Translations under genes and position numbers: made by a program
Notes under the pieces: model-generated
The model's input: the letters and a program-made list of their open reading frames with translations, nothing else
What the model was told of the DNA's origin: nothing
The model's database searches: none
Shown here: positions 1 through 41,853 of the stretch, piece after piece
How the letters are laid out: each line of letters begins with the position of its first letter
Numbering within the stretch: position 1 is the stretch's first letter
IMG/VR virus record: IMGVR_UViG_3300037307_000894
Location: 1-41,853 of that record
Reading direction: 5' to 3' (one strand)
Length of the DNA: 41,853 nucleotides
Origin: a virus
Lineage: Duplodnaviria; Caudoviricetes

Positions 1-486
1 CTAAGCGAAAGCCAGCGCCTGTTCTCCAGAGCAGCTTCGATTTTTGAGATCGCTCGCCTGCAGGTGTTGAACGCGGGCGCGAAACTGCTGCTTCACCGCG
101 TCAGCCACCATTGAGCGGTGGCAGAAGTTATGGTCTGCCTCGTAGCAGAGCAAGGCGCAGTTGGTCGTTGCAGCCAGGGCTGCCAACTCAGCAACTGCAT
201 CATCCTGTGTCGCCAAGTACTTCAGGAAGCCTTCGGTGTAGCGCTTCCAGTTGCCGTCCGCGCGATACCGGTCGCGCACCGGTTTCGGGCAACCCAAGGC
301 CACCATATGAACGTACTCCCGCCCTGAAAGATTCAGGACTGTCTCAAGAGATTTCTTGGAAAACCCCGGCTTGCGGGACAAGGGCATCTCACGGACGTCG
401 ACAACGGTTTCGATGTCGTTTTCGGCTAGAAGCGACAGGAAACTGTCAATATCAAGGCCTTCGTAGCCTACGGTGTAAATTTTCAT
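1..486 (-). CDS. DUF488 family protein (moron downstream of the lysis genes)
   Basis: MKIYTVGYEG...VVDVREMPLSRKPGFSK...LLCYEADHNFCHR are DUF488 motifs; ATG at 486 preferred over 528. Confidence 0.85.
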   Translation of the reverse strand: MKIYTVGYEGLDIDSFLSLLAENDIETVVDVREMPLSRKPGFSKKSLETVLNLSGREYVHMVALGCPKPVRDRYRADGNWKRYTEGFLKYLATQDDAVAELAALAATTNCALLCYEADHNFCHRSMVADAVKQQFRARVQHLQASDLKNRSCSGEQALAFA

Positions 487-615
487 CGTCGCCCATCCTT
501 TTGTAACGCGCAGTTTAATGGATACCACTTTCAGCGGAAAGTCCTGTTACGACTATGGGTTTTGCTCGTCGACCGAATCGGCCCAGATATGTTGTTGCTT
601 CCGCAGGGAATTCGT

Positions 616-1074
616 TCATCGAAGCAAGGCTGCTTCAGCATCTCTTCTCGCCACGAGACCTGGTAGCGCCCTACCTCCACCATAGACCCATCGGCGCAGT
701 TCCAGTTCGGCCGCAACCCAGTCACGCTGATTGACTCGCCGCCGCAGCGTCGAGGTCTGCAGACGCCCTGCGCCGAGGTTGAACGTGAAATCGACGATGG
801 CGGCGAGCCGACCCTCTGACTCGATGGCCAGCACCGGGCAGTAGCGCAGCGTTGCCGCCAGCGCCGTCTGCAAATCGCTCGCCAGATAGACCTCGGCCTC
901 CGCTTCGGTGACCGGCGGATGCTTCGGGTCGCACAGATGGCCGTAGCCAATCGTCCAGAAGCCTGCTGGGCAGACGTAGGGAACGGCGGTGATCTCAACC
1001 CCACGCTTCACCATGCGCTCGAACCCTTCGAAGCGCTTCGCCAGATCGATGGCGGCTTTCGGAGCTACGATCAC
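616..1074 (-). CDS. Phage endolysin, GH24 lysozyme
   Basis: FEG...PYVCPAGFWTIGYGH, DFTFNLGAGRLQTSTL, WVYGGGRALPGLVARR. Confidence 0.92.
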   Translation of the reverse strand: MIVAPKAAIDLAKRFEGFERMVKRGVEITAVPYVCPAGFWTIGYGHLCDPKHPPVTEAEAEVYLASDLQTALAATLRYCPVLAIESEGRLAAIVDFTFNLGAGRLQTSTLRRRVNQRDWVAAELELRRWVYGGGRALPGLVARRDAEAALLR

Positions 1075-1547
1075 GGCCGCACCCGGTCAAACACGCGCCC
1101 GAGGAACCAGAAGTTCAGCACTCCGGCCCACAGCGCCTGATCGGCCTCCGTCCAGGCGTGCAGGATCGCCGTGCCCCAACCGGCACCGGCGGTGACGGCA
1201 GCCGCAAACGCCGCCGTCTTGGCCGCGCAGTAAAGCGCCATAAACCAGTAGGTGATCACCGGGCGCACGCTGATCGACAGTGCATCGGCCCAGCGCACGC
1301 CAGAACGCCGCCCCTGAGCGGCGACGGCCTCTCGCAAGGCATCGATGGCCCCGGTGTTCCACGCCGCGTCGGCGGCAGCGCCGATCTCGGCCATCCGCTG
1401 CGCACCACGCTGTTTCTCGAACTCCAGCGCCTTGTCCTGCATCGCCAGTTCGTGACTGCGCTCACCCTTGCGGTCGAGCCACTTCAGAACTTCGGGCGCA
1501 AGGCGAAAAGCCCCACCGAGGAGGCCGCCAAGTAGCGTTTCAATCAT
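1071..1547 (-). CDS. Putative holin-like membrane protein
   Basis: Hydrophobic segments (SVRPVITYWFMALY; LWAGVLNFWFLGR) and a 4-bp overlap with the lysozyme gene. Confidence 0.6.
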   Translation of the reverse strand: MIETLLGGLLGGAFRLAPEVLKWLDRKGERSHELAMQDKALEFEKQRGAQRMAEIGAAADAAWNTGAIDALREAVAAQGRRSGVRWADALSISVRPVITYWFMALYCAAKTAAFAAAVTAGAGWGTAILHAWTEADQALWAGVLNFWFLGRVFDRVRP

Positions 1548-1837
1548 TGCCCACCTCCAAACAGCTTGAGTTTCAGGAACGCGCCGGCCAGCAGCGCCAT
1601 TACCAACCCTGTGACCAGCATCTTCACGATGGTCAGGCCGGCGGTTTTCTTGGCCTCGTTGAATGCGTCGAGCAGACCACGCAGTTCGCGGATGTCGTGT
1701 GCAGCCTCTGGCCCATCGAGGCCGACATCGGCGAGGGCGTGCCGGGCACCGCGCTCGGCGGCGCGCTCCAGGATCGCCTCGAACTCTTCCTGCGGGATGG
1801 TCACCATCTTCCGGCGCTCCATTTGGGTGGAATCCAT
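1544..1837 (-). CDS. DUF6127-like small membrane protein of the lysis cassette
   Basis: ERAAERGARHALADVGLDG..AAHDIRELRGLL plus a C-terminal TM helix; GGAGG RBS before ATG at 1837. Confidence 0.7.
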   Translation of the reverse strand: MDSTQMERRKMVTIPQEEFEAILERAAERGARHALADVGLDGPEAAHDIRELRGLLDAFNEAKKTAGLTIVKMLVTGLVMALLAGAFLKLKLFGGGQ

Positions 1838-1849
1838 GTTTTCGTCCTC

Positions 1850-1885
1850 CAGAAATGCGAAACCCGCCTCGTGGGCGGGTTCGCA
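1850..1885 (-). terminator. Hairpin / intrinsic terminator-like element before the lysis genes
   Basis: Minus strand TGCGAACCCGCC-CACGA-GGCGGGTTTCGCA-TTTCT. Confidence 0.5.
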
Positions 1886-1910
1886 GGTGTGAATTGGGGT
1901 TGCTTTGGCG

Positions 1911-2144
1911 TTACGGCTTCTTGCCACGTCCTTGGGTCGGACGCCCGGCCTTCCTGCTGGCCACAGCGGCAGCGCCGCCCACCAGCCGGCGCATGGCCAG
2001 CGCACGTTGCTTCGGATGCGCGTCTCCGCGCTCGATGGTGTCTTGTGCCTCGGCGAGAGCCAGCAGCGTGTCCTTGTCCGCCCCATCGGGCAGGGCGTCG
2101 ATTGCGGGCCGCACCCGCTCCAGAAATGTCGTCGCTTGCTTCAT
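1911..2144 (-). CDS. Hypothetical protein (77 aa)
   Basis: GGAGG RBS before ATG at 2144; co-oriented within the late operon. Confidence 0.6.
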   Translation of the reverse strand: MKQATTFLERVRPAIDALPDGADKDTLLALAEAQDTIERGDAHPKQRALAMRRLVGGAAAVASRKAGRPTQGRGKKP

Positions 2145-2165
2145 TGTCGATTCCTCCAATTGTCG

Positions 2166-2384
2166 TCAGACGGGAAACACCTGCTTGGCCACCGGTGCCT
2201 TTATGGCGATGCCGTTCTTGATTTGCACGCGGTCGCCGACGGTTACCGCATCGAGCGTTCTGGCGGTGACGGCACCCCGCTCGGTAGCCACACGCACCAC
2301 GGCCCCATCGATGCCGACCACGGCACCAACCACTGGCTCGTCCGTAGCCAACAGACGAGAGAGTTCCTTCAAAGCAAAGCTCAT
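2166..2384 (-). CDS. Small tail-associated protein
   Basis: ATGA overlap with the upstream gene; beta-rich OB-like pattern (VGDRVQIKNG). Confidence 0.65.
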   Translation of the reverse strand: MSFALKELSRLLATDEPVVGAVVGIDGAVVRVATERGAVTARTLDAVTVGDRVQIKNGIAIKAPVAKQVFPV

Positions 2385-2677
2385 CGCGGCTGCTCCAGGG
2401 AGAGTTGAGTTTCGATGGCCGCCTCCGACACCGTGATCTGGATGCCGGTAACCTTGGCGCGGTAGGGGCTTGCCGTAGACGGGTCGGTCGCCTCGACGAT
2501 CTGCCCGAGACGAATGCCTGGGCGGAACACCACGGCCATCTCGACCCGGTTGAAGGCGTGTGCATTGGCATCCATCTCGGCCACGCCCCGATGGATCAGA
2601 GCATCGTCGGCAAGCAGTGGCTCGACGATGGGCGAAGCCTCGCGCGCACCATCACCTCGGTAGACCTCGATGATCAC
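2381..2677 (-). CDS. Putative tail-tip protein (98 aa)
   Basis: GTGA coupling; PGIRLGQIVEATD...KVTGIQI resembles a tail-hub C-terminal beta element. Confidence 0.6.
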   Translation of the reverse strand: MIIEVYRGDGAREASPIVEPLLADDALIHRGVAEMDANAHAFNRVEMAVVFRPGIRLGQIVEATDPSTASPYRAKVTGIQITVSEAAIETQLSLEQPR

Positions 2678-3180
2678 GATGCCGTCCCCTTGATGAGCGC
2701 CAGGATCGAGAAATCCATCTCGCCGTTGAGCGTGCTGGGCGACGACAGGGCATAGACCAGAGCCAAGGCGTCGTAGGTGACCTTAGCCACCGCCACGCCC
2801 TTGCTTGATACCTTCACCGTGACCTTGTCGGACTGCAGCGTGAGGCCGCCGAGGCTGCGTCCGTACCAGACCGATTGCGAGATGCTGGATCGAGCCGGCT
2901 TACCCAGCGTGGCGGTATCGGCATCCTCGAACATCAGTTCCTCTGTCACTGTGACCACGGCACTACCCTGCGCCGAGAGTGATCCTGCCGAGCAGATGGT
3001 GTCGGTGATGCTGACGTTGTCGGACTTGTAGACGAGGATGTAGGCGGTTTCGCCCGGGCTGAAGGAACTGCGACCGCCGTTCAGGCCATCGGGCCGGGTG
3101 TCGACCTCGGCAGAGAGGTGACCGTCCGAGCCCGAGCCGTCCGGGTTGCCGAATTGAACGCGAATGGTGGAATTGGCCAT
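2674..3180 (-). CDS. Putative tail protein (168 aa)
   Basis: GAGG RBS; S/T/G-rich beta protein in the tail module. Confidence 0.65.
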   Translation of the reverse strand: MANSTIRVQFGNPDGSGSDGHLSAEVDTRPDGLNGGRSSFSPGETAYILVYKSDNVSITDTICSAGSLSAQGSAVVTVTEELMFEDADTATLGKPARSSISQSVWYGRSLGGLTLQSDKVTVKVSSKGVAVAKVTYDALALVYALSSPSTLNGEMDFSILALIKGTAS

Positions 3181-3299
3181 GATGTGTCCTCAAGCTGCCG
3201 CCTCAGCACTCTCGTGCCGGGCGGAAAGATTGTCGATTCGGCGGCAGGCGGTGTTCGCGGGCGTGCGCATCCCCGCTGCGCGGGGCCCCTGCTTACTGC

Positions 3300-4835
3300 T
3301 CACGCCGCCACCAGCACGAACTGCACTTCCTCGTCGATGGGAAGTGCCACGCGCCAGTCGAGCGATGTGGTGGTGTAGGTGATTCGAAGCAGGCTGTAGC
3401 CGCTCGTGGCCGCCGTGAGGGTCTGGCCTGCGGCGGTCACGTCACCCAGCCCGGTGTGCTGCCAGGCGAGATTCACGATGGCGGCGACGGGATAGCGGGT
3501 GCTTGTCCGCCCCTCGATGAACTCGACCGTTTCGATCTCGGTGCGGGTCACTGCGCCGAGGCTCGCGATGACTGTTGATGGATGTCCGGTATGGGCCAGA
3601 ACAACAGCACGCGTGCTTGCGAGATAGGCGCGCACCGTGCCCCGATAGGCATCATCGGCATCAGCCACGTACTCGATCCGGTCAGCGGATGCGCCCGCAC
3701 CGCCTTCCTCGTTGGCGATGGTTACCCGGTTGTAGCCGCGCATCGGGGCAATCTGCGCCTGCGCCGACATCACGTCGGCATCGAACAGACTGTGCGCGAC
3801 CGTTGCCGTCCCATACTGCGGAATGCTCACCGGGTGCCGGCGGCGGCAGAGCACCGAGCCGTCCGGGTTGCTCTCGACGATGCCGCCGATGGCTGCGACG
3901 ATGTTGCGGGCAGCCGCCAGCGGTGTCGCACCCTCCAGCATCAGCCGGCTTGTGGGGATGATCCAGTCGGGGAGACTCCAATCGACCGGGCCGATCAGGA
4001 ACTCCACCGCCGCACGCGCGGAAACCGCACCGGCCTCGTAGTAACGGATCGTGCCGGCAAAGGGTGCGTCGAGCAGGGCCACGGGCGAAACCGCTGTCAG
4101 TTCCATCCGCTGTTCGGCGACCGAACTGCGCGACAGCGTCTTGCCGTCGACCACCAGCACGAAGGTTTCCAGCCCCAAAACGAGCGTGATCGTGTCGCCG
4201 ATACCGATGGCGGCAAAGTCGGCGATGGCCGCGATCTCGGCCCGCGCGATCCAGACCGGACTCTCCTCATCGCAGGAGAGCGTTGCCTCGACGATGCGGA
4301 TGCGCTGGTCGTGCCAGACGAGTTCCGGGCTGTTCACCACCGCCTGCAGCCGGGTGTCGTCAAGGATCGACCAAGATGCTGTCAACCGCTTGGCGACCGG
4401 GTCAACGTCGGTCACGTCGTAGCCGAGCACCTGTCTGGCTGCGACCTGCTGGGTGAGCCAGTACGCGGCCTGCATCGATTTCCGACAAGTGCCGAGATCG
4501 GTGTACGGAAGGATGTGGCGAGCCTTGGTCTGATGCACATCGCCCCATCCCGCCACGATACTGCGGCGGTGCTGGCGCATGTCCCCGTAGGGATACCGGC
4601 TTCCACCCTCCAGCCGCAGCCCATAGGGTGACTGGAGATTCTGCGCGAAGCGGATCGACCAGCTTTCCGCGTGCTGCCACGTGCGCTCCCGAGCCAGCTC
4701 CCACGCTGTGGCATTGGCCACGAAGACTTCCGTCTTGCCCCACGCCGCCTCGAAACGGCGCTTGAGGACGGTCGGGCCGGAATCCGCGTAGAGCCCCGCC
4801 CCCAGCGTGAGGTCGAGCGAGATGCCAAGGGTCAT
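3300..4835 (-). CDS. Putative tail-tip/hub protein with N-terminal aromatic repeats
   Basis: 511 aa, translationally coupled in the tail operon; W/Y every 12-16 residues over aa 32-155. Confidence 0.65.
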   Translation of the reverse strand: MTLGISLDLTLGAGLYADSGPTVLKRRFEAAWGKTEVFVANATAWELARERTWQHAESWSIRFAQNLQSPYGLRLEGGSRYPYGDMRQHRRSIVAGWGDVHQTKARHILPYTDLGTCRKSMQAAYWLTQQVAARQVLGYDVTDVDPVAKRLTASWSILDDTRLQAVVNSPELVWHDQRIRIVEATLSCDEESPVWIARAEIAAIADFAAIGIGDTITLVLGLETFVLVVDGKTLSRSSVAEQRMELTAVSPVALLDAPFAGTIRYYEAGAVSARAAVEFLIGPVDWSLPDWIIPTSRLMLEGATPLAAARNIVAAIGGIVESNPDGSVLCRRRHPVSIPQYGTATVAHSLFDADVMSAQAQIAPMRGYNRVTIANEEGGAGASADRIEYVADADDAYRGTVRAYLASTRAVVLAHTGHPSTVIASLGAVTRTEIETVEFIEGRTSTRYPVAAIVNLAWQHTGLGDVTAAGQTLTAATSGYSLLRITYTTTSLDWRVALPIDEEVQFVLVAA

Positions 4836-5698
4836 AGCGGCTCGGCATCAGGGTCGTCAAACTGAGGCGGGGCCGGCACGGCGTAAGGCTGATCCCACTC
4901 GTCGCCGATCATCGCGATCCAGCCCGGTACCACGACCTCCTCCTGCGCGTAGCCATCAGTGAGGATCAGAATCTCGTTGAACTCACCGAGGATGCAGGCA
5001 CTGATGCCGCCGTCCCGATTGGGAAACTGCGGCACGGCCATCTTGGGAATCGGCGAGCCGGCGTGACGCTTGCCATTGAATGTCCAACCTTCACCGAAGG
5101 GTGACCACGTGCCCGTCCAGGGGTAGATCTCGACGACACCATCTTCATCCCTTGAATAGGCTGGTTCCCAATCGCCCCACGGATCCCAGATGCCGTAGCG
5201 AGCGCACAGCCCCTGGTGTGTGTCGGACGGATAGCGCCGGGAGGTCGTGCCGGCAACAGCAAATCGCATCGTGACGCCCGTTGTGCTCTCAGCATCCACG
5301 GCGGTGCAGTGAATCCACCACCACCCGGCCGCGCCATCGGCGGCGAACCAGACCGTGATCTCTGGCGAGGGATTGCCCACCCACGCCGAATGCACGATGG
5401 TGTAGCTGTGAGCGTAGGCTGCCTCGTCGAGATAGTCGTTGCCGTAGACCGGGTACCCGAAGATCGCCCCGTAGGGGTCTTGATCCTGGAAGCTGAAAGC
5501 CCAGTGCGGAACGTCATCGTCTGCAGTGCCTGCCGGCGAGCCCAGTCGGATGAAATCGATGCCGTCGACGGTGTCGAGCAGCACGTTAAACCCGGCGTTC
5601 GTCACATAGGTCTTGAGGTGCCCGAACAGGGTTTGCACGGCGGCCTTGTCGAAGGTGCCGGCCGCCCACGTCTTTTTGAAGCCGACCCGGGGCATCAC
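4832..5698 (-). CDS. Putative tail protein (W/G-rich, 288 aa)
   Basis: Overlaps neighbours at both ends; located in the tail module. Confidence 0.65.
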   Translation of the reverse strand: MMPRVGFKKTWAAGTFDKAAVQTLFGHLKTYVTNAGFNVLLDTVDGIDFIRLGSPAGTADDDVPHWAFSFQDQDPYGAIFGYPVYGNDYLDEAAYAHSYTIVHSAWVGNPSPEITVWFAADGAAGWWWIHCTAVDAESTTGVTMRFAVAGTTSRRYPSDTHQGLCARYGIWDPWGDWEPAYSRDEDGVVEIYPWTGTWSPFGEGWTFNGKRHAGSPIPKMAVPQFPNRDGGISACILGEFNEILILTDGYAQEEVVVPGWIAMIGDEWDQPYAVPAPPQFDDPDAEPL

Positions 5699-6705
5699 GC
5701 ACTCTCCCCGTGAATGGCCAGCGACGTGAAGTCGTTCGCCAGACTGAATGTCCCCGCTGGCACCTGGCGGCGATACCAGATCGGGATCGCGGCAGGCTGC
5801 GTCGCAAAGCTCACCGTGTCATTCATCTGGAACGTGCCGCCCCAAGCGATGGCCTTGATGGTGAAGTACGGCGTGCCGGTCGCCGGGTTCAGGGGCGCGT
5901 AGTCAGCGCTGACCGATCCCGGGCTAGCCAGGATGCCGACCGTGTTGCCAGAAACCGTGAAGGTGGTGTCGCTCGTGAAGATTAGCGTCCAGCTTTCCTC
6001 GACGGCTCCCTTGTTGTGGGCGACGAGGTTGCCGACGGTGGCGGAATCAAAGCTGCCGCCACCACTTATGACCGACACTCCTGTGACGCCAGCCACCGCG
6101 CTGGGCAGTTCGAGGACGCTGGACACCAACGTGTTCGACGTGGCGTAGCTGTTCACAACTGCGGGCGAGACATCCACCGTGGCGAAGTCGGTGCCGTAGG
6201 TCACACCGCTGACCGTCACCCATTCCTCGTTGCCGGCACCGCCGGTGCTCGGTCGATCCGAGACGCGCACCACGTCACCGACCCGCAGAGGTTGCAGGGT
6301 TGCGTACTCGGCGTTGTGCTCGCAGGCCACCTGAATCTGGGCGGCCCCGCCGACGATGGGCGCGTAGAGCGTTCCGATGCCATAGGGCCGACCAGCGATC
6401 TGATCTTCGGTGTCGGTCTGCGTGCCCGGCTGGAACACCACGAAGTCGCCGGCAGGCGTCAGGCTGTCGAGAAACAGGCGCACGTTCAAGAGCGCCGTGT
6501 CCTGCGCGCTGTTGACGTGGATGAAGGCCTTGCGCCACTTCACCGCGCCGGCCAGTCGCTCGGACTGCGACACATCGGGGAAGAGATTGTTCTTCACCCC
6601 GGATACCAGTTGCGCGAAGGCCATCCGCCCGCCGTTCTGGGCAGGCGTGACGTCGGACATCAGGGCGGCGGGCCGCCAGATGATTTCATTGTCGAGAATG
6701 GGCAT
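5695..6705 (-). CDS. Putative tail-tip structural protein (336 aa)
   Basis: N-terminal GGRM...NNLFPDVS..ERLAG...RKAF pattern seen in siphovirus tail proteins; GAGG RBS. Confidence 0.7.
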   Translation of the reverse strand: MPILDNEIIWRPAALMSDVTPAQNGGRMAFAQLVSGVKNNLFPDVSQSERLAGAVKWRKAFIHVNSAQDTALLNVRLFLDSLTPAGDFVVFQPGTQTDTEDQIAGRPYGIGTLYAPIVGGAAQIQVACEHNAEYATLQPLRVGDVVRVSDRPSTGGAGNEEWVTVSGVTYGTDFATVDVSPAVVNSYATSNTLVSSVLELPSAVAGVTGVSVISGGGSFDSATVGNLVAHNKGAVEESWTLIFTSDTTFTVSGNTVGILASPGSVSADYAPLNPATGTPYFTIKAIAWGGTFQMNDTVSFATQPAAIPIWYRRQVPAGTFSLANDFTSLAIHGESA

Positions 6706-6712
6706 GGTTTCC

Positions 6713-7093
6713 TCAAACGGTCATGAGTTTCAGGGTGGCGAGATAGAAGTCGCCGGGTTGCGGGTTGGCCAGCGGCACCAGCGGCTTGGCCTCGAAGGCC
6801 GGTGCGTCGTGATGGCGGAACATCACCTGCCAGGTCTGCCCGCGCAGGTTGAGCGTGTAGAGGCCGCCGGGGCTTGCCGTGCGCAGCGCCAGGGCTTTCA
6901 CCTGCGCGCGGGTGAGCCAGCCGGCGTCGGGTTGCGATTCGAGCGTGATGGGCACGCCGGCGCGCAGTTCGCCGTAGAACACGACGAGCCCGCCGTCGAG
7001 GGTGCGGCGCACGGACTGCGCCACCGTCGATGCGGCCCATTCGTCGGACCAAAGGAGGTCCGCCGGCAGGGAAATGCCGTCCAGAACGATCAT
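6713..7093 (-). CDS. Putative distal tail (Dit-like) protein (126 aa)
   Basis: LPADLLWSDEW...VAQSVRRTLDGGLVV...GVPITL; AGGAG RBS before ATG at 7093. Confidence 0.6.
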   Translation of the reverse strand: MIVLDGISLPADLLWSDEWAASTVAQSVRRTLDGGLVVFYGELRAGVPITLESQPDAGWLTRAQVKALALRTASPGGLYTLNLRGQTWQVMFRHHDAPAFEAKPLVPLANPQPGDFYLATLKLMTV

Positions 7094-7104
7094 CGGGAGT
7101 TCTC

Positions 7105-9393
7105 CTACCAGTAGCCCATCAACACCACGTCGACGGTGTCGGCGCTGCTCGCTTCCTTGATCAGCGTGAGCGCCTGGATGTAGCCGGCCCGGTCGCTGAT
7201 GGCGTTGCTCGCAAACCACCACATCACGTTGGCCGTGAGGTACGGCGGCTTGACAGTGGTGTACTGGAAATTGCGCCAGCCCCACTCGGGGCGATACTGG
7301 GGGCGCAGATAGGTGTCGACGAGATAGGTTTCGAGCTCGTCGACGCTGCCGCCCGGCCAGGTCTCGAACACCGTGATCCACTTCTGGTAGTAAGGCGACC
7401 ACATCGGCCGCCCTGCGGCCACGGACAGGGTCATATTGCGGCCATAGCGGGCGATGGCCGTCGTGAGGTCGAGGCCCAGGCTGCTGCTACCGGATCGCGG
7501 CTCCCAGACCTCCGGATTGGTGGAAACCCGATACTCGGCCGTCCACTCGAAGAAGCCGAGAAATGGCACCTGATCGAAGTAGGTCGGATAGGTGATGTTG
7601 CCGAAACGCGGATCGCGCACATAGGGTACCTCTGCCCCGGCCGCCTTTTGCACCGGCATCGTCACCAGCAGCCGATTGGTATCCACCGTCGAATCCCAGG
7701 GGCTGTGCCAGACCTTGTCGCCGTTCTCCAGATAGCCGGCCAGCAGGAAGGCGTACTGCTCCGGGTTGCTGGAGATCTTGTAGCCGGGCGGTGGCCAGTT
7801 CCCCAGGTCGGGATACGGACTCACGGGATTGCCATTGCTGTCCCGCTGAGGGCCATAAATGCCGTCGGCGATCTGATTCAGGGGTGCCGGATAGGCTTCC
7901 TGGGCGACAAACAAGCGCCAATGCAGGTCGCGCAACGGCCAGTCACCCGGCTCGATGATGTTCATCGGCACGAGGATCGAGATCGGTTCGCTCTCCGAAT
8001 GCGCTCCGAGATTGCGCACCACCCACACCGCCGGCATGTAGAAGTGCATCACGTTGTCCTGCCAGTTGGTGCGATCCCCGATGCCCGTGAGGCTCGGCGT
8101 GACGATGCAGGCCGCGAAGTGCAGCTCGTTGACCACCTTGATCGTGAATCGCACGCCGAAGCCCGGCACCGGCTCGACGCCGAGGATGCGGAACGAGGCC
8201 TTGGTCGCACCCACCGTGTACACCGTGACGGTCTCGTCCACGCTCGCGATGCCGGTACTCACGCCTGGGACGTAGGGCGTGGTCATCAGCGGCGTGATCG
8301 AGGAGACACCGCTCTCGACCTGGACGCCGTTATAGAGCACGCTCACGGCGGTGGGCATGCGCTTGAAGTCATAGACGCAGACCCGGTGAAACCAGGTGCC
8401 GTCCGCTTCGCCGGCGACGGCGAGATCGCCAGGCAAATAGTGGTAGAAGTTCTGGTCCGCGCTGTAGCCGCCCAGCCCGACCGGGTTCCAGCCGACATAG
8501 GTTTCCAGCCACTGTTCCAGCACCCAGGACTGGCCGCTGTCGACGTGGGTGTACTCGACGAACATGTGCCACCCCTGGCCACGCTGCCCCTCGGGGGCGT
8601 TCCAGTTGTAGGGCACGGAGGTCTGCACCTGCAGCGATCCGAGGTTGAACGCCTCGGAGCGTGCCGCAAGGCTCGCAGGCGGGGCCGGATTGGTGATCGC
8701 CTTGAAACTCACCCAGTGGTCGAAGACCTTCGCGCTTCGCACTCGGGCTTCCATGCGAAAGAAGTTCTGCACGTTCCACAGGGACCAGCCGTTGAGCGAC
8801 CAGGCGATCATGACCTTGGCCCCATCCCAGGGGCCGATGCCGTTCCAGTAGGTCGTGGACTGGCCAGTGAACTCGACGACCGTGTTCTGCGGGTAGTAGT
8901 TGATGCCCAACTTGTCCACTTTGTGCAGAAAGTGGAACGGGATCGAGGGACACGGCGTCGGCGGGGGCGGCGTAGATCCCGGTGCAAACGGCACGGACAG
9001 GCGCGTTGCGATGCCCGAGGCTGCCGAGTCATCGTGCTGGATTCCACCGCCTGCCAACCGGCTCGCCACCGTCAGGCGCAATCCCGGCTCGGGCTGGGTC
9101 TGCGCGGCATAACGGCCCGACTCGCAGCTTGACCATTGCTGGTACTGCTGCTGATAGGCGGCATTGGCGATGCGCTGAAGCTCGCCGTTGAGATAGCCGG
9201 GGCGGCTGTTCCAGGGAATCTGCTCGATCCACTGGTAGACCTCCCGGTCGCAAGCGTTCATCACCGCGTAAAAATCCGGCCACGGGCAGACGTAGAAGCG
9301 CGCCACGGCGCTCGCCTGCGACGGTCGCCCATTGGGATCGGGCGGCGCATCGGGATTGCTCGGCACGACGACGGGCGGTTCCTCCTTCATCAC
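7105..9393 (-). CDS. Large W/Y/P-rich protein, candidate tail or receptor-binding protein
   Basis: 762 aa ORF coupled to the tape measure stop codon; no recognised family. Confidence 0.6.
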   Translation of the reverse strand: MMKEEPPVVVPSNPDAPPDPNGRPSQASAVARFYVCPWPDFYAVMNACDREVYQWIEQIPWNSRPGYLNGELQRIANAAYQQQYQQWSSCESGRYAAQTQPEPGLRLTVASRLAGGGIQHDDSAASGIATRLSVPFAPGSTPPPPTPCPSIPFHFLHKVDKLGINYYPQNTVVEFTGQSTTYWNGIGPWDGAKVMIAWSLNGWSLWNVQNFFRMEARVRSAKVFDHWVSFKAITNPAPPASLAARSEAFNLGSLQVQTSVPYNWNAPEGQRGQGWHMFVEYTHVDSGQSWVLEQWLETYVGWNPVGLGGYSADQNFYHYLPGDLAVAGEADGTWFHRVCVYDFKRMPTAVSVLYNGVQVESGVSSITPLMTTPYVPGVSTGIASVDETVTVYTVGATKASFRILGVEPVPGFGVRFTIKVVNELHFAACIVTPSLTGIGDRTNWQDNVMHFYMPAVWVVRNLGAHSESEPISILVPMNIIEPGDWPLRDLHWRLFVAQEAYPAPLNQIADGIYGPQRDSNGNPVSPYPDLGNWPPPGYKISSNPEQYAFLLAGYLENGDKVWHSPWDSTVDTNRLLVTMPVQKAAGAEVPYVRDPRFGNITYPTYFDQVPFLGFFEWTAEYRVSTNPEVWEPRSGSSSLGLDLTTAIARYGRNMTLSVAAGRPMWSPYYQKWITVFETWPGGSVDELETYLVDTYLRPQYRPEWGWRNFQYTTVKPPYLTANVMWWFASNAISDRAGYIQALTLIKEASSADTVDVVLMGYW

Positions 9394-12350
9394 GCCCCCC
9401 GCGACAGTTCGCGCAGCGCCTGAGCCAGCTGCATCGCCGTTTCACGCGACGACTGAACGGTGTGCGGCTTGCCGCCGACGTGGAAGCGCAGGTCGACCAC
9501 GTCCCGGGCCGGCGTGCCGTTGTCGCCGGCCATCATCGCCATCTGGCTCACGGCATTGCCTACCGCCCCGCCAGCGGCGAAGCGCGGCATGGTGGGCAGG
9601 AAGCCGGCATTGAGCGAAGCGAAGAAGGCCTCGCCGAACTTGCGCACGCTGGCGGCCCGGATGACGAATTCGCCGTGCGAGAGCAGTGCCGGTACCGAAT
9701 CCGAAGTTTCCGTGCCAGGGCCGAAGATACGTCCCGACATCCGCCGAAACCCCTCGGCCACGGCCTGCCCGCCCTCTGCCAGTTTCTGGATCAGGCCGCC
9801 TTGGGCATTGGTGTAGACCTTGGTGACGTAGATCGTGTGGGTGCTCGACGTCGGACGCAGCAATTCCGACACGGCCGCCCGGTACTGATTCAGGTCGGGC
9901 TGCACGGTGTGTGTAGCCGAGGTCGGCGCGGACAGCACGGTCTTGGCATCCAGTGCGAACGACGCCAGCTGCTGCCGGGGCTGGTCGAAGGACACCAGCG
10001 CCGGGATTTCCACGTTGGCACCGGCCAGCGTGCCCTTGAGCCGGTCGATGTCGGCAATGACCTGACTCGTGTCGGCCTCCACCTTGGCGAGCAGTTGCAG
10101 GTTGTCCGCGTCGGACTTGAGTTTCTCCAGGGAAGCTTGCGCCTCCTTGGTGTCAGCCTGAATCTTGGCGACGAGTTGCTGCGCCTCGGTCAGTGCTTTC
10201 AGTTTCTCGATGCCGGCCTTCGCGGCCTCGATGTCGACCTCGAGCTTGAGCTTGTCCTGCGCGAGCAATTGGCTCCGTAGCTTGTCCAGTTCATCCGAAA
10301 CGGAAGCCAGGGCACGCTTGGCTTCGTCGGCACCCTGGCCGGCAGCGCTGGCGGCCTGCTTGTGCGCATCGCCCAACCCCTTGAGCGCGGCATCGGCGAT
10401 GCCGGCGGCCTCCTTGATCTCGCCGATGGCCGTGGCCGCCGCCTGACCTTCGGAGACAACAGTCTGCGTCACCGTCTTGCCGTTCTGCTCGACCTGGCGG
10501 GTCACGGCCGAAGCGGTGCGCTCTGCCAGGGCGATGGCCTCCTCGGCGAGTTTGCGGGCCTGCTCGTAGTTTCCGGCGGCGAGCGCCGCACGCGCCTGCG
10601 CCTGCTTCTCGTCGATCTGGCGCAGCCGATCCTGATAGGCCGCGTACTCGTCCATCCCCTTGCGGGACAGCTCGCGGATACGATCCTCGACCGAGAGGCG
10701 CAGGTTGAGCCTGGCTTCGTCGGCCGCCTTGGCCGCCTGCAGGTGGCGCTGCTCCTCGGCAATCAGCCGGTCGACCGTGGCGCGGTAGGCGGATTCCAGC
10801 TGTGAGTAGATGGCAATGCGCGCCTCGACCGCCTGCCGCTCGATGGCTTGCACATCCTGGCCGGCGGCGCGAGCGAGCGCCACGGCCTGACCGTAGGTGG
10901 CCTTCCAGGCCGACTCCATCTGCCGCGCCCCGGCTTCCACCGCCGCGAGCTTTTCGCGCTCGGCAGAGAGCAATGCTTGGGCCGACTCGCGGATAGCAGC
11001 CGCCTCGGAGCGCGCGGCATTCTGCGCCGCCGCTTCCTGCCGCTTGTAGTTCGACTCGATCTCGGCGACGCGGGCATCCCAGATCGCCTTGATATCGGCG
11101 GCGACCTGCTTGTAACTCGCCGACAACTGCTTGACCGTCTCGGCCGCCTTCTTGGTTTCGGCATCGAGCGCCTGCCGAATCGCCTCGCCGGCCTGGGTGG
11201 CCGCACCCTGGATGGCGCGCAGCGCATCCGCCGTGCCAGGCAGCGCAGCCTTCAATCGCTCGGCGGCCTGCGCCGCCAGCATCATCTGGGTTTTGACGGA
11301 GAGCGTGCCGGTATTGGCCAGTTCCTCCATCGCGGCAGTCAGCTGTTCCAGTTGCTGACGCTGCCGGTTCATCTCGTCGATGGCACGATTGGTTTCGCGG
11401 ATGTCCTGCACCATCTTGACGATGCCGCGCCCCATCTCCCAGACTGCAACCGCCGCGAGCACCGGCAGGAAGCGCATGAAGGCAGCCTTGAGGACATTCA
11501 CGGCTTCCAGCAGCTTGGCCGCCGCTGCGACACCCTTGATGACCAGCACGGTGACAACGATCTCGCCGAGCACGCGCAGCACGGCCATGATCTCCTCGCC
11601 GTGACTGGCTAGGGCCACTAGTGCATCGGCCAGCGCCTGCAGCGCCGGCAGCGCGGCTTCCGCGACCTTCATGGCGATGCCAGAGAGAGCCTGCTTCACC
11701 GTGTCGAGGGTGTCGTTGAACTTCTCGGCGGCCTTCGCGGTGTCACCGCTGATCTCGAGGCCCAGCTCCTTGAACTTCTGTTTCAACTGCTCAATGCCGG
11801 CCCTGCCTTGGTTCAGGAAGGGAATCAGTTCGACGCCGCTCTTGCCGAAGAGCTTCACGGCCAGCGCCGAATTCTCGGCTCCATCGGGCATCGCCGCGAA
11901 GGCATCGGCGAGGTCGAGCAGCACCTCCTCGGTCGGGCGCAACTGGCCGGCGGCATCCTTGACCGAGACGCCGAGCCGGCCGAAGGCCTCGACCTGCTCC
12001 TTCGATCCGCCCGCCGCCTCGACCATCGCAGTCGCCAGCTTCTGCATCCCCTTGGCCAGACCCTCCAGCGAAATACCGGACTGCTCGGCGATAGGTTTCA
12101 GCAGCGACAGCGACTCGACCGAGATGCCGGTCTTCTGCGAGAGCTTGGAGAGGTTGTCGGCGGTATCGAGCGCGGCCTTGCCGGCAGCGACCAGTGCGCC
12201 GAGCGACAAGGCGGCACCCAAGCCCGCCAGCACGCCGTTGACCTTGCTGGCCACCGACGACAGGCCCTCCAGATTCGCCTTCACCGAGGCGAGCGCCGCC
12301 TTGGTCTGGTCGATAGCGGTGATGAGGATTTGGGTGCGGTCAGATGCCAC
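9390..12350 (-). CDS. Tail tape measure protein
   Basis: 986 aa, A/Q/E-rich helical; C-terminal GPGTETSDSVPALLSHGEFVIRAASV motif typical of TMPs. Confidence 0.92.
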   Translation of the reverse strand: MASDRTQILITAIDQTKAALASVKANLEGLSSVASKVNGVLAGLGAALSLGALVAAGKAALDTADNLSKLSQKTGISVESLSLLKPIAEQSGISLEGLAKGMQKLATAMVEAAGGSKEQVEAFGRLGVSVKDAAGQLRPTEEVLLDLADAFAAMPDGAENSALAVKLFGKSGVELIPFLNQGRAGIEQLKQKFKELGLEISGDTAKAAEKFNDTLDTVKQALSGIAMKVAEAALPALQALADALVALASHGEEIMAVLRVLGEIVVTVLVIKGVAAAAKLLEAVNVLKAAFMRFLPVLAAVAVWEMGRGIVKMVQDIRETNRAIDEMNRQRQQLEQLTAAMEELANTGTLSVKTQMMLAAQAAERLKAALPGTADALRAIQGAATQAGEAIRQALDAETKKAAETVKQLSASYKQVAADIKAIWDARVAEIESNYKRQEAAAQNAARSEAAAIRESAQALLSAEREKLAAVEAGARQMESAWKATYGQAVALARAAGQDVQAIERQAVEARIAIYSQLESAYRATVDRLIAEEQRHLQAAKAADEARLNLRLSVEDRIRELSRKGMDEYAAYQDRLRQIDEKQAQARAALAAGNYEQARKLAEEAIALAERTASAVTRQVEQNGKTVTQTVVSEGQAAATAIGEIKEAAGIADAALKGLGDAHKQAASAAGQGADEAKRALASVSDELDKLRSQLLAQDKLKLEVDIEAAKAGIEKLKALTEAQQLVAKIQADTKEAQASLEKLKSDADNLQLLAKVEADTSQVIADIDRLKGTLAGANVEIPALVSFDQPRQQLASFALDAKTVLSAPTSATHTVQPDLNQYRAAVSELLRPTSSTHTIYVTKVYTNAQGGLIQKLAEGGQAVAEGFRRMSGRIFGPGTETSDSVPALLSHGEFVIRAASVRKFGEAFFASLNAGFLPTMPRFAAGGAVGNAVSQMAMMAGDNGTPARDVVDLRFHVGGKPHTVQSSRETAMQLAQALRELSRGA

Positions 12351-12353
12351 GGG

Positions 12354-13007
12354 TTACAGACCTTTTGCGTTGAGTTGTTGCAGGATTGCGGTGGAGAGCT
12401 TGGGCATTTGGGAGCGCACGAGTCCAGGCAGGTCGAAACGCCCACGCAGGGTCACACTCGGCACCAGCACGGCGATGGGAACTTCCTGGCTGCGCTTGAT
12501 CGACTTCGCCCCGGTGCGGCCACGCTCGGCACGCTTGAAGCGGCGCAGCTCGGCGGTGTTGTCCTTGATGTTCTCGGCCATCAGGATCACCTTGCCGTTC
12601 TTCTCGATGAAGAAGGCATTGCCCGCGCGCATCAGGCCGTCGACCACACGGCGGAACGCTTTGCGGCCGATGCGCTGGTGCTCGGGCAGGAGCGGAATCA
12701 GCATTCGCCCGCCGATGGTGCCACCACGCACATGGATGCCCAGCCACGAGATACGCGAGCCAACCAGCAGCGCGGGAAATTTCTCGGGACTGCCGGCGTA
12801 AAGTTTGTGGCACATCGACTTCAAGAACCCGGCTTTCCTCACCTTGAAGGCCGATTGCATCCGGGACTGGGCCACTTGGACGATCTCCTTGCCTGCGACC
12901 TTCATCCCGGCCTCGACTGCCTTGCGGATCGCCCGGCGTTTCTCCGGCACCCAACTATCGAGCCGCTTCGGGTCGAGCAGGCCCGAGGTGGTGAGCGAAA
13001 GTTTCAT
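12354..13007 (-). CDS. DUF6441-like basic protein (possible tail completion protein)
   Basis: K/R-rich 217 aa, VPIAVLVPSVTL motif, coupled to its neighbours. Confidence 0.6.
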   Translation of the reverse strand: MKLSLTTSGLLDPKRLDSWVPEKRRAIRKAVEAGMKVAGKEIVQVAQSRMQSAFKVRKAGFLKSMCHKLYAGSPEKFPALLVGSRISWLGIHVRGGTIGGRMLIPLLPEHQRIGRKAFRRVVDGLMRAGNAFFIEKNGKVILMAENIKDNTAELRRFKRAERGRTGAKSIKRSQEVPIAVLVPSVTLRGRFDLPGLVRSQMPKLSTAILQQLNAKGL

Positions 13008-13276
13008 TGGGTGATTTCCTTCAGGAGTCGCTTGATTTCGGCACTGCCGCCGCGCTGTGCGGTGACCAGCAGGGCGAACTGCGTGGCCAGATCGTCACGT
13101 TCGTCACGGTCGATGGCCGCAAGAAACGCCCGCACCTGCGCGAGCGTGTAGGTCAGGATGTCGGGGTAACGATGGCCGGATCGGATGAGCCGGGCGATGG
13201 CATCTGACCAGGGATTAGCGTGCCGATGGTTTGGCTCACCCGCGTGATTTCCGGCACCACGCGACGGATAAAAAAA
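13004..13276 (-). CDS. Tail assembly chaperone GT extension (-1 frameshift product)
   Basis: Open -1 frame from the slippery T7 run (13270-13276) to the stop at 13004; no independent RBS/ATG. Confidence 0.75.
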   Translation of the reverse strand, partial: FFYPSRGAGNHAGEPNHRHANPWSDAIARLIRSGHRYPDILTYTLAQVRAFLAAIDRDERDDLATQFALLVTAQRGGSAEIKRLLKEITQ

Positions 13277-13575
13277 TCCGCATTGGCTCCGAACACCGCC
13301 TCGGCCAACCGGATCGCATCGTCCAGGGCCAGGCCCGACACCCACTCCGGCGGACGGCGGCAGGCGATGGCCAGCGCCAGGATCACCGACTCGCCATCCT
13401 CGGACAGCAGGCGCAGCCAGTCGGGATCGGGGCCGAGCTTCCCGGCGATGGGGCGCACGGTGCGGGCGAAGATCGGCAGTTCGCCCACCTTGAGGGGCGT
13501 AATGTCGAGTGTCTCGCCGCCGATGACGAGGGACTCAGGCACCGGCGGCAGGGCCGCGAAGAGGTTCTCGGTCAT
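13153..13575 (-). CDS. Tail assembly chaperone G
   Basis: Lies between the major tail and TMP genes; contains GCG GAT TTT TTT ATC. Confidence 0.8.
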   Translation of the reverse strand: MTENLFAALPPVPESLVIGGETLDITPLKVGELPIFARTVRPIAGKLGPDPDWLRLLSEDGESVILALAIACRRPPEWVSGLALDDAIRLAEAVFGANADFFIRRVVPEITRVSQTIGTLIPGQMPSPGSSDPAIVTPTS

Positions 13576-13580
13576 GGCGA

Positions 13581-14336
13581 TCACCCGAGCTGGACGATGC
13601 GGCCGAACTGGCCCAGCACCGCGTCGTAGGGTTTCGTCGAATCCGCCAACAGCGAGCCCTCCAATTCGAACTTGTTGAGGTCGTTCGAGATGATGTCGAA
13701 CTTCTTCAACGGGTCGAAGGCCACGCGGTAGAGTTCGATCAGCACCTTGGCGTTGCCGGCGGCGGTGTTCACCCCTTCGAGGCGCAGGAAGCGCTCGGGT
13801 AGGGGCTGCGTGAAAATCCCGATCTCGGTCACTGCGCCGAAGGTGTAGCTCGCCTTGAACGGGGTGGTGAGGCCGGTGACGTCCAGGAACTGGATTGCAC
13901 CAAAATCCTCATCAGCCGTGTAGTGCGTACCTGCAGTCAGGGTAGCGGGCGTGCCGGCGGAATCCACCAGGGTCAGGGCCGACACCTTGGGGTGCGCGAG
14001 GAAGTAGCGGTCGCCGATCATGGGTGCCGCCCCGCCGACCGGCTCGTCTGTGACGCTACCGCCGGCATCGGTGACATGGCTGCCATAGAGTGCGAGCGAC
14101 AGGTTCTCCTTGGTAAATTCCTCGATGGTGAGCGCGACCGTGGCGGATTTCTGCTTGACCAGGCGCAGGTCGACCGCACGCTGGCCGGTCTGGCTCTCGT
14201 AGTGCTCGATGACGTCGGTCTTGAGCGAGAGCGACAGATCGGCGACGTTGCCAGGCGATCGGACGTTGATGGGTTCGCCATTGGTGTTGCGTTCGCCGAG
14301 ATAGACCCGGCCTTGAAACGATGCGTAGTAGGACAT
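13581..14336 (-). CDS. Major tail tube protein
   Basis: YASFQGRVYLG...GNVADLSL...HYESQTGQR...LYRV tube-protein pattern; AAGGAG RBS. Confidence 0.8.
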   Translation of the reverse strand: MSYYASFQGRVYLGERNTNGEPINVRSPGNVADLSLSLKTDVIEHYESQTGQRAVDLRLVKQKSATVALTIEEFTKENLSLALYGSHVTDAGGSVTDEPVGGAAPMIGDRYFLAHPKVSALTLVDSAGTPATLTAGTHYTADEDFGAIQFLDVTGLTTPFKASYTFGAVTEIGIFTQPLPERFLRLEGVNTAAGNAKVLIELYRVAFDPLKKFDIISNDLNKFELEGSLLADSTKPYDAVLGQFGRIVQLG

Positions 14337-14342
14337 GATGGG

Positions 14343-14540
14343 TTACTCCTTGAGGGTCTTGACGGTCTTCACCGAGGCATCGGGTGCATCTGGTGCAGGT
14401 TCCGGGCGATGGCTAGCCGGTTCGCCGATCTGGTGGTCGGTCAACCAGCGGGCGGTGTGCTCGTCCACGTCGAGGACGTGTCCGGCGGGATAAGCCACCC
14501 CGGCATGGGTGTGGGTGACCTTGAGTTTCAGCTTGGGCAT
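14343..14540 (-). CDS. Small conserved phage protein (DUF7210-like)
   Basis: THTHAGVAYPAG..LDVDEHTARWL; GGAGG RBS. Confidence 0.65.
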   Translation of the reverse strand: MPKLKLKVTHTHAGVAYPAGHVLDVDEHTARWLTDHQIGEPASHRPEPAPDAPDASVKTVKTLKE

Positions 14541-14542
14541 GT

Positions 14543-14974
14543 TCAGCCTCCTTGAGAGATGTCGGAAACGAGGGTGCGGTAAGTGATGCGGTAGTACGAA
14601 GGGATGGCAATGGCCTCAACGTCGGCGTCTTCCGCCTGGTAGTCGGCGTCCATCTCGGCGACATTCAGGGCCAGGCCACCGAGGGTGGCGTCCAGCAGCA
14701 ACGCTGAATGCGCGCGGCACAGCAGATCGTCAGCGACGGCATACCCATCGGTCGGATCGCGGGCATGTCCAATGACGCGCAAGACGAGTTCGCGCTCCAC
14801 GCGGTCATTGCTGCGCTTCACCGGGGCGTCGGAAGCGATGCTCACGACAAGTACCGGTGCCTGTTCGCGAGTGATCGCCGTGACGGGTTGGCGTAGCACG
14901 ATGACGGGGGCAACCGCCGACTGGCAGCGCACCATCACTTCACGAACGATTTGCTCGCGTCTGGATTGGGGCAT
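14543..14974 (-). CDS. Tail terminator protein (lambda gpU-like)
   Basis: SRREQI...ADDLL..AHSALL.D.TLGGLA...Y.ITYRT; positioned before the major tail gene. Confidence 0.7.
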   Translation of the reverse strand: MPQSRREQIVREVMVRCQSAVAPVIVLRQPVTAITREQAPVLVVSIASDAPVKRSNDRVERELVLRVIGHARDPTDGYAVADDLLCRAHSALLLDATLGGLALNVAEMDADYQAEDADVEAIAIPSYYRITYRTLVSDISQGG

Positions 14975-15015
14975 AAGGGCTCCGATACAATGAAACCGAT
15001 AAAGGGAGATACCGT

Positions 15016-15651
15016 TTGGCAACGGAAACCAAAACCAAGAAACACCGCAGTAGTCAGTCGACGCCCGACCACTACGTCCTGCGCGTCGAACTGATGGGCA
15101 TCCAGCCCGCCATCTGGCGACGGATCCATCTGGACGGCCGCACGCGGCTCGATGCCCTGCATCACATCCTTCAGGCCGCCATGGGCTGGTCGGATTCCCA
15201 CCTGCACAAGTTCGAGATACGCGGCAAGCACTACGGTGTTCCGGATCCCGAGTTCACCGACCCCGGTTGGGAAGTGCTCGACGAGAAGAAATACCGGCTC
15301 AATCAACTGCTGGCCGAGGGCGATGCCTGCGACTACCTGTACGACTTCGGCGACGGCTGGCTGCACCGCATCACGGTCGAGGCGATCAGGGACGTCAAAC
15401 CAAGTCCGAATGACGGCGGTTTTGCCTGGGTCGAGGCTGGCGAGCGCGCCTGCCCGCCCGACGACGCAGGCGGTCCAGGCGGCTACCAGGACTTTCTGGA
15501 TCGGTTGGATGACGACCCCTACGGCGACGAAACCAAGTCATTCCAGGAGTGGGCCGGACTGGACTTCGATCCTGAGCGCTTTGACCGCCAGGCCGTGAAT
15601 GCCACCCTCAGTCGCATGCTCTGGAACCGCTGGATCAAGATCGGCCCCTGA
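15016..15651 (+). CDS. Plasmid pRiA4b ORF-3 family protein (antisense moron)
   Basis: PAIWRRI..LDALHHILQAAMGW.DSHLHKF, YLYDFGDGWLHRI, GERACPPDDAGGPGGY; GGGAG RBS with TTG start. Confidence 0.9.
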   Translation: MATETKTKKHRSSQSTPDHYVLRVELMGIQPAIWRRIHLDGRTRLDALHHILQAAMGWSDSHLHKFEIRGKHYGVPDPEFTDPGWEVLDEKKYRLNQLLAEGDACDYLYDFGDGWLHRITVEAIRDVKPSPNDGGFAWVEAGERACPPDDAGGPGGYQDFLDRLDDDPYGDETKSFQEWAGLDFDPERFDRQAVNATLSRMLWNRWIKIGP

Positions 15652-15656
15652 TCGGC

Positions 15657-15938
15657 TCACAGCCGCGCCAGACGCGCCCGGCACTCGTTCCCGTCCCGCA
15701 AGGCAATCACTTCACGCACGCGGTAGGACTGGCCTGCGATCTCGACCATATCCCCGACCGAGAGCAACAGACGCTCGGTCGGAAACTCGATCTCGTAGTC
15801 GCGCGAGAGCGCCAGGCCGTCGAGTATCGTCTCGTCGGGTGCGCGGAATCCGCACTCGACGATCAGGGCACCGACCTTGACGGGCGTGAGAAGCCCCGCG
15901 CGGGCAGCGGCGTCGTAAAGATCAGCCACGCCTACCAT
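15657..15938 (-). CDS. Head-tail joining protein (gpFII-like)
   Basis: GDMVEIAGQSYRVREV..DG.E motif; TGATG overlap with the capsid stop codon. Confidence 0.75.
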   Translation of the reverse strand: MVGVADLYDAAARAGLLTPVKVGALIVECGFRAPDETILDGLALSRDYEIEFPTERLLLSVGDMVEIAGQSYRVREVIALRDGNECRARLARL

Positions 15939-16942
15939 CAGGCGCTCGTCAGCTTCACCAGCACACCGGGGCGGTGACACATCGGCAGCGGGTTCGACTG
16001 GGTGTGCAGATCCGTGCCGCGCTCGAACTTCCTCGGTTCCTGTTTGGCGTAAAGCGGCTGACCGAGGGTGTTGACCGTCTCGTTGAAGTCCGCCGGGGCC
16101 AAGTAGGTGCCGAAGGTGTCGACCGTGCCCAGGGGGAAGGCATGCGCCTCACCCGGGGCAATGAACTTGCGCACCGTGCCGTTGATGTCGCTCGCCTGGC
16201 CTCGATACTCCTCGAAGGTGATGCCGCCGAAGGTGAAGCCGGAGCGCACGTCGTTGATCAGGATTGCCCCCTGCTGCCAGTTGGTGTAGGCCTCCTTGAC
16301 CGCCTTGTGGGTGGTCAGCGCCCGGAAAAACTGGGGCGAGCAGAGCACGTGCACATCGGTCATGAACTCGCCCTTCAGGTTGTCCTCGATTTCGGCGAGC
16401 ACGTCGTAGCAGTGGCCCTTGATGTCGCTGTTGGCATTCGCAAGATCGAAGTTGATCGACGTCTGTGAGAGGCCGAACTCTGTGTAGAGGTCGTAGATGG
16501 TGCTGCCGTCGGCATCGAGGATCTGGCCCTTGAGCGCACCCATGCGCAGGTGTTCCAGGGTGATGGCATGCTTGTTGCGCATGGTTTCCAGGTGACGCGC
16601 CATCACGCCGGCAATCGCCTCCGTCTCGGTTTCGGAGCCGAAGGCGCGGATGCCCTGCACTTCCTCGGGCAGCACCACGTCGTCGTGCGGAATGTGCGGG
16701 ATGACGAAGGAACGCAGGGTGCGGGTGCCGCGCTCGCCCACGGTGCCCGGCGAGCCCGGCGCTTTCGTCGGCAGGAGGTTCAGTCGCCCGGCGTACTCCT
16801 CGACGATGATCTGCCGAGTGCGCACCGGTTTGGCCGGAAACAGACCCAACTGCTCGATGCGGCCGTAGCGGTTGGGGATGAGGTTGATGGCCGTGGTGAG
16901 GCCCGCCATCGAGAAGCCGGGGTTGTCGAACGGGTTTTGCAT
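15938..16942 (-). CDS. Major capsid protein (lambda gpE family)
   Basis: 334 aa; TLEHLRMGALKG, QSNPLPMCHRPGVLVKL. Confidence 0.92.
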   Translation of the reverse strand: MQNPFDNPGFSMAGLTTAINLIPNRYGRIEQLGLFPAKPVRTRQIIVEEYAGRLNLLPTKAPGSPGTVGERGTRTLRSFVIPHIPHDDVVLPEEVQGIRAFGSETETEAIAGVMARHLETMRNKHAITLEHLRMGALKGQILDADGSTIYDLYTEFGLSQTSINFDLANANSDIKGHCYDVLAEIEDNLKGEFMTDVHVLCSPQFFRALTTHKAVKEAYTNWQQGAILINDVRSGFTFGGITFEEYRGQASDINGTVRKFIAPGEAHAFPLGTVDTFGTYLAPADFNETVNTLGQPLYAKQEPRKFERGTDLHTQSNPLPMCHRPGVLVKLTSA

Positions 16943-16954
16943 TTTTGGATCTCC

Positions 16955-16987
16955 AAAAAACGAAACCCGCCGTGTGGCGGGTTTTCG
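16955..16987 (-). terminator. Intrinsic terminator-like hairpin between the decoration and capsid genes
   Basis: Minus strand CGAAAACCCGCC-ACAC-GGCGGGTTTCG-TTTTTT, immediately followed by the GGAG RBS of the capsid gene. Confidence 0.6.
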
Positions 16988-17006
16988 GGGGGATGAGAGG
17001 GGCTGC

Positions 17007-17384
17007 TTATGCTGCGTCGCGCACCAGGATGCCGAGGGCGGCCAGTTGCGCTTCGGCAGCGGCCTTCTGTGATGCGGTGATGCCAGCCGGCCAGATCAGG
17101 GCGTTGCGCGCGACGATGGCGTGACGGGCCACCGCGATGGCGTCGTCCCGATCGATCAGCGTCGCGTCGGTGTCGGTGGCGAGCACGCACACGGCGGTTT
17201 CGGTGCCGTCGGTAGCGGCCGGTGCCAAGGCATACAACTTGCCGTCGGCAGTCTTCTTGCCGAGCACGGTGCCAAGTTGCAGGCTCTGTCCGGCGGCGAC
17301 CGTCGCTGCCTCGCGGGAATAGAGATTCGGTGCCTCGTACTTCAGGAGGTCGCCGAGGTTCTTGCTCTGGGTGATTGATGGCAT
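17007..17384 (-). CDS. Head decoration protein (gpD-like)
   Basis: YSRE..TVAAGQSL.LGTVLG...PAATDGTE.AV.VL. Confidence 0.88.
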   Translation of the reverse strand: MPSITQSKNLGDLLKYEAPNLYSREAATVAAGQSLQLGTVLGKKTADGKLYALAPAATDGTETAVCVLATDTDATLIDRDDAIAVARHAIVARNALIWPAGITASQKAAAEAQLAALGILVRDAA

Positions 17385-17387
17385 GTC

Positions 17388-18626
17388 TTACTCCTTGTGT
17401 ATGAGTTTTTTGACGGCGGCGACCACCGGCGAGGCCTCGGGGCGCTCGGGGGTTTCGGTACCGGCTTCCGGCGTGATGGTGGAATGGATGGGCGTAGCTT
17501 CAGATCGCGCGGCCTTGGCCTTACAAAGCACTCGGCGCACATCCGCTTCACTCTTGCCTTCCGCAATGAAGGCGGCAGCCTTGTCAGGGCAGCCGGCGAT
17601 CAAGCACAGTTCGGCGATGGCTTGGGCGGCTTGGGTGACTTCGCGGCGGGCCTCTGCCACCATGACTGCGGCAGCGTCGACGCCGATCATTTCAGGAACA
17701 GCTTCTTGGTCATGCATTGCATCCTCCTTAAGGGGGCTTGCCGCCTCGGTTCGAACGACTGCCCGAGCCTGAGGCGGTTTGCGGCTGCGGGAGCTGAGGT
17801 AAGTCGAGAATTCAGTGAGTGTTGCCTCCAGCGTGCCCACGGCATCGGCAAGACCGGCCGCCGTGGCATTCGGGCCGAAGTAGAGGGCTGCCTCGGTGGC
17901 GCGTACCGCCATTTCCGGCAGCCTGCGCATGGCGGCCACATGGTCGACGAAGATGTCGTAGAGGCGGTCGACCTCGGCTTGGAGTTCGCCCTTCGCTGTG
18001 TCGGTTAGCGGCTCGTGCGGCGAGAAATCATTCTTGTGCCGGCCCGCTGTGATCGCGGTGTAGCGGTAGCCGTCGTTGGCGTCCTTCACCGACTGGTCGA
18101 TGTGCAGCGCAATCACGCCGATCGAGCCGACGCCACCGGTTTCGGTGACGACGATGCGTTCGGCAGACGATGCGATGGCGTAGGCGGCCGAGAAGGCGGC
18201 ATCGTTGGCCACGGCCCAGACCGGTTTCACGGCGGTGGCTTCGCGCACGCGGCGGGCGAGTTCGAAGCTGCCGGAAGCCTCACCACCCGGCGAATCGACA
18301 TCCAGCAGGATTCCGGTGACACTGGGGTCGGCCAGGGCCTCATCGAGCATCGCGCCGATATCCTGGTAGCTCGTGAGCCCCGAGGCCGCTTCCAGTCCCA
18401 AGGTGCGCTTTACCAGCGTGCCGTGGATCGGAATCACGGTGATGCCGACCACGCCTTGCATGTTCGAACGGGGTGTGGGTACTGCCGCCAGCAGTTCCTT
18501 GGCATCGGCAGGGATCGGGCTGTCGATCCCCAATCGTGGCCCGATGGCGGACAGGATCACGTCGAGCTTGGCACGATGGACGAGCAACGGCGTCCCGAAG
18601 ATACGGGAGGCGAGATGTGGCAGCAT
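17388..18626 (-). CDS. S49 family capsid protease/scaffold (gpC-like)
   Basis: LLDVDSPGG, AFSAAYAIAS, GSIGV S49 motifs. Confidence 0.92.
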   Translation of the reverse strand: MLPHLASRIFGTPLLVHRAKLDVILSAIGPRLGIDSPIPADAKELLAAVPTPRSNMQGVVGITVIPIHGTLVKRTLGLEAASGLTSYQDIGAMLDEALADPSVTGILLDVDSPGGEASGSFELARRVREATAVKPVWAVANDAAFSAAYAIASSAERIVVTETGGVGSIGVIALHIDQSVKDANDGYRYTAITAGRHKNDFSPHEPLTDTAKGELQAEVDRLYDIFVDHVAAMRRLPEMAVRATEAALYFGPNATAAGLADAVGTLEATLTEFSTYLSSRSRKPPQARAVVRTEAASPLKEDAMHDQEAVPEMIGVDAAAVMVAEARREVTQAAQAIAELCLIAGCPDKAAAFIAEGKSEADVRRVLCKAKAARSEATPIHSTITPEAGTETPERPEASPVVAAVKKLIHKE

Positions 18627-18629
18627 GAA

Positions 18630-20105
18630 TTACTCCGTGGGTTGTTCGGTTTGTGGAGGGGGTGCGACCGCCGGTGCCTGGTCGTGCCGCGGATCGGAAT
18701 CGAAGACGAGACCCAATGCGTCGGCACGGGCGTTGTCGGCGGCGATCTCCCGGTCGACGTCCTCGGCGTCGTAGCCATAGGCCGAGATCGCCTCCGAACG
18801 GCTGGTGAGGCCGGCCCGGATGGCGAGCTTCATGGCGTTGAACTCCTTCTGCGGATCGACCCACTGCCAGCCCTGCGGGATCCACTTGGCAACTTGGTAC
18901 TCGCGCTGGCGACGGCTGTATCCGGGGAGCATGAGCGCCCCTTCGAGCACCACCTGATCCATCCAGGCACGCCAGATCGGGCGACACAGTTGGTGGACGA
19001 TCACACCGTGCTGGATCACCTCGCAGCGGCGGCGGAACTCCAGTAGGCCGGCACGAATCGACGAGTAGTTCACTTGCGTCAGGTCGCCGGTGAGCATCTC
19101 GTAGGTGATGCCCATGGCGGCCGCTACAGCCCGGAACTGCTGGCGCATGAACTCGGCGTATGAACTGCCGACGTCCGCCGGTGCCGAGAACTTGATGTCC
19201 TCGCCCGGCTCCAGAATTTGCAGGGTGCCCGGTTCGAGTCCGGCCAGTGCCACGCCATTGGCGTCCGACAGTCCCTCGCCCATCAGATTGTCTTCGGGGG
19301 CCAGACGTGTGATGAAACCGGCGAACATGGCGGCGGTCTTCTTGCGCACCAGTTCGGCGTCGTCGTACTGGTCGAGCTCGTTGAGCTTCACCAGCGCCCG
19401 GGCGAGCCACGGTTCGCCCCGAATCTGGCCAGGACGCAGCGGTCGGAAGAGATGAATCACTTCCTCGGCCGGCACACGGATCGTTTCAACACCACCCGAC
19501 CCGGACATGGGGCCGAGACTTCCATCATTCGGATGGGATCGATACAGGTGGTAGGCGACGCGCCGTCCCAGCCGGTCGAACTCGATACCGGCACGGATGA
19601 CGTTGCCGTTTTGCAGCTCCCGATTCATCGCCAGCGGCAAATGCTCGGCCTCCAGCACTTGAATCTGGAGCGCGACAGGCAGCCCGTCCTCGGGACGCCG
19701 CCAGCGCAGTCGCACGATCGCCTCGCCGCCCTCCAGCATGGCCCGACAGGCAAGCGACTGTAGCCCGTAGAAATCGGTGAGCCCCGCTGAATCGGCGGCC
19801 TCGCACCAGTCCCACCACAAGCGTTGGATGGCTTCGCGCAGGGCCGCATCTTCCACCATGCTCTGCGGCTTGATGCCGGTACCGATGGCGTTGGCAACGA
19901 AGGCCTCAATGCCTGCAGCCGCCCAGGCGTTGCGCCGCACAAGGGCGCGGCTTTTGGCGCGCAACTGTTCCTGAGTGTAGGCGAGCGCGGCCACAGCGCC
20001 TGGGTTGGCCACCGTCCAGGCGAGCGTGCGCCGGCCAAGGCCTGCGCCGTCGTAGGTGGGTGTACCGCCGAAGACGCGGCGTTTGATGGTTCCGATCCAG
20101 CCCAT
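18630..20105 (-). CDS. Portal protein, lambda family
   Basis: RPGQIRGEPW, TGDLTQVNYSSIRAGLLEF, WVDPQKE. Confidence 0.95.
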   Translation of the reverse strand: MGWIGTIKRRVFGGTPTYDGAGLGRRTLAWTVANPGAVAALAYTQEQLRAKSRALVRRNAWAAAGIEAFVANAIGTGIKPQSMVEDAALREAIQRLWWDWCEAADSAGLTDFYGLQSLACRAMLEGGEAIVRLRWRRPEDGLPVALQIQVLEAEHLPLAMNRELQNGNVIRAGIEFDRLGRRVAYHLYRSHPNDGSLGPMSGSGGVETIRVPAEEVIHLFRPLRPGQIRGEPWLARALVKLNELDQYDDAELVRKKTAAMFAGFITRLAPEDNLMGEGLSDANGVALAGLEPGTLQILEPGEDIKFSAPADVGSSYAEFMRQQFRAVAAAMGITYEMLTGDLTQVNYSSIRAGLLEFRRRCEVIQHGVIVHQLCRPIWRAWMDQVVLEGALMLPGYSRRQREYQVAKWIPQGWQWVDPQKEFNAMKLAIRAGLTSRSEAISAYGYDAEDVDREIAADNARADALGLVFDSDPRHDQAPAVAPPPQTEQPTE

Positions 20106-20335
20106 CAGAATCCCTTCCCGGTGGTCACGCGGATCTGGCGCGGCGCACGCGGATACAGGCCAGTGGACACGGCATCCTTGTGCATCGCGGCTTCGACCTC
20201 ATCGATGGCCTGCTTCAGTTCCTCGACGGTGCGGTACTCGACCGTCTTGTCGCCGAATGTGACGCGCTTCTCGCCACGGGCCAAGCTATCGCGCAAGGCC
20301 TGCAACTGCGCTTCGGTATAGGTCGGCGTGCTCAT
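20105..20335 (-). CDS. Head-tail joining protein gpW-like
   Basis: GEKRVTFGDKTVEYRTVEEL; directly before the portal gene. Confidence 0.85.
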   Translation of the reverse strand: MSTPTYTEAQLQALRDSLARGEKRVTFGDKTVEYRTVEELKQAIDEVEAAMHKDAVSTGLYPRAPRQIRVTTGKGF

Positions 20336-20724
20336 CGATAGACCACAAGGCTGATCTCGGGTGTGTCGGCCAACGACGCCGAGGACGAAATGCAGACGAT
20401 CTCCAGTCCTGCCTCGACTTTTCCGTCCGTTGTCCCTCGGGCCGCCGCGAAACGGATAGTTCCAGTCGCGGTATTGCTCCTGCCGGTGGCGACCCAGCAG
20501 TACTTGGCATCGGGAAACGGCGTCTCGAACTCGATCCGGTAGCGGCCCGTTCCCAAGCGGGTCACCGAAGCGACGTTGTAGGCGGCGCGAAGCTGGATCG
20601 CCCCGCCCACGTAGCCAAAGTTCACCCAGGCCCTGGCAAGCCCCGGATGGTCGGGGCGAATCAGCCCCTTGATCTCGGTGCCGATGCGGGTGGCGAGCGC
20701 CGACAGTTGCGCGACGAGGCTCAT
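20332..20724 (-). CDS. Fibre-like protein (C-terminal domain type)
   Basis: ARAWVNF...YNVASVTRLGTGRYRIEF pattern seen in phage fibre termini. Confidence 0.6.
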   Translation of the reverse strand: MSLVAQLSALATRIGTEIKGLIRPDHPGLARAWVNFGYVGGAIQLRAAYNVASVTRLGTGRYRIEFETPFPDAKYCWVATGRSNTATGTIRFAAARGTTDGKVEAGLEIVCISSSASLADTPEISLVVYR

Positions 20725-20727
20725 CAC

Positions 20728-21219
20728 TTATACCAGGGCGGCGTTGAAGATCGCCACGAAGTCGGTGTTGGTGTCGCCGATGTCGGTCGCAGCGACCGCG
20801 CCGATGTTGTCGCGCGCTTGCGTCTGCTCGGGGACGGTCAGCGCCTGAGCGGCATCGAAGCGCACCCGCTTGTCGATGGCAGCAGTGAGTGCGGCGATGC
20901 CGGTCTGGTCGTTCTGCAACGCCTGCTGGAGTTCGAGCAGGGTGTCGTAGGCCGGGTCGGCACCGCCCAGGATGTCGGCCTTTAGCGCATCGAGCAGGGT
21001 GACGACCTTGTTCGACGAATACGTGGTCGTCGTCGATACCTGCAGATCGTCGATGGCCACCGCCGTGATGATCGCGGCCTTCAGTTCGTTGATCGCCGCG
21101 ACCAGGCTCGACTTGTCGGTGGTGGTCAGCGCGGTCAGCGTGCCGGTGCGACCCTTGACGGTATTGAATTCCTCGGCGACGCGCAGGACGAAGCTGTTGA
21201 GTTGGGTTTGCAGACTCAT
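20728..21219 (-). CDS. Fibre-like coiled-coil protein
   Basis: LTTTDKSSLVAAINEL and AYDTLLELQQALQND fibre motifs; GGAG RBS. Confidence 0.6.
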   Translation of the reverse strand: MSLQTQLNSFVLRVAEEFNTVKGRTGTLTALTTTDKSSLVAAINELKAAIITAVAIDDLQVSTTTTYSSNKVVTLLDALKADILGGADPAYDTLLELQQALQNDQTGIAALTAAIDKRVRFDAAQALTVPEQTQARDNIGAVAATDIGDTNTDFVAIFNAALV

Positions 21220-21245
21220 GGTGGCTTTCTCCAGTGGTGGTGTGA

Positions 21246-23204
21246 TCAGTTGAACCAGCGGCTGCGAATCAATTGACGTGCGGGCCGGCCAGTTCTCGGG
21301 GTTCCAGAAACAGCGAGGCCACCTCGTTGGGTGGCCTCAGTGGGTTGGTCGATCTGCGGATCGGGGTCGCCGGGCGGCGACAGCCCAAGCTGCCGTTCCA
21401 GTTCGCGCCAGTGCCGCTCTTCGAAGCGGTCGAGGCCAGAGGCACTCGCCGCCGCGCGGGCATACACGTAGCAGTCGAGCGCCTCGTTCCTCTCGCGCAT
21501 CTTCTGCCACTCGCGCACCGGGTAGCCGTTGCGGTCGCGCCGGGTGATCAACTGCTCGGCGCACAGTTGCTGCAGGTACTCGGCATCCACCTTGGGCAGA
21601 TGGACAAAGCCGGTGGGGTAACGAATCGTGACCCCATCCTCGGCCACCTCCGGCACCTTCCTCAGGCTGTTGTAGAACTCCAGCTTGGCGATGCCGACCG
21701 CGACGGTGAACAGCTTGATGCCCCGGCGCAGTTTCTTGCCGCCGGTCGTGGCGTCCACCGCCGTCGGCGTGCCCACCAGTGCCGCGCCCTTGGCCGAACC
21801 TTTCACCGCCATCACGCGGGGATCGCGGGCCAGTCGCACGAAGGTGTAGGCCTCCTGCGTGGCGAAGCCGGTATCGAGCGCCAACCGGGCGAGCGGCAGC
21901 CGCGCGCCGGACGCGTGTGTCCAGGTCTCGGCGACCAGTTCACCGAGATGTTTCCACACCGCGTCGCGGGCGGTGTCGCCCATCAACACGCGATGCTCGA
22001 CGAGCCATGATTCCTTGCCGCGCCCGAAGGCCCAGATGGAGACTTCGATGCGATCCTTCTGCACGTCGGCCCCGGCCGTGAGAAGCAGGCCGCCCGCAGG
22101 CACGCTGCCCAGCGAATAGTCCTCGCGCCGTTCCAGCAGGCGCTGCCAGTCCAGCGCTTCGCCTTCCTCGACCCAGGCCTCGCCCAGTTCGGAGTTCTTG
22201 AACGCCTTGATGGTCGCCACCGAGCGGCTCTCCGACATGGCAGCCTTCTCCCACGACGCCGCAATCTCACGCCATTTACGCCAAGGGCTGTAGAGGCTGG
22301 ATAGATGAAACCCTGCGCTCGTTCCTATTCCTTGCGCCATCCATTCCCCAAGTTCCAGCATCCGGGATTTGTGATGCTCGGCAATCGCCGCTTCGCAGGA
22401 TTCGCATAGATAGACGGCGGTTTCCGGCTGCCCACGCTCCCAGCGCAGCCGTTCGAACCTCAGCCACTGGCGGTGCCCACAATGCGGACACGGCACGAAG
22501 TAGCGTCGCTGGTCGGACGCCTCATATTCCCGCTCGATGATGCTCGCCCCAGCGATGGTGGGCGTGGACACCAACAGAATCTTGCGCCGCGCAAACGTCC
22601 GGGTGCGCGCTTCGGCCAGGTGGATCGCATCACCCTCGCCATCGACGTCCAGCGGATAGGCATCCACCTCGTCGAGAAAGAGATAGCGCACCGGCATCGA
22701 GCGCAGGCCCACGGCCGAGTTGGCCCCGGTCATCACCAGCACGCCGCCGCGAAACTCCTTCATCAGCACCGTGTTGCCGGAGTCCCGGCTGCGCGGTGGG
22801 GCAATAATGTCCTTCAGCACCGGCGACTCCTCGATGAGGGGATCGATGCGGTGCTTGGAATTGCGCTGCGCCATTTCGGTCGTCGGCCAGACGATCATCA
22901 TCGGGCCGGGTGCGTGATGGATAGCATAACCCACCCAGTTGAGGCCCAGTTCCGTGCCGCCCACCTGCGCCCCTTTCATGAGCACCACCCGCTCCACCGG
23001 CGATGCCGGGGACAGGCAGTCCATGATCTCGCGCAGATAGGGCGTGCGCGCATTGCGCCAGCGCCCAGGCTCGGCCGATTCCTTGGTCGAGAGCATCCGG
23101 TAGCGCTCGGCCCATTCGGATACGGTCAGGCGCGGATCGGGCCGCAGCCCTTCGCGCCAGGCACGTTCGATCTCAAGTGCCCCTTCGTAGTCGTCCGCCA
23201 TCAT
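21246..23204 (-). CDS. terL: Terminase large subunit (GpA family)
   Basis: MKGAQVGGTE, LFLDEVD, LVSTPT, GADVQ, RNEALDCYVYA. Confidence 0.96.
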   Translation of the reverse strand: MMADDYEGALEIERAWREGLRPDPRLTVSEWAERYRMLSTKESAEPGRWRNARTPYLREIMDCLSPASPVERVVLMKGAQVGGTELGLNWVGYAIHHAPGPMMIVWPTTEMAQRNSKHRIDPLIEESPVLKDIIAPPRSRDSGNTVLMKEFRGGVLVMTGANSAVGLRSMPVRYLFLDEVDAYPLDVDGEGDAIHLAEARTRTFARRKILLVSTPTIAGASIIEREYEASDQRRYFVPCPHCGHRQWLRFERLRWERGQPETAVYLCESCEAAIAEHHKSRMLELGEWMAQGIGTSAGFHLSSLYSPWRKWREIAASWEKAAMSESRSVATIKAFKNSELGEAWVEEGEALDWQRLLERREDYSLGSVPAGGLLLTAGADVQKDRIEVSIWAFGRGKESWLVEHRVLMGDTARDAVWKHLGELVAETWTHASGARLPLARLALDTGFATQEAYTFVRLARDPRVMAVKGSAKGAALVGTPTAVDATTGGKKLRRGIKLFTVAVGIAKLEFYNSLRKVPEVAEDGVTIRYPTGFVHLPKVDAEYLQQLCAEQLITRRDRNGYPVREWQKMRERNEALDCYVYARAAASASGLDRFEERHWRELERQLGLSPPGDPDPQIDQPTEATQRGGLAVSGTPRTGRPARQLIRSRWFN

Positions 23205-23749
23205 CCGTCCACCTTCGGCACAAACTCACCCAGTTCCTCCAGATGCACGCGCACGGCGACGTCCAGCGCCACGAACAGTGTGTGCTCATCGATGCCCAGT
23301 TCCGCCGCGAGGATCGGCGTGATGCGATTCGGCCAGTTGATCCACGCCTCCCGTTCGGCCCGCGCCAACTTGAAGACGTGCGCGATGGCCTGCGACCGGT
23401 CGACCAGTTCCCCTTTGAGCTGCGCCAGGCGCACCTTGTTGGTCTGCGCCTTGACCACCTCGTTGACCGTGCGCGCCTGCAGCAGGGACGCGCCGCCGGA
23501 GGGCAATGCAGCGTGGGTGTCGCCTACGGGTGCGCTGGCGGCAGTCTCCTGCGGCACGGTGGACCGGACGGGCCTGGCGCGAGTGCCTGCACGCGGCGCT
23601 TCGGTGTTCTTCGCCCACTCGGCGTCGGCCCGTTGTGGGTCGAGAGTGCCATCGGCCTCGGGCGTGATGCGCCCGCTATCAATCGCCTTCTTGACCGCCA
23701 CGTGAGAGACGCCGCGATGCCGGGCGTAAGCGCGTATCGACAGACCCAT
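23201..23749 (-). CDS. terS: Terminase small subunit (Nu1-like)
   Basis: N-terminal HTH SIRAYARHRGVSHVAVKKAI, KGELVDR; coupled to terL. Confidence 0.8.
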   Translation of the reverse strand: MGLSIRAYARHRGVSHVAVKKAIDSGRITPEADGTLDPQRADAEWAKNTEAPRAGTRARPVRSTVPQETAASAPVGDTHAALPSGGASLLQARTVNEVVKAQTNKVRLAQLKGELVDRSQAIAHVFKLARAEREAWINWPNRITPILAAELGIDEHTLFVALDVAVRVHLEELGEFVPKVDG

Positions 23750-23798
23750 GATCACCATCAAGCCCAGCGCAGATTCTTTGCGATTTCGCGATTCAGAG

Positions 23799-23828
23799 CT
23801 TGGCTTTCCTCCAAAGAAGCGCGTTCAT
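23799..23828 (+). promoter_or_regulatory. Conserved upstream motif, copy 1
   Basis: CTTGGCTT-tcctccaaaga-AGCGC-GTTCAT, starting 64 nt before ATG 23863. Confidence 0.75.
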
Positions 23829-23862
23829 GCCATCACCATCAACCACATCGCGGGAGACAAGC

Positions 23863-24132
23863 ATGTACGCCGACAAACTGGACACCCTTGGCAAAAAACT
23901 GGCCGATGCCGCCCTGACCTTGTTGGTACGCCTTTATCCGGAAGTGCGCACCGCAAGCACCACGGAACTCGATGCCGCCTGCGCGGCGATGCGCGCCAAG
24001 TCGAGGGCGGTGATCGACGAGCTGATTGATGACGCCAAGGACGCGCCCGGGGTGGCGCACATCGCGTTTCAGACCGCAGCCCTGACGCTCGCCCACGAGG
24101 GCATAAAGACACTCAAGGCAGGACGCAAATGA
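23863..24132 (+). CDS. Small helical hypothetical protein (89 aa)
   Basis: GGGAG RBS before ATG 23863; downstream of motif copy 1. Confidence 0.75.
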   Translation: MYADKLDTLGKKLADAALTLLVRLYPEVRTASTTELDAACAAMRAKSRAVIDELIDDAKDAPGVAHIAFQTAALTLAHEGIKTLKAGRK

Positions 24133-24156
24133 ATCTGCGAAGCCAGGCAGAAAGAG

Positions 24157-24186
24157 CTTGGCTTCTCGTTCGAACAGCGCCTGAAT
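24157..24186 (+). promoter_or_regulatory. Conserved upstream motif, copy 2
   Basis: CTTGGCTT-ctcgttcgaac-AGCGC-CTGAAT, starting 65 nt before ATG 24222. Confidence 0.75.
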
Positions 24187-24221
24187 GCAATCGCCATCAA
24201 CGCCAACACAAGGAGACGACC

Positions 24222-24410
24222 ATGACCAAGCAAGCCGCCAAAACCCTCGAAACCCTGATCCAGCAGATCGCGCTGGATCACTTGTTCATCGAAACCCTGG
24301 AAACCCGCAACAGCGACCGGCTGGACTTCCACGAGGTCAGCGCCTGGGGCGTCAAGAGCGCCCTGATGGCCGCCTACGAAGCGGGCCGGCAGGCCGCGAA
24401 GCAGGACTGA
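24222..24410 (+). CDS. DUF6900-like small protein (62 aa)
   Basis: IETLETRNSDRLDFHEVSAWGVKSALMAAYEAG; AAGGAG RBS. Confidence 0.8.
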   Translation: MTKQAAKTLETLIQQIALDHLFIETLETRNSDRLDFHEVSAWGVKSALMAAYEAGRQAAKQD

Positions 24411-24427
24411 AAAAGAAACGGAACACG

Positions 24428-24457
24428 CTTGGCTTCACTTCCGAACAGCGCGTTCAT
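24428..24457 (+). promoter_or_regulatory. Conserved upstream motif, copy 3
   Basis: CTTGGCTT-cacttccgaac-AGCGC-GTTCAT, starting 64 nt before ATG 24492. Confidence 0.75.
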
Positions 24458-24491
24458 GACCACACCATCAACCACCACGAAGGAGCATCAA

Positions 24492-25043
24492 ATGGCCACC
24501 ATGCAACTGACCCCTGCCCAGCACGCGATCCTCGCCTATGCGATCGACACTACCTCCGGCAAGATCGAATGGTTCCCCGACAACATCAAAGGCGGTGCCC
24601 GCACCAAGGTGCTGGAGGGCCTGTTCAACAGGGCCCTAATTACCCGCGACAGCACCGACTGGTTCGTCGCCGCCGAGGGCTACGACGCCCTGGGGCGCGC
24701 CCGCCCCACCCCGGCCACCATTCACCCCGACCCGGAGGTTGAGGCCGCCGTGTCGGCGGCTGAGGCCAACTGGGCGCAAGAGAAACAAACCGCTGCCCAG
24801 CGACTGCTCAAGGTCGGCATCGAGGGCAAGCCCCGCACCCGCGCGAACAGCAAGCAGGCCGCCGTGATCCAGATGCTGCAGCGACCGGAAGGGGCCACCA
24901 TCAACCAGATCTGCGCAGCCACCGGCTGGCAGGCGCACACGGTGCGCGGCACCTTTGCCGGTGCGTTTAAGAAGAAACTCGGACTCACCATCACCTCGGA
25001 GAAGCCCGAGGGCGGCGAGCGCATCTACAAGGTGGCAGGGTGA
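24492..25043 (+). CDS. DUF3489 domain protein (C-terminal winged-HTH-like)
   Basis: SKQAAVIQMLQRPEGATINQICAATGWQAHTVRG...KKLGLTITSEK...RIY. Confidence 0.88.
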   Translation: MATMQLTPAQHAILAYAIDTTSGKIEWFPDNIKGGARTKVLEGLFNRALITRDSTDWFVAAEGYDALGRARPTPATIHPDPEVEAAVSAAEANWAQEKQTAAQRLLKVGIEGKPRTRANSKQAAVIQMLQRPEGATINQICAATGWQAHTVRGTFAGAFKKKLGLTITSEKPEGGERIYKVAG

Positions 25044-25255
25044 TCACCATGCGGAAGACCTACCCGACTATGAACGGCGCCGAACCCGCCATCGTCCAGC
25101 CCTCCGTAAATGGTTGGGCCGTTTCCTGGAATCCCGACGATGGGCGCTGGTATGTCGAAGTCCCGGGCGCACCAGGGATTGCCGTGGCGACTTTCAAGGA
25201 TCGCCGCAACGCCATGCAATACGCCAGACAGCACGAGCCGCCATTCGCAAGCTGA
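25040..25255 (+). CDS. Small hypothetical protein (~70 aa)
   Basis: GTGA overlap with the DUF3489 stop; GRWYVE...ATFKDRRNAMQYAR small beta-alpha pattern. Confidence 0.55.
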   Translation: MITMRKTYPTMNGAEPAIVQPSVNGWAVSWNPDDGRWYVEVPGAPGIAVATFKDRRNAMQYARQHEPPFAS

Positions 25256-25282
25256 TCGGGTGTTACCCCGCCTGACCAGAAC

Positions 25283-25308
25283 CGGGGTGGCGGCACACCG
25301 CCGCCCCG
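25283..25308. other. GC-rich stem-loop separating array units
   Basis: CGGGGTGGCGG-CACA-CCGCCGCCCCG followed by an A-tract. Confidence 0.5.
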
Positions 25309-25327
25309 AAAAAAGATGCAGAAAGCG

Positions 25328-25357
25328 CTTGGCTTCCCAATCGAACAGCGCGTTGCT
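25328..25357 (+). promoter_or_regulatory. Conserved upstream motif, copy 4
   Basis: CTTGGCTT-cccaatcgaac-AGCGC-GTTGCT, starting 66 nt before ATG 25394. Confidence 0.75.
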
Positions 25358-25393
25358 ACGGGTGTCGCAACGATCAACCCGAAGGAGAAAACG

Positions 25394-25771
25394 ATGACCA
25401 CGACCAACACCACCCCCGCCACCCAGAACGAAGTCTGGGGCTTTTGGGGCACGATGAACGACAACGCCCAAGCCGCCTGGCCCATCGCGATGACCGCGAT
25501 CTCCAACGCCACCTACCAGCCCCTCGAATCGGTCAGGCTGTTCCTCGATAGCCGCCACGGACGCCACTTTGCGGATGACGTCCTCAACGAGATGCTCCGG
25601 GGCCACGCGATCCAGCAAGCCGTCGACGCCGCCGTCGCCCGCTGGATGGGCTGGACGATTGGCCGCCAGACCAGCAAGGACTATGGCATCCCCAAGGGAC
25701 TGCCTTACCTCACCGGGTTCGTGATTCACTGCGAAGTGACCGACGAGTCCTTCGAAGCCCAAGCCGCGTAA
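25394..25771 (+). CDS. Conserved prophage hypothetical protein (125 aa)
   Basis: WGFWGTM...FLDSRHGRHFADDV; AAGGAG RBS. Confidence 0.8.
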   Translation: MTTTNTTPATQNEVWGFWGTMNDNAQAAWPIAMTAISNATYQPLESVRLFLDSRHGRHFADDVLNEMLRGHAIQQAVDAAVARWMGWTIGRQTSKDYGIPKGLPYLTGFVIHCEVTDESFEAQAA

Positions 25772-25781
25772 GGAGATCGAC

Positions 25782-25988
25782 ATGGCTGCCGTCGTCACCA
25801 GTCCGCAACTCGAAGCCAACTACGACAAGTTCATCGCCGAACTGACAAAGCTCAGCCGAAAGTACGGCGTGGCGATCCAGTCAGTCGGCGGTGTCATCCT
25901 CGCCGACAACCCCGGCGAGTTCAGCGACGTCACCTACGTGGCCGACATCACCAGCGGCGACTTGCTGCCCGAGTTCCCCTCTGCCTGA
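25782..25988 (+). CDS. Small acidic hypothetical protein (68 aa)
   Basis: TAAGGAG RBS; overlaps the 3' end of the convergent MTase ORF. Confidence 0.7.
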   Translation: MAAVVTSPQLEANYDKFIAELTKLSRKYGVAIQSVGGVILADNPGEFSDVTYVADITSGDLLPEFPSA

Positions 25989-27227
25989 GAGAGCATCGAA
26001 CGCAACGCCATCAGACTGCCGTATGGCCTGCGCCCCGGCATAGTCCTGCCAGCGTCGCACGATCACATCAACGTACTTCGGATCCAGTTCGATCAGCCGT
26101 GCCTTGCGGCCTGACTTGTGGGCAGCGATCATCGTGGTGCCCGACCCACCAAAGGGGTCAAGCACCACATCACCCGGGCGACTCGAGTTGCGGATGGCCC
26201 GTTCCACCAGTTCCACCGGCTTCATGGTCGGGTGCAGATCGTTCTTCTGCGGCTTCTTGATCTGCCACACATCCCCCTGGTCGCGGTCCCCGCACCAGTG
26301 ACGATCGGCGCCCTCGGGCCAGCCGTAGAGGATGGGCTCGTACTGGCGCTGGTAGTCGGCACGCCCCAGGGTAAAGGTGTTCTTGGCCCAGATGACGAAG
26401 GTCGACCAGTGACCACCGGCAGCGCGAAACGCTGCCTGCAATCGATCCAGTTCGCTCGATGACATGGCCACATAGATGCCGCCCTGGCAATGCGCCACGG
26501 TGGGCGTCAGTGCCGCCAGCAGGAAATCGTAAAAACCGTCGCCCAGGTTGTCGTTGAGGATCGCGCGATCCTTGCCGCGCATCTTGTCCTTGGCGCTGTT
26601 GGCGTAGTTCACATTGTAGGGAGGGTCGGTGAAAACCATGCTGGCCATTTCGTCGCACAGCACGGTAACGTAGGCATCGGCATCGGTGGCATCGCCGCAG
26701 ATCACCCGGTGCTCGCCGCAGATCCAGACGTCAGCCGCCCGGGATACGACGATGCCGGAGCCATCCGGAACCGCATCCTCGTCGGTCTCGCCTTCGGTGG
26801 TCGTCTCTTCGCCAGCCAGCAGATCGGCCAGGGCGTCGGCGTCGAACCCGGTCAGGGCCAGATCGAATTGATCGTCCTGCAGCGCGGCCAATTCCACTTG
26901 CAGCATCGCTTCATCCCAGCCGGCGTTTTCCGCAATGCGGTTGTCCGCGATCACCAGGGCTCGGCGCTGGGTCGGCGTCAGGTGGTCGAGCACCACGACC
27001 GGCACCATCGCCAGCCCGAGCTTCTGGGCAGCGGCCAGACGACCGTGACCAGCAACGATGACGCCATCGCCCCCGGCCAGGATCGGATTGGTGAAACCGA
27101 ACTCGGCGATCGACGCCGCGATCTGGGCGACCTGAGCCTCCGAGTGCGTGCGCGAGTTGCGCGCATACGGCACCAGCTTGGCCGTGGGCCATTGCTCGAT
27201 CTTGTCGGCGAGCCAGGAGATGGTCAT
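25881..27227 (-). CDS. ParB-N fused DNA methyltransferase (N6A/N4C, beta class)
   Basis: FGFTNPIL...AGHGRL (ParB), FTDPPY, HPTMKP, LDPFGGSGTT. Confidence 0.93.
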   Translation of the reverse strand: MTISWLADKIEQWPTAKLVPYARNSRTHSEAQVAQIAASIAEFGFTNPILAGGDGVIVAGHGRLAAAQKLGLAMVPVVVLDHLTPTQRRALVIADNRIAENAGWDEAMLQVELAALQDDQFDLALTGFDADALADLLAGEETTTEGETDEDAVPDGSGIVVSRAADVWICGEHRVICGDATDADAYVTVLCDEMASMVFTDPPYNVNYANSAKDKMRGKDRAILNDNLGDGFYDFLLAALTPTVAHCQGGIYVAMSSSELDRLQAAFRAAGGHWSTFVIWAKNTFTLGRADYQRQYEPILYGWPEGADRHWCGDRDQGDVWQIKKPQKNDLHPTMKPVELVERAIRNSSRPGDVVLDPFGGSGTTMIAAHKSGRKARLIELDPKYVDVIVRRWQDYAGAQAIRQSDGVAFDALSGRGELGQQVAAGDVGHVGDVAELAGVVGEDDTAD

Positions 27228-28633
27228 GCCTGCGCTCCCAATCGTTCGGCGGCAACTTCCTCGAAGGTCTGTCCCGTTGCCACCAGCGTCACCGGCACCT
27301 CGGGGAAGTTCTGCTGGAAGCGCTTCACGGCGACATCCACATACTCAGGGGCGATCTCGGTGGCGCGTACCTTTCTGCCGGTGCGCTCGGCAGCCAGCAG
27401 GGTCGTGCCCGAGCCGCAGAAGGGTTCGAAGACGAGTTCGCCGGCATCGGTGTAGGACTCCAGGACGAACTGGGGCAGTGCCACCGGGAACACGGCCGGG
27501 TGATCGATGTCCTGACCGATCTTGCCCTTGTGCCGCATGATGCGAATCACGGAATCCGGAATCTTGGTCTCCTGTGTCACCTGGCCGACATGGTTCCAGG
27601 CCGTCTTGCTGCCATCCTTGTTGCGCATGCCGCCGGCACTGGTGCCGTCGCCGCGCAGATGGGTGTCGCGCCCGGCGTAGATGCAGGGCACGAACTTGTT
27701 CGGGCGCCGCGCCTCGGAGTCCTTCCTGTTGAAGTGGAAGACGAATTCGAACGAAGGTGCCAGCCGGCCATTCCAGTCTCCGGGCAATCCCGGCCCCTGG
27801 TCCCAGACATACCAGGCGAATCGTCGCCACCCCCGGGCGCGCATCCAGTCGAGCCAGCCATCCCAGTAGGGAATGACTTCCTGCTCGCGGTGGATGAGGC
27901 CGAGATTGACCAGCACCTGGCCGTTCGGGGCCATGGGCAGGTTGGCGAAGACGCCCCGCATCAGGGCATCCCAATCAATGATGGTGTTCGTGTAGTCCCG
28001 CTGGTTGCCATAGGGTGGCGAGGTGAAGCACAAGGCAGCCTGCTCGCCCGCCATCAGCGTTCGGACGACGGCCTGATCGGTGGCATCGCCACAGATCAGG
28101 CGGTGCGCGCCGATCAGCCAGACATCGCCGGGACGCGAGACCGGGTTCGACGGCACCTCTGGCACATCGTCGGCTGCATCGTCCTCGGTTTCATCCGAAG
28201 ACTCGTCCTGCAGTGCCTGCTCGGCACCAACCAGCAGATCCTCGATCTCCTCGTTGGAAAAGCCGGTCATGGTCAGGTCGTAACCCGCCTCCGACAACTC
28301 GGCCAGTTCCAGCGAAAGCAGTTCCTCGTCCCACCCGGCATCCAGTGCCAGACGGTTATCGGCGATCACGTAGGCGCGCTTCTGTGCTGGAGTGAGATGG
28401 CCAAGTTCGATGACCGGCACTTCCGTCAGGCCGAGCTTGCGTGCAGCGGCCAGGCGACCGTGGCCAGCGATGATGCCGTGGCTGCCATCCACCAGGACCG
28501 GATTGGTCCAGCCAAACTCGACGATGCTGGACGCCAGCTTGGCGATCTGCGCCTCGGAATGCGTGCGCGGATTGCGGGCGAAGGGGATCAGCGTTTCGAT
28601 CTTCCGATACTCGACGCGCAGTTGTTCGGTCAT
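27224..28633 (-). CDS. ParB-N fused DNA methyltransferase (SPPY, N4C/N6A)
   Basis: FGWTNPVL...AGHGRL, FTSPPY, HPAVFP, FEPFCGSGTT; ATG at 28633. Confidence 0.93.
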   Translation of the reverse strand: MTEQLRVEYRKIETLIPFARNPRTHSEAQIAKLASSIVEFGWTNPVLVDGSHGIIAGHGRLAAARKLGLTEVPVIELGHLTPAQKRAYVIADNRLALDAGWDEELLSLELAELSEAGYDLTMTGFSNEEIEDLLVGAEQALQDESSDETEDDAADDVPEVPSNPVSRPGDVWLIGAHRLICGDATDQAVVRTLMAGEQAALCFTSPPYGNQRDYTNTIIDWDALMRGVFANLPMAPNGQVLVNLGLIHREQEVIPYWDGWLDWMRARGWRRFAWYVWDQGPGLPGDWNGRLAPSFEFVFHFNRKDSEARRPNKFVPCIYAGRDTHLRGDGTSAGGMRNKDGSKTAWNHVGQVTQETKIPDSVIRIMRHKGKIGQDIDHPAVFPVALPQFVLESYTDAGELVFEPFCGSGTTLLAAERTGRKVRATEIAPEYVDVAVKRFQQNFPEVPVTLVATGQTFEEVAAERLGAQA

Positions 28634-28640
28634 TGGAATG

Positions 28641-28665
28641 CAAAAACCCGCCACGAGGGGCGGGT
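28641..28665 (-). terminator. Hairpin with U-tract upstream of the first methyltransferase
   Basis: Minus strand ACCCGCC-CCTCGT-GGCGGGT-TTTT. Confidence 0.45.
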
Positions 28666-28674
28666 CGGAAATGG

Positions 28675-28728
28675 GGTGGTAACTCGGTTCAGGTGGTAAC
28701 CGGGGTGGTAACTGGTAACCCTGGTAAC
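28675..28728. repeat. Five TGGTAAC direct repeats, putative terminase binding sites (cosB-like)
   Basis: GGTGGTAAC at 28675, 28692 and 28704; TGGTAAC at 28713 and 28722. Confidence 0.7.
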
Positions 28729-28748
28729 CTCGTTTCGGGATCGGACGC

Positions 28749-28803
28749 TAGCGAAATGCCGCGCTCGCGCCCCCCGCATGGGATTTCGGACAGGAAGGAC
28801 CCG
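28749..28803 (-). other. Lambda-like cos site (cosQ + cosN)
   Basis: Minus strand CGGGTCCT...TGCGGGGGGCGCGAGCGCGGCATTTCGCTA versus lambda CGGGTCCT...TACGGGGCGGCGACCTCGCGGGTTTTCGCTA. Confidence 0.75.
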
Positions 28804-28808
28804 TCGAA

Positions 28809-29618
28809 TTACAGGTCTGACGTCGGGGTTCTGCCATTCCTCAGCGGGTTGTGCTCAAGGCACTTCCCGTAGAACTCGTCCAGACCCGGGTCACCTGATT
28901 GGGAGTCGATGAACGTCAAGATGTCTTCCCAGGCGAGAAGGCCAAGATCAATGCGGCTCAGCGTTGGCAGGAAGATGGTGTCGAACCAGTCACGATGCTT
29001 TTCCCCATAGTCCGCCACGCGGCCTGCCACCTTGCCCTTGATGCTCGCATCGGTGACCAACTCCCCGAAAACACCGCTTTCAATCTGCGCCTTGGGTGCA
29101 ATGACGTAGAACCCCAGGCGCTCGACCTTGGACGGGTCGATGCCAGCCACTCCAAGCATGTACGCCATACAGGCCACGTTGCGTGCGGCCTGGTCATACG
29201 AGGGTGCGTTCTTGGTTCCCGCCGACAACGAACTGCCCAGTTTTGCTTCGGTGACGACAAATTGGGAAAGACGAGGCAGCAGCGACGCATCGCCACGCAC
29301 GCCGGAGTCGATCTTGATGTGTCCGATCACGCCATCCGCGTGAGTGAATGACTCGGCCAGAGGATCGCCACGCCTCTCCGGTAGAAACCGAGAGGGCAGC
29401 AGCGCCTCGGAGTACCAGGTCGCATCGGGCAGGAGAGCCAGCGGATGATCGGCCTCGCGATGCTTGTCAAACCAGTCCAGCACGAGGCGAAGCATCCAGC
29501 CTTCGTTGTACAACTCGGTCGGGGGAAGCACAGGCTGCTGTCCACCGCAACGCCCCAGCATCCCGAAAACCCGGGAGATCGCATTCGTATCCATGGCGTT
29601 GTCAGTGTCGTGATTCAT
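28809..29618 (-). CDS. Putative PD-(D/E)XK nuclease-fold moron protein
   Basis: THADGVIG...VVTEAKL...YDQAAR pattern; the start could be 29594. Confidence 0.6.
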   Translation of the reverse strand: MNHDTDNAMDTNAISRVFGMLGRCGGQQPVLPPTELYNEGWMLRLVLDWFDKHREADHPLALLPDATWYSEALLPSRFLPERRGDPLAESFTHADGVIGHIKIDSGVRGDASLLPRLSQFVVTEAKLGSSLSAGTKNAPSYDQAARNVACMAYMLGVAGIDPSKVERLGFYVIAPKAQIESGVFGELVTDASIKGKVAGRVADYGEKHRDWFDTIFLPTLSRIDLGLLAWEDILTFIDSQSGDPGLDEFYGKCLEHNPLRNGRTPTSDL

Positions 29619-29955
29619 TGCGCCAGAACCCTGCCTTGTAAAACTGCGTAACGACCTCTTCGACGATCTCAGCAGCGAGACTATCGGTCAGCAAATCATC
29701 GCCATAGGTGCGGCATTCGATATGGGTGGGCTTCTGGTCGTCCCAGACGACCAGTACCGTTGCCCTCGGTTCCCCTGTCCATCGGAAGAAATAGGCTACG
29801 CCCTCTTCGATGCTCTCATCCCAGAACGAATCGAAGTCCACGCCGGTCACGCGCATCTCGCTGAACATCTCCTCCCACGAGGTGATCGGCTGCAAGAATT
29901 CTGTTGCCTCGATGGGCGGCGGCGGAAATATCACATCCAGTTTGTCGTTTGTCAT
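29602..29955 (-). CDS. Acidic hypothetical protein, degenerate PcfJ-like
   Basis: FPPPP...PITSWEEM.SE...G.AYFFR...PRATV; alternative GTG start at 29985. Confidence 0.5.
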   Translation of the reverse strand: MTNDKLDVIFPPPPIEATEFLQPITSWEEMFSEMRVTGVDFDSFWDESIEEGVAYFFRWTGEPRATVLVVWDDQKPTHIECRTYGDDLLTDSLAAEIVEEVVTQFYKAGFWRNESRH

Positions 29956-30178
29956 GCCGAGTATCTTATCCGAGCGAAAGCTCACCGGATGAGCCAGGCA
30001 TGAAGCGAAAGAGGGATTTTCGAGGGCGAAAAAAGTTCAAAAGACCCTTCTGGAAAGCGATGCAGGCATCACACCCACACCGCTCGCCAGATCATAGCTG
30101 TCATCCTATCAAAATCCGGCCTTTGTGTTGCATGCCAGTTTCATCCGAAAACGCCCGGAAGCCTGAAAACAAGGACAT

Positions 30179-30616
30179 TCACGGCATGCGTTGCCCTACT
30201 TGACCCTCCAGTTTGGAAGCATGGTCGGCGGCTGCCGTCTGACGGTCATTCAGATGATCGGCCACGAGCTGCAATGCCTTTTGCCACCGCCGCCAGGCCG
30301 TCGTGCGGTCGCGCCCGAGGCGGCGGCAGATGAACTTCCACTCGTAGTGCTTGGCGCGCATCCACACCAGATGCCGCTGCTCGACCTCGAGCCACTGCAT
30401 CCAGCGCATTGCTTCCAGCATCCGGTCGACGGCCTCGGGAGTCGGGGGCAATGGCCGGTACTCGTAGTCCTTGTCGTCGAAGCCTTCCCATCCATCGCGC
30501 ACGAAGGCTGGCCACACGTTGAAGTAGCCCTGCACCCTGACCCGGGGCAGTCGCCGTCCTGTCTCGGCCGCCTCGGCAAGCCGAGCCGCCACGTCATCCA
30601 ACGTCCATTCAGTCAT
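30179..30616 (-). CDS. DUF6362 family protein, putative late-gene regulator (C-terminal HTH)
   Basis: VAARLAEAA.T..RLP.VRVQGYFN.WP...WKFICRRLG.DRTTAWRRW; last gene of the early operon (Q-like position). Confidence 0.75.
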   Translation of the reverse strand: MTEWTLDDVAARLAEAAETGRRLPRVRVQGYFNVWPAFVRDGWEGFDDKDYEYRPLPPTPEAVDRMLEAMRWMQWLEVEQRHLVWMRAKHYEWKFICRRLGRDRTTAWRRWQKALQLVADHLNDRQTAAADHASKLEGQVGQRMP

Positions 30617-30809
30617 GGCGCTTCCCTCCGTACAGGCGTTCTCCAAGTCGTCGCACGAACTCACGCTCGACGAAATCCAACCGCTTGTCCTCTTCGGACA
30701 CCACGAGGATGTGCTGGTCGCGCCAGCCCTGGCGCTTGATGCTCTCCGGATCCTCTCGGGAGGAACTGCGATCGAGCGGGCAGCGGTAGTGAGGTACCGG
30801 AATCTTCAT
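30609..30809 (-). CDS. Small conserved phage protein (66 aa)
   Basis: DPESIKRQGWRDQHILVV...LGERLYG; GGAGG RBS. Confidence 0.7.
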   Translation of the reverse strand: MKIPVPHYRCPLDRSSSREDPESIKRQGWRDQHILVVSEEDKRLDFVEREFVRRLGERLYGGKRHD

Positions 30810-30810
30810 C

Positions 30811-31275
30811 TCACACCTCCTGTGTCTCGATGGCCCAGTGCAGCAGCGCCAGGGCATCGGCTTCGTTGTCATCGCCAGGCTGGTGGCCACGAGCCCGGAT
30901 GGATGCCACCATCTCGTCCTTGCTCGCGTTGCCCTTGCCGGTCGCGTGTTTCTTGATCGTGCCGACCGGCACACCCTGGTACGGGATCTGGTGGTGCTCG
31001 CACCACGCCGTGAGCGTGGCCAGGAACCCGCCGTAGGCGTGCGCGGCATCGGTCGAGACATGGCGACGCACTTCCTCGAAATGCAGGCAATCGATGCCGT
31101 CGCCGGATTGCTTGATCTCCGTGAGCCAGCGCTTGAAGCGCAGGAAGCGCATGCCGCCCCCTTCAAAACGTTGTGGGCGGAAGCTCTCGGAGCCGCTCGT
31201 GATGTGGCCGTCGTTGCCGCGCAAAGCCCAGCCGGTAGTGGTGCCCAGATCGAGGGCGAGGATGGTCGTGGTCAT
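30811..31275 (-). CDS. RuvC-like Holliday junction resolvase
   Basis: ILALDLGTTTGWA, FEEV, IKKHATGKGNASK, DDNEADALA. Confidence 0.85.
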   Translation of the reverse strand: MTTTILALDLGTTTGWALRGNDGHITSGSESFRPQRFEGGGMRFLRFKRWLTEIKQSGDGIDCLHFEEVRRHVSTDAAHAYGGFLATLTAWCEHHQIPYQGVPVGTIKKHATGKGNASKDEMVASIRARGHQPGDDNEADALALLHWAIETQEV

Positions 31276-31302
31276 GGTGTCAGTCCTTGTTTGGGAGCAG
31301 GT

Positions 31303-31395
31303 CTGACGCTTCCGACGGATCATGTCGTAACTCCCCGTGACGCGCGCACGCGCACGCGTATAGAGAGTTACGATGTAGAGCGTCGGAAGCGTCAG
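31303..31395. repeat. Nested inverted repeats, putative replication origin
   Basis: 15-bp IR at 31303-31317/31381-31395 and 9-bp IR at 31325-31333/31365-31373 around CGCGCGCACGCGCACGCGTATA; directly downstream of the primase gene. Confidence 0.6.
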
Positions 31396-31416
31396 GCCGG
31401 TGTGTCGTCATGGGGT

Positions 31417-33699
31417 TCAGTTGTCGGCATAAGGGGTGTAGGCCGGCTTGGGCGGATCCTTGAGACCCACGCCCCGGAAGCCGCGCACACCCACACTGTT
31501 GCGCCACTTCTCCAGGCCGCGCGTGATCAAGAGATCGGAGAAGCGCCGCTGCGAGCCGACAAACTCACCGGCACTGTCGGCCCACTGCTTCCAGTCGTTG
31601 AAAAGCTCGGCGGTCAGCGACTTGGCGTTGGCTTCGCGCACGCAGCGCTCATCGAGCCAGCGGCCCAGCGCATCCTCGGCCTCGAAATACTCCTCGGTGG
31701 CTTCCACCACACGCCGGGGCGGATCGAGACGTCCGTGGCGCTGCCAGTCGAGACACCCTTGAACCGCCCAGGCCAGGATGCCGTCACGCTCGGCCAGCAA
31801 TTTCTGCTGCAGGTGCTTGTCGCGGCGCTCGGGCGGCACGGTGATCGTGAAGGGGATCAGGTGCAGTCGCCGCTTCATCGCCTCGTCGATGTTGCGAATG
31901 GCTGGCTTGTGGTTGCCCGCGACAAAGAGCTTGAACTGCGGGAAGAACTCGAAGAAATCCTGGCGCATGAATCGCGCGGAGATCTTGTCGCCGCCGGTCA
32001 GGTTCTTGAGCTTCGATTCCGCCCAGCGTCGCCCCTGCTCGGTTTCGATCGCCGCGACGAAGCGTGCGCCGCGCAGGCCTGCCATGTCGGTCGGGTGCCG
32101 GTCGGTGCGCGTTTCCATGAAGGTGTCCATCGGCGCGTTGGTGGCGTAGTCACCGAGGATGGTGGCCAGCGTGTTCACGAACACCGACTTGCCGTTCGCG
32201 CCAGTGCCGTACAGGAAGAACAGTGCATGCTCCTGCGTCGAGCCGGTGAGCGCATAGCCCACCATTCGTTGCAGATAGGCCTGCAGTTCCACGTCTCCTC
32301 CCGTGACCTCATCGAGGAACCGTCGCCAGGTCGGGCAGTCGCCTCCGGGTGTAGCCGTGGTGATCTTGGTCATCCGGTCGGCACGGTCATGCGGGCGCTG
32401 GCGGCCGGTTTTCAGATCGACCACGCCGCCTGGGGTGTTGAGCAGCCACGGATCGGCATCCCATTCCTCGGTGGTGGCGGCATGTCGGCGATCTGCCCTG
32501 GCCAGCCGTTCCACACCGCCAACCGTGCTCGAACTGGCGAGCTTGGCCGCCACCTTGGGATTGTCTGCGCGCACAGCGGCGTGCCGGCAAACGCTGCGGA
32601 TCAGATCGGTGGCGGCCAGCGTGTCCTCGGTGCGCCAGCGATTGCCATCCCACACCAGCCAGCGCCCCCAGCCTGCGACGTAACGCCAGTCACGGTGATA
32701 GCGCCGGGTAAAGGCCAGCGCCAGCGCGTCCTCCGTACCCCACACCGATTCGTCGCTACTGACGACGGGTTCTGCATCCTCTGTCACGTCGTGCATCTGC
32801 AATCGCGGGCCATGGGCGAGAAAGGCGGAGACGTCAAAACCCTCGGCAATCGCATCGGCCGCATCCCAGCCGTCCGCCGCCTCCTCGGGCGGGTACAGGA
32901 TGTGGCAGGACTTGGCGCCTGCTGACAAAACTGCCTGTGCCGCCTGTACCGCGTAGTCCCAGCCCGGCTTGTCGCGATCGGGCCAGATCAGCACGGACTT
33001 GCCCGCCAGTGGCGACCAGTCGGTTTTCTCGACCGGGGCGTTCGCGCCGTGCATCGCAGTGGTCGCCACGATGCCGACATCAATCAAGGCCTGCGCGCAC
33101 TTCTCGCCCTCGACCAGAACGACCTGCGCGGCATCCTTCATCCCAGGCTGGTTGTAGAGCGGGCGTGGATCGGGCGGAGCCATCTTGCGGCACTTGGCAT
33201 CCCACGGCCGGAACTGCTTCTTTTGTCCGGGCGGGTCGTAGCGGTAGACCACCGCGATCAGGTGCCCACTGGCGTCCAGGTAGTCCCACTTGGCCGTGGC
33301 CGGGCCTAGATCATCGACCGGGGGCACCGATTTGGCCTTGCGTGGCGGCGCCGACCGGGCCCGTCCGAGCAAGTCGGTAGATTGTTCCAGCACCCGGTGG
33401 AAATCGGCGTGGACATCGATGCCAAAATGCCCACCGATCAGCGCGAAGATGTCGCCGCCATCGCCGGTGGCGCGATCCGTCCAGAGCCCCGCCTTTTCGC
33501 CGTCGAGGACGATCTCGAGGCTGTCGCCGGGGCTGCCCAGCACGTCTCCGATCAGGAACTTTCCCTTACGCTTTTTTCCAGCAGGGAACATCGTGGTCAG
33601 CACCGACTCCAGGCGTGCGAGCAGTTCGACTCGAAGCTCGTCGCGGTCTGACTCCCGACTGTGCTCTGCCGTTTGATTTGTGTCGTTGAAGTCGATCAT
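31417..33699 (-). CDS. P4/D5-family primase-helicase (TOPRIM + SF3 helicase)
   Basis: VEGEKCA and WPDRDKPG (TOPRIM); YGTGANGKS (Walker A); LTGGDKISARFM; GNHKP. Confidence 0.92.
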   Translation of the reverse strand: MIDFNDTNQTAEHSRESDRDELRVELLARLESVLTTMFPAGKKRKGKFLIGDVLGSPGDSLEIVLDGEKAGLWTDRATGDGGDIFALIGGHFGIDVHADFHRVLEQSTDLLGRARSAPPRKAKSVPPVDDLGPATAKWDYLDASGHLIAVVYRYDPPGQKKQFRPWDAKCRKMAPPDPRPLYNQPGMKDAAQVVLVEGEKCAQALIDVGIVATTAMHGANAPVEKTDWSPLAGKSVLIWPDRDKPGWDYAVQAAQAVLSAGAKSCHILYPPEEAADGWDAADAIAEGFDVSAFLAHGPRLQMHDVTEDAEPVVSSDESVWGTEDALALAFTRRYHRDWRYVAGWGRWLVWDGNRWRTEDTLAATDLIRSVCRHAAVRADNPKVAAKLASSSTVGGVERLARADRRHAATTEEWDADPWLLNTPGGVVDLKTGRQRPHDRADRMTKITTATPGGDCPTWRRFLDEVTGGDVELQAYLQRMVGYALTGSTQEHALFFLYGTGANGKSVFVNTLATILGDYATNAPMDTFMETRTDRHPTDMAGLRGARFVAAIETEQGRRWAESKLKNLTGGDKISARFMRQDFFEFFPQFKLFVAGNHKPAIRNIDEAMKRRLHLIPFTITVPPERRDKHLQQKLLAERDGILAWAVQGCLDWQRHGRLDPPRRVVEATEEYFEAEDALGRWLDERCVREANAKSLTAELFNDWKQWADSAGEFVGSQRRFSDLLITRGLEKWRNSVGVRGFRGVGLKDPPKPAYTPYADN

Positions 33700-33950
33700 T
33701 CGGCCTCCTCGACAGATGCGACAGCGTCCTGGGCATCCCGGTCCTGGACGGCTGCGCTGCGCGCGGCCCAAGCCGAGAGTTCAGAAAGGCGATAGCGCAC
33801 CAGGCCTCCCATCAGGTAGTGCGGAATCCTGTACTTGGTGCGCATCGCATGATCGGCAAACCAGTAATACGGCAGGCGTAGCGCGGCAGCCGCCTGCTTG
33901 GCGTCAATCATCGGCTCGATGCCGTTCTCGGATGTATTGTTGTCAGTCAT
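33696..33950 (-). CDS. Small excisionase/AlpA-like DNA-binding protein
   Basis: MIDAKQAAAAL...IPHY.MGGLVRYRLSEL. Confidence 0.7.
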   Translation of the reverse strand: MTDNNTSENGIEPMIDAKQAAAALRLPYYWFADHAMRTKYRIPHYLMGGLVRYRLSELSAWAARSAAVQDRDAQDAVASVEEAE

Positions 33951-34684
33951 GATTGCATCCTCCAGCAGCGGTCCTGCCATGCGCACATCCGGCATTCGAA
34001 ATGTGTCGGGTCATTGAAAGCGCGCGGCAGGAGTTCTCCTGCCTCAGTTGCCGTGATGACCTTCACCGCCCGATCCGACATGCGCTGGGCCAGGGCTGCG
34101 TCAAAGGGCACGAGCTCGGTGTAGATCTCCATCGTGTCGGCGTTGAGTGCCGTGAAGATCGCCGGGTGCTCGTGCAGTTCGAGATAGGCTTGGTAGATCG
34201 CCACTTGCGCGGCATAGACGGGCTTGGCCACGGCAAGCCGGTTCTTCTCCAACTCGCGCCATGACTTGTTGCCCAGGCACTTGCATTCCCATAGCGCGGG
34301 ATAGGCAAAGCCCTCGGGGCCACCGACGATGACGCCGTCGATGTGCCCCTGCAGACGGTCGTCAGCCACCGAGAAACCGAACTGCTCGCCGTCGGCCTTG
34401 CGGGTGCGCAGGTCGAACCCTGCATCCCTCAACCACGCGACCATGCAGTCCTCCATGACGTGACCGCGCTCGAAGATGCGCAGCATCCGCCCGGGGATCT
34501 CACGCCCGTGGTCGATGGGAGCCTTGGCGTACTCGAACTGCAGCGCACGCTCGCAGGCCACGCCGAGGCGCGAGGCCCCGAGGTACTGGCGTTCGGACTG
34601 GCGGGCGCGAGCCTGTTGCATCCCGGCATCGACCAAGGCGGTGATCTGACCGGAGATGCCCGATGAGGAGTTGAAGTCGATCAT
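33947..34684 (-). CDS. Cas4-like PD-(D/E)XK exonuclease
   Basis: YLGASRLG..C, GHIDG, WECK, Q...Y, CRMCAWQDRC. Confidence 0.85.
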   Translation of the reverse strand: MIDFNSSSGISGQITALVDAGMQQARARQSERQYLGASRLGVACERALQFEYAKAPIDHGREIPGRMLRIFERGHVMEDCMVAWLRDAGFDLRTRKADGEQFGFSVADDRLQGHIDGVIVGGPEGFAYPALWECKCLGNKSWRELEKNRLAVAKPVYAAQVAIYQAYLELHEHPAIFTALNADTMEIYTELVPFDAALAQRMSDRAVKVITATEAGELLPRAFNDPTHFECRMCAWQDRCWRMQS

Positions 34685-35157
34685 GGCTTCGTCTCCCAAG
34701 GCAGGTCGTCCTCCAGGTCAGCGAAGGGGCTGGCCATCGGATCGGGGGTCGGAGCGATGCCACGTACCGGCGGGAACTTGGTTTCCTCGTGGTGTTCGAC
34801 CATCGCCTCGGTGTAACAGGTGACGATGGCATCAATCACCCGCAGCGCCTCAACTTCCGAATAGGCCCCGAGTGGCTTGTCGAAGCCGATCTCGCCTGCC
34901 GCTTCGCCGAACGACCGGAGACATTTCTTCATCGCGGCCAGTTCGACATCAGAGGGATCGATCATGGCGACCTCCTTGCGGTCGACGTGACCTTCCTTGA
35001 CCCGCAGCCAGTTGCCGTACAGAGCGTGAAACGCGTCCTGGCAGCGGCGAGAGCAGAACACCCAGTCGATGGGGTAGCGCCGTGGGTCGCCGGTTTTGTG
35101 ACGACCGTCGTTGTGCCCGAATCCACGGGCTTGTCGTTTGCAGACCCAGCATTTCAC
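34681..35157 (-). CDS. DUF6511-like zinc-binding protein
   Basis: KCWVC...FCSRRCQ; acidic C-terminus DLEDDLPW; GTG start with GGAGG RBS. Confidence 0.75.
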   Translation of the reverse strand: MKCWVCKRQARGFGHNDGRHKTGDPRRYPIDWVFCSRRCQDAFHALYGNWLRVKEGHVDRKEVAMIDPSDVELAAMKKCLRSFGEAAGEIGFDKPLGAYSEVEALRVIDAIVTCYTEAMVEHHEETKFPPVRGIAPTPDPMASPFADLEDDLPWETKP

Positions 35158-35423
35158 GCCACCTCCCTCTTGCGATTGGGAAGGCGGCATCCCGGGCGCA
35201 CACCATCCAGGAAGCCATCGGCGGTTACGTGAAACGTCGTGCCGGGATAAGCACAGCGACGCTGGCGAATCATGTCGCTCTGGTACTCGGTGGTGCAGTC
35301 CGCGCAGTACTTGCTGTCGCCCGGCTTAACCCGTTGGGCTGACGCTTTCCAGATGCGGTACTGCGCAGCGCTGGAAAAGCATAGCGGGAATCCGCCTCTA
35401 CGCATAAGCAAAACGGTATCCAT
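35154..35423 (-). CDS. Small Cys-rich hypothetical protein (89 aa)
   Basis: PLCF...YCADCT...RC; fills the gap between the SSB-like and DUF6511 genes with a GTGA overlap. Confidence 0.6.
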   Translation of the reverse strand: MDTVLLMRRGGFPLCFSSAAQYRIWKASAQRVKPGDSKYCADCTTEYQSDMIRQRRCAYPGTTFHVTADGFLDGVRPGCRLPNRKREVA

Positions 35424-35433
35424 GGTCGCCCCC

Positions 35434-36066
35434 TCACTGCGCCCACGACGGTTTGCCCGTCACGGGTGCGCGCTGCTGAGCCGGTGCCTGATACGCTGGT
35501 GCTGCCACATGCGCTGGAGCGCCGGAATTTCCACCGCCCGAGGACTTGGGAGGCACGCCCATCAACTTCGCGTACTCGGGATGGTCGGGTTCGACCGCGA
35601 CCTTGACCACGTTGCGATCCTGTCCTTTGGAATCCTTCTCGACATCTACGCGGGCGAGAAACTCGATGCCGTCCAGTTCATGGAATCCCTGGATGCGGCG
35701 GGCAGCGCTGGCCTGCGGGCTGTTGTCCTGCGGGTGGACATTGCGTGCGCTGTTGAGCGCGGCTCGAATGAAGCTGCGTCCCATCTGCCCCCAGGTCGGT
35801 CCCTTCTTGGAGTGCAGTCCGATGTTGCTCCACATCTTGCGCTTGGCGTGGTCACCACCGGTGACCACGAATTCGGCAGCGAGATAAATGGAACCGGTGT
35901 CGAAAGACTCGGTGGCATAGCCGCCGCCCCAACCTTGCGCGGGGTCGTCATAACCACCGGGTTTGATGGTCATGCGCACCGGGACGATGGTGCCCTTGGG
36001 GATCAGATCGAAGCCGGATTGTTGCGATTCAGCGTCGTTGAAGTCGTTCCAGTTATTGGTGGTCAT
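35434..36066 (-). CDS. Phage SSB-like protein (DUF669-like)
   Basis: DFNDAE...FDLIPKG, EFVVTGG.HAKRKMW, P/A-rich tail ending PSWAQ; follows the AAA_24 ATPase. Confidence 0.7.
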   Translation of the reverse strand: MTTNNWNDFNDAESQQSGFDLIPKGTIVPVRMTIKPGGYDDPAQGWGGGYATESFDTGSIYLAAEFVVTGGDHAKRKMWSNIGLHSKKGPTWGQMGRSFIRAALNSARNVHPQDNSPQASAARRIQGFHELDGIEFLARVDVEKDSKGQDRNVVKVAVEPDHPEYAKLMGVPPKSSGGGNSGAPAHVAAPAYQAPAQQRAPVTGKPSWAQ

Positions 36067-36070
36067 GTGA

Positions 36071-36964
36071 TTACTCCTTGGATTCGGTAGTGTTCTGGGC
36101 AATAGGGGTGGCAGTGCCTGCGCACTTGGCGATCAGCGCGCCGAGATGCGGCGGTTCCAGCAGGTCGAGACGACCGCTGCGGTCTTTGGCCGGGAAGCCG
36201 TAGGGATTGACGGTGTGCGTGACGAACGCGCGGTAGGTGCTACCGTCGTCGGCCTTGATCTCGGCCAGTGTCACGACCTCATCGACGATGCCGGGTAGCT
36301 CCAGACTGGTCTTGCTGCCTTCGATCTGAGGCACGAACACCTTGCGGTTGTAGTCATCGAGCCTTTCATCGAGGATGGCGACAAACACCACGTTCTTGCC
36401 CCGGGCGTGCTGCAGGTGGGTCAAGGCACTGATCATTTCCTGGCCCAGCAACCCGTAGGCGGCCCGCAGATCAGGCTTGCCGGAACGGTCGCTGGTTGCG
36501 CCGGGCTGCGTCTTGCACCACGCAAAGCACTGGCGCGACAGCTGGGTGATCGAGTCGAGGAAGAATGTCTGGTAGCGGTCGAGTTGCGCCGGGTCGCCAA
36601 ATTTCTCGACGACGTGGTCATAGTGCGCCTGCGAGAACGCGCTCTCCGGCGGCAGCGATTTGTCCGGGCCGGCGAGGAACACGAAGAAGTCGCGCGACTC
36701 CGGCCACGATGCCGGGCGGATGGTATCGCCCGGCCAGTCGGCCACGGCCAAGTCGCCAGCCTCGATATCGAGGAACAGGGTGGTAGCCGGGTCGAGGTCT
36801 TTGAGCCGAGTGGTCTTGCCGATGCCGGATTTGCCCAGCATCAGCAGCTTCACGCCTTTGCGTTCGGCCATCCGCTCGATGGCGGATACGATGGGCAGCT
36901 TTTTGCCGAGGGCTTCGCCCCCTTTCGCCTGCGGCTCACGAAACTGCGCTGCGCTTGTTTTCAT
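36071..36964 (-). CDS. AAA_24 (Sak4-like) ATPase
   Basis: GKSGIGKT (Walker A), LFLDIEAG, FLDSIT, AKDRSG. Confidence 0.88.
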   Translation of the reverse strand: MKTSAAQFREPQAKGGEALGKKLPIVSAIERMAERKGVKLLMLGKSGIGKTTRLKDLDPATTLFLDIEAGDLAVADWPGDTIRPASWPESRDFFVFLAGPDKSLPPESAFSQAHYDHVVEKFGDPAQLDRYQTFFLDSITQLSRQCFAWCKTQPGATSDRSGKPDLRAAYGLLGQEMISALTHLQHARGKNVVFVAILDERLDDYNRKVFVPQIEGSKTSLELPGIVDEVVTLAEIKADDGSTYRAFVTHTVNPYGFPAKDRSGRLDLLEPPHLGALIAKCAGTATPIAQNTTESKE

Positions 36965-37443
36965 GCGTCACCCCCATCGATGCTCAAGGTGAAGGACGGC
37001 TTGCCGGCATCCACAGTTCGGGCAGCGGCGAACTGCTGCTGCAGGGCCGGTGGCCAGTTGGTGTAACGGGACTCGGACACCGAGAGCTTGATGTCGAGGT
37101 AGCCCTCGACCTTCTCGCCGGAGGCAACGATGCGCTCGGCGATCTCGCCCAACTGTTTCTGGTTCCAGCTGACTTTCTTGGGCAACTCGAACTTGATGTG
37201 CAGCGGGCCATCGCTAATGTGGACGGTGCCGAAGTCGCGGCCGGATTCACGCAGCGCTGCGCGGGCCTGTTCGCCGTAACACTGATCAAGGGCTGCGTCG
37301 AACTTGGTGCGGGCCTTCTTGAGCCAGTCGATAGCAGCATCGAGGTTCTTGTCGACCTCGCGCTTCTGCTCTGGGGGCAACGCAGCCAGTTGGCTGACGG
37401 ACATCTCGGCGATGTCGGCGGGGAAGATGGTCAGATCGCTCAT
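36961..37443 (-). CDS. Conserved phage hypothetical protein (160 aa)
   Basis: LPKKVSWNQ...VSESRYTNWP; GAGGGG RBS before ATG 37443. Confidence 0.75.
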   Translation of the reverse strand: MSDLTIFPADIAEMSVSQLAALPPEQKREVDKNLDAAIDWLKKARTKFDAALDQCYGEQARAALRESGRDFGTVHISDGPLHIKFELPKKVSWNQKQLGEIAERIVASGEKVEGYLDIKLSVSESRYTNWPPALQQQFAAARTVDAGKPSFTLSIDGGDA

Positions 37444-37453
37444 GGCCACCCCC

Positions 37454-37717
37454 TCACTGGTATGCACGAACCGAAGTCGAATAACGCGAGACGCGCCGTT
37501 CGAAGGCTTCGATTTCGGAGATTAGGTAGGTGACGCGCGCCCCGAGCTTGCAGAAGACTGGACCGAGCTGTTCCTGCCGCCAGCGGCGCAGGGTTTTGAC
37601 GGAGAGCCCCCAGCGGGCGGCGAGCTCATGTTCGTCAAGAGCGATGCGCACGGCACCGCTCGGGAGTTGCCGGATAGCGTTCCGGCCGGGTTGAACGGAT
37701 GGGGTTTGGTTTTGCAT
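37454..37717 (-). CDS. AlpA/excisionase-type HTH regulator, first gene of the early operon
   Basis: LDEHELAARWGLSVKTLRRWR...GPVFCKLGARVTY. Confidence 0.85.
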   Translation of the reverse strand: MQNQTPSVQPGRNAIRQLPSGAVRIALDEHELAARWGLSVKTLRRWRQEQLGPVFCKLGARVTYLISEIEAFERRVSRYSTSVRAYQ

Positions 37718-37879
37718 TGCGGAACTCCTTTTGTTTGGGAGTTCCTATTGAATTGCTCCATGCCTTGGGCTTGCGCGAGTGCGTTTTGGGCTTTCGTGAG
37801 CAGCCACCAACATCAGACCTGCCAACACGATATAATTAACTCATTGATCTATATGAATATGCGCTCGCCGTTTCGGTTA

Positions 37880-37907
37880 TTGCGATTTTGCTTATTTCGT
37901 TTATAAT
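37880..37907 (+). promoter_or_regulatory. Sigma70-type promoter for the HTH-PIN operon
   Basis: TTGCGA-N16-TATAAT in an AT-rich intergenic region; GAGGAG RBS before ATG 37945. Confidence 0.7.
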
Positions 37908-37944
37908 GAACCCAATTGAACTTTGACCCAACGAGGAGACCTCC

Positions 37945-38406
37945 ATGAACGCTCCCGCTATCCCCAAAACACTGCCCTCAGAAGAGGACATCGCGCTCGC
38001 ACGGGAGTCGGGCCGCGCGTTGTCGACCGTGCTCCAAACCCGTGCCGAAACCCAGCAGATCGACTTCCATGACGACAAGGGGGCGGTGCGTGCCGTGCGC
38101 ATCCCGACGTCGGCGCTGCGCCTGTTGCTGGAAGTCTTGACCGAGATCGGCCAGGGCAACGCCGTATCGATCATTCCGATCCACGCAGAACTGACCACGC
38201 AGGAGGCCGCCGACGTGCTCAACGTCTCGCGCCCCTTCCTTGTCCAGTTGCTGGAGAAGGGCGACATGCCGTTCCACAAGATCGGCACGCATCGCCGCGT
38301 GCGCTACCAGGACGTTATCGCCTACAAGAAGCGCATCGATGCCGAGCGTCGCAAAGCTCTGGATGAGTTGGCCGCGCAGGCCCAGGAACTCGGCATGGGA
38401 TACTGA
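37945..38406 (+). CDS. Excisionase-family (HTH_17) DNA-binding protein, putative antitoxin
   Basis: LTTQEAADVLNVSRPFLVQLL..G.MPFHKIGTHRRV; paired with a PIN gene. Confidence 0.88.
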   Translation: MNAPAIPKTLPSEEDIALARESGRALSTVLQTRAETQQIDFHDDKGAVRAVRIPTSALRLLLEVLTEIGQGNAVSIIPIHAELTTQEAADVLNVSRPFLVQLLEKGDMPFHKIGTHRRVRYQDVIAYKKRIDAERRKALDELAAQAQELGMGY

Positions 38407-38410
38407 TCGG

Positions 38411-38983
38411 ATGAGCTCGCACTTCACCGTCGTCTATGACGCCTGCGTGCTCTACCCGGCACCGCTGCGCGATTTGCTGATGCATCTGGCGCTGTCGGAC
38501 TTGTACCGGGCACGCTGGAGCGACCTGATCCACGACGAGTGGACGCGCAGTGTGCTGGCCAGCCGCCCCGACTTAACCCAAGACCAGCTGAACCGGACAC
38601 GCCATCTGATGAATGCCCATGTCCGGGACAGTCTGGTCACCGGATTCGAGTACCTGATTCCGTCGATCAACCTTCCCGACCCGGACGACCGCCACGTGGC
38701 GGCGGCCGCCATCCACTCCGGAGCCAGCCTGATCGTGACCTTCAACCTCAAGGACTTCCCGACAGAGGCACTCAAGCCCTACAACCTCGCGGCCCAGCAT
38801 CCGGACGACTTCATTGTCGATCTGCTGGATCTGCATCCCGCAGGCGTGCTGGAGGCCGCCGCCTGCCATCGGCGCTCGCTGAAAAATCCGCCCAAAACGG
38901 CAGACGAATACCTCGACACCCTGCTGGCGCAGGGTCTGACTCAATCGGTGGCGGTCATGCGCCAATGGACTGTGGCCATGTAA
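38411..38983 (+). CDS. PIN-domain protein (putative VapC-like RNase toxin)
   Basis: VYDACVLY, IHDEW, PDPDDRHV, IVTFNLKDF acidic PIN motifs. Confidence 0.88.
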   Translation: MSSHFTVVYDACVLYPAPLRDLLMHLALSDLYRARWSDLIHDEWTRSVLASRPDLTQDQLNRTRHLMNAHVRDSLVTGFEYLIPSINLPDPDDRHVAAAAIHSGASLIVTFNLKDFPTEALKPYNLAAQHPDDFIVDLLDLHPAGVLEAAACHRRSLKNPPKTADEYLDTLLAQGLTQSVAVMRQWTVAM

Positions 38984-39001
38984 CGGCCAAAGGGAGAATG
39001 C

Positions 39002-41248
39002 ATGGGCAAAAAGACCCTGACCAACGCGCACTGCCTGCTTGACCTGATCGAGAAGGCTCCAGTTCAGACTCTCAAGGCTTTTTCCGGACTCTCCGAATGC
39101 CAGGCGCTGACTCGTGGCTTCGACTGGTCACAGGATGCTGCTGCGCTCCCCTCCGCCCTGATCGAACACATCAGACATCTCCGAAAAGATCAGCGTGATC
39201 CTGCCGAGCGCGAGGCACTGCGCGTACTGCGACTGGCATCCCCGCACGGCGCGCAAATCCTCACAACCGTCGCCGACCAGCTCAACGACAACGATCTGAT
39301 CGCCGCTTTCACGAACCAGGACGGCGGCGAGATCGGCCGCGCGGTCTGGATGCGCACCCACTCCGACGAGGCGGCGCGTCTGTTCGATGTTGCCGAGTCG
39401 ATCCTGAATACCGGCGACATCCGGGGCAACAAGCGCCTCTACGACGCTTTCGATGTGCCGTGCGACGATGCACCGCCCTTCATCTGGAACGACTCCGTCA
39501 AAAAGGAACTGGAGTCGCAGCTCACCAGCGCGATGCGCCTCGGCGAACCCTGCGAAGTGGTCTACGTTCCGCTGGCCGACGAGAAGAAGAACGGCGACAC
39601 GAAGACCATTCATTACCTCGTTGTCCGGTTTGCCGGAGATCAGGTGACGGCGGTGCAGGTGGTCAACCGCAACCGGAAGAGTTTCTGCTACTTCCCGGCA
39701 CGCGACGCGACACTGGTTTACGCGCCGGATCGCAAGGTGGTGGAGGTCTATGCGCACACCCTGTCGACGCGCGCTCCTCTGGCGAATGTTCTGTCCAAGC
39801 ACGGTTTCAAGGCTCCGCTATCGAACCGTCCCCTGAACCGGTCGCGTTACGACCTGTCCCGGTTCGCGTTGCCCCTGCGGGACGAGAAACCGCAATTGGA
39901 TGGCGTGAAGGTCGAGCGTCTATATCTGACGGAGGCCAAGGCATTGCTCGGACATTCGACGGACGCCGTGTCTCTGCACATCGACAGCGGCGCGGAACTG
40001 CACGAGGTCATCAATGATCGTTGGAGCAACCATCCGTTCTCGCAACCCGGAGCCATCCTCGGCGTGACGCTGTTGGCCGATCTGGTGTTCGATGGCGAAA
40101 CCGGCGAAACGCCGCTGTCCATTGTGCTGGCGGAACCCGGCCGATGCAGCCTGCAAGGCGAGAAGGACCTCCGGCTACGGCAGGCCGGGACGCAATTGCT
40201 CGAAGCGTTGGGCGTTCTGAAGCCGTTGCACCCGGGCTCGGGTATCGACGACCCGAACCTTGTCGTTCAGGTGGCTCGTCTGCTCGAATCCGCGACCAGC
40301 CCGATGGACGGCTTCGCACTGGCGCAACTGGGGATCGACATCGACCGATTCGAGGATGAAGGCATTATCACCGAGGGCGACCGGATCACCGAGAGGGTGG
40401 TCGATCTGGCCGACGGCGAGCGGTTCACGGTCAAATTGGAGCGCTGCGTCGACGCCAATCAGGTGCGCTACCGTGATCCGCTCACCGGTATAGATGTAAT
40501 CCTGCCCGCCAAACATGCGCGGCGCTGGAAAGTGCATCTGAACTGGCTGCGCGAGGAGATCATCACGGCCTTGGGCACCGCGCTGCAGGGGGTACGTAGC
40601 AAGTATGTTGATGAAGAGCCCGTGTTCCTGGGCGAAATCGACATCGACGGGCATGCCGTCGCGCTCTACTTCGCCGCGAAGATGTCCAGCGAGCGCCAAT
40701 ACGCCCGCGTCGATACCGCCTTGCGGCTGCACCCTCGCCCCGTTCCCGGCATCGTGCTGACGACGGCATCCGTCCCGTTCCCGTTCGCCGGGACGAATGT
40801 GGTGATCCCCATCGAGGACGTGGTGTCGTCCGCTGGCGCGAAAACAGCCATCGACATGACTCGTCTCACGGTCGCGTATCGGCACGGACGGTTGGCTGCA
40901 ATGGGTGGCACCTCGGTAAGCCTGAAGGTATCCGCCGACGGGTATGCGGCCGTGTTGTACCTCCCTGGCAAAGCACCTTGGCGTGTCACCGGCAAGGGCA
41001 AGATCACCGTGCTGCAGCGCTTGGTCGATGCCTACGCAACAGGCACGCATGTGAACACCAAGATACTGATGGACGACACAGGATGTGCATCGCCTGCCAA
41101 CCTGTTCTCCAAGACGTCGCCCTGGAGAAACTACCTGGCCAGAGTCAAAGGCACTCACGGATGGCAGTTGAACCTGCCGATCCTCGACGCTCCGGTCGAT
41201 GATGACGAAGAAAAGATCGAGACGGAAGAAGTCGCACTGATCGGCTGA
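39002..41248 (+). CDS. Large hypothetical protein (748 aa), possible C-terminal winged helix
   Basis: GGGAG RBS, 18 bp after the PIN stop; no recognised catalytic motif. Confidence 0.8.
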   Translation: MGKKTLTNAHCLLDLIEKAPVQTLKAFSGLSECQALTRGFDWSQDAAALPSALIEHIRHLRKDQRDPAEREALRVLRLASPHGAQILTTVADQLNDNDLIAAFTNQDGGEIGRAVWMRTHSDEAARLFDVAESILNTGDIRGNKRLYDAFDVPCDDAPPFIWNDSVKKELESQLTSAMRLGEPCEVVYVPLADEKKNGDTKTIHYLVVRFAGDQVTAVQVVNRNRKSFCYFPARDATLVYAPDRKVVEVYAHTLSTRAPLANVLSKHGFKAPLSNRPLNRSRYDLSRFALPLRDEKPQLDGVKVERLYLTEAKALLGHSTDAVSLHIDSGAELHEVINDRWSNHPFSQPGAILGVTLLADLVFDGETGETPLSIVLAEPGRCSLQGEKDLRLRQAGTQLLEALGVLKPLHPGSGIDDPNLVVQVARLLESATSPMDGFALAQLGIDIDRFEDEGIITEGDRITERVVDLADGERFTVKLERCVDANQVRYRDPLTGIDVILPAKHARRWKVHLNWLREEIITALGTALQGVRSKYVDEEPVFLGEIDIDGHAVALYFAAKMSSERQYARVDTALRLHPRPVPGIVLTTASVPFPFAGTNVVIPIEDVVSSAGAKTAIDMTRLTVAYRHGRLAAMGGTSVSLKVSADGYAAVLYLPGKAPWRVTGKGKITVLQRLVDAYATGTHVNTKILMDDTGCASPANLFSKTSPWRNYLARVKGTHGWQLNLPILDAPVDDDEEKIETEEVALIG

Positions 41249-41335
41249 CGTTCAAACGCCCATTACCCCGCGTTGCCATCCTCTTCAGAGGATCAGGCCC
41301 ACTATCTGTGACGGTTGCTATTCCCCGGAGCCGTC

Positions 41336-41527
41336 ATGAAGAACCTCGAACTCGCATCACCCTCGGAGATGTCCGCCAGCGCCCGTGCTGGTGAAATCAC
41401 CACCATCCTTGCGGCAGCCATCGTCCGCACGCTCGCCGGCGACGATCAAAAACAGAGAGAAGTTGGACTTGGCTTCCTGCCCGACCAGCGCGTTCATACA
41501 ACCCCCTATCAAAAGGAGAAGTTGTGA
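41336..41527 (+). CDS. Small hypothetical protein (63 aa) upstream of DUF2924
   Basis: GGAG RBS; TGATG overlap with the next gene; contains motif copy 5. Confidence 0.5.
   Translation: MKNLELASPSEMSASARAGEITTILAAAIVRTLAGDDQKQREVGLGFLPDQRVHTTPYQKEKL
41468..41497 (+). promoter_or_regulatory. Conserved upstream motif, copy 5
   Basis: CTTGGCTT-cctgcccgacc-AGCGC-GTTCAT, starting 59 nt before ATG 41527. Confidence 0.72.
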
Positions 41528-41853
41528 TGAACGAGACGCTGACCAAGCAACAAACAGTGGCCCGGCAAATTGCCGACCTGAGCCAAATGTCCATGGCCGA
41601 ACTTTGGCCGGTCTGGGATCGGTATTTTCCCCGCCGCCCGGATTATCCGAATCGCACGCACGTCGAGTCGCGCATTGCCTACAAGCTGCAGGAGGAAGCC
41701 TTCGGCGGCCTCGCTCCCGAGACAAAGCAGCGGCTGGAGGCCATCGGTGCGAAGCACTCCAAGATCAAGCTGCGCGCCAAGCCACGTGAGTTCAATTTCG
41801 CGCCGGGCACGGTGATTCTGCGCGAATGGGGCGAGCGCGAGCACCGGGTGACC
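41527..41853 (+). CDS. DUF2924 domain protein (truncated by the window end)
   Basis: Translated by hand: MNETLTKQQTVARQIADL...RIAYKLQEEAFGGL...PGTVILREWGEREHRVT; AAGGAG RBS. The family usually precedes a serine recombinase. Confidence 0.85.
   Translation, partial: MNETLTKQQTVARQIADLSQMSMAELWPVWDRYFPRRPDYPNRTHVESRIAYKLQEEAFGGLAPETKQRLEAIGAKHSKIKLRAKPREFNFAPGTVILREWGEREHRVT

Follow-up and report, generated by a model that had tools for sequence, protein, structure and literature searches.

In phage lambda, the CII regulon (PRE, PI, and PaQ) consists of promoters that are poor by themselves and rely on a phage activator, and CII activates PI together with PaQ. A different arrangement is seen in the T4-type phages RB49 and phi1, whose promoter-early stem-loop (PeSL) cassettes, in the sections of Arbiol et al. 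2010 that deal with them (PMC2839356), have very strong promoters conforming to the E. coli sigma-70 consensus, together with a terminator stem-loop. The CUP regulon of IncN plasmids (Delver and Belogurov 1997, as outlined in PMC5027574) comprises small operons, each with a repeated promoter-plus-operator unit. According to the same outline, these operons move by recombination between repeats, and the units are ArdK-dependent and lie with the ard genes in the leading region of conjugative plasmids.

Here we analyze a repeated element in a 41,853-nt stretch of Caudoviricetes DNA (IMG/VR record IMGVR_UViG_3300037307_000894), hereafter the window, and compare it with these systems. Like PeSLs, as far as the account above describes them, it forms repeated intergenic promoter-like units, with AT-rich upstream DNA and an SD, before small genes that are shuffled by recombination between repeats (here, 35 gene orders in 91 arrays). 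Unlike PeSLs, it has a fixed nonconsensus -10, a conserved box, and no common hairpin; it belongs to temperate phages, where the integration operon is motif-led too. With the CUP regulon, as outlined, it shares several small operons headed by one repeated promoter-like unit and exchange at the repeats, but it resides in a prophage, has no Ard match, and includes the integrase module. If its copies are poor promoters needing a phage activator, they would also resemble the CII regulon, where the integrase is co-activated with a transcript against late functions. However, the box lies beside the -10 rather than around the -35, and the targets are swappable cassettes; no CII-like protein was found among the window proteins.

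The repeated element and the genes it heads

A preliminary description of this DNA reported four copies of a bipartite motif, each leading a small gene. All four are real and exact (CTTGGCTT-N11-AGCGC at 23799, 24157, 24428, and 25328, every copy on the + strand), but a fifth exact copy, at 41468, had been overlooked. The cassettes are thus motif-led, as proposed, but the regulon as a small-gene array was incomplete, since the integration module is motif-led as well. The features are as follows, with the start sites of copies 1 to 4 predicted from a logo of 259 copies.

23201..23749, - strand: terS, oriented opposite to copy 1, with 50 nt between its start and that copy
23799..23837, + strand: motif copy 1; -10 GTTCAT; predicted start site 23835
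23863..24132, + strand: cassette 1, 89-aa protein, phrog_36268
24157..24195, + strand: motif copy 2; -10 CTGAAT; predicted start site 24193
24222..24410, + strand: cassette 2, DUF6900, 62 aa (E 6e-25); core array gene
24428..24466, + strand: motif copy 3; -10 GTTCAT; predicted start site 24464
24492..25043, + strand: cassette 3, DUF3489 protein, 183 aa, weak HTH signal; core array gene
25049..25255, + strand: 68-aa ORF with no motif of its own; seldom present in relatives; no family match
25328..25366, + strand: motif copy 4; -10 GTTGCT; predicted start site 25364
25394..25771, + strand: cassette 4, 125-aa helical protein, phrog_8020; core array gene
25782..25988, + strand: 68-aa ORF after the 125-aa gene; has its own motif in some relatives
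25881..28654, - strand: two ParB-N6/N4 DNA methyltransferases (MTases), from profile matches
30179..30616, - strand: DUF6362, last early gene, sigma-4-like HTH
39002..41248, + strand: 748-aa protein in the variable regulatory slot
41336..41527, + strand: conserved 63-aa ORF with the motif within its last codons
41468..41506, + strand: motif copy 5, within the 3' end of the 63-aa ORF; heads DUF2924
41527..41853, + strand: DUF2924, cut by the contig end; starts a serine-recombinase operon in relatives

When the window is scanned with a PWM derived from the exact copies, these five copies score 39-48 bits and no other site reaches 8 bits, and the top score in first-order Markov simulations of the window (n = 20) was 15.7; allowing two mismatches gives 7 matches against 1.6 expected. 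The copies are therefore not a product of chance. Their surroundings agree with the preliminary description: the hexamers after the AGCGC box of copies 1 to 4 are those listed above, ATCAAC and GGAG are both present in the leaders of these copies, and the DNA 5' of copies 2 to 4 is A-rich (13, 15, and 11 A per 30 nt, compared with 6 for copy 1). The ATG follows copies 1 to 4 at 64, 65, 64, and 66 nt, and DUF2924 follows copy 5 at 59 nt. A strong GC hairpin lies 5' of copy 4 only (one of five copies), and an Rfam search gave no match for the motif.

The logo, built from protein-anchored copies with positions from -12 onward unscored, outlines an element of about 40 bases: phased A-tracts, TTGGCT, 17 nt, the AGCGC box, the -10, and a pyrimidine at -1. 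The A-rich peaks fall about 5, 16, and 27 nt 5' of the motif in beta and Gram-positive logos alike, and the conserved box occupies -17 to -13, just 5' of the -10. T is fixed at -11 and -7 (1.00 each) and accompanied by G at -12 (0.94), a pyrimidine at -1 (0.99), a purine at +1 (0.81), and C at +3 (0.99), with a variable spacer. This anatomy upholds the earlier claim of a promoter-like geometry with a noncanonical -10. The TTG-type -35, 17-nt spacer, -7T, pyrimidine-purine start, and A-rich UP region are all as expected for sigma-70; the canonical T at -12 and A at -11 are absent. Sigma-70 requires A at -11. Downstream, an SD and start codon lie 60-72 nt 3' of the motif in 313 of 325 array copies, one copy being antisense. 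The -11 base is T in beta copies and A in alpha arrays and Gram-positive copies, and in alpha copies before DUF2924 it is mostly G, with a degenerate -35 too. Because this base varies between lineages, one mechanism may not cover all of them. Examination for a hairpin or structured RNA gave scattered non-nested pairs only, with no nested complementary covariation in the logo. RNA contigs from four runs span the array and the late genes alike; such contigs reveal neither start nor strand.

The array ORFs are antisense and lie between the two MTases and terS. The phrog_36268 family leads 24 of the 313 gene-leading motif copies, and the 125-aa phrog_8020 protein has 2745 homologs. A model of the latter from 30 close homologs (pLDDT 56) had no match at E 0.001 in BFVD or PDB, and in the ESM Atlas both it and the 748-aa protein fall in unnamed clusters only. 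A PDB sequence search with the DUF3489 protein returned nothing significant. It is tempting to see anti-defence cargo here, as had been suggested, but no library match backs this save one KleA/KleC cassette in a relative: the array proteins were without match in PADLOC and NCBIfam, as were the cassette proteins scanned against Ard families.

At the integration module, the motif lies 59 nt before DUF2924 in 80 of 80 relatives (loci located by protein), and where the DUF2924 operon is inverted it is still motif-led, at an offset of 62 nt. A full-length relative of DUF2924 gave a weak match to RAMA (E 0.016). The 63-aa ORF carries a coding signal 5' of the motif, with 408 changes in the third codon position versus 157 and 170 in the others; part of the conservation of the copy before DUF2924 may be protein-level, as the motif overlaps this coding frame.

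Cassette exchange and distribution

The preliminary description had expected cassette content to vary among relatives through exchange at the repeats, and both expectations hold. The 91 arrays contain 2-6 motif copies and 20 first-gene families in their various orders, cassette junctions coincide with the motif, and one terS-proximal promoter precedes three different genes in different phages. Breakpoints of inter-array homology are 6-11.5-fold enriched in the 30 nt 5' of the motif, a figure inflated by the gathering of breakpoints at gene borders in any alignment.

The supposed phage specificity was also borne out. Scanning five host genomes (22.8 Mb) with the motif gave 26 matches, mostly in prophages, and the reversed control gave 0; all 21 exact matches fall in prophage stretches or at DUF2924, which leaves no host regulon for an alternative host sigma to serve. 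The -7T is present in 160 of 161 genome matches with phage context versus 21 of 54 without a phage protein nearby, and on this count we attribute single exact matches in unrelated taxa to chance. In IMG/VR, the exact beta form occurs in an estimated ~1100 stretches and the Gram-positive form in ~3500, each figure including some chance matches.

Across lineages, alphaproteobacterial and Gram-positive phages have arrays beside the MTase that are led by the geometry TTG-N12-AG(A/C)G(C/T)G; at 58 loci, the alpha arrays read TTGATA-N12-(A/G)GAGCG-AAC-N-T. The element follows the MTase in four Gram-positive phage genomes, and it is directly 5' of the integrase gene in two of three examined; Heliusvirales-type gut phages carry this Gram-positive form. 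The element has counterparts in phages of other host phyla. Acidithiobacillus phage AcaML1 (JX507079) carries the motif three times in its array and once before DUF2924, and its annotation of the examined stretch has no such feature. Literature searches found no published description of the motif, although supplements and subscription journals could still hold one; in the main text of the "Ca. Heliusvirales" paper (PMC11283538), the words "promoter," "sigma," and "motif" occur 0 times. We also considered that the array might lie at the first-injected genome end. This idea was dropped in view of a cos-like site, resembling lambda cos, at 28770-28802, upstream of the MTases and present in 29 of 30 long beta loci.

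Control of the element

We favor reading the repeat as a phage-private, activator-dependent promoter that ties integration to the accessory genes, with a probability of roughly 0.55. The sequences show the same signal before every accessory cassette and before the DUF2924-recombinase operon, hardly ever in host DNA, and at the junctions where cassettes come and go. The A-tracts, the TTGGCT -35, G at -14, and T at -7 are predicted contacts for host sigma-70 RNA polymerase, but with its nonconsensus -10 the promoter would stay off until the AGCGC box is occupied by a phage-encoded factor. One switch would then turn on integration or excision together with the accessory genes, within one phase of the cycle, as CII does for PI and PaQ, and in these proteobacterial phages the transcripts would presumably also run counter to the late operon.

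What might the factor be? Among the proteins compared, we found no activator present with a strong match in all carriers. Our first guess among proteins common with Gram-positive carriers, offered with low confidence, is the sigma-4-HTH DUF6362/DUF1492 regulator, and a fainter second guess is a mark laid by the ParB-MTase. DUF6362 is the positional counterpart of DUF1492 regulators in Gram-positive phages; the profile match between them spans 30 columns only, at a probability of 70%, and a single-sequence model of DUF6362 (pLDDT 55) had no Foldseek match. The adjoining late promoter is a more obvious target for DUF6362. Two regulators put forward earlier fared poorly. The DUF3489 protein has no profile match in the four Gram-positive carriers, and the 748-aa protein has no homolog in the regulatory half of the complete Ralstonia circle or in the four Gram-positive phages. 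As a reader of the motif, the latter was rejected for want of a homolog in Ralstonia stretch L458, provirus G001 (which is cut in its early region), and the Gram-positive phages. The second regulatory type is accounted for by a split form of this protein (hhalign 94.5 and 96.7%), and a PDB sequence search with its alignment gave nothing significant. Judging from these comparisons, the 748-aa protein is not required in cis for the motif.

Could the host transcription machinery suffice? The repeat might be a weak promoter that host sigma-70 holoenzyme reads unaided or with the help of a host factor; the UP tracts, the -35, and extended contacts would drive it, and any control would come from repression or DNA topology instead of a phage activator. 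All remaining sigma-70 contacts are intact, the motif is kept whichever of three regulatory-slot types is present and whichever way the integration module points, and related elements with an AGAGC box and a canonical -10 occur in Streptococcus phage Javan488 and Vibrio phage D93. We nonetheless consider this unlikely, as T at -11 in 259 of 259 copies amounts to a positive requirement where sigma-70 needs A, and hosts have almost no such sites. An ECF-type sigma, phage-encoded or supplied in trans, might instead read TTGGCT with a CGTT-like -10. The C at -13 and G at -12, followed by TT in beta or AA in alpha, look like an ECF -10 as such elements are generally known, and a sigma-70 region-4 protein often heads the early operon in alpha and Gram-positive carriers. 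However, scanning 58 window ORFs revealed no such sigma (the contig ends within DUF2924), and none is annotated in the complete Ralstonia circle. In alpha phages a sigma was found at 28 of 70 loci, the integrase promoter being the same without it; an ECF sigma seems quite improbable.

The MTases suggest a different switch, which we regard as doubtful. Expressed late, they would mark the box in DNA bound for packaging, so that the promoters fire right after infection and fall silent as replication or integration dilutes the mark. The MTase adjoins the array in all three host groups, is present in every full motif carrier examined, and is the only one of 20 tested window proteins clearly common to the Gram-positive carriers (E ≤1e-94 in all four); an integrase and accessory genes would suit needs just after entry. 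Equally doubtful is the wider proposal of a promoter class in phages of Pseudomonadota, Bacillota, and Actinomycetota, epigenetically unlocked by a virion mark beside a broken -10, whereby integrase and a counter-defence array would fire only from freshly injected genomes, silent in the lysogen and with no protein activator. However, the promoter is present at only 5 of 160 loci of related MTases from other phage lineages (absent at 155) and at 0 of 1 in Wolbachia WO, with no excess of the 12-nt spacing. The MTase alone is therefore insufficient for the promoter and was dropped as a general predictor of the box; in addition, the MTase tree does not group the carriers together, and the box sequence varies between lineages. 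That the repeat mainly serves the serine recombinase, as the site at which cassettes of an integron-like array recombine, is very improbable. Cassette junctions do coincide with the motif, and one copy lies beside the recombinase operon, but homologous recombination explains the chimeric junctions, and the motif keeps a fixed distance to the SD and start codon. The logo is asymmetric, without nested complementary covariation and without the dyad or hairpin around a crossover core of a serine-integrase att or attC site.

Implications for phage biology

The motif is a direct mining tool: dozens of small uncharacterized gene families are flagged by it as co-expressed and as candidates to screen for counter-defence, and it may serve as an orthogonal promoter for biotechnology hosts. 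With its many occurrences in IMG/VR, the element is a frequent control unit of two large phage groups that have received little study and that include prevalent gut phages. Should it prove activator-dependent, it would point to an undescribed way to open a promoter without A at -11 and to a switch linking integration to accessory genes.

Motif copies and promoter anatomy

The window, a 41.9-kb virus record with lambda-type head genes, two ParB-N6/N4 methyltransferases (MTases) and an early replication operon, carries five exact copies of a ~40-nt motif with a TTGGCT -35, an AGCGC box and a non-consensus -10. The window features are as follows.

23799, 24157, 24428 and 25328 (+ strand): motif copies 1-4, in the cassette array, with ATG 64, 65, 64 and 66 nt downstream
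28650-28730 (- strand): several GGTTACCA-type repeats, after the cos-like stretch
28770-28802 (- strand): cos-like stretch, upstream of the first MTase
28809-29985 (- strand): two lower-GC genes (269 and 127 aa), without family assignment, between DUF6362 and the cos-like site
37945-41248: regulatory slot (HTH_17, PIN domain, 748-aa protein)
41468 (+ strand): motif copy 5, in the 3'-terminal part of a 63-aa ORF that is itself conserved, 59 nt ahead of DUF2924, which is interrupted by the contig end

The four array copies lie where the preliminary description had them, each with ATCAAC and GGAG in its leader, and its account of A-rich sequence upstream of copies 2-4 agrees with the lower A content at copy 1. 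A PWM scan of the window returned the five sites alone (39-48 bits); the maximum in 20 simulated windows was 15.7 bits. That description had also raised a motif equally common in host DNA, which is not what we found: five host genomes (22.8 Mb) gave 26 matches at ≤1 mismatch versus 0 for the reversed control. All 21 exact matches fall in prophage stretches or at DUF2924, and the two inspected of the five inexact matches both lead mobile-element genes. An alternative host sigma is thus unlikely to read the motif, since there is no host regulon for it to serve.

We built a logo from 259 copies at protein-anchored loci, scoring only the upstream part and requiring that an SD-like word follow. Frequencies at the positions left out of the score are, in the -10, -12G 0.94, -11T 1.00, -10T 0.94 and -7T 1.00, and in the start region, pyrimidine at -1 0.99, purine at +1 0.81 and C at +3 0.99. 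The -10 hexamers are GTTCAT (218), GTTACT (22), CTGAAT (14) and others (5). A-rich peaks lie ~5, 16 and 27 nt upstream, which is UP-element phasing. The copies, with their variable spacer, showed no nested complementary covariation, and Rfam gave no match to the motif. By its sequence the motif has promoter anatomy with one rule inverted, T where sigma-70 needs A, around a predicted start site.

Distribution and shuffled cassettes

The exact motif occurs in an estimated ~1100 IMG/VR and ~1500 GTDB stretches. Where phage proteins lie close by, the matches belong to Rhodocyclaceae, Comamonadaceae, Ralstonia, Cupriavidus, Xanthomonadales and Methylococcaceae; -7T is present in 160/161 of these phage-context copies versus 21/54 matches outside such a context, many of them due to chance. 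The motif stands 59 nt upstream of DUF2924 in 80/80 loci retrieved by the DUF2924 protein, and an inverted DUF2924 operon keeps it, at 62 nt. In Acidithiobacillus phage AcaML1, three copies lie in the array and a fourth ahead of DUF2924.

We compared 91 distinct arrays, each lying between terminase genes and an MTase and found either by motif or by DUF3489. They contain 325 copies (2-6 per array) and one additional antisense copy; an SD and start codon follow within 60-72 nt in 313. Cassette content varies among relatives, as had been proposed: first genes belong to 20 families, in 35 orders. The commonest order is DUF6900, DUF3489, 125-aa protein (28/91), to which the window adds a leading 89-aa cassette. 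The 30 nt upstream of the motif show a 6-11.5-fold enrichment of alignment starts between arrays, a figure to be read knowing that gene borders attract breakpoints in any case, and one terS-proximal promoter precedes three different genes in different phages. Together these fit homologous exchange at the repeats. PADLOC and NCBIfam gave no match for cassette proteins, nor did a fold search with the 125-aa protein; one relative has a KleA/KleC cassette (E 1.3e-8).

Copies also occur elsewhere. Xanthomonadales-type proviruses (L702-L703 = G001, L368, L349) have a second array of up to six more copies past the tail genes, and L338, L399 and L946 have single post-lysis cassettes. In L948 (G009:C49 ~118964 and 121184), a mobile island lies past the lysis genes of the prophage, and in it two degenerate copies lead HTH genes of excisionase-like type; the island may be a passenger element that borrows the phage's promoter type. 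High-scoring copies at L331:6027 and L339:6027 (- strand) precede a short ORF resembling CopG and a defence-type operon with DUF499, in the neighbourhood of ParB-ParB-serine recombinase genes; in G005 a prophage MTase pair lies ~37 kb off. A Ralstonia record of 65 kb that is filed under plasmids (L458/L862, NZ_CP115954) has the full gene set of the phage family and therefore appears to be a prophage excised as a circle, in which cargo takes the place of the regulatory slot.

The cos-like stretch is conserved in 29/30 long beta loci and, with its repeats, resembles lambda cosQ, cosN and cosB. Contigs from four RNA runs skip 28809-29985, which thus looks like an accessory insertion in the late leader.

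Counterparts in phages of other hosts

Alphaproteobacterial relatives have a single array promoter, TTGATA-N12-(A/G)GAGCG-AAC-N-T (58/80 loci), and a more degenerate copy ahead of DUF2924. Four Gram-positive-host phages with ParB-MTase in common (Javan105, vB_Gva_AB1, TPDSL_ph1, NatCom_11578) have TTG(C/A)TA-N12-AGAG(T/C)GA two or three times directly past the MTase genes. In Javan105 and AB1 it also lies directly 5' of the serine integrase gene, overlapping a small-ORF end as window copy 5 does; TPDSL_ph1 has a variant there. A logo of 168 IMG/VR Gram-positive-form copies has the A-tract phasing of the beta form and no in-register canonical TAnnnT, and 71/79 long loci, themselves motif-selected, have one of the marker genes. 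These phages carry other cargo ('virulence-related protein', DUF7698, DUF4314, amidoligase, GGACT). All three groups share a TTG -35 spaced by 12 nt from a box of the form AG(A/C)G(C/T)G, as well as a defective -10, and pair an MTase-adjacent array with an integration gene; because of this geometry and synteny, we infer that the promoters probably descend from a common ancestor. A second upstream repeat in Gram-positive phages, a T-run then GCCTGTGA (in the regions upstream of L540:15061, L541:7821, L545:3689 and L546:17631), precedes early genes and small genes ahead of the integrase; the phage sigma is a candidate for recognising it.

What reads the promoter

The placement, conservation, specificity and shuffling of the motif are direct observations. 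Our main reading, at a probability of about 0.55, is a host sigma-70 promoter that depends on a factor from the phage working at the box, much as lambda CII switches on PI and PaQ. Two proteins put forward earlier as regulators gain no support: DUF3489 has no profile match in four Gram-positive carrier genomes, and the 748-aa protein, a family with no known domain, was not found in the Ralstonia stretch or the Gram-positive phages, although it or its split form occurs in all three beta regulatory types. In relatives the slot has the opposite orientation, with XRE, ImmA-like and split 748-aa homolog genes or an XRE-ImmA fusion. DUF6362 had one marginal Gram-positive match (E 0.047) and an HTH match to DUF1492 regulators (30 columns, 70%), which occupy the same position.

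Of 20 window proteins in the profile test, the MTases alone strongly match all four Gram-positive genomes, and the promoter accompanies 58/59 beta, 38/61 alpha (strict pattern) and 53/59 Gram-positive (motif-selected) MTase loci. The MTase is not sufficient, since in other lineages the promoter was present at only 5/160 loci; carriers are not united in a tree of 115 subsampled sequences. Licensing by methylation seems improbable. Javan488 and Vibrio phage D93, with an AGAGC box and canonical -10 next to the MTase, keep alive both it and reading by the host alone, the latter doubtful. In many alpha and Gram-positive carriers the first gene of the early operon encodes an ECF-like sigma; it was not found in the window, none is annotated in the Ralstonia circle, and it was found in only 28/70 alpha loci, the integrase promoter being unchanged without it. 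An ECF sigma is very unlikely to be the reader. That the motif is a recombination site, as its breakpoints might suggest, is scarcely credible. Under the sigma-70 reading, transcription, activator dependence and timing are expected rather than seen. Full DUF2924 (L188:10001-10450) has a weak RAMA-domain match (E 0.016); should it hold, DUF2924, which lies next to the recombinase, could recognise methylated DNA. In many unrelated phages (L704-L861), the ParB-MTase gene runs directly into a terS-like gene, a conserved pairing.

PeSLs likewise combine repeated promoters with shuffling, but they are consensus promoters with terminators (PMC2839356). The suggested analogy to CUP repeats holds for the repeated-operon logic and not for the rest, CUP repeats being ArdK-dependent plasmid elements (PMC5027574). 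The array works like both cassette systems and is a member of neither. Literature searches turned up no description of the motif. It represents a class of phage promoter that is real and widespread, has apparently not been described before, and is linked to both integration and the shuffling of cassettes.
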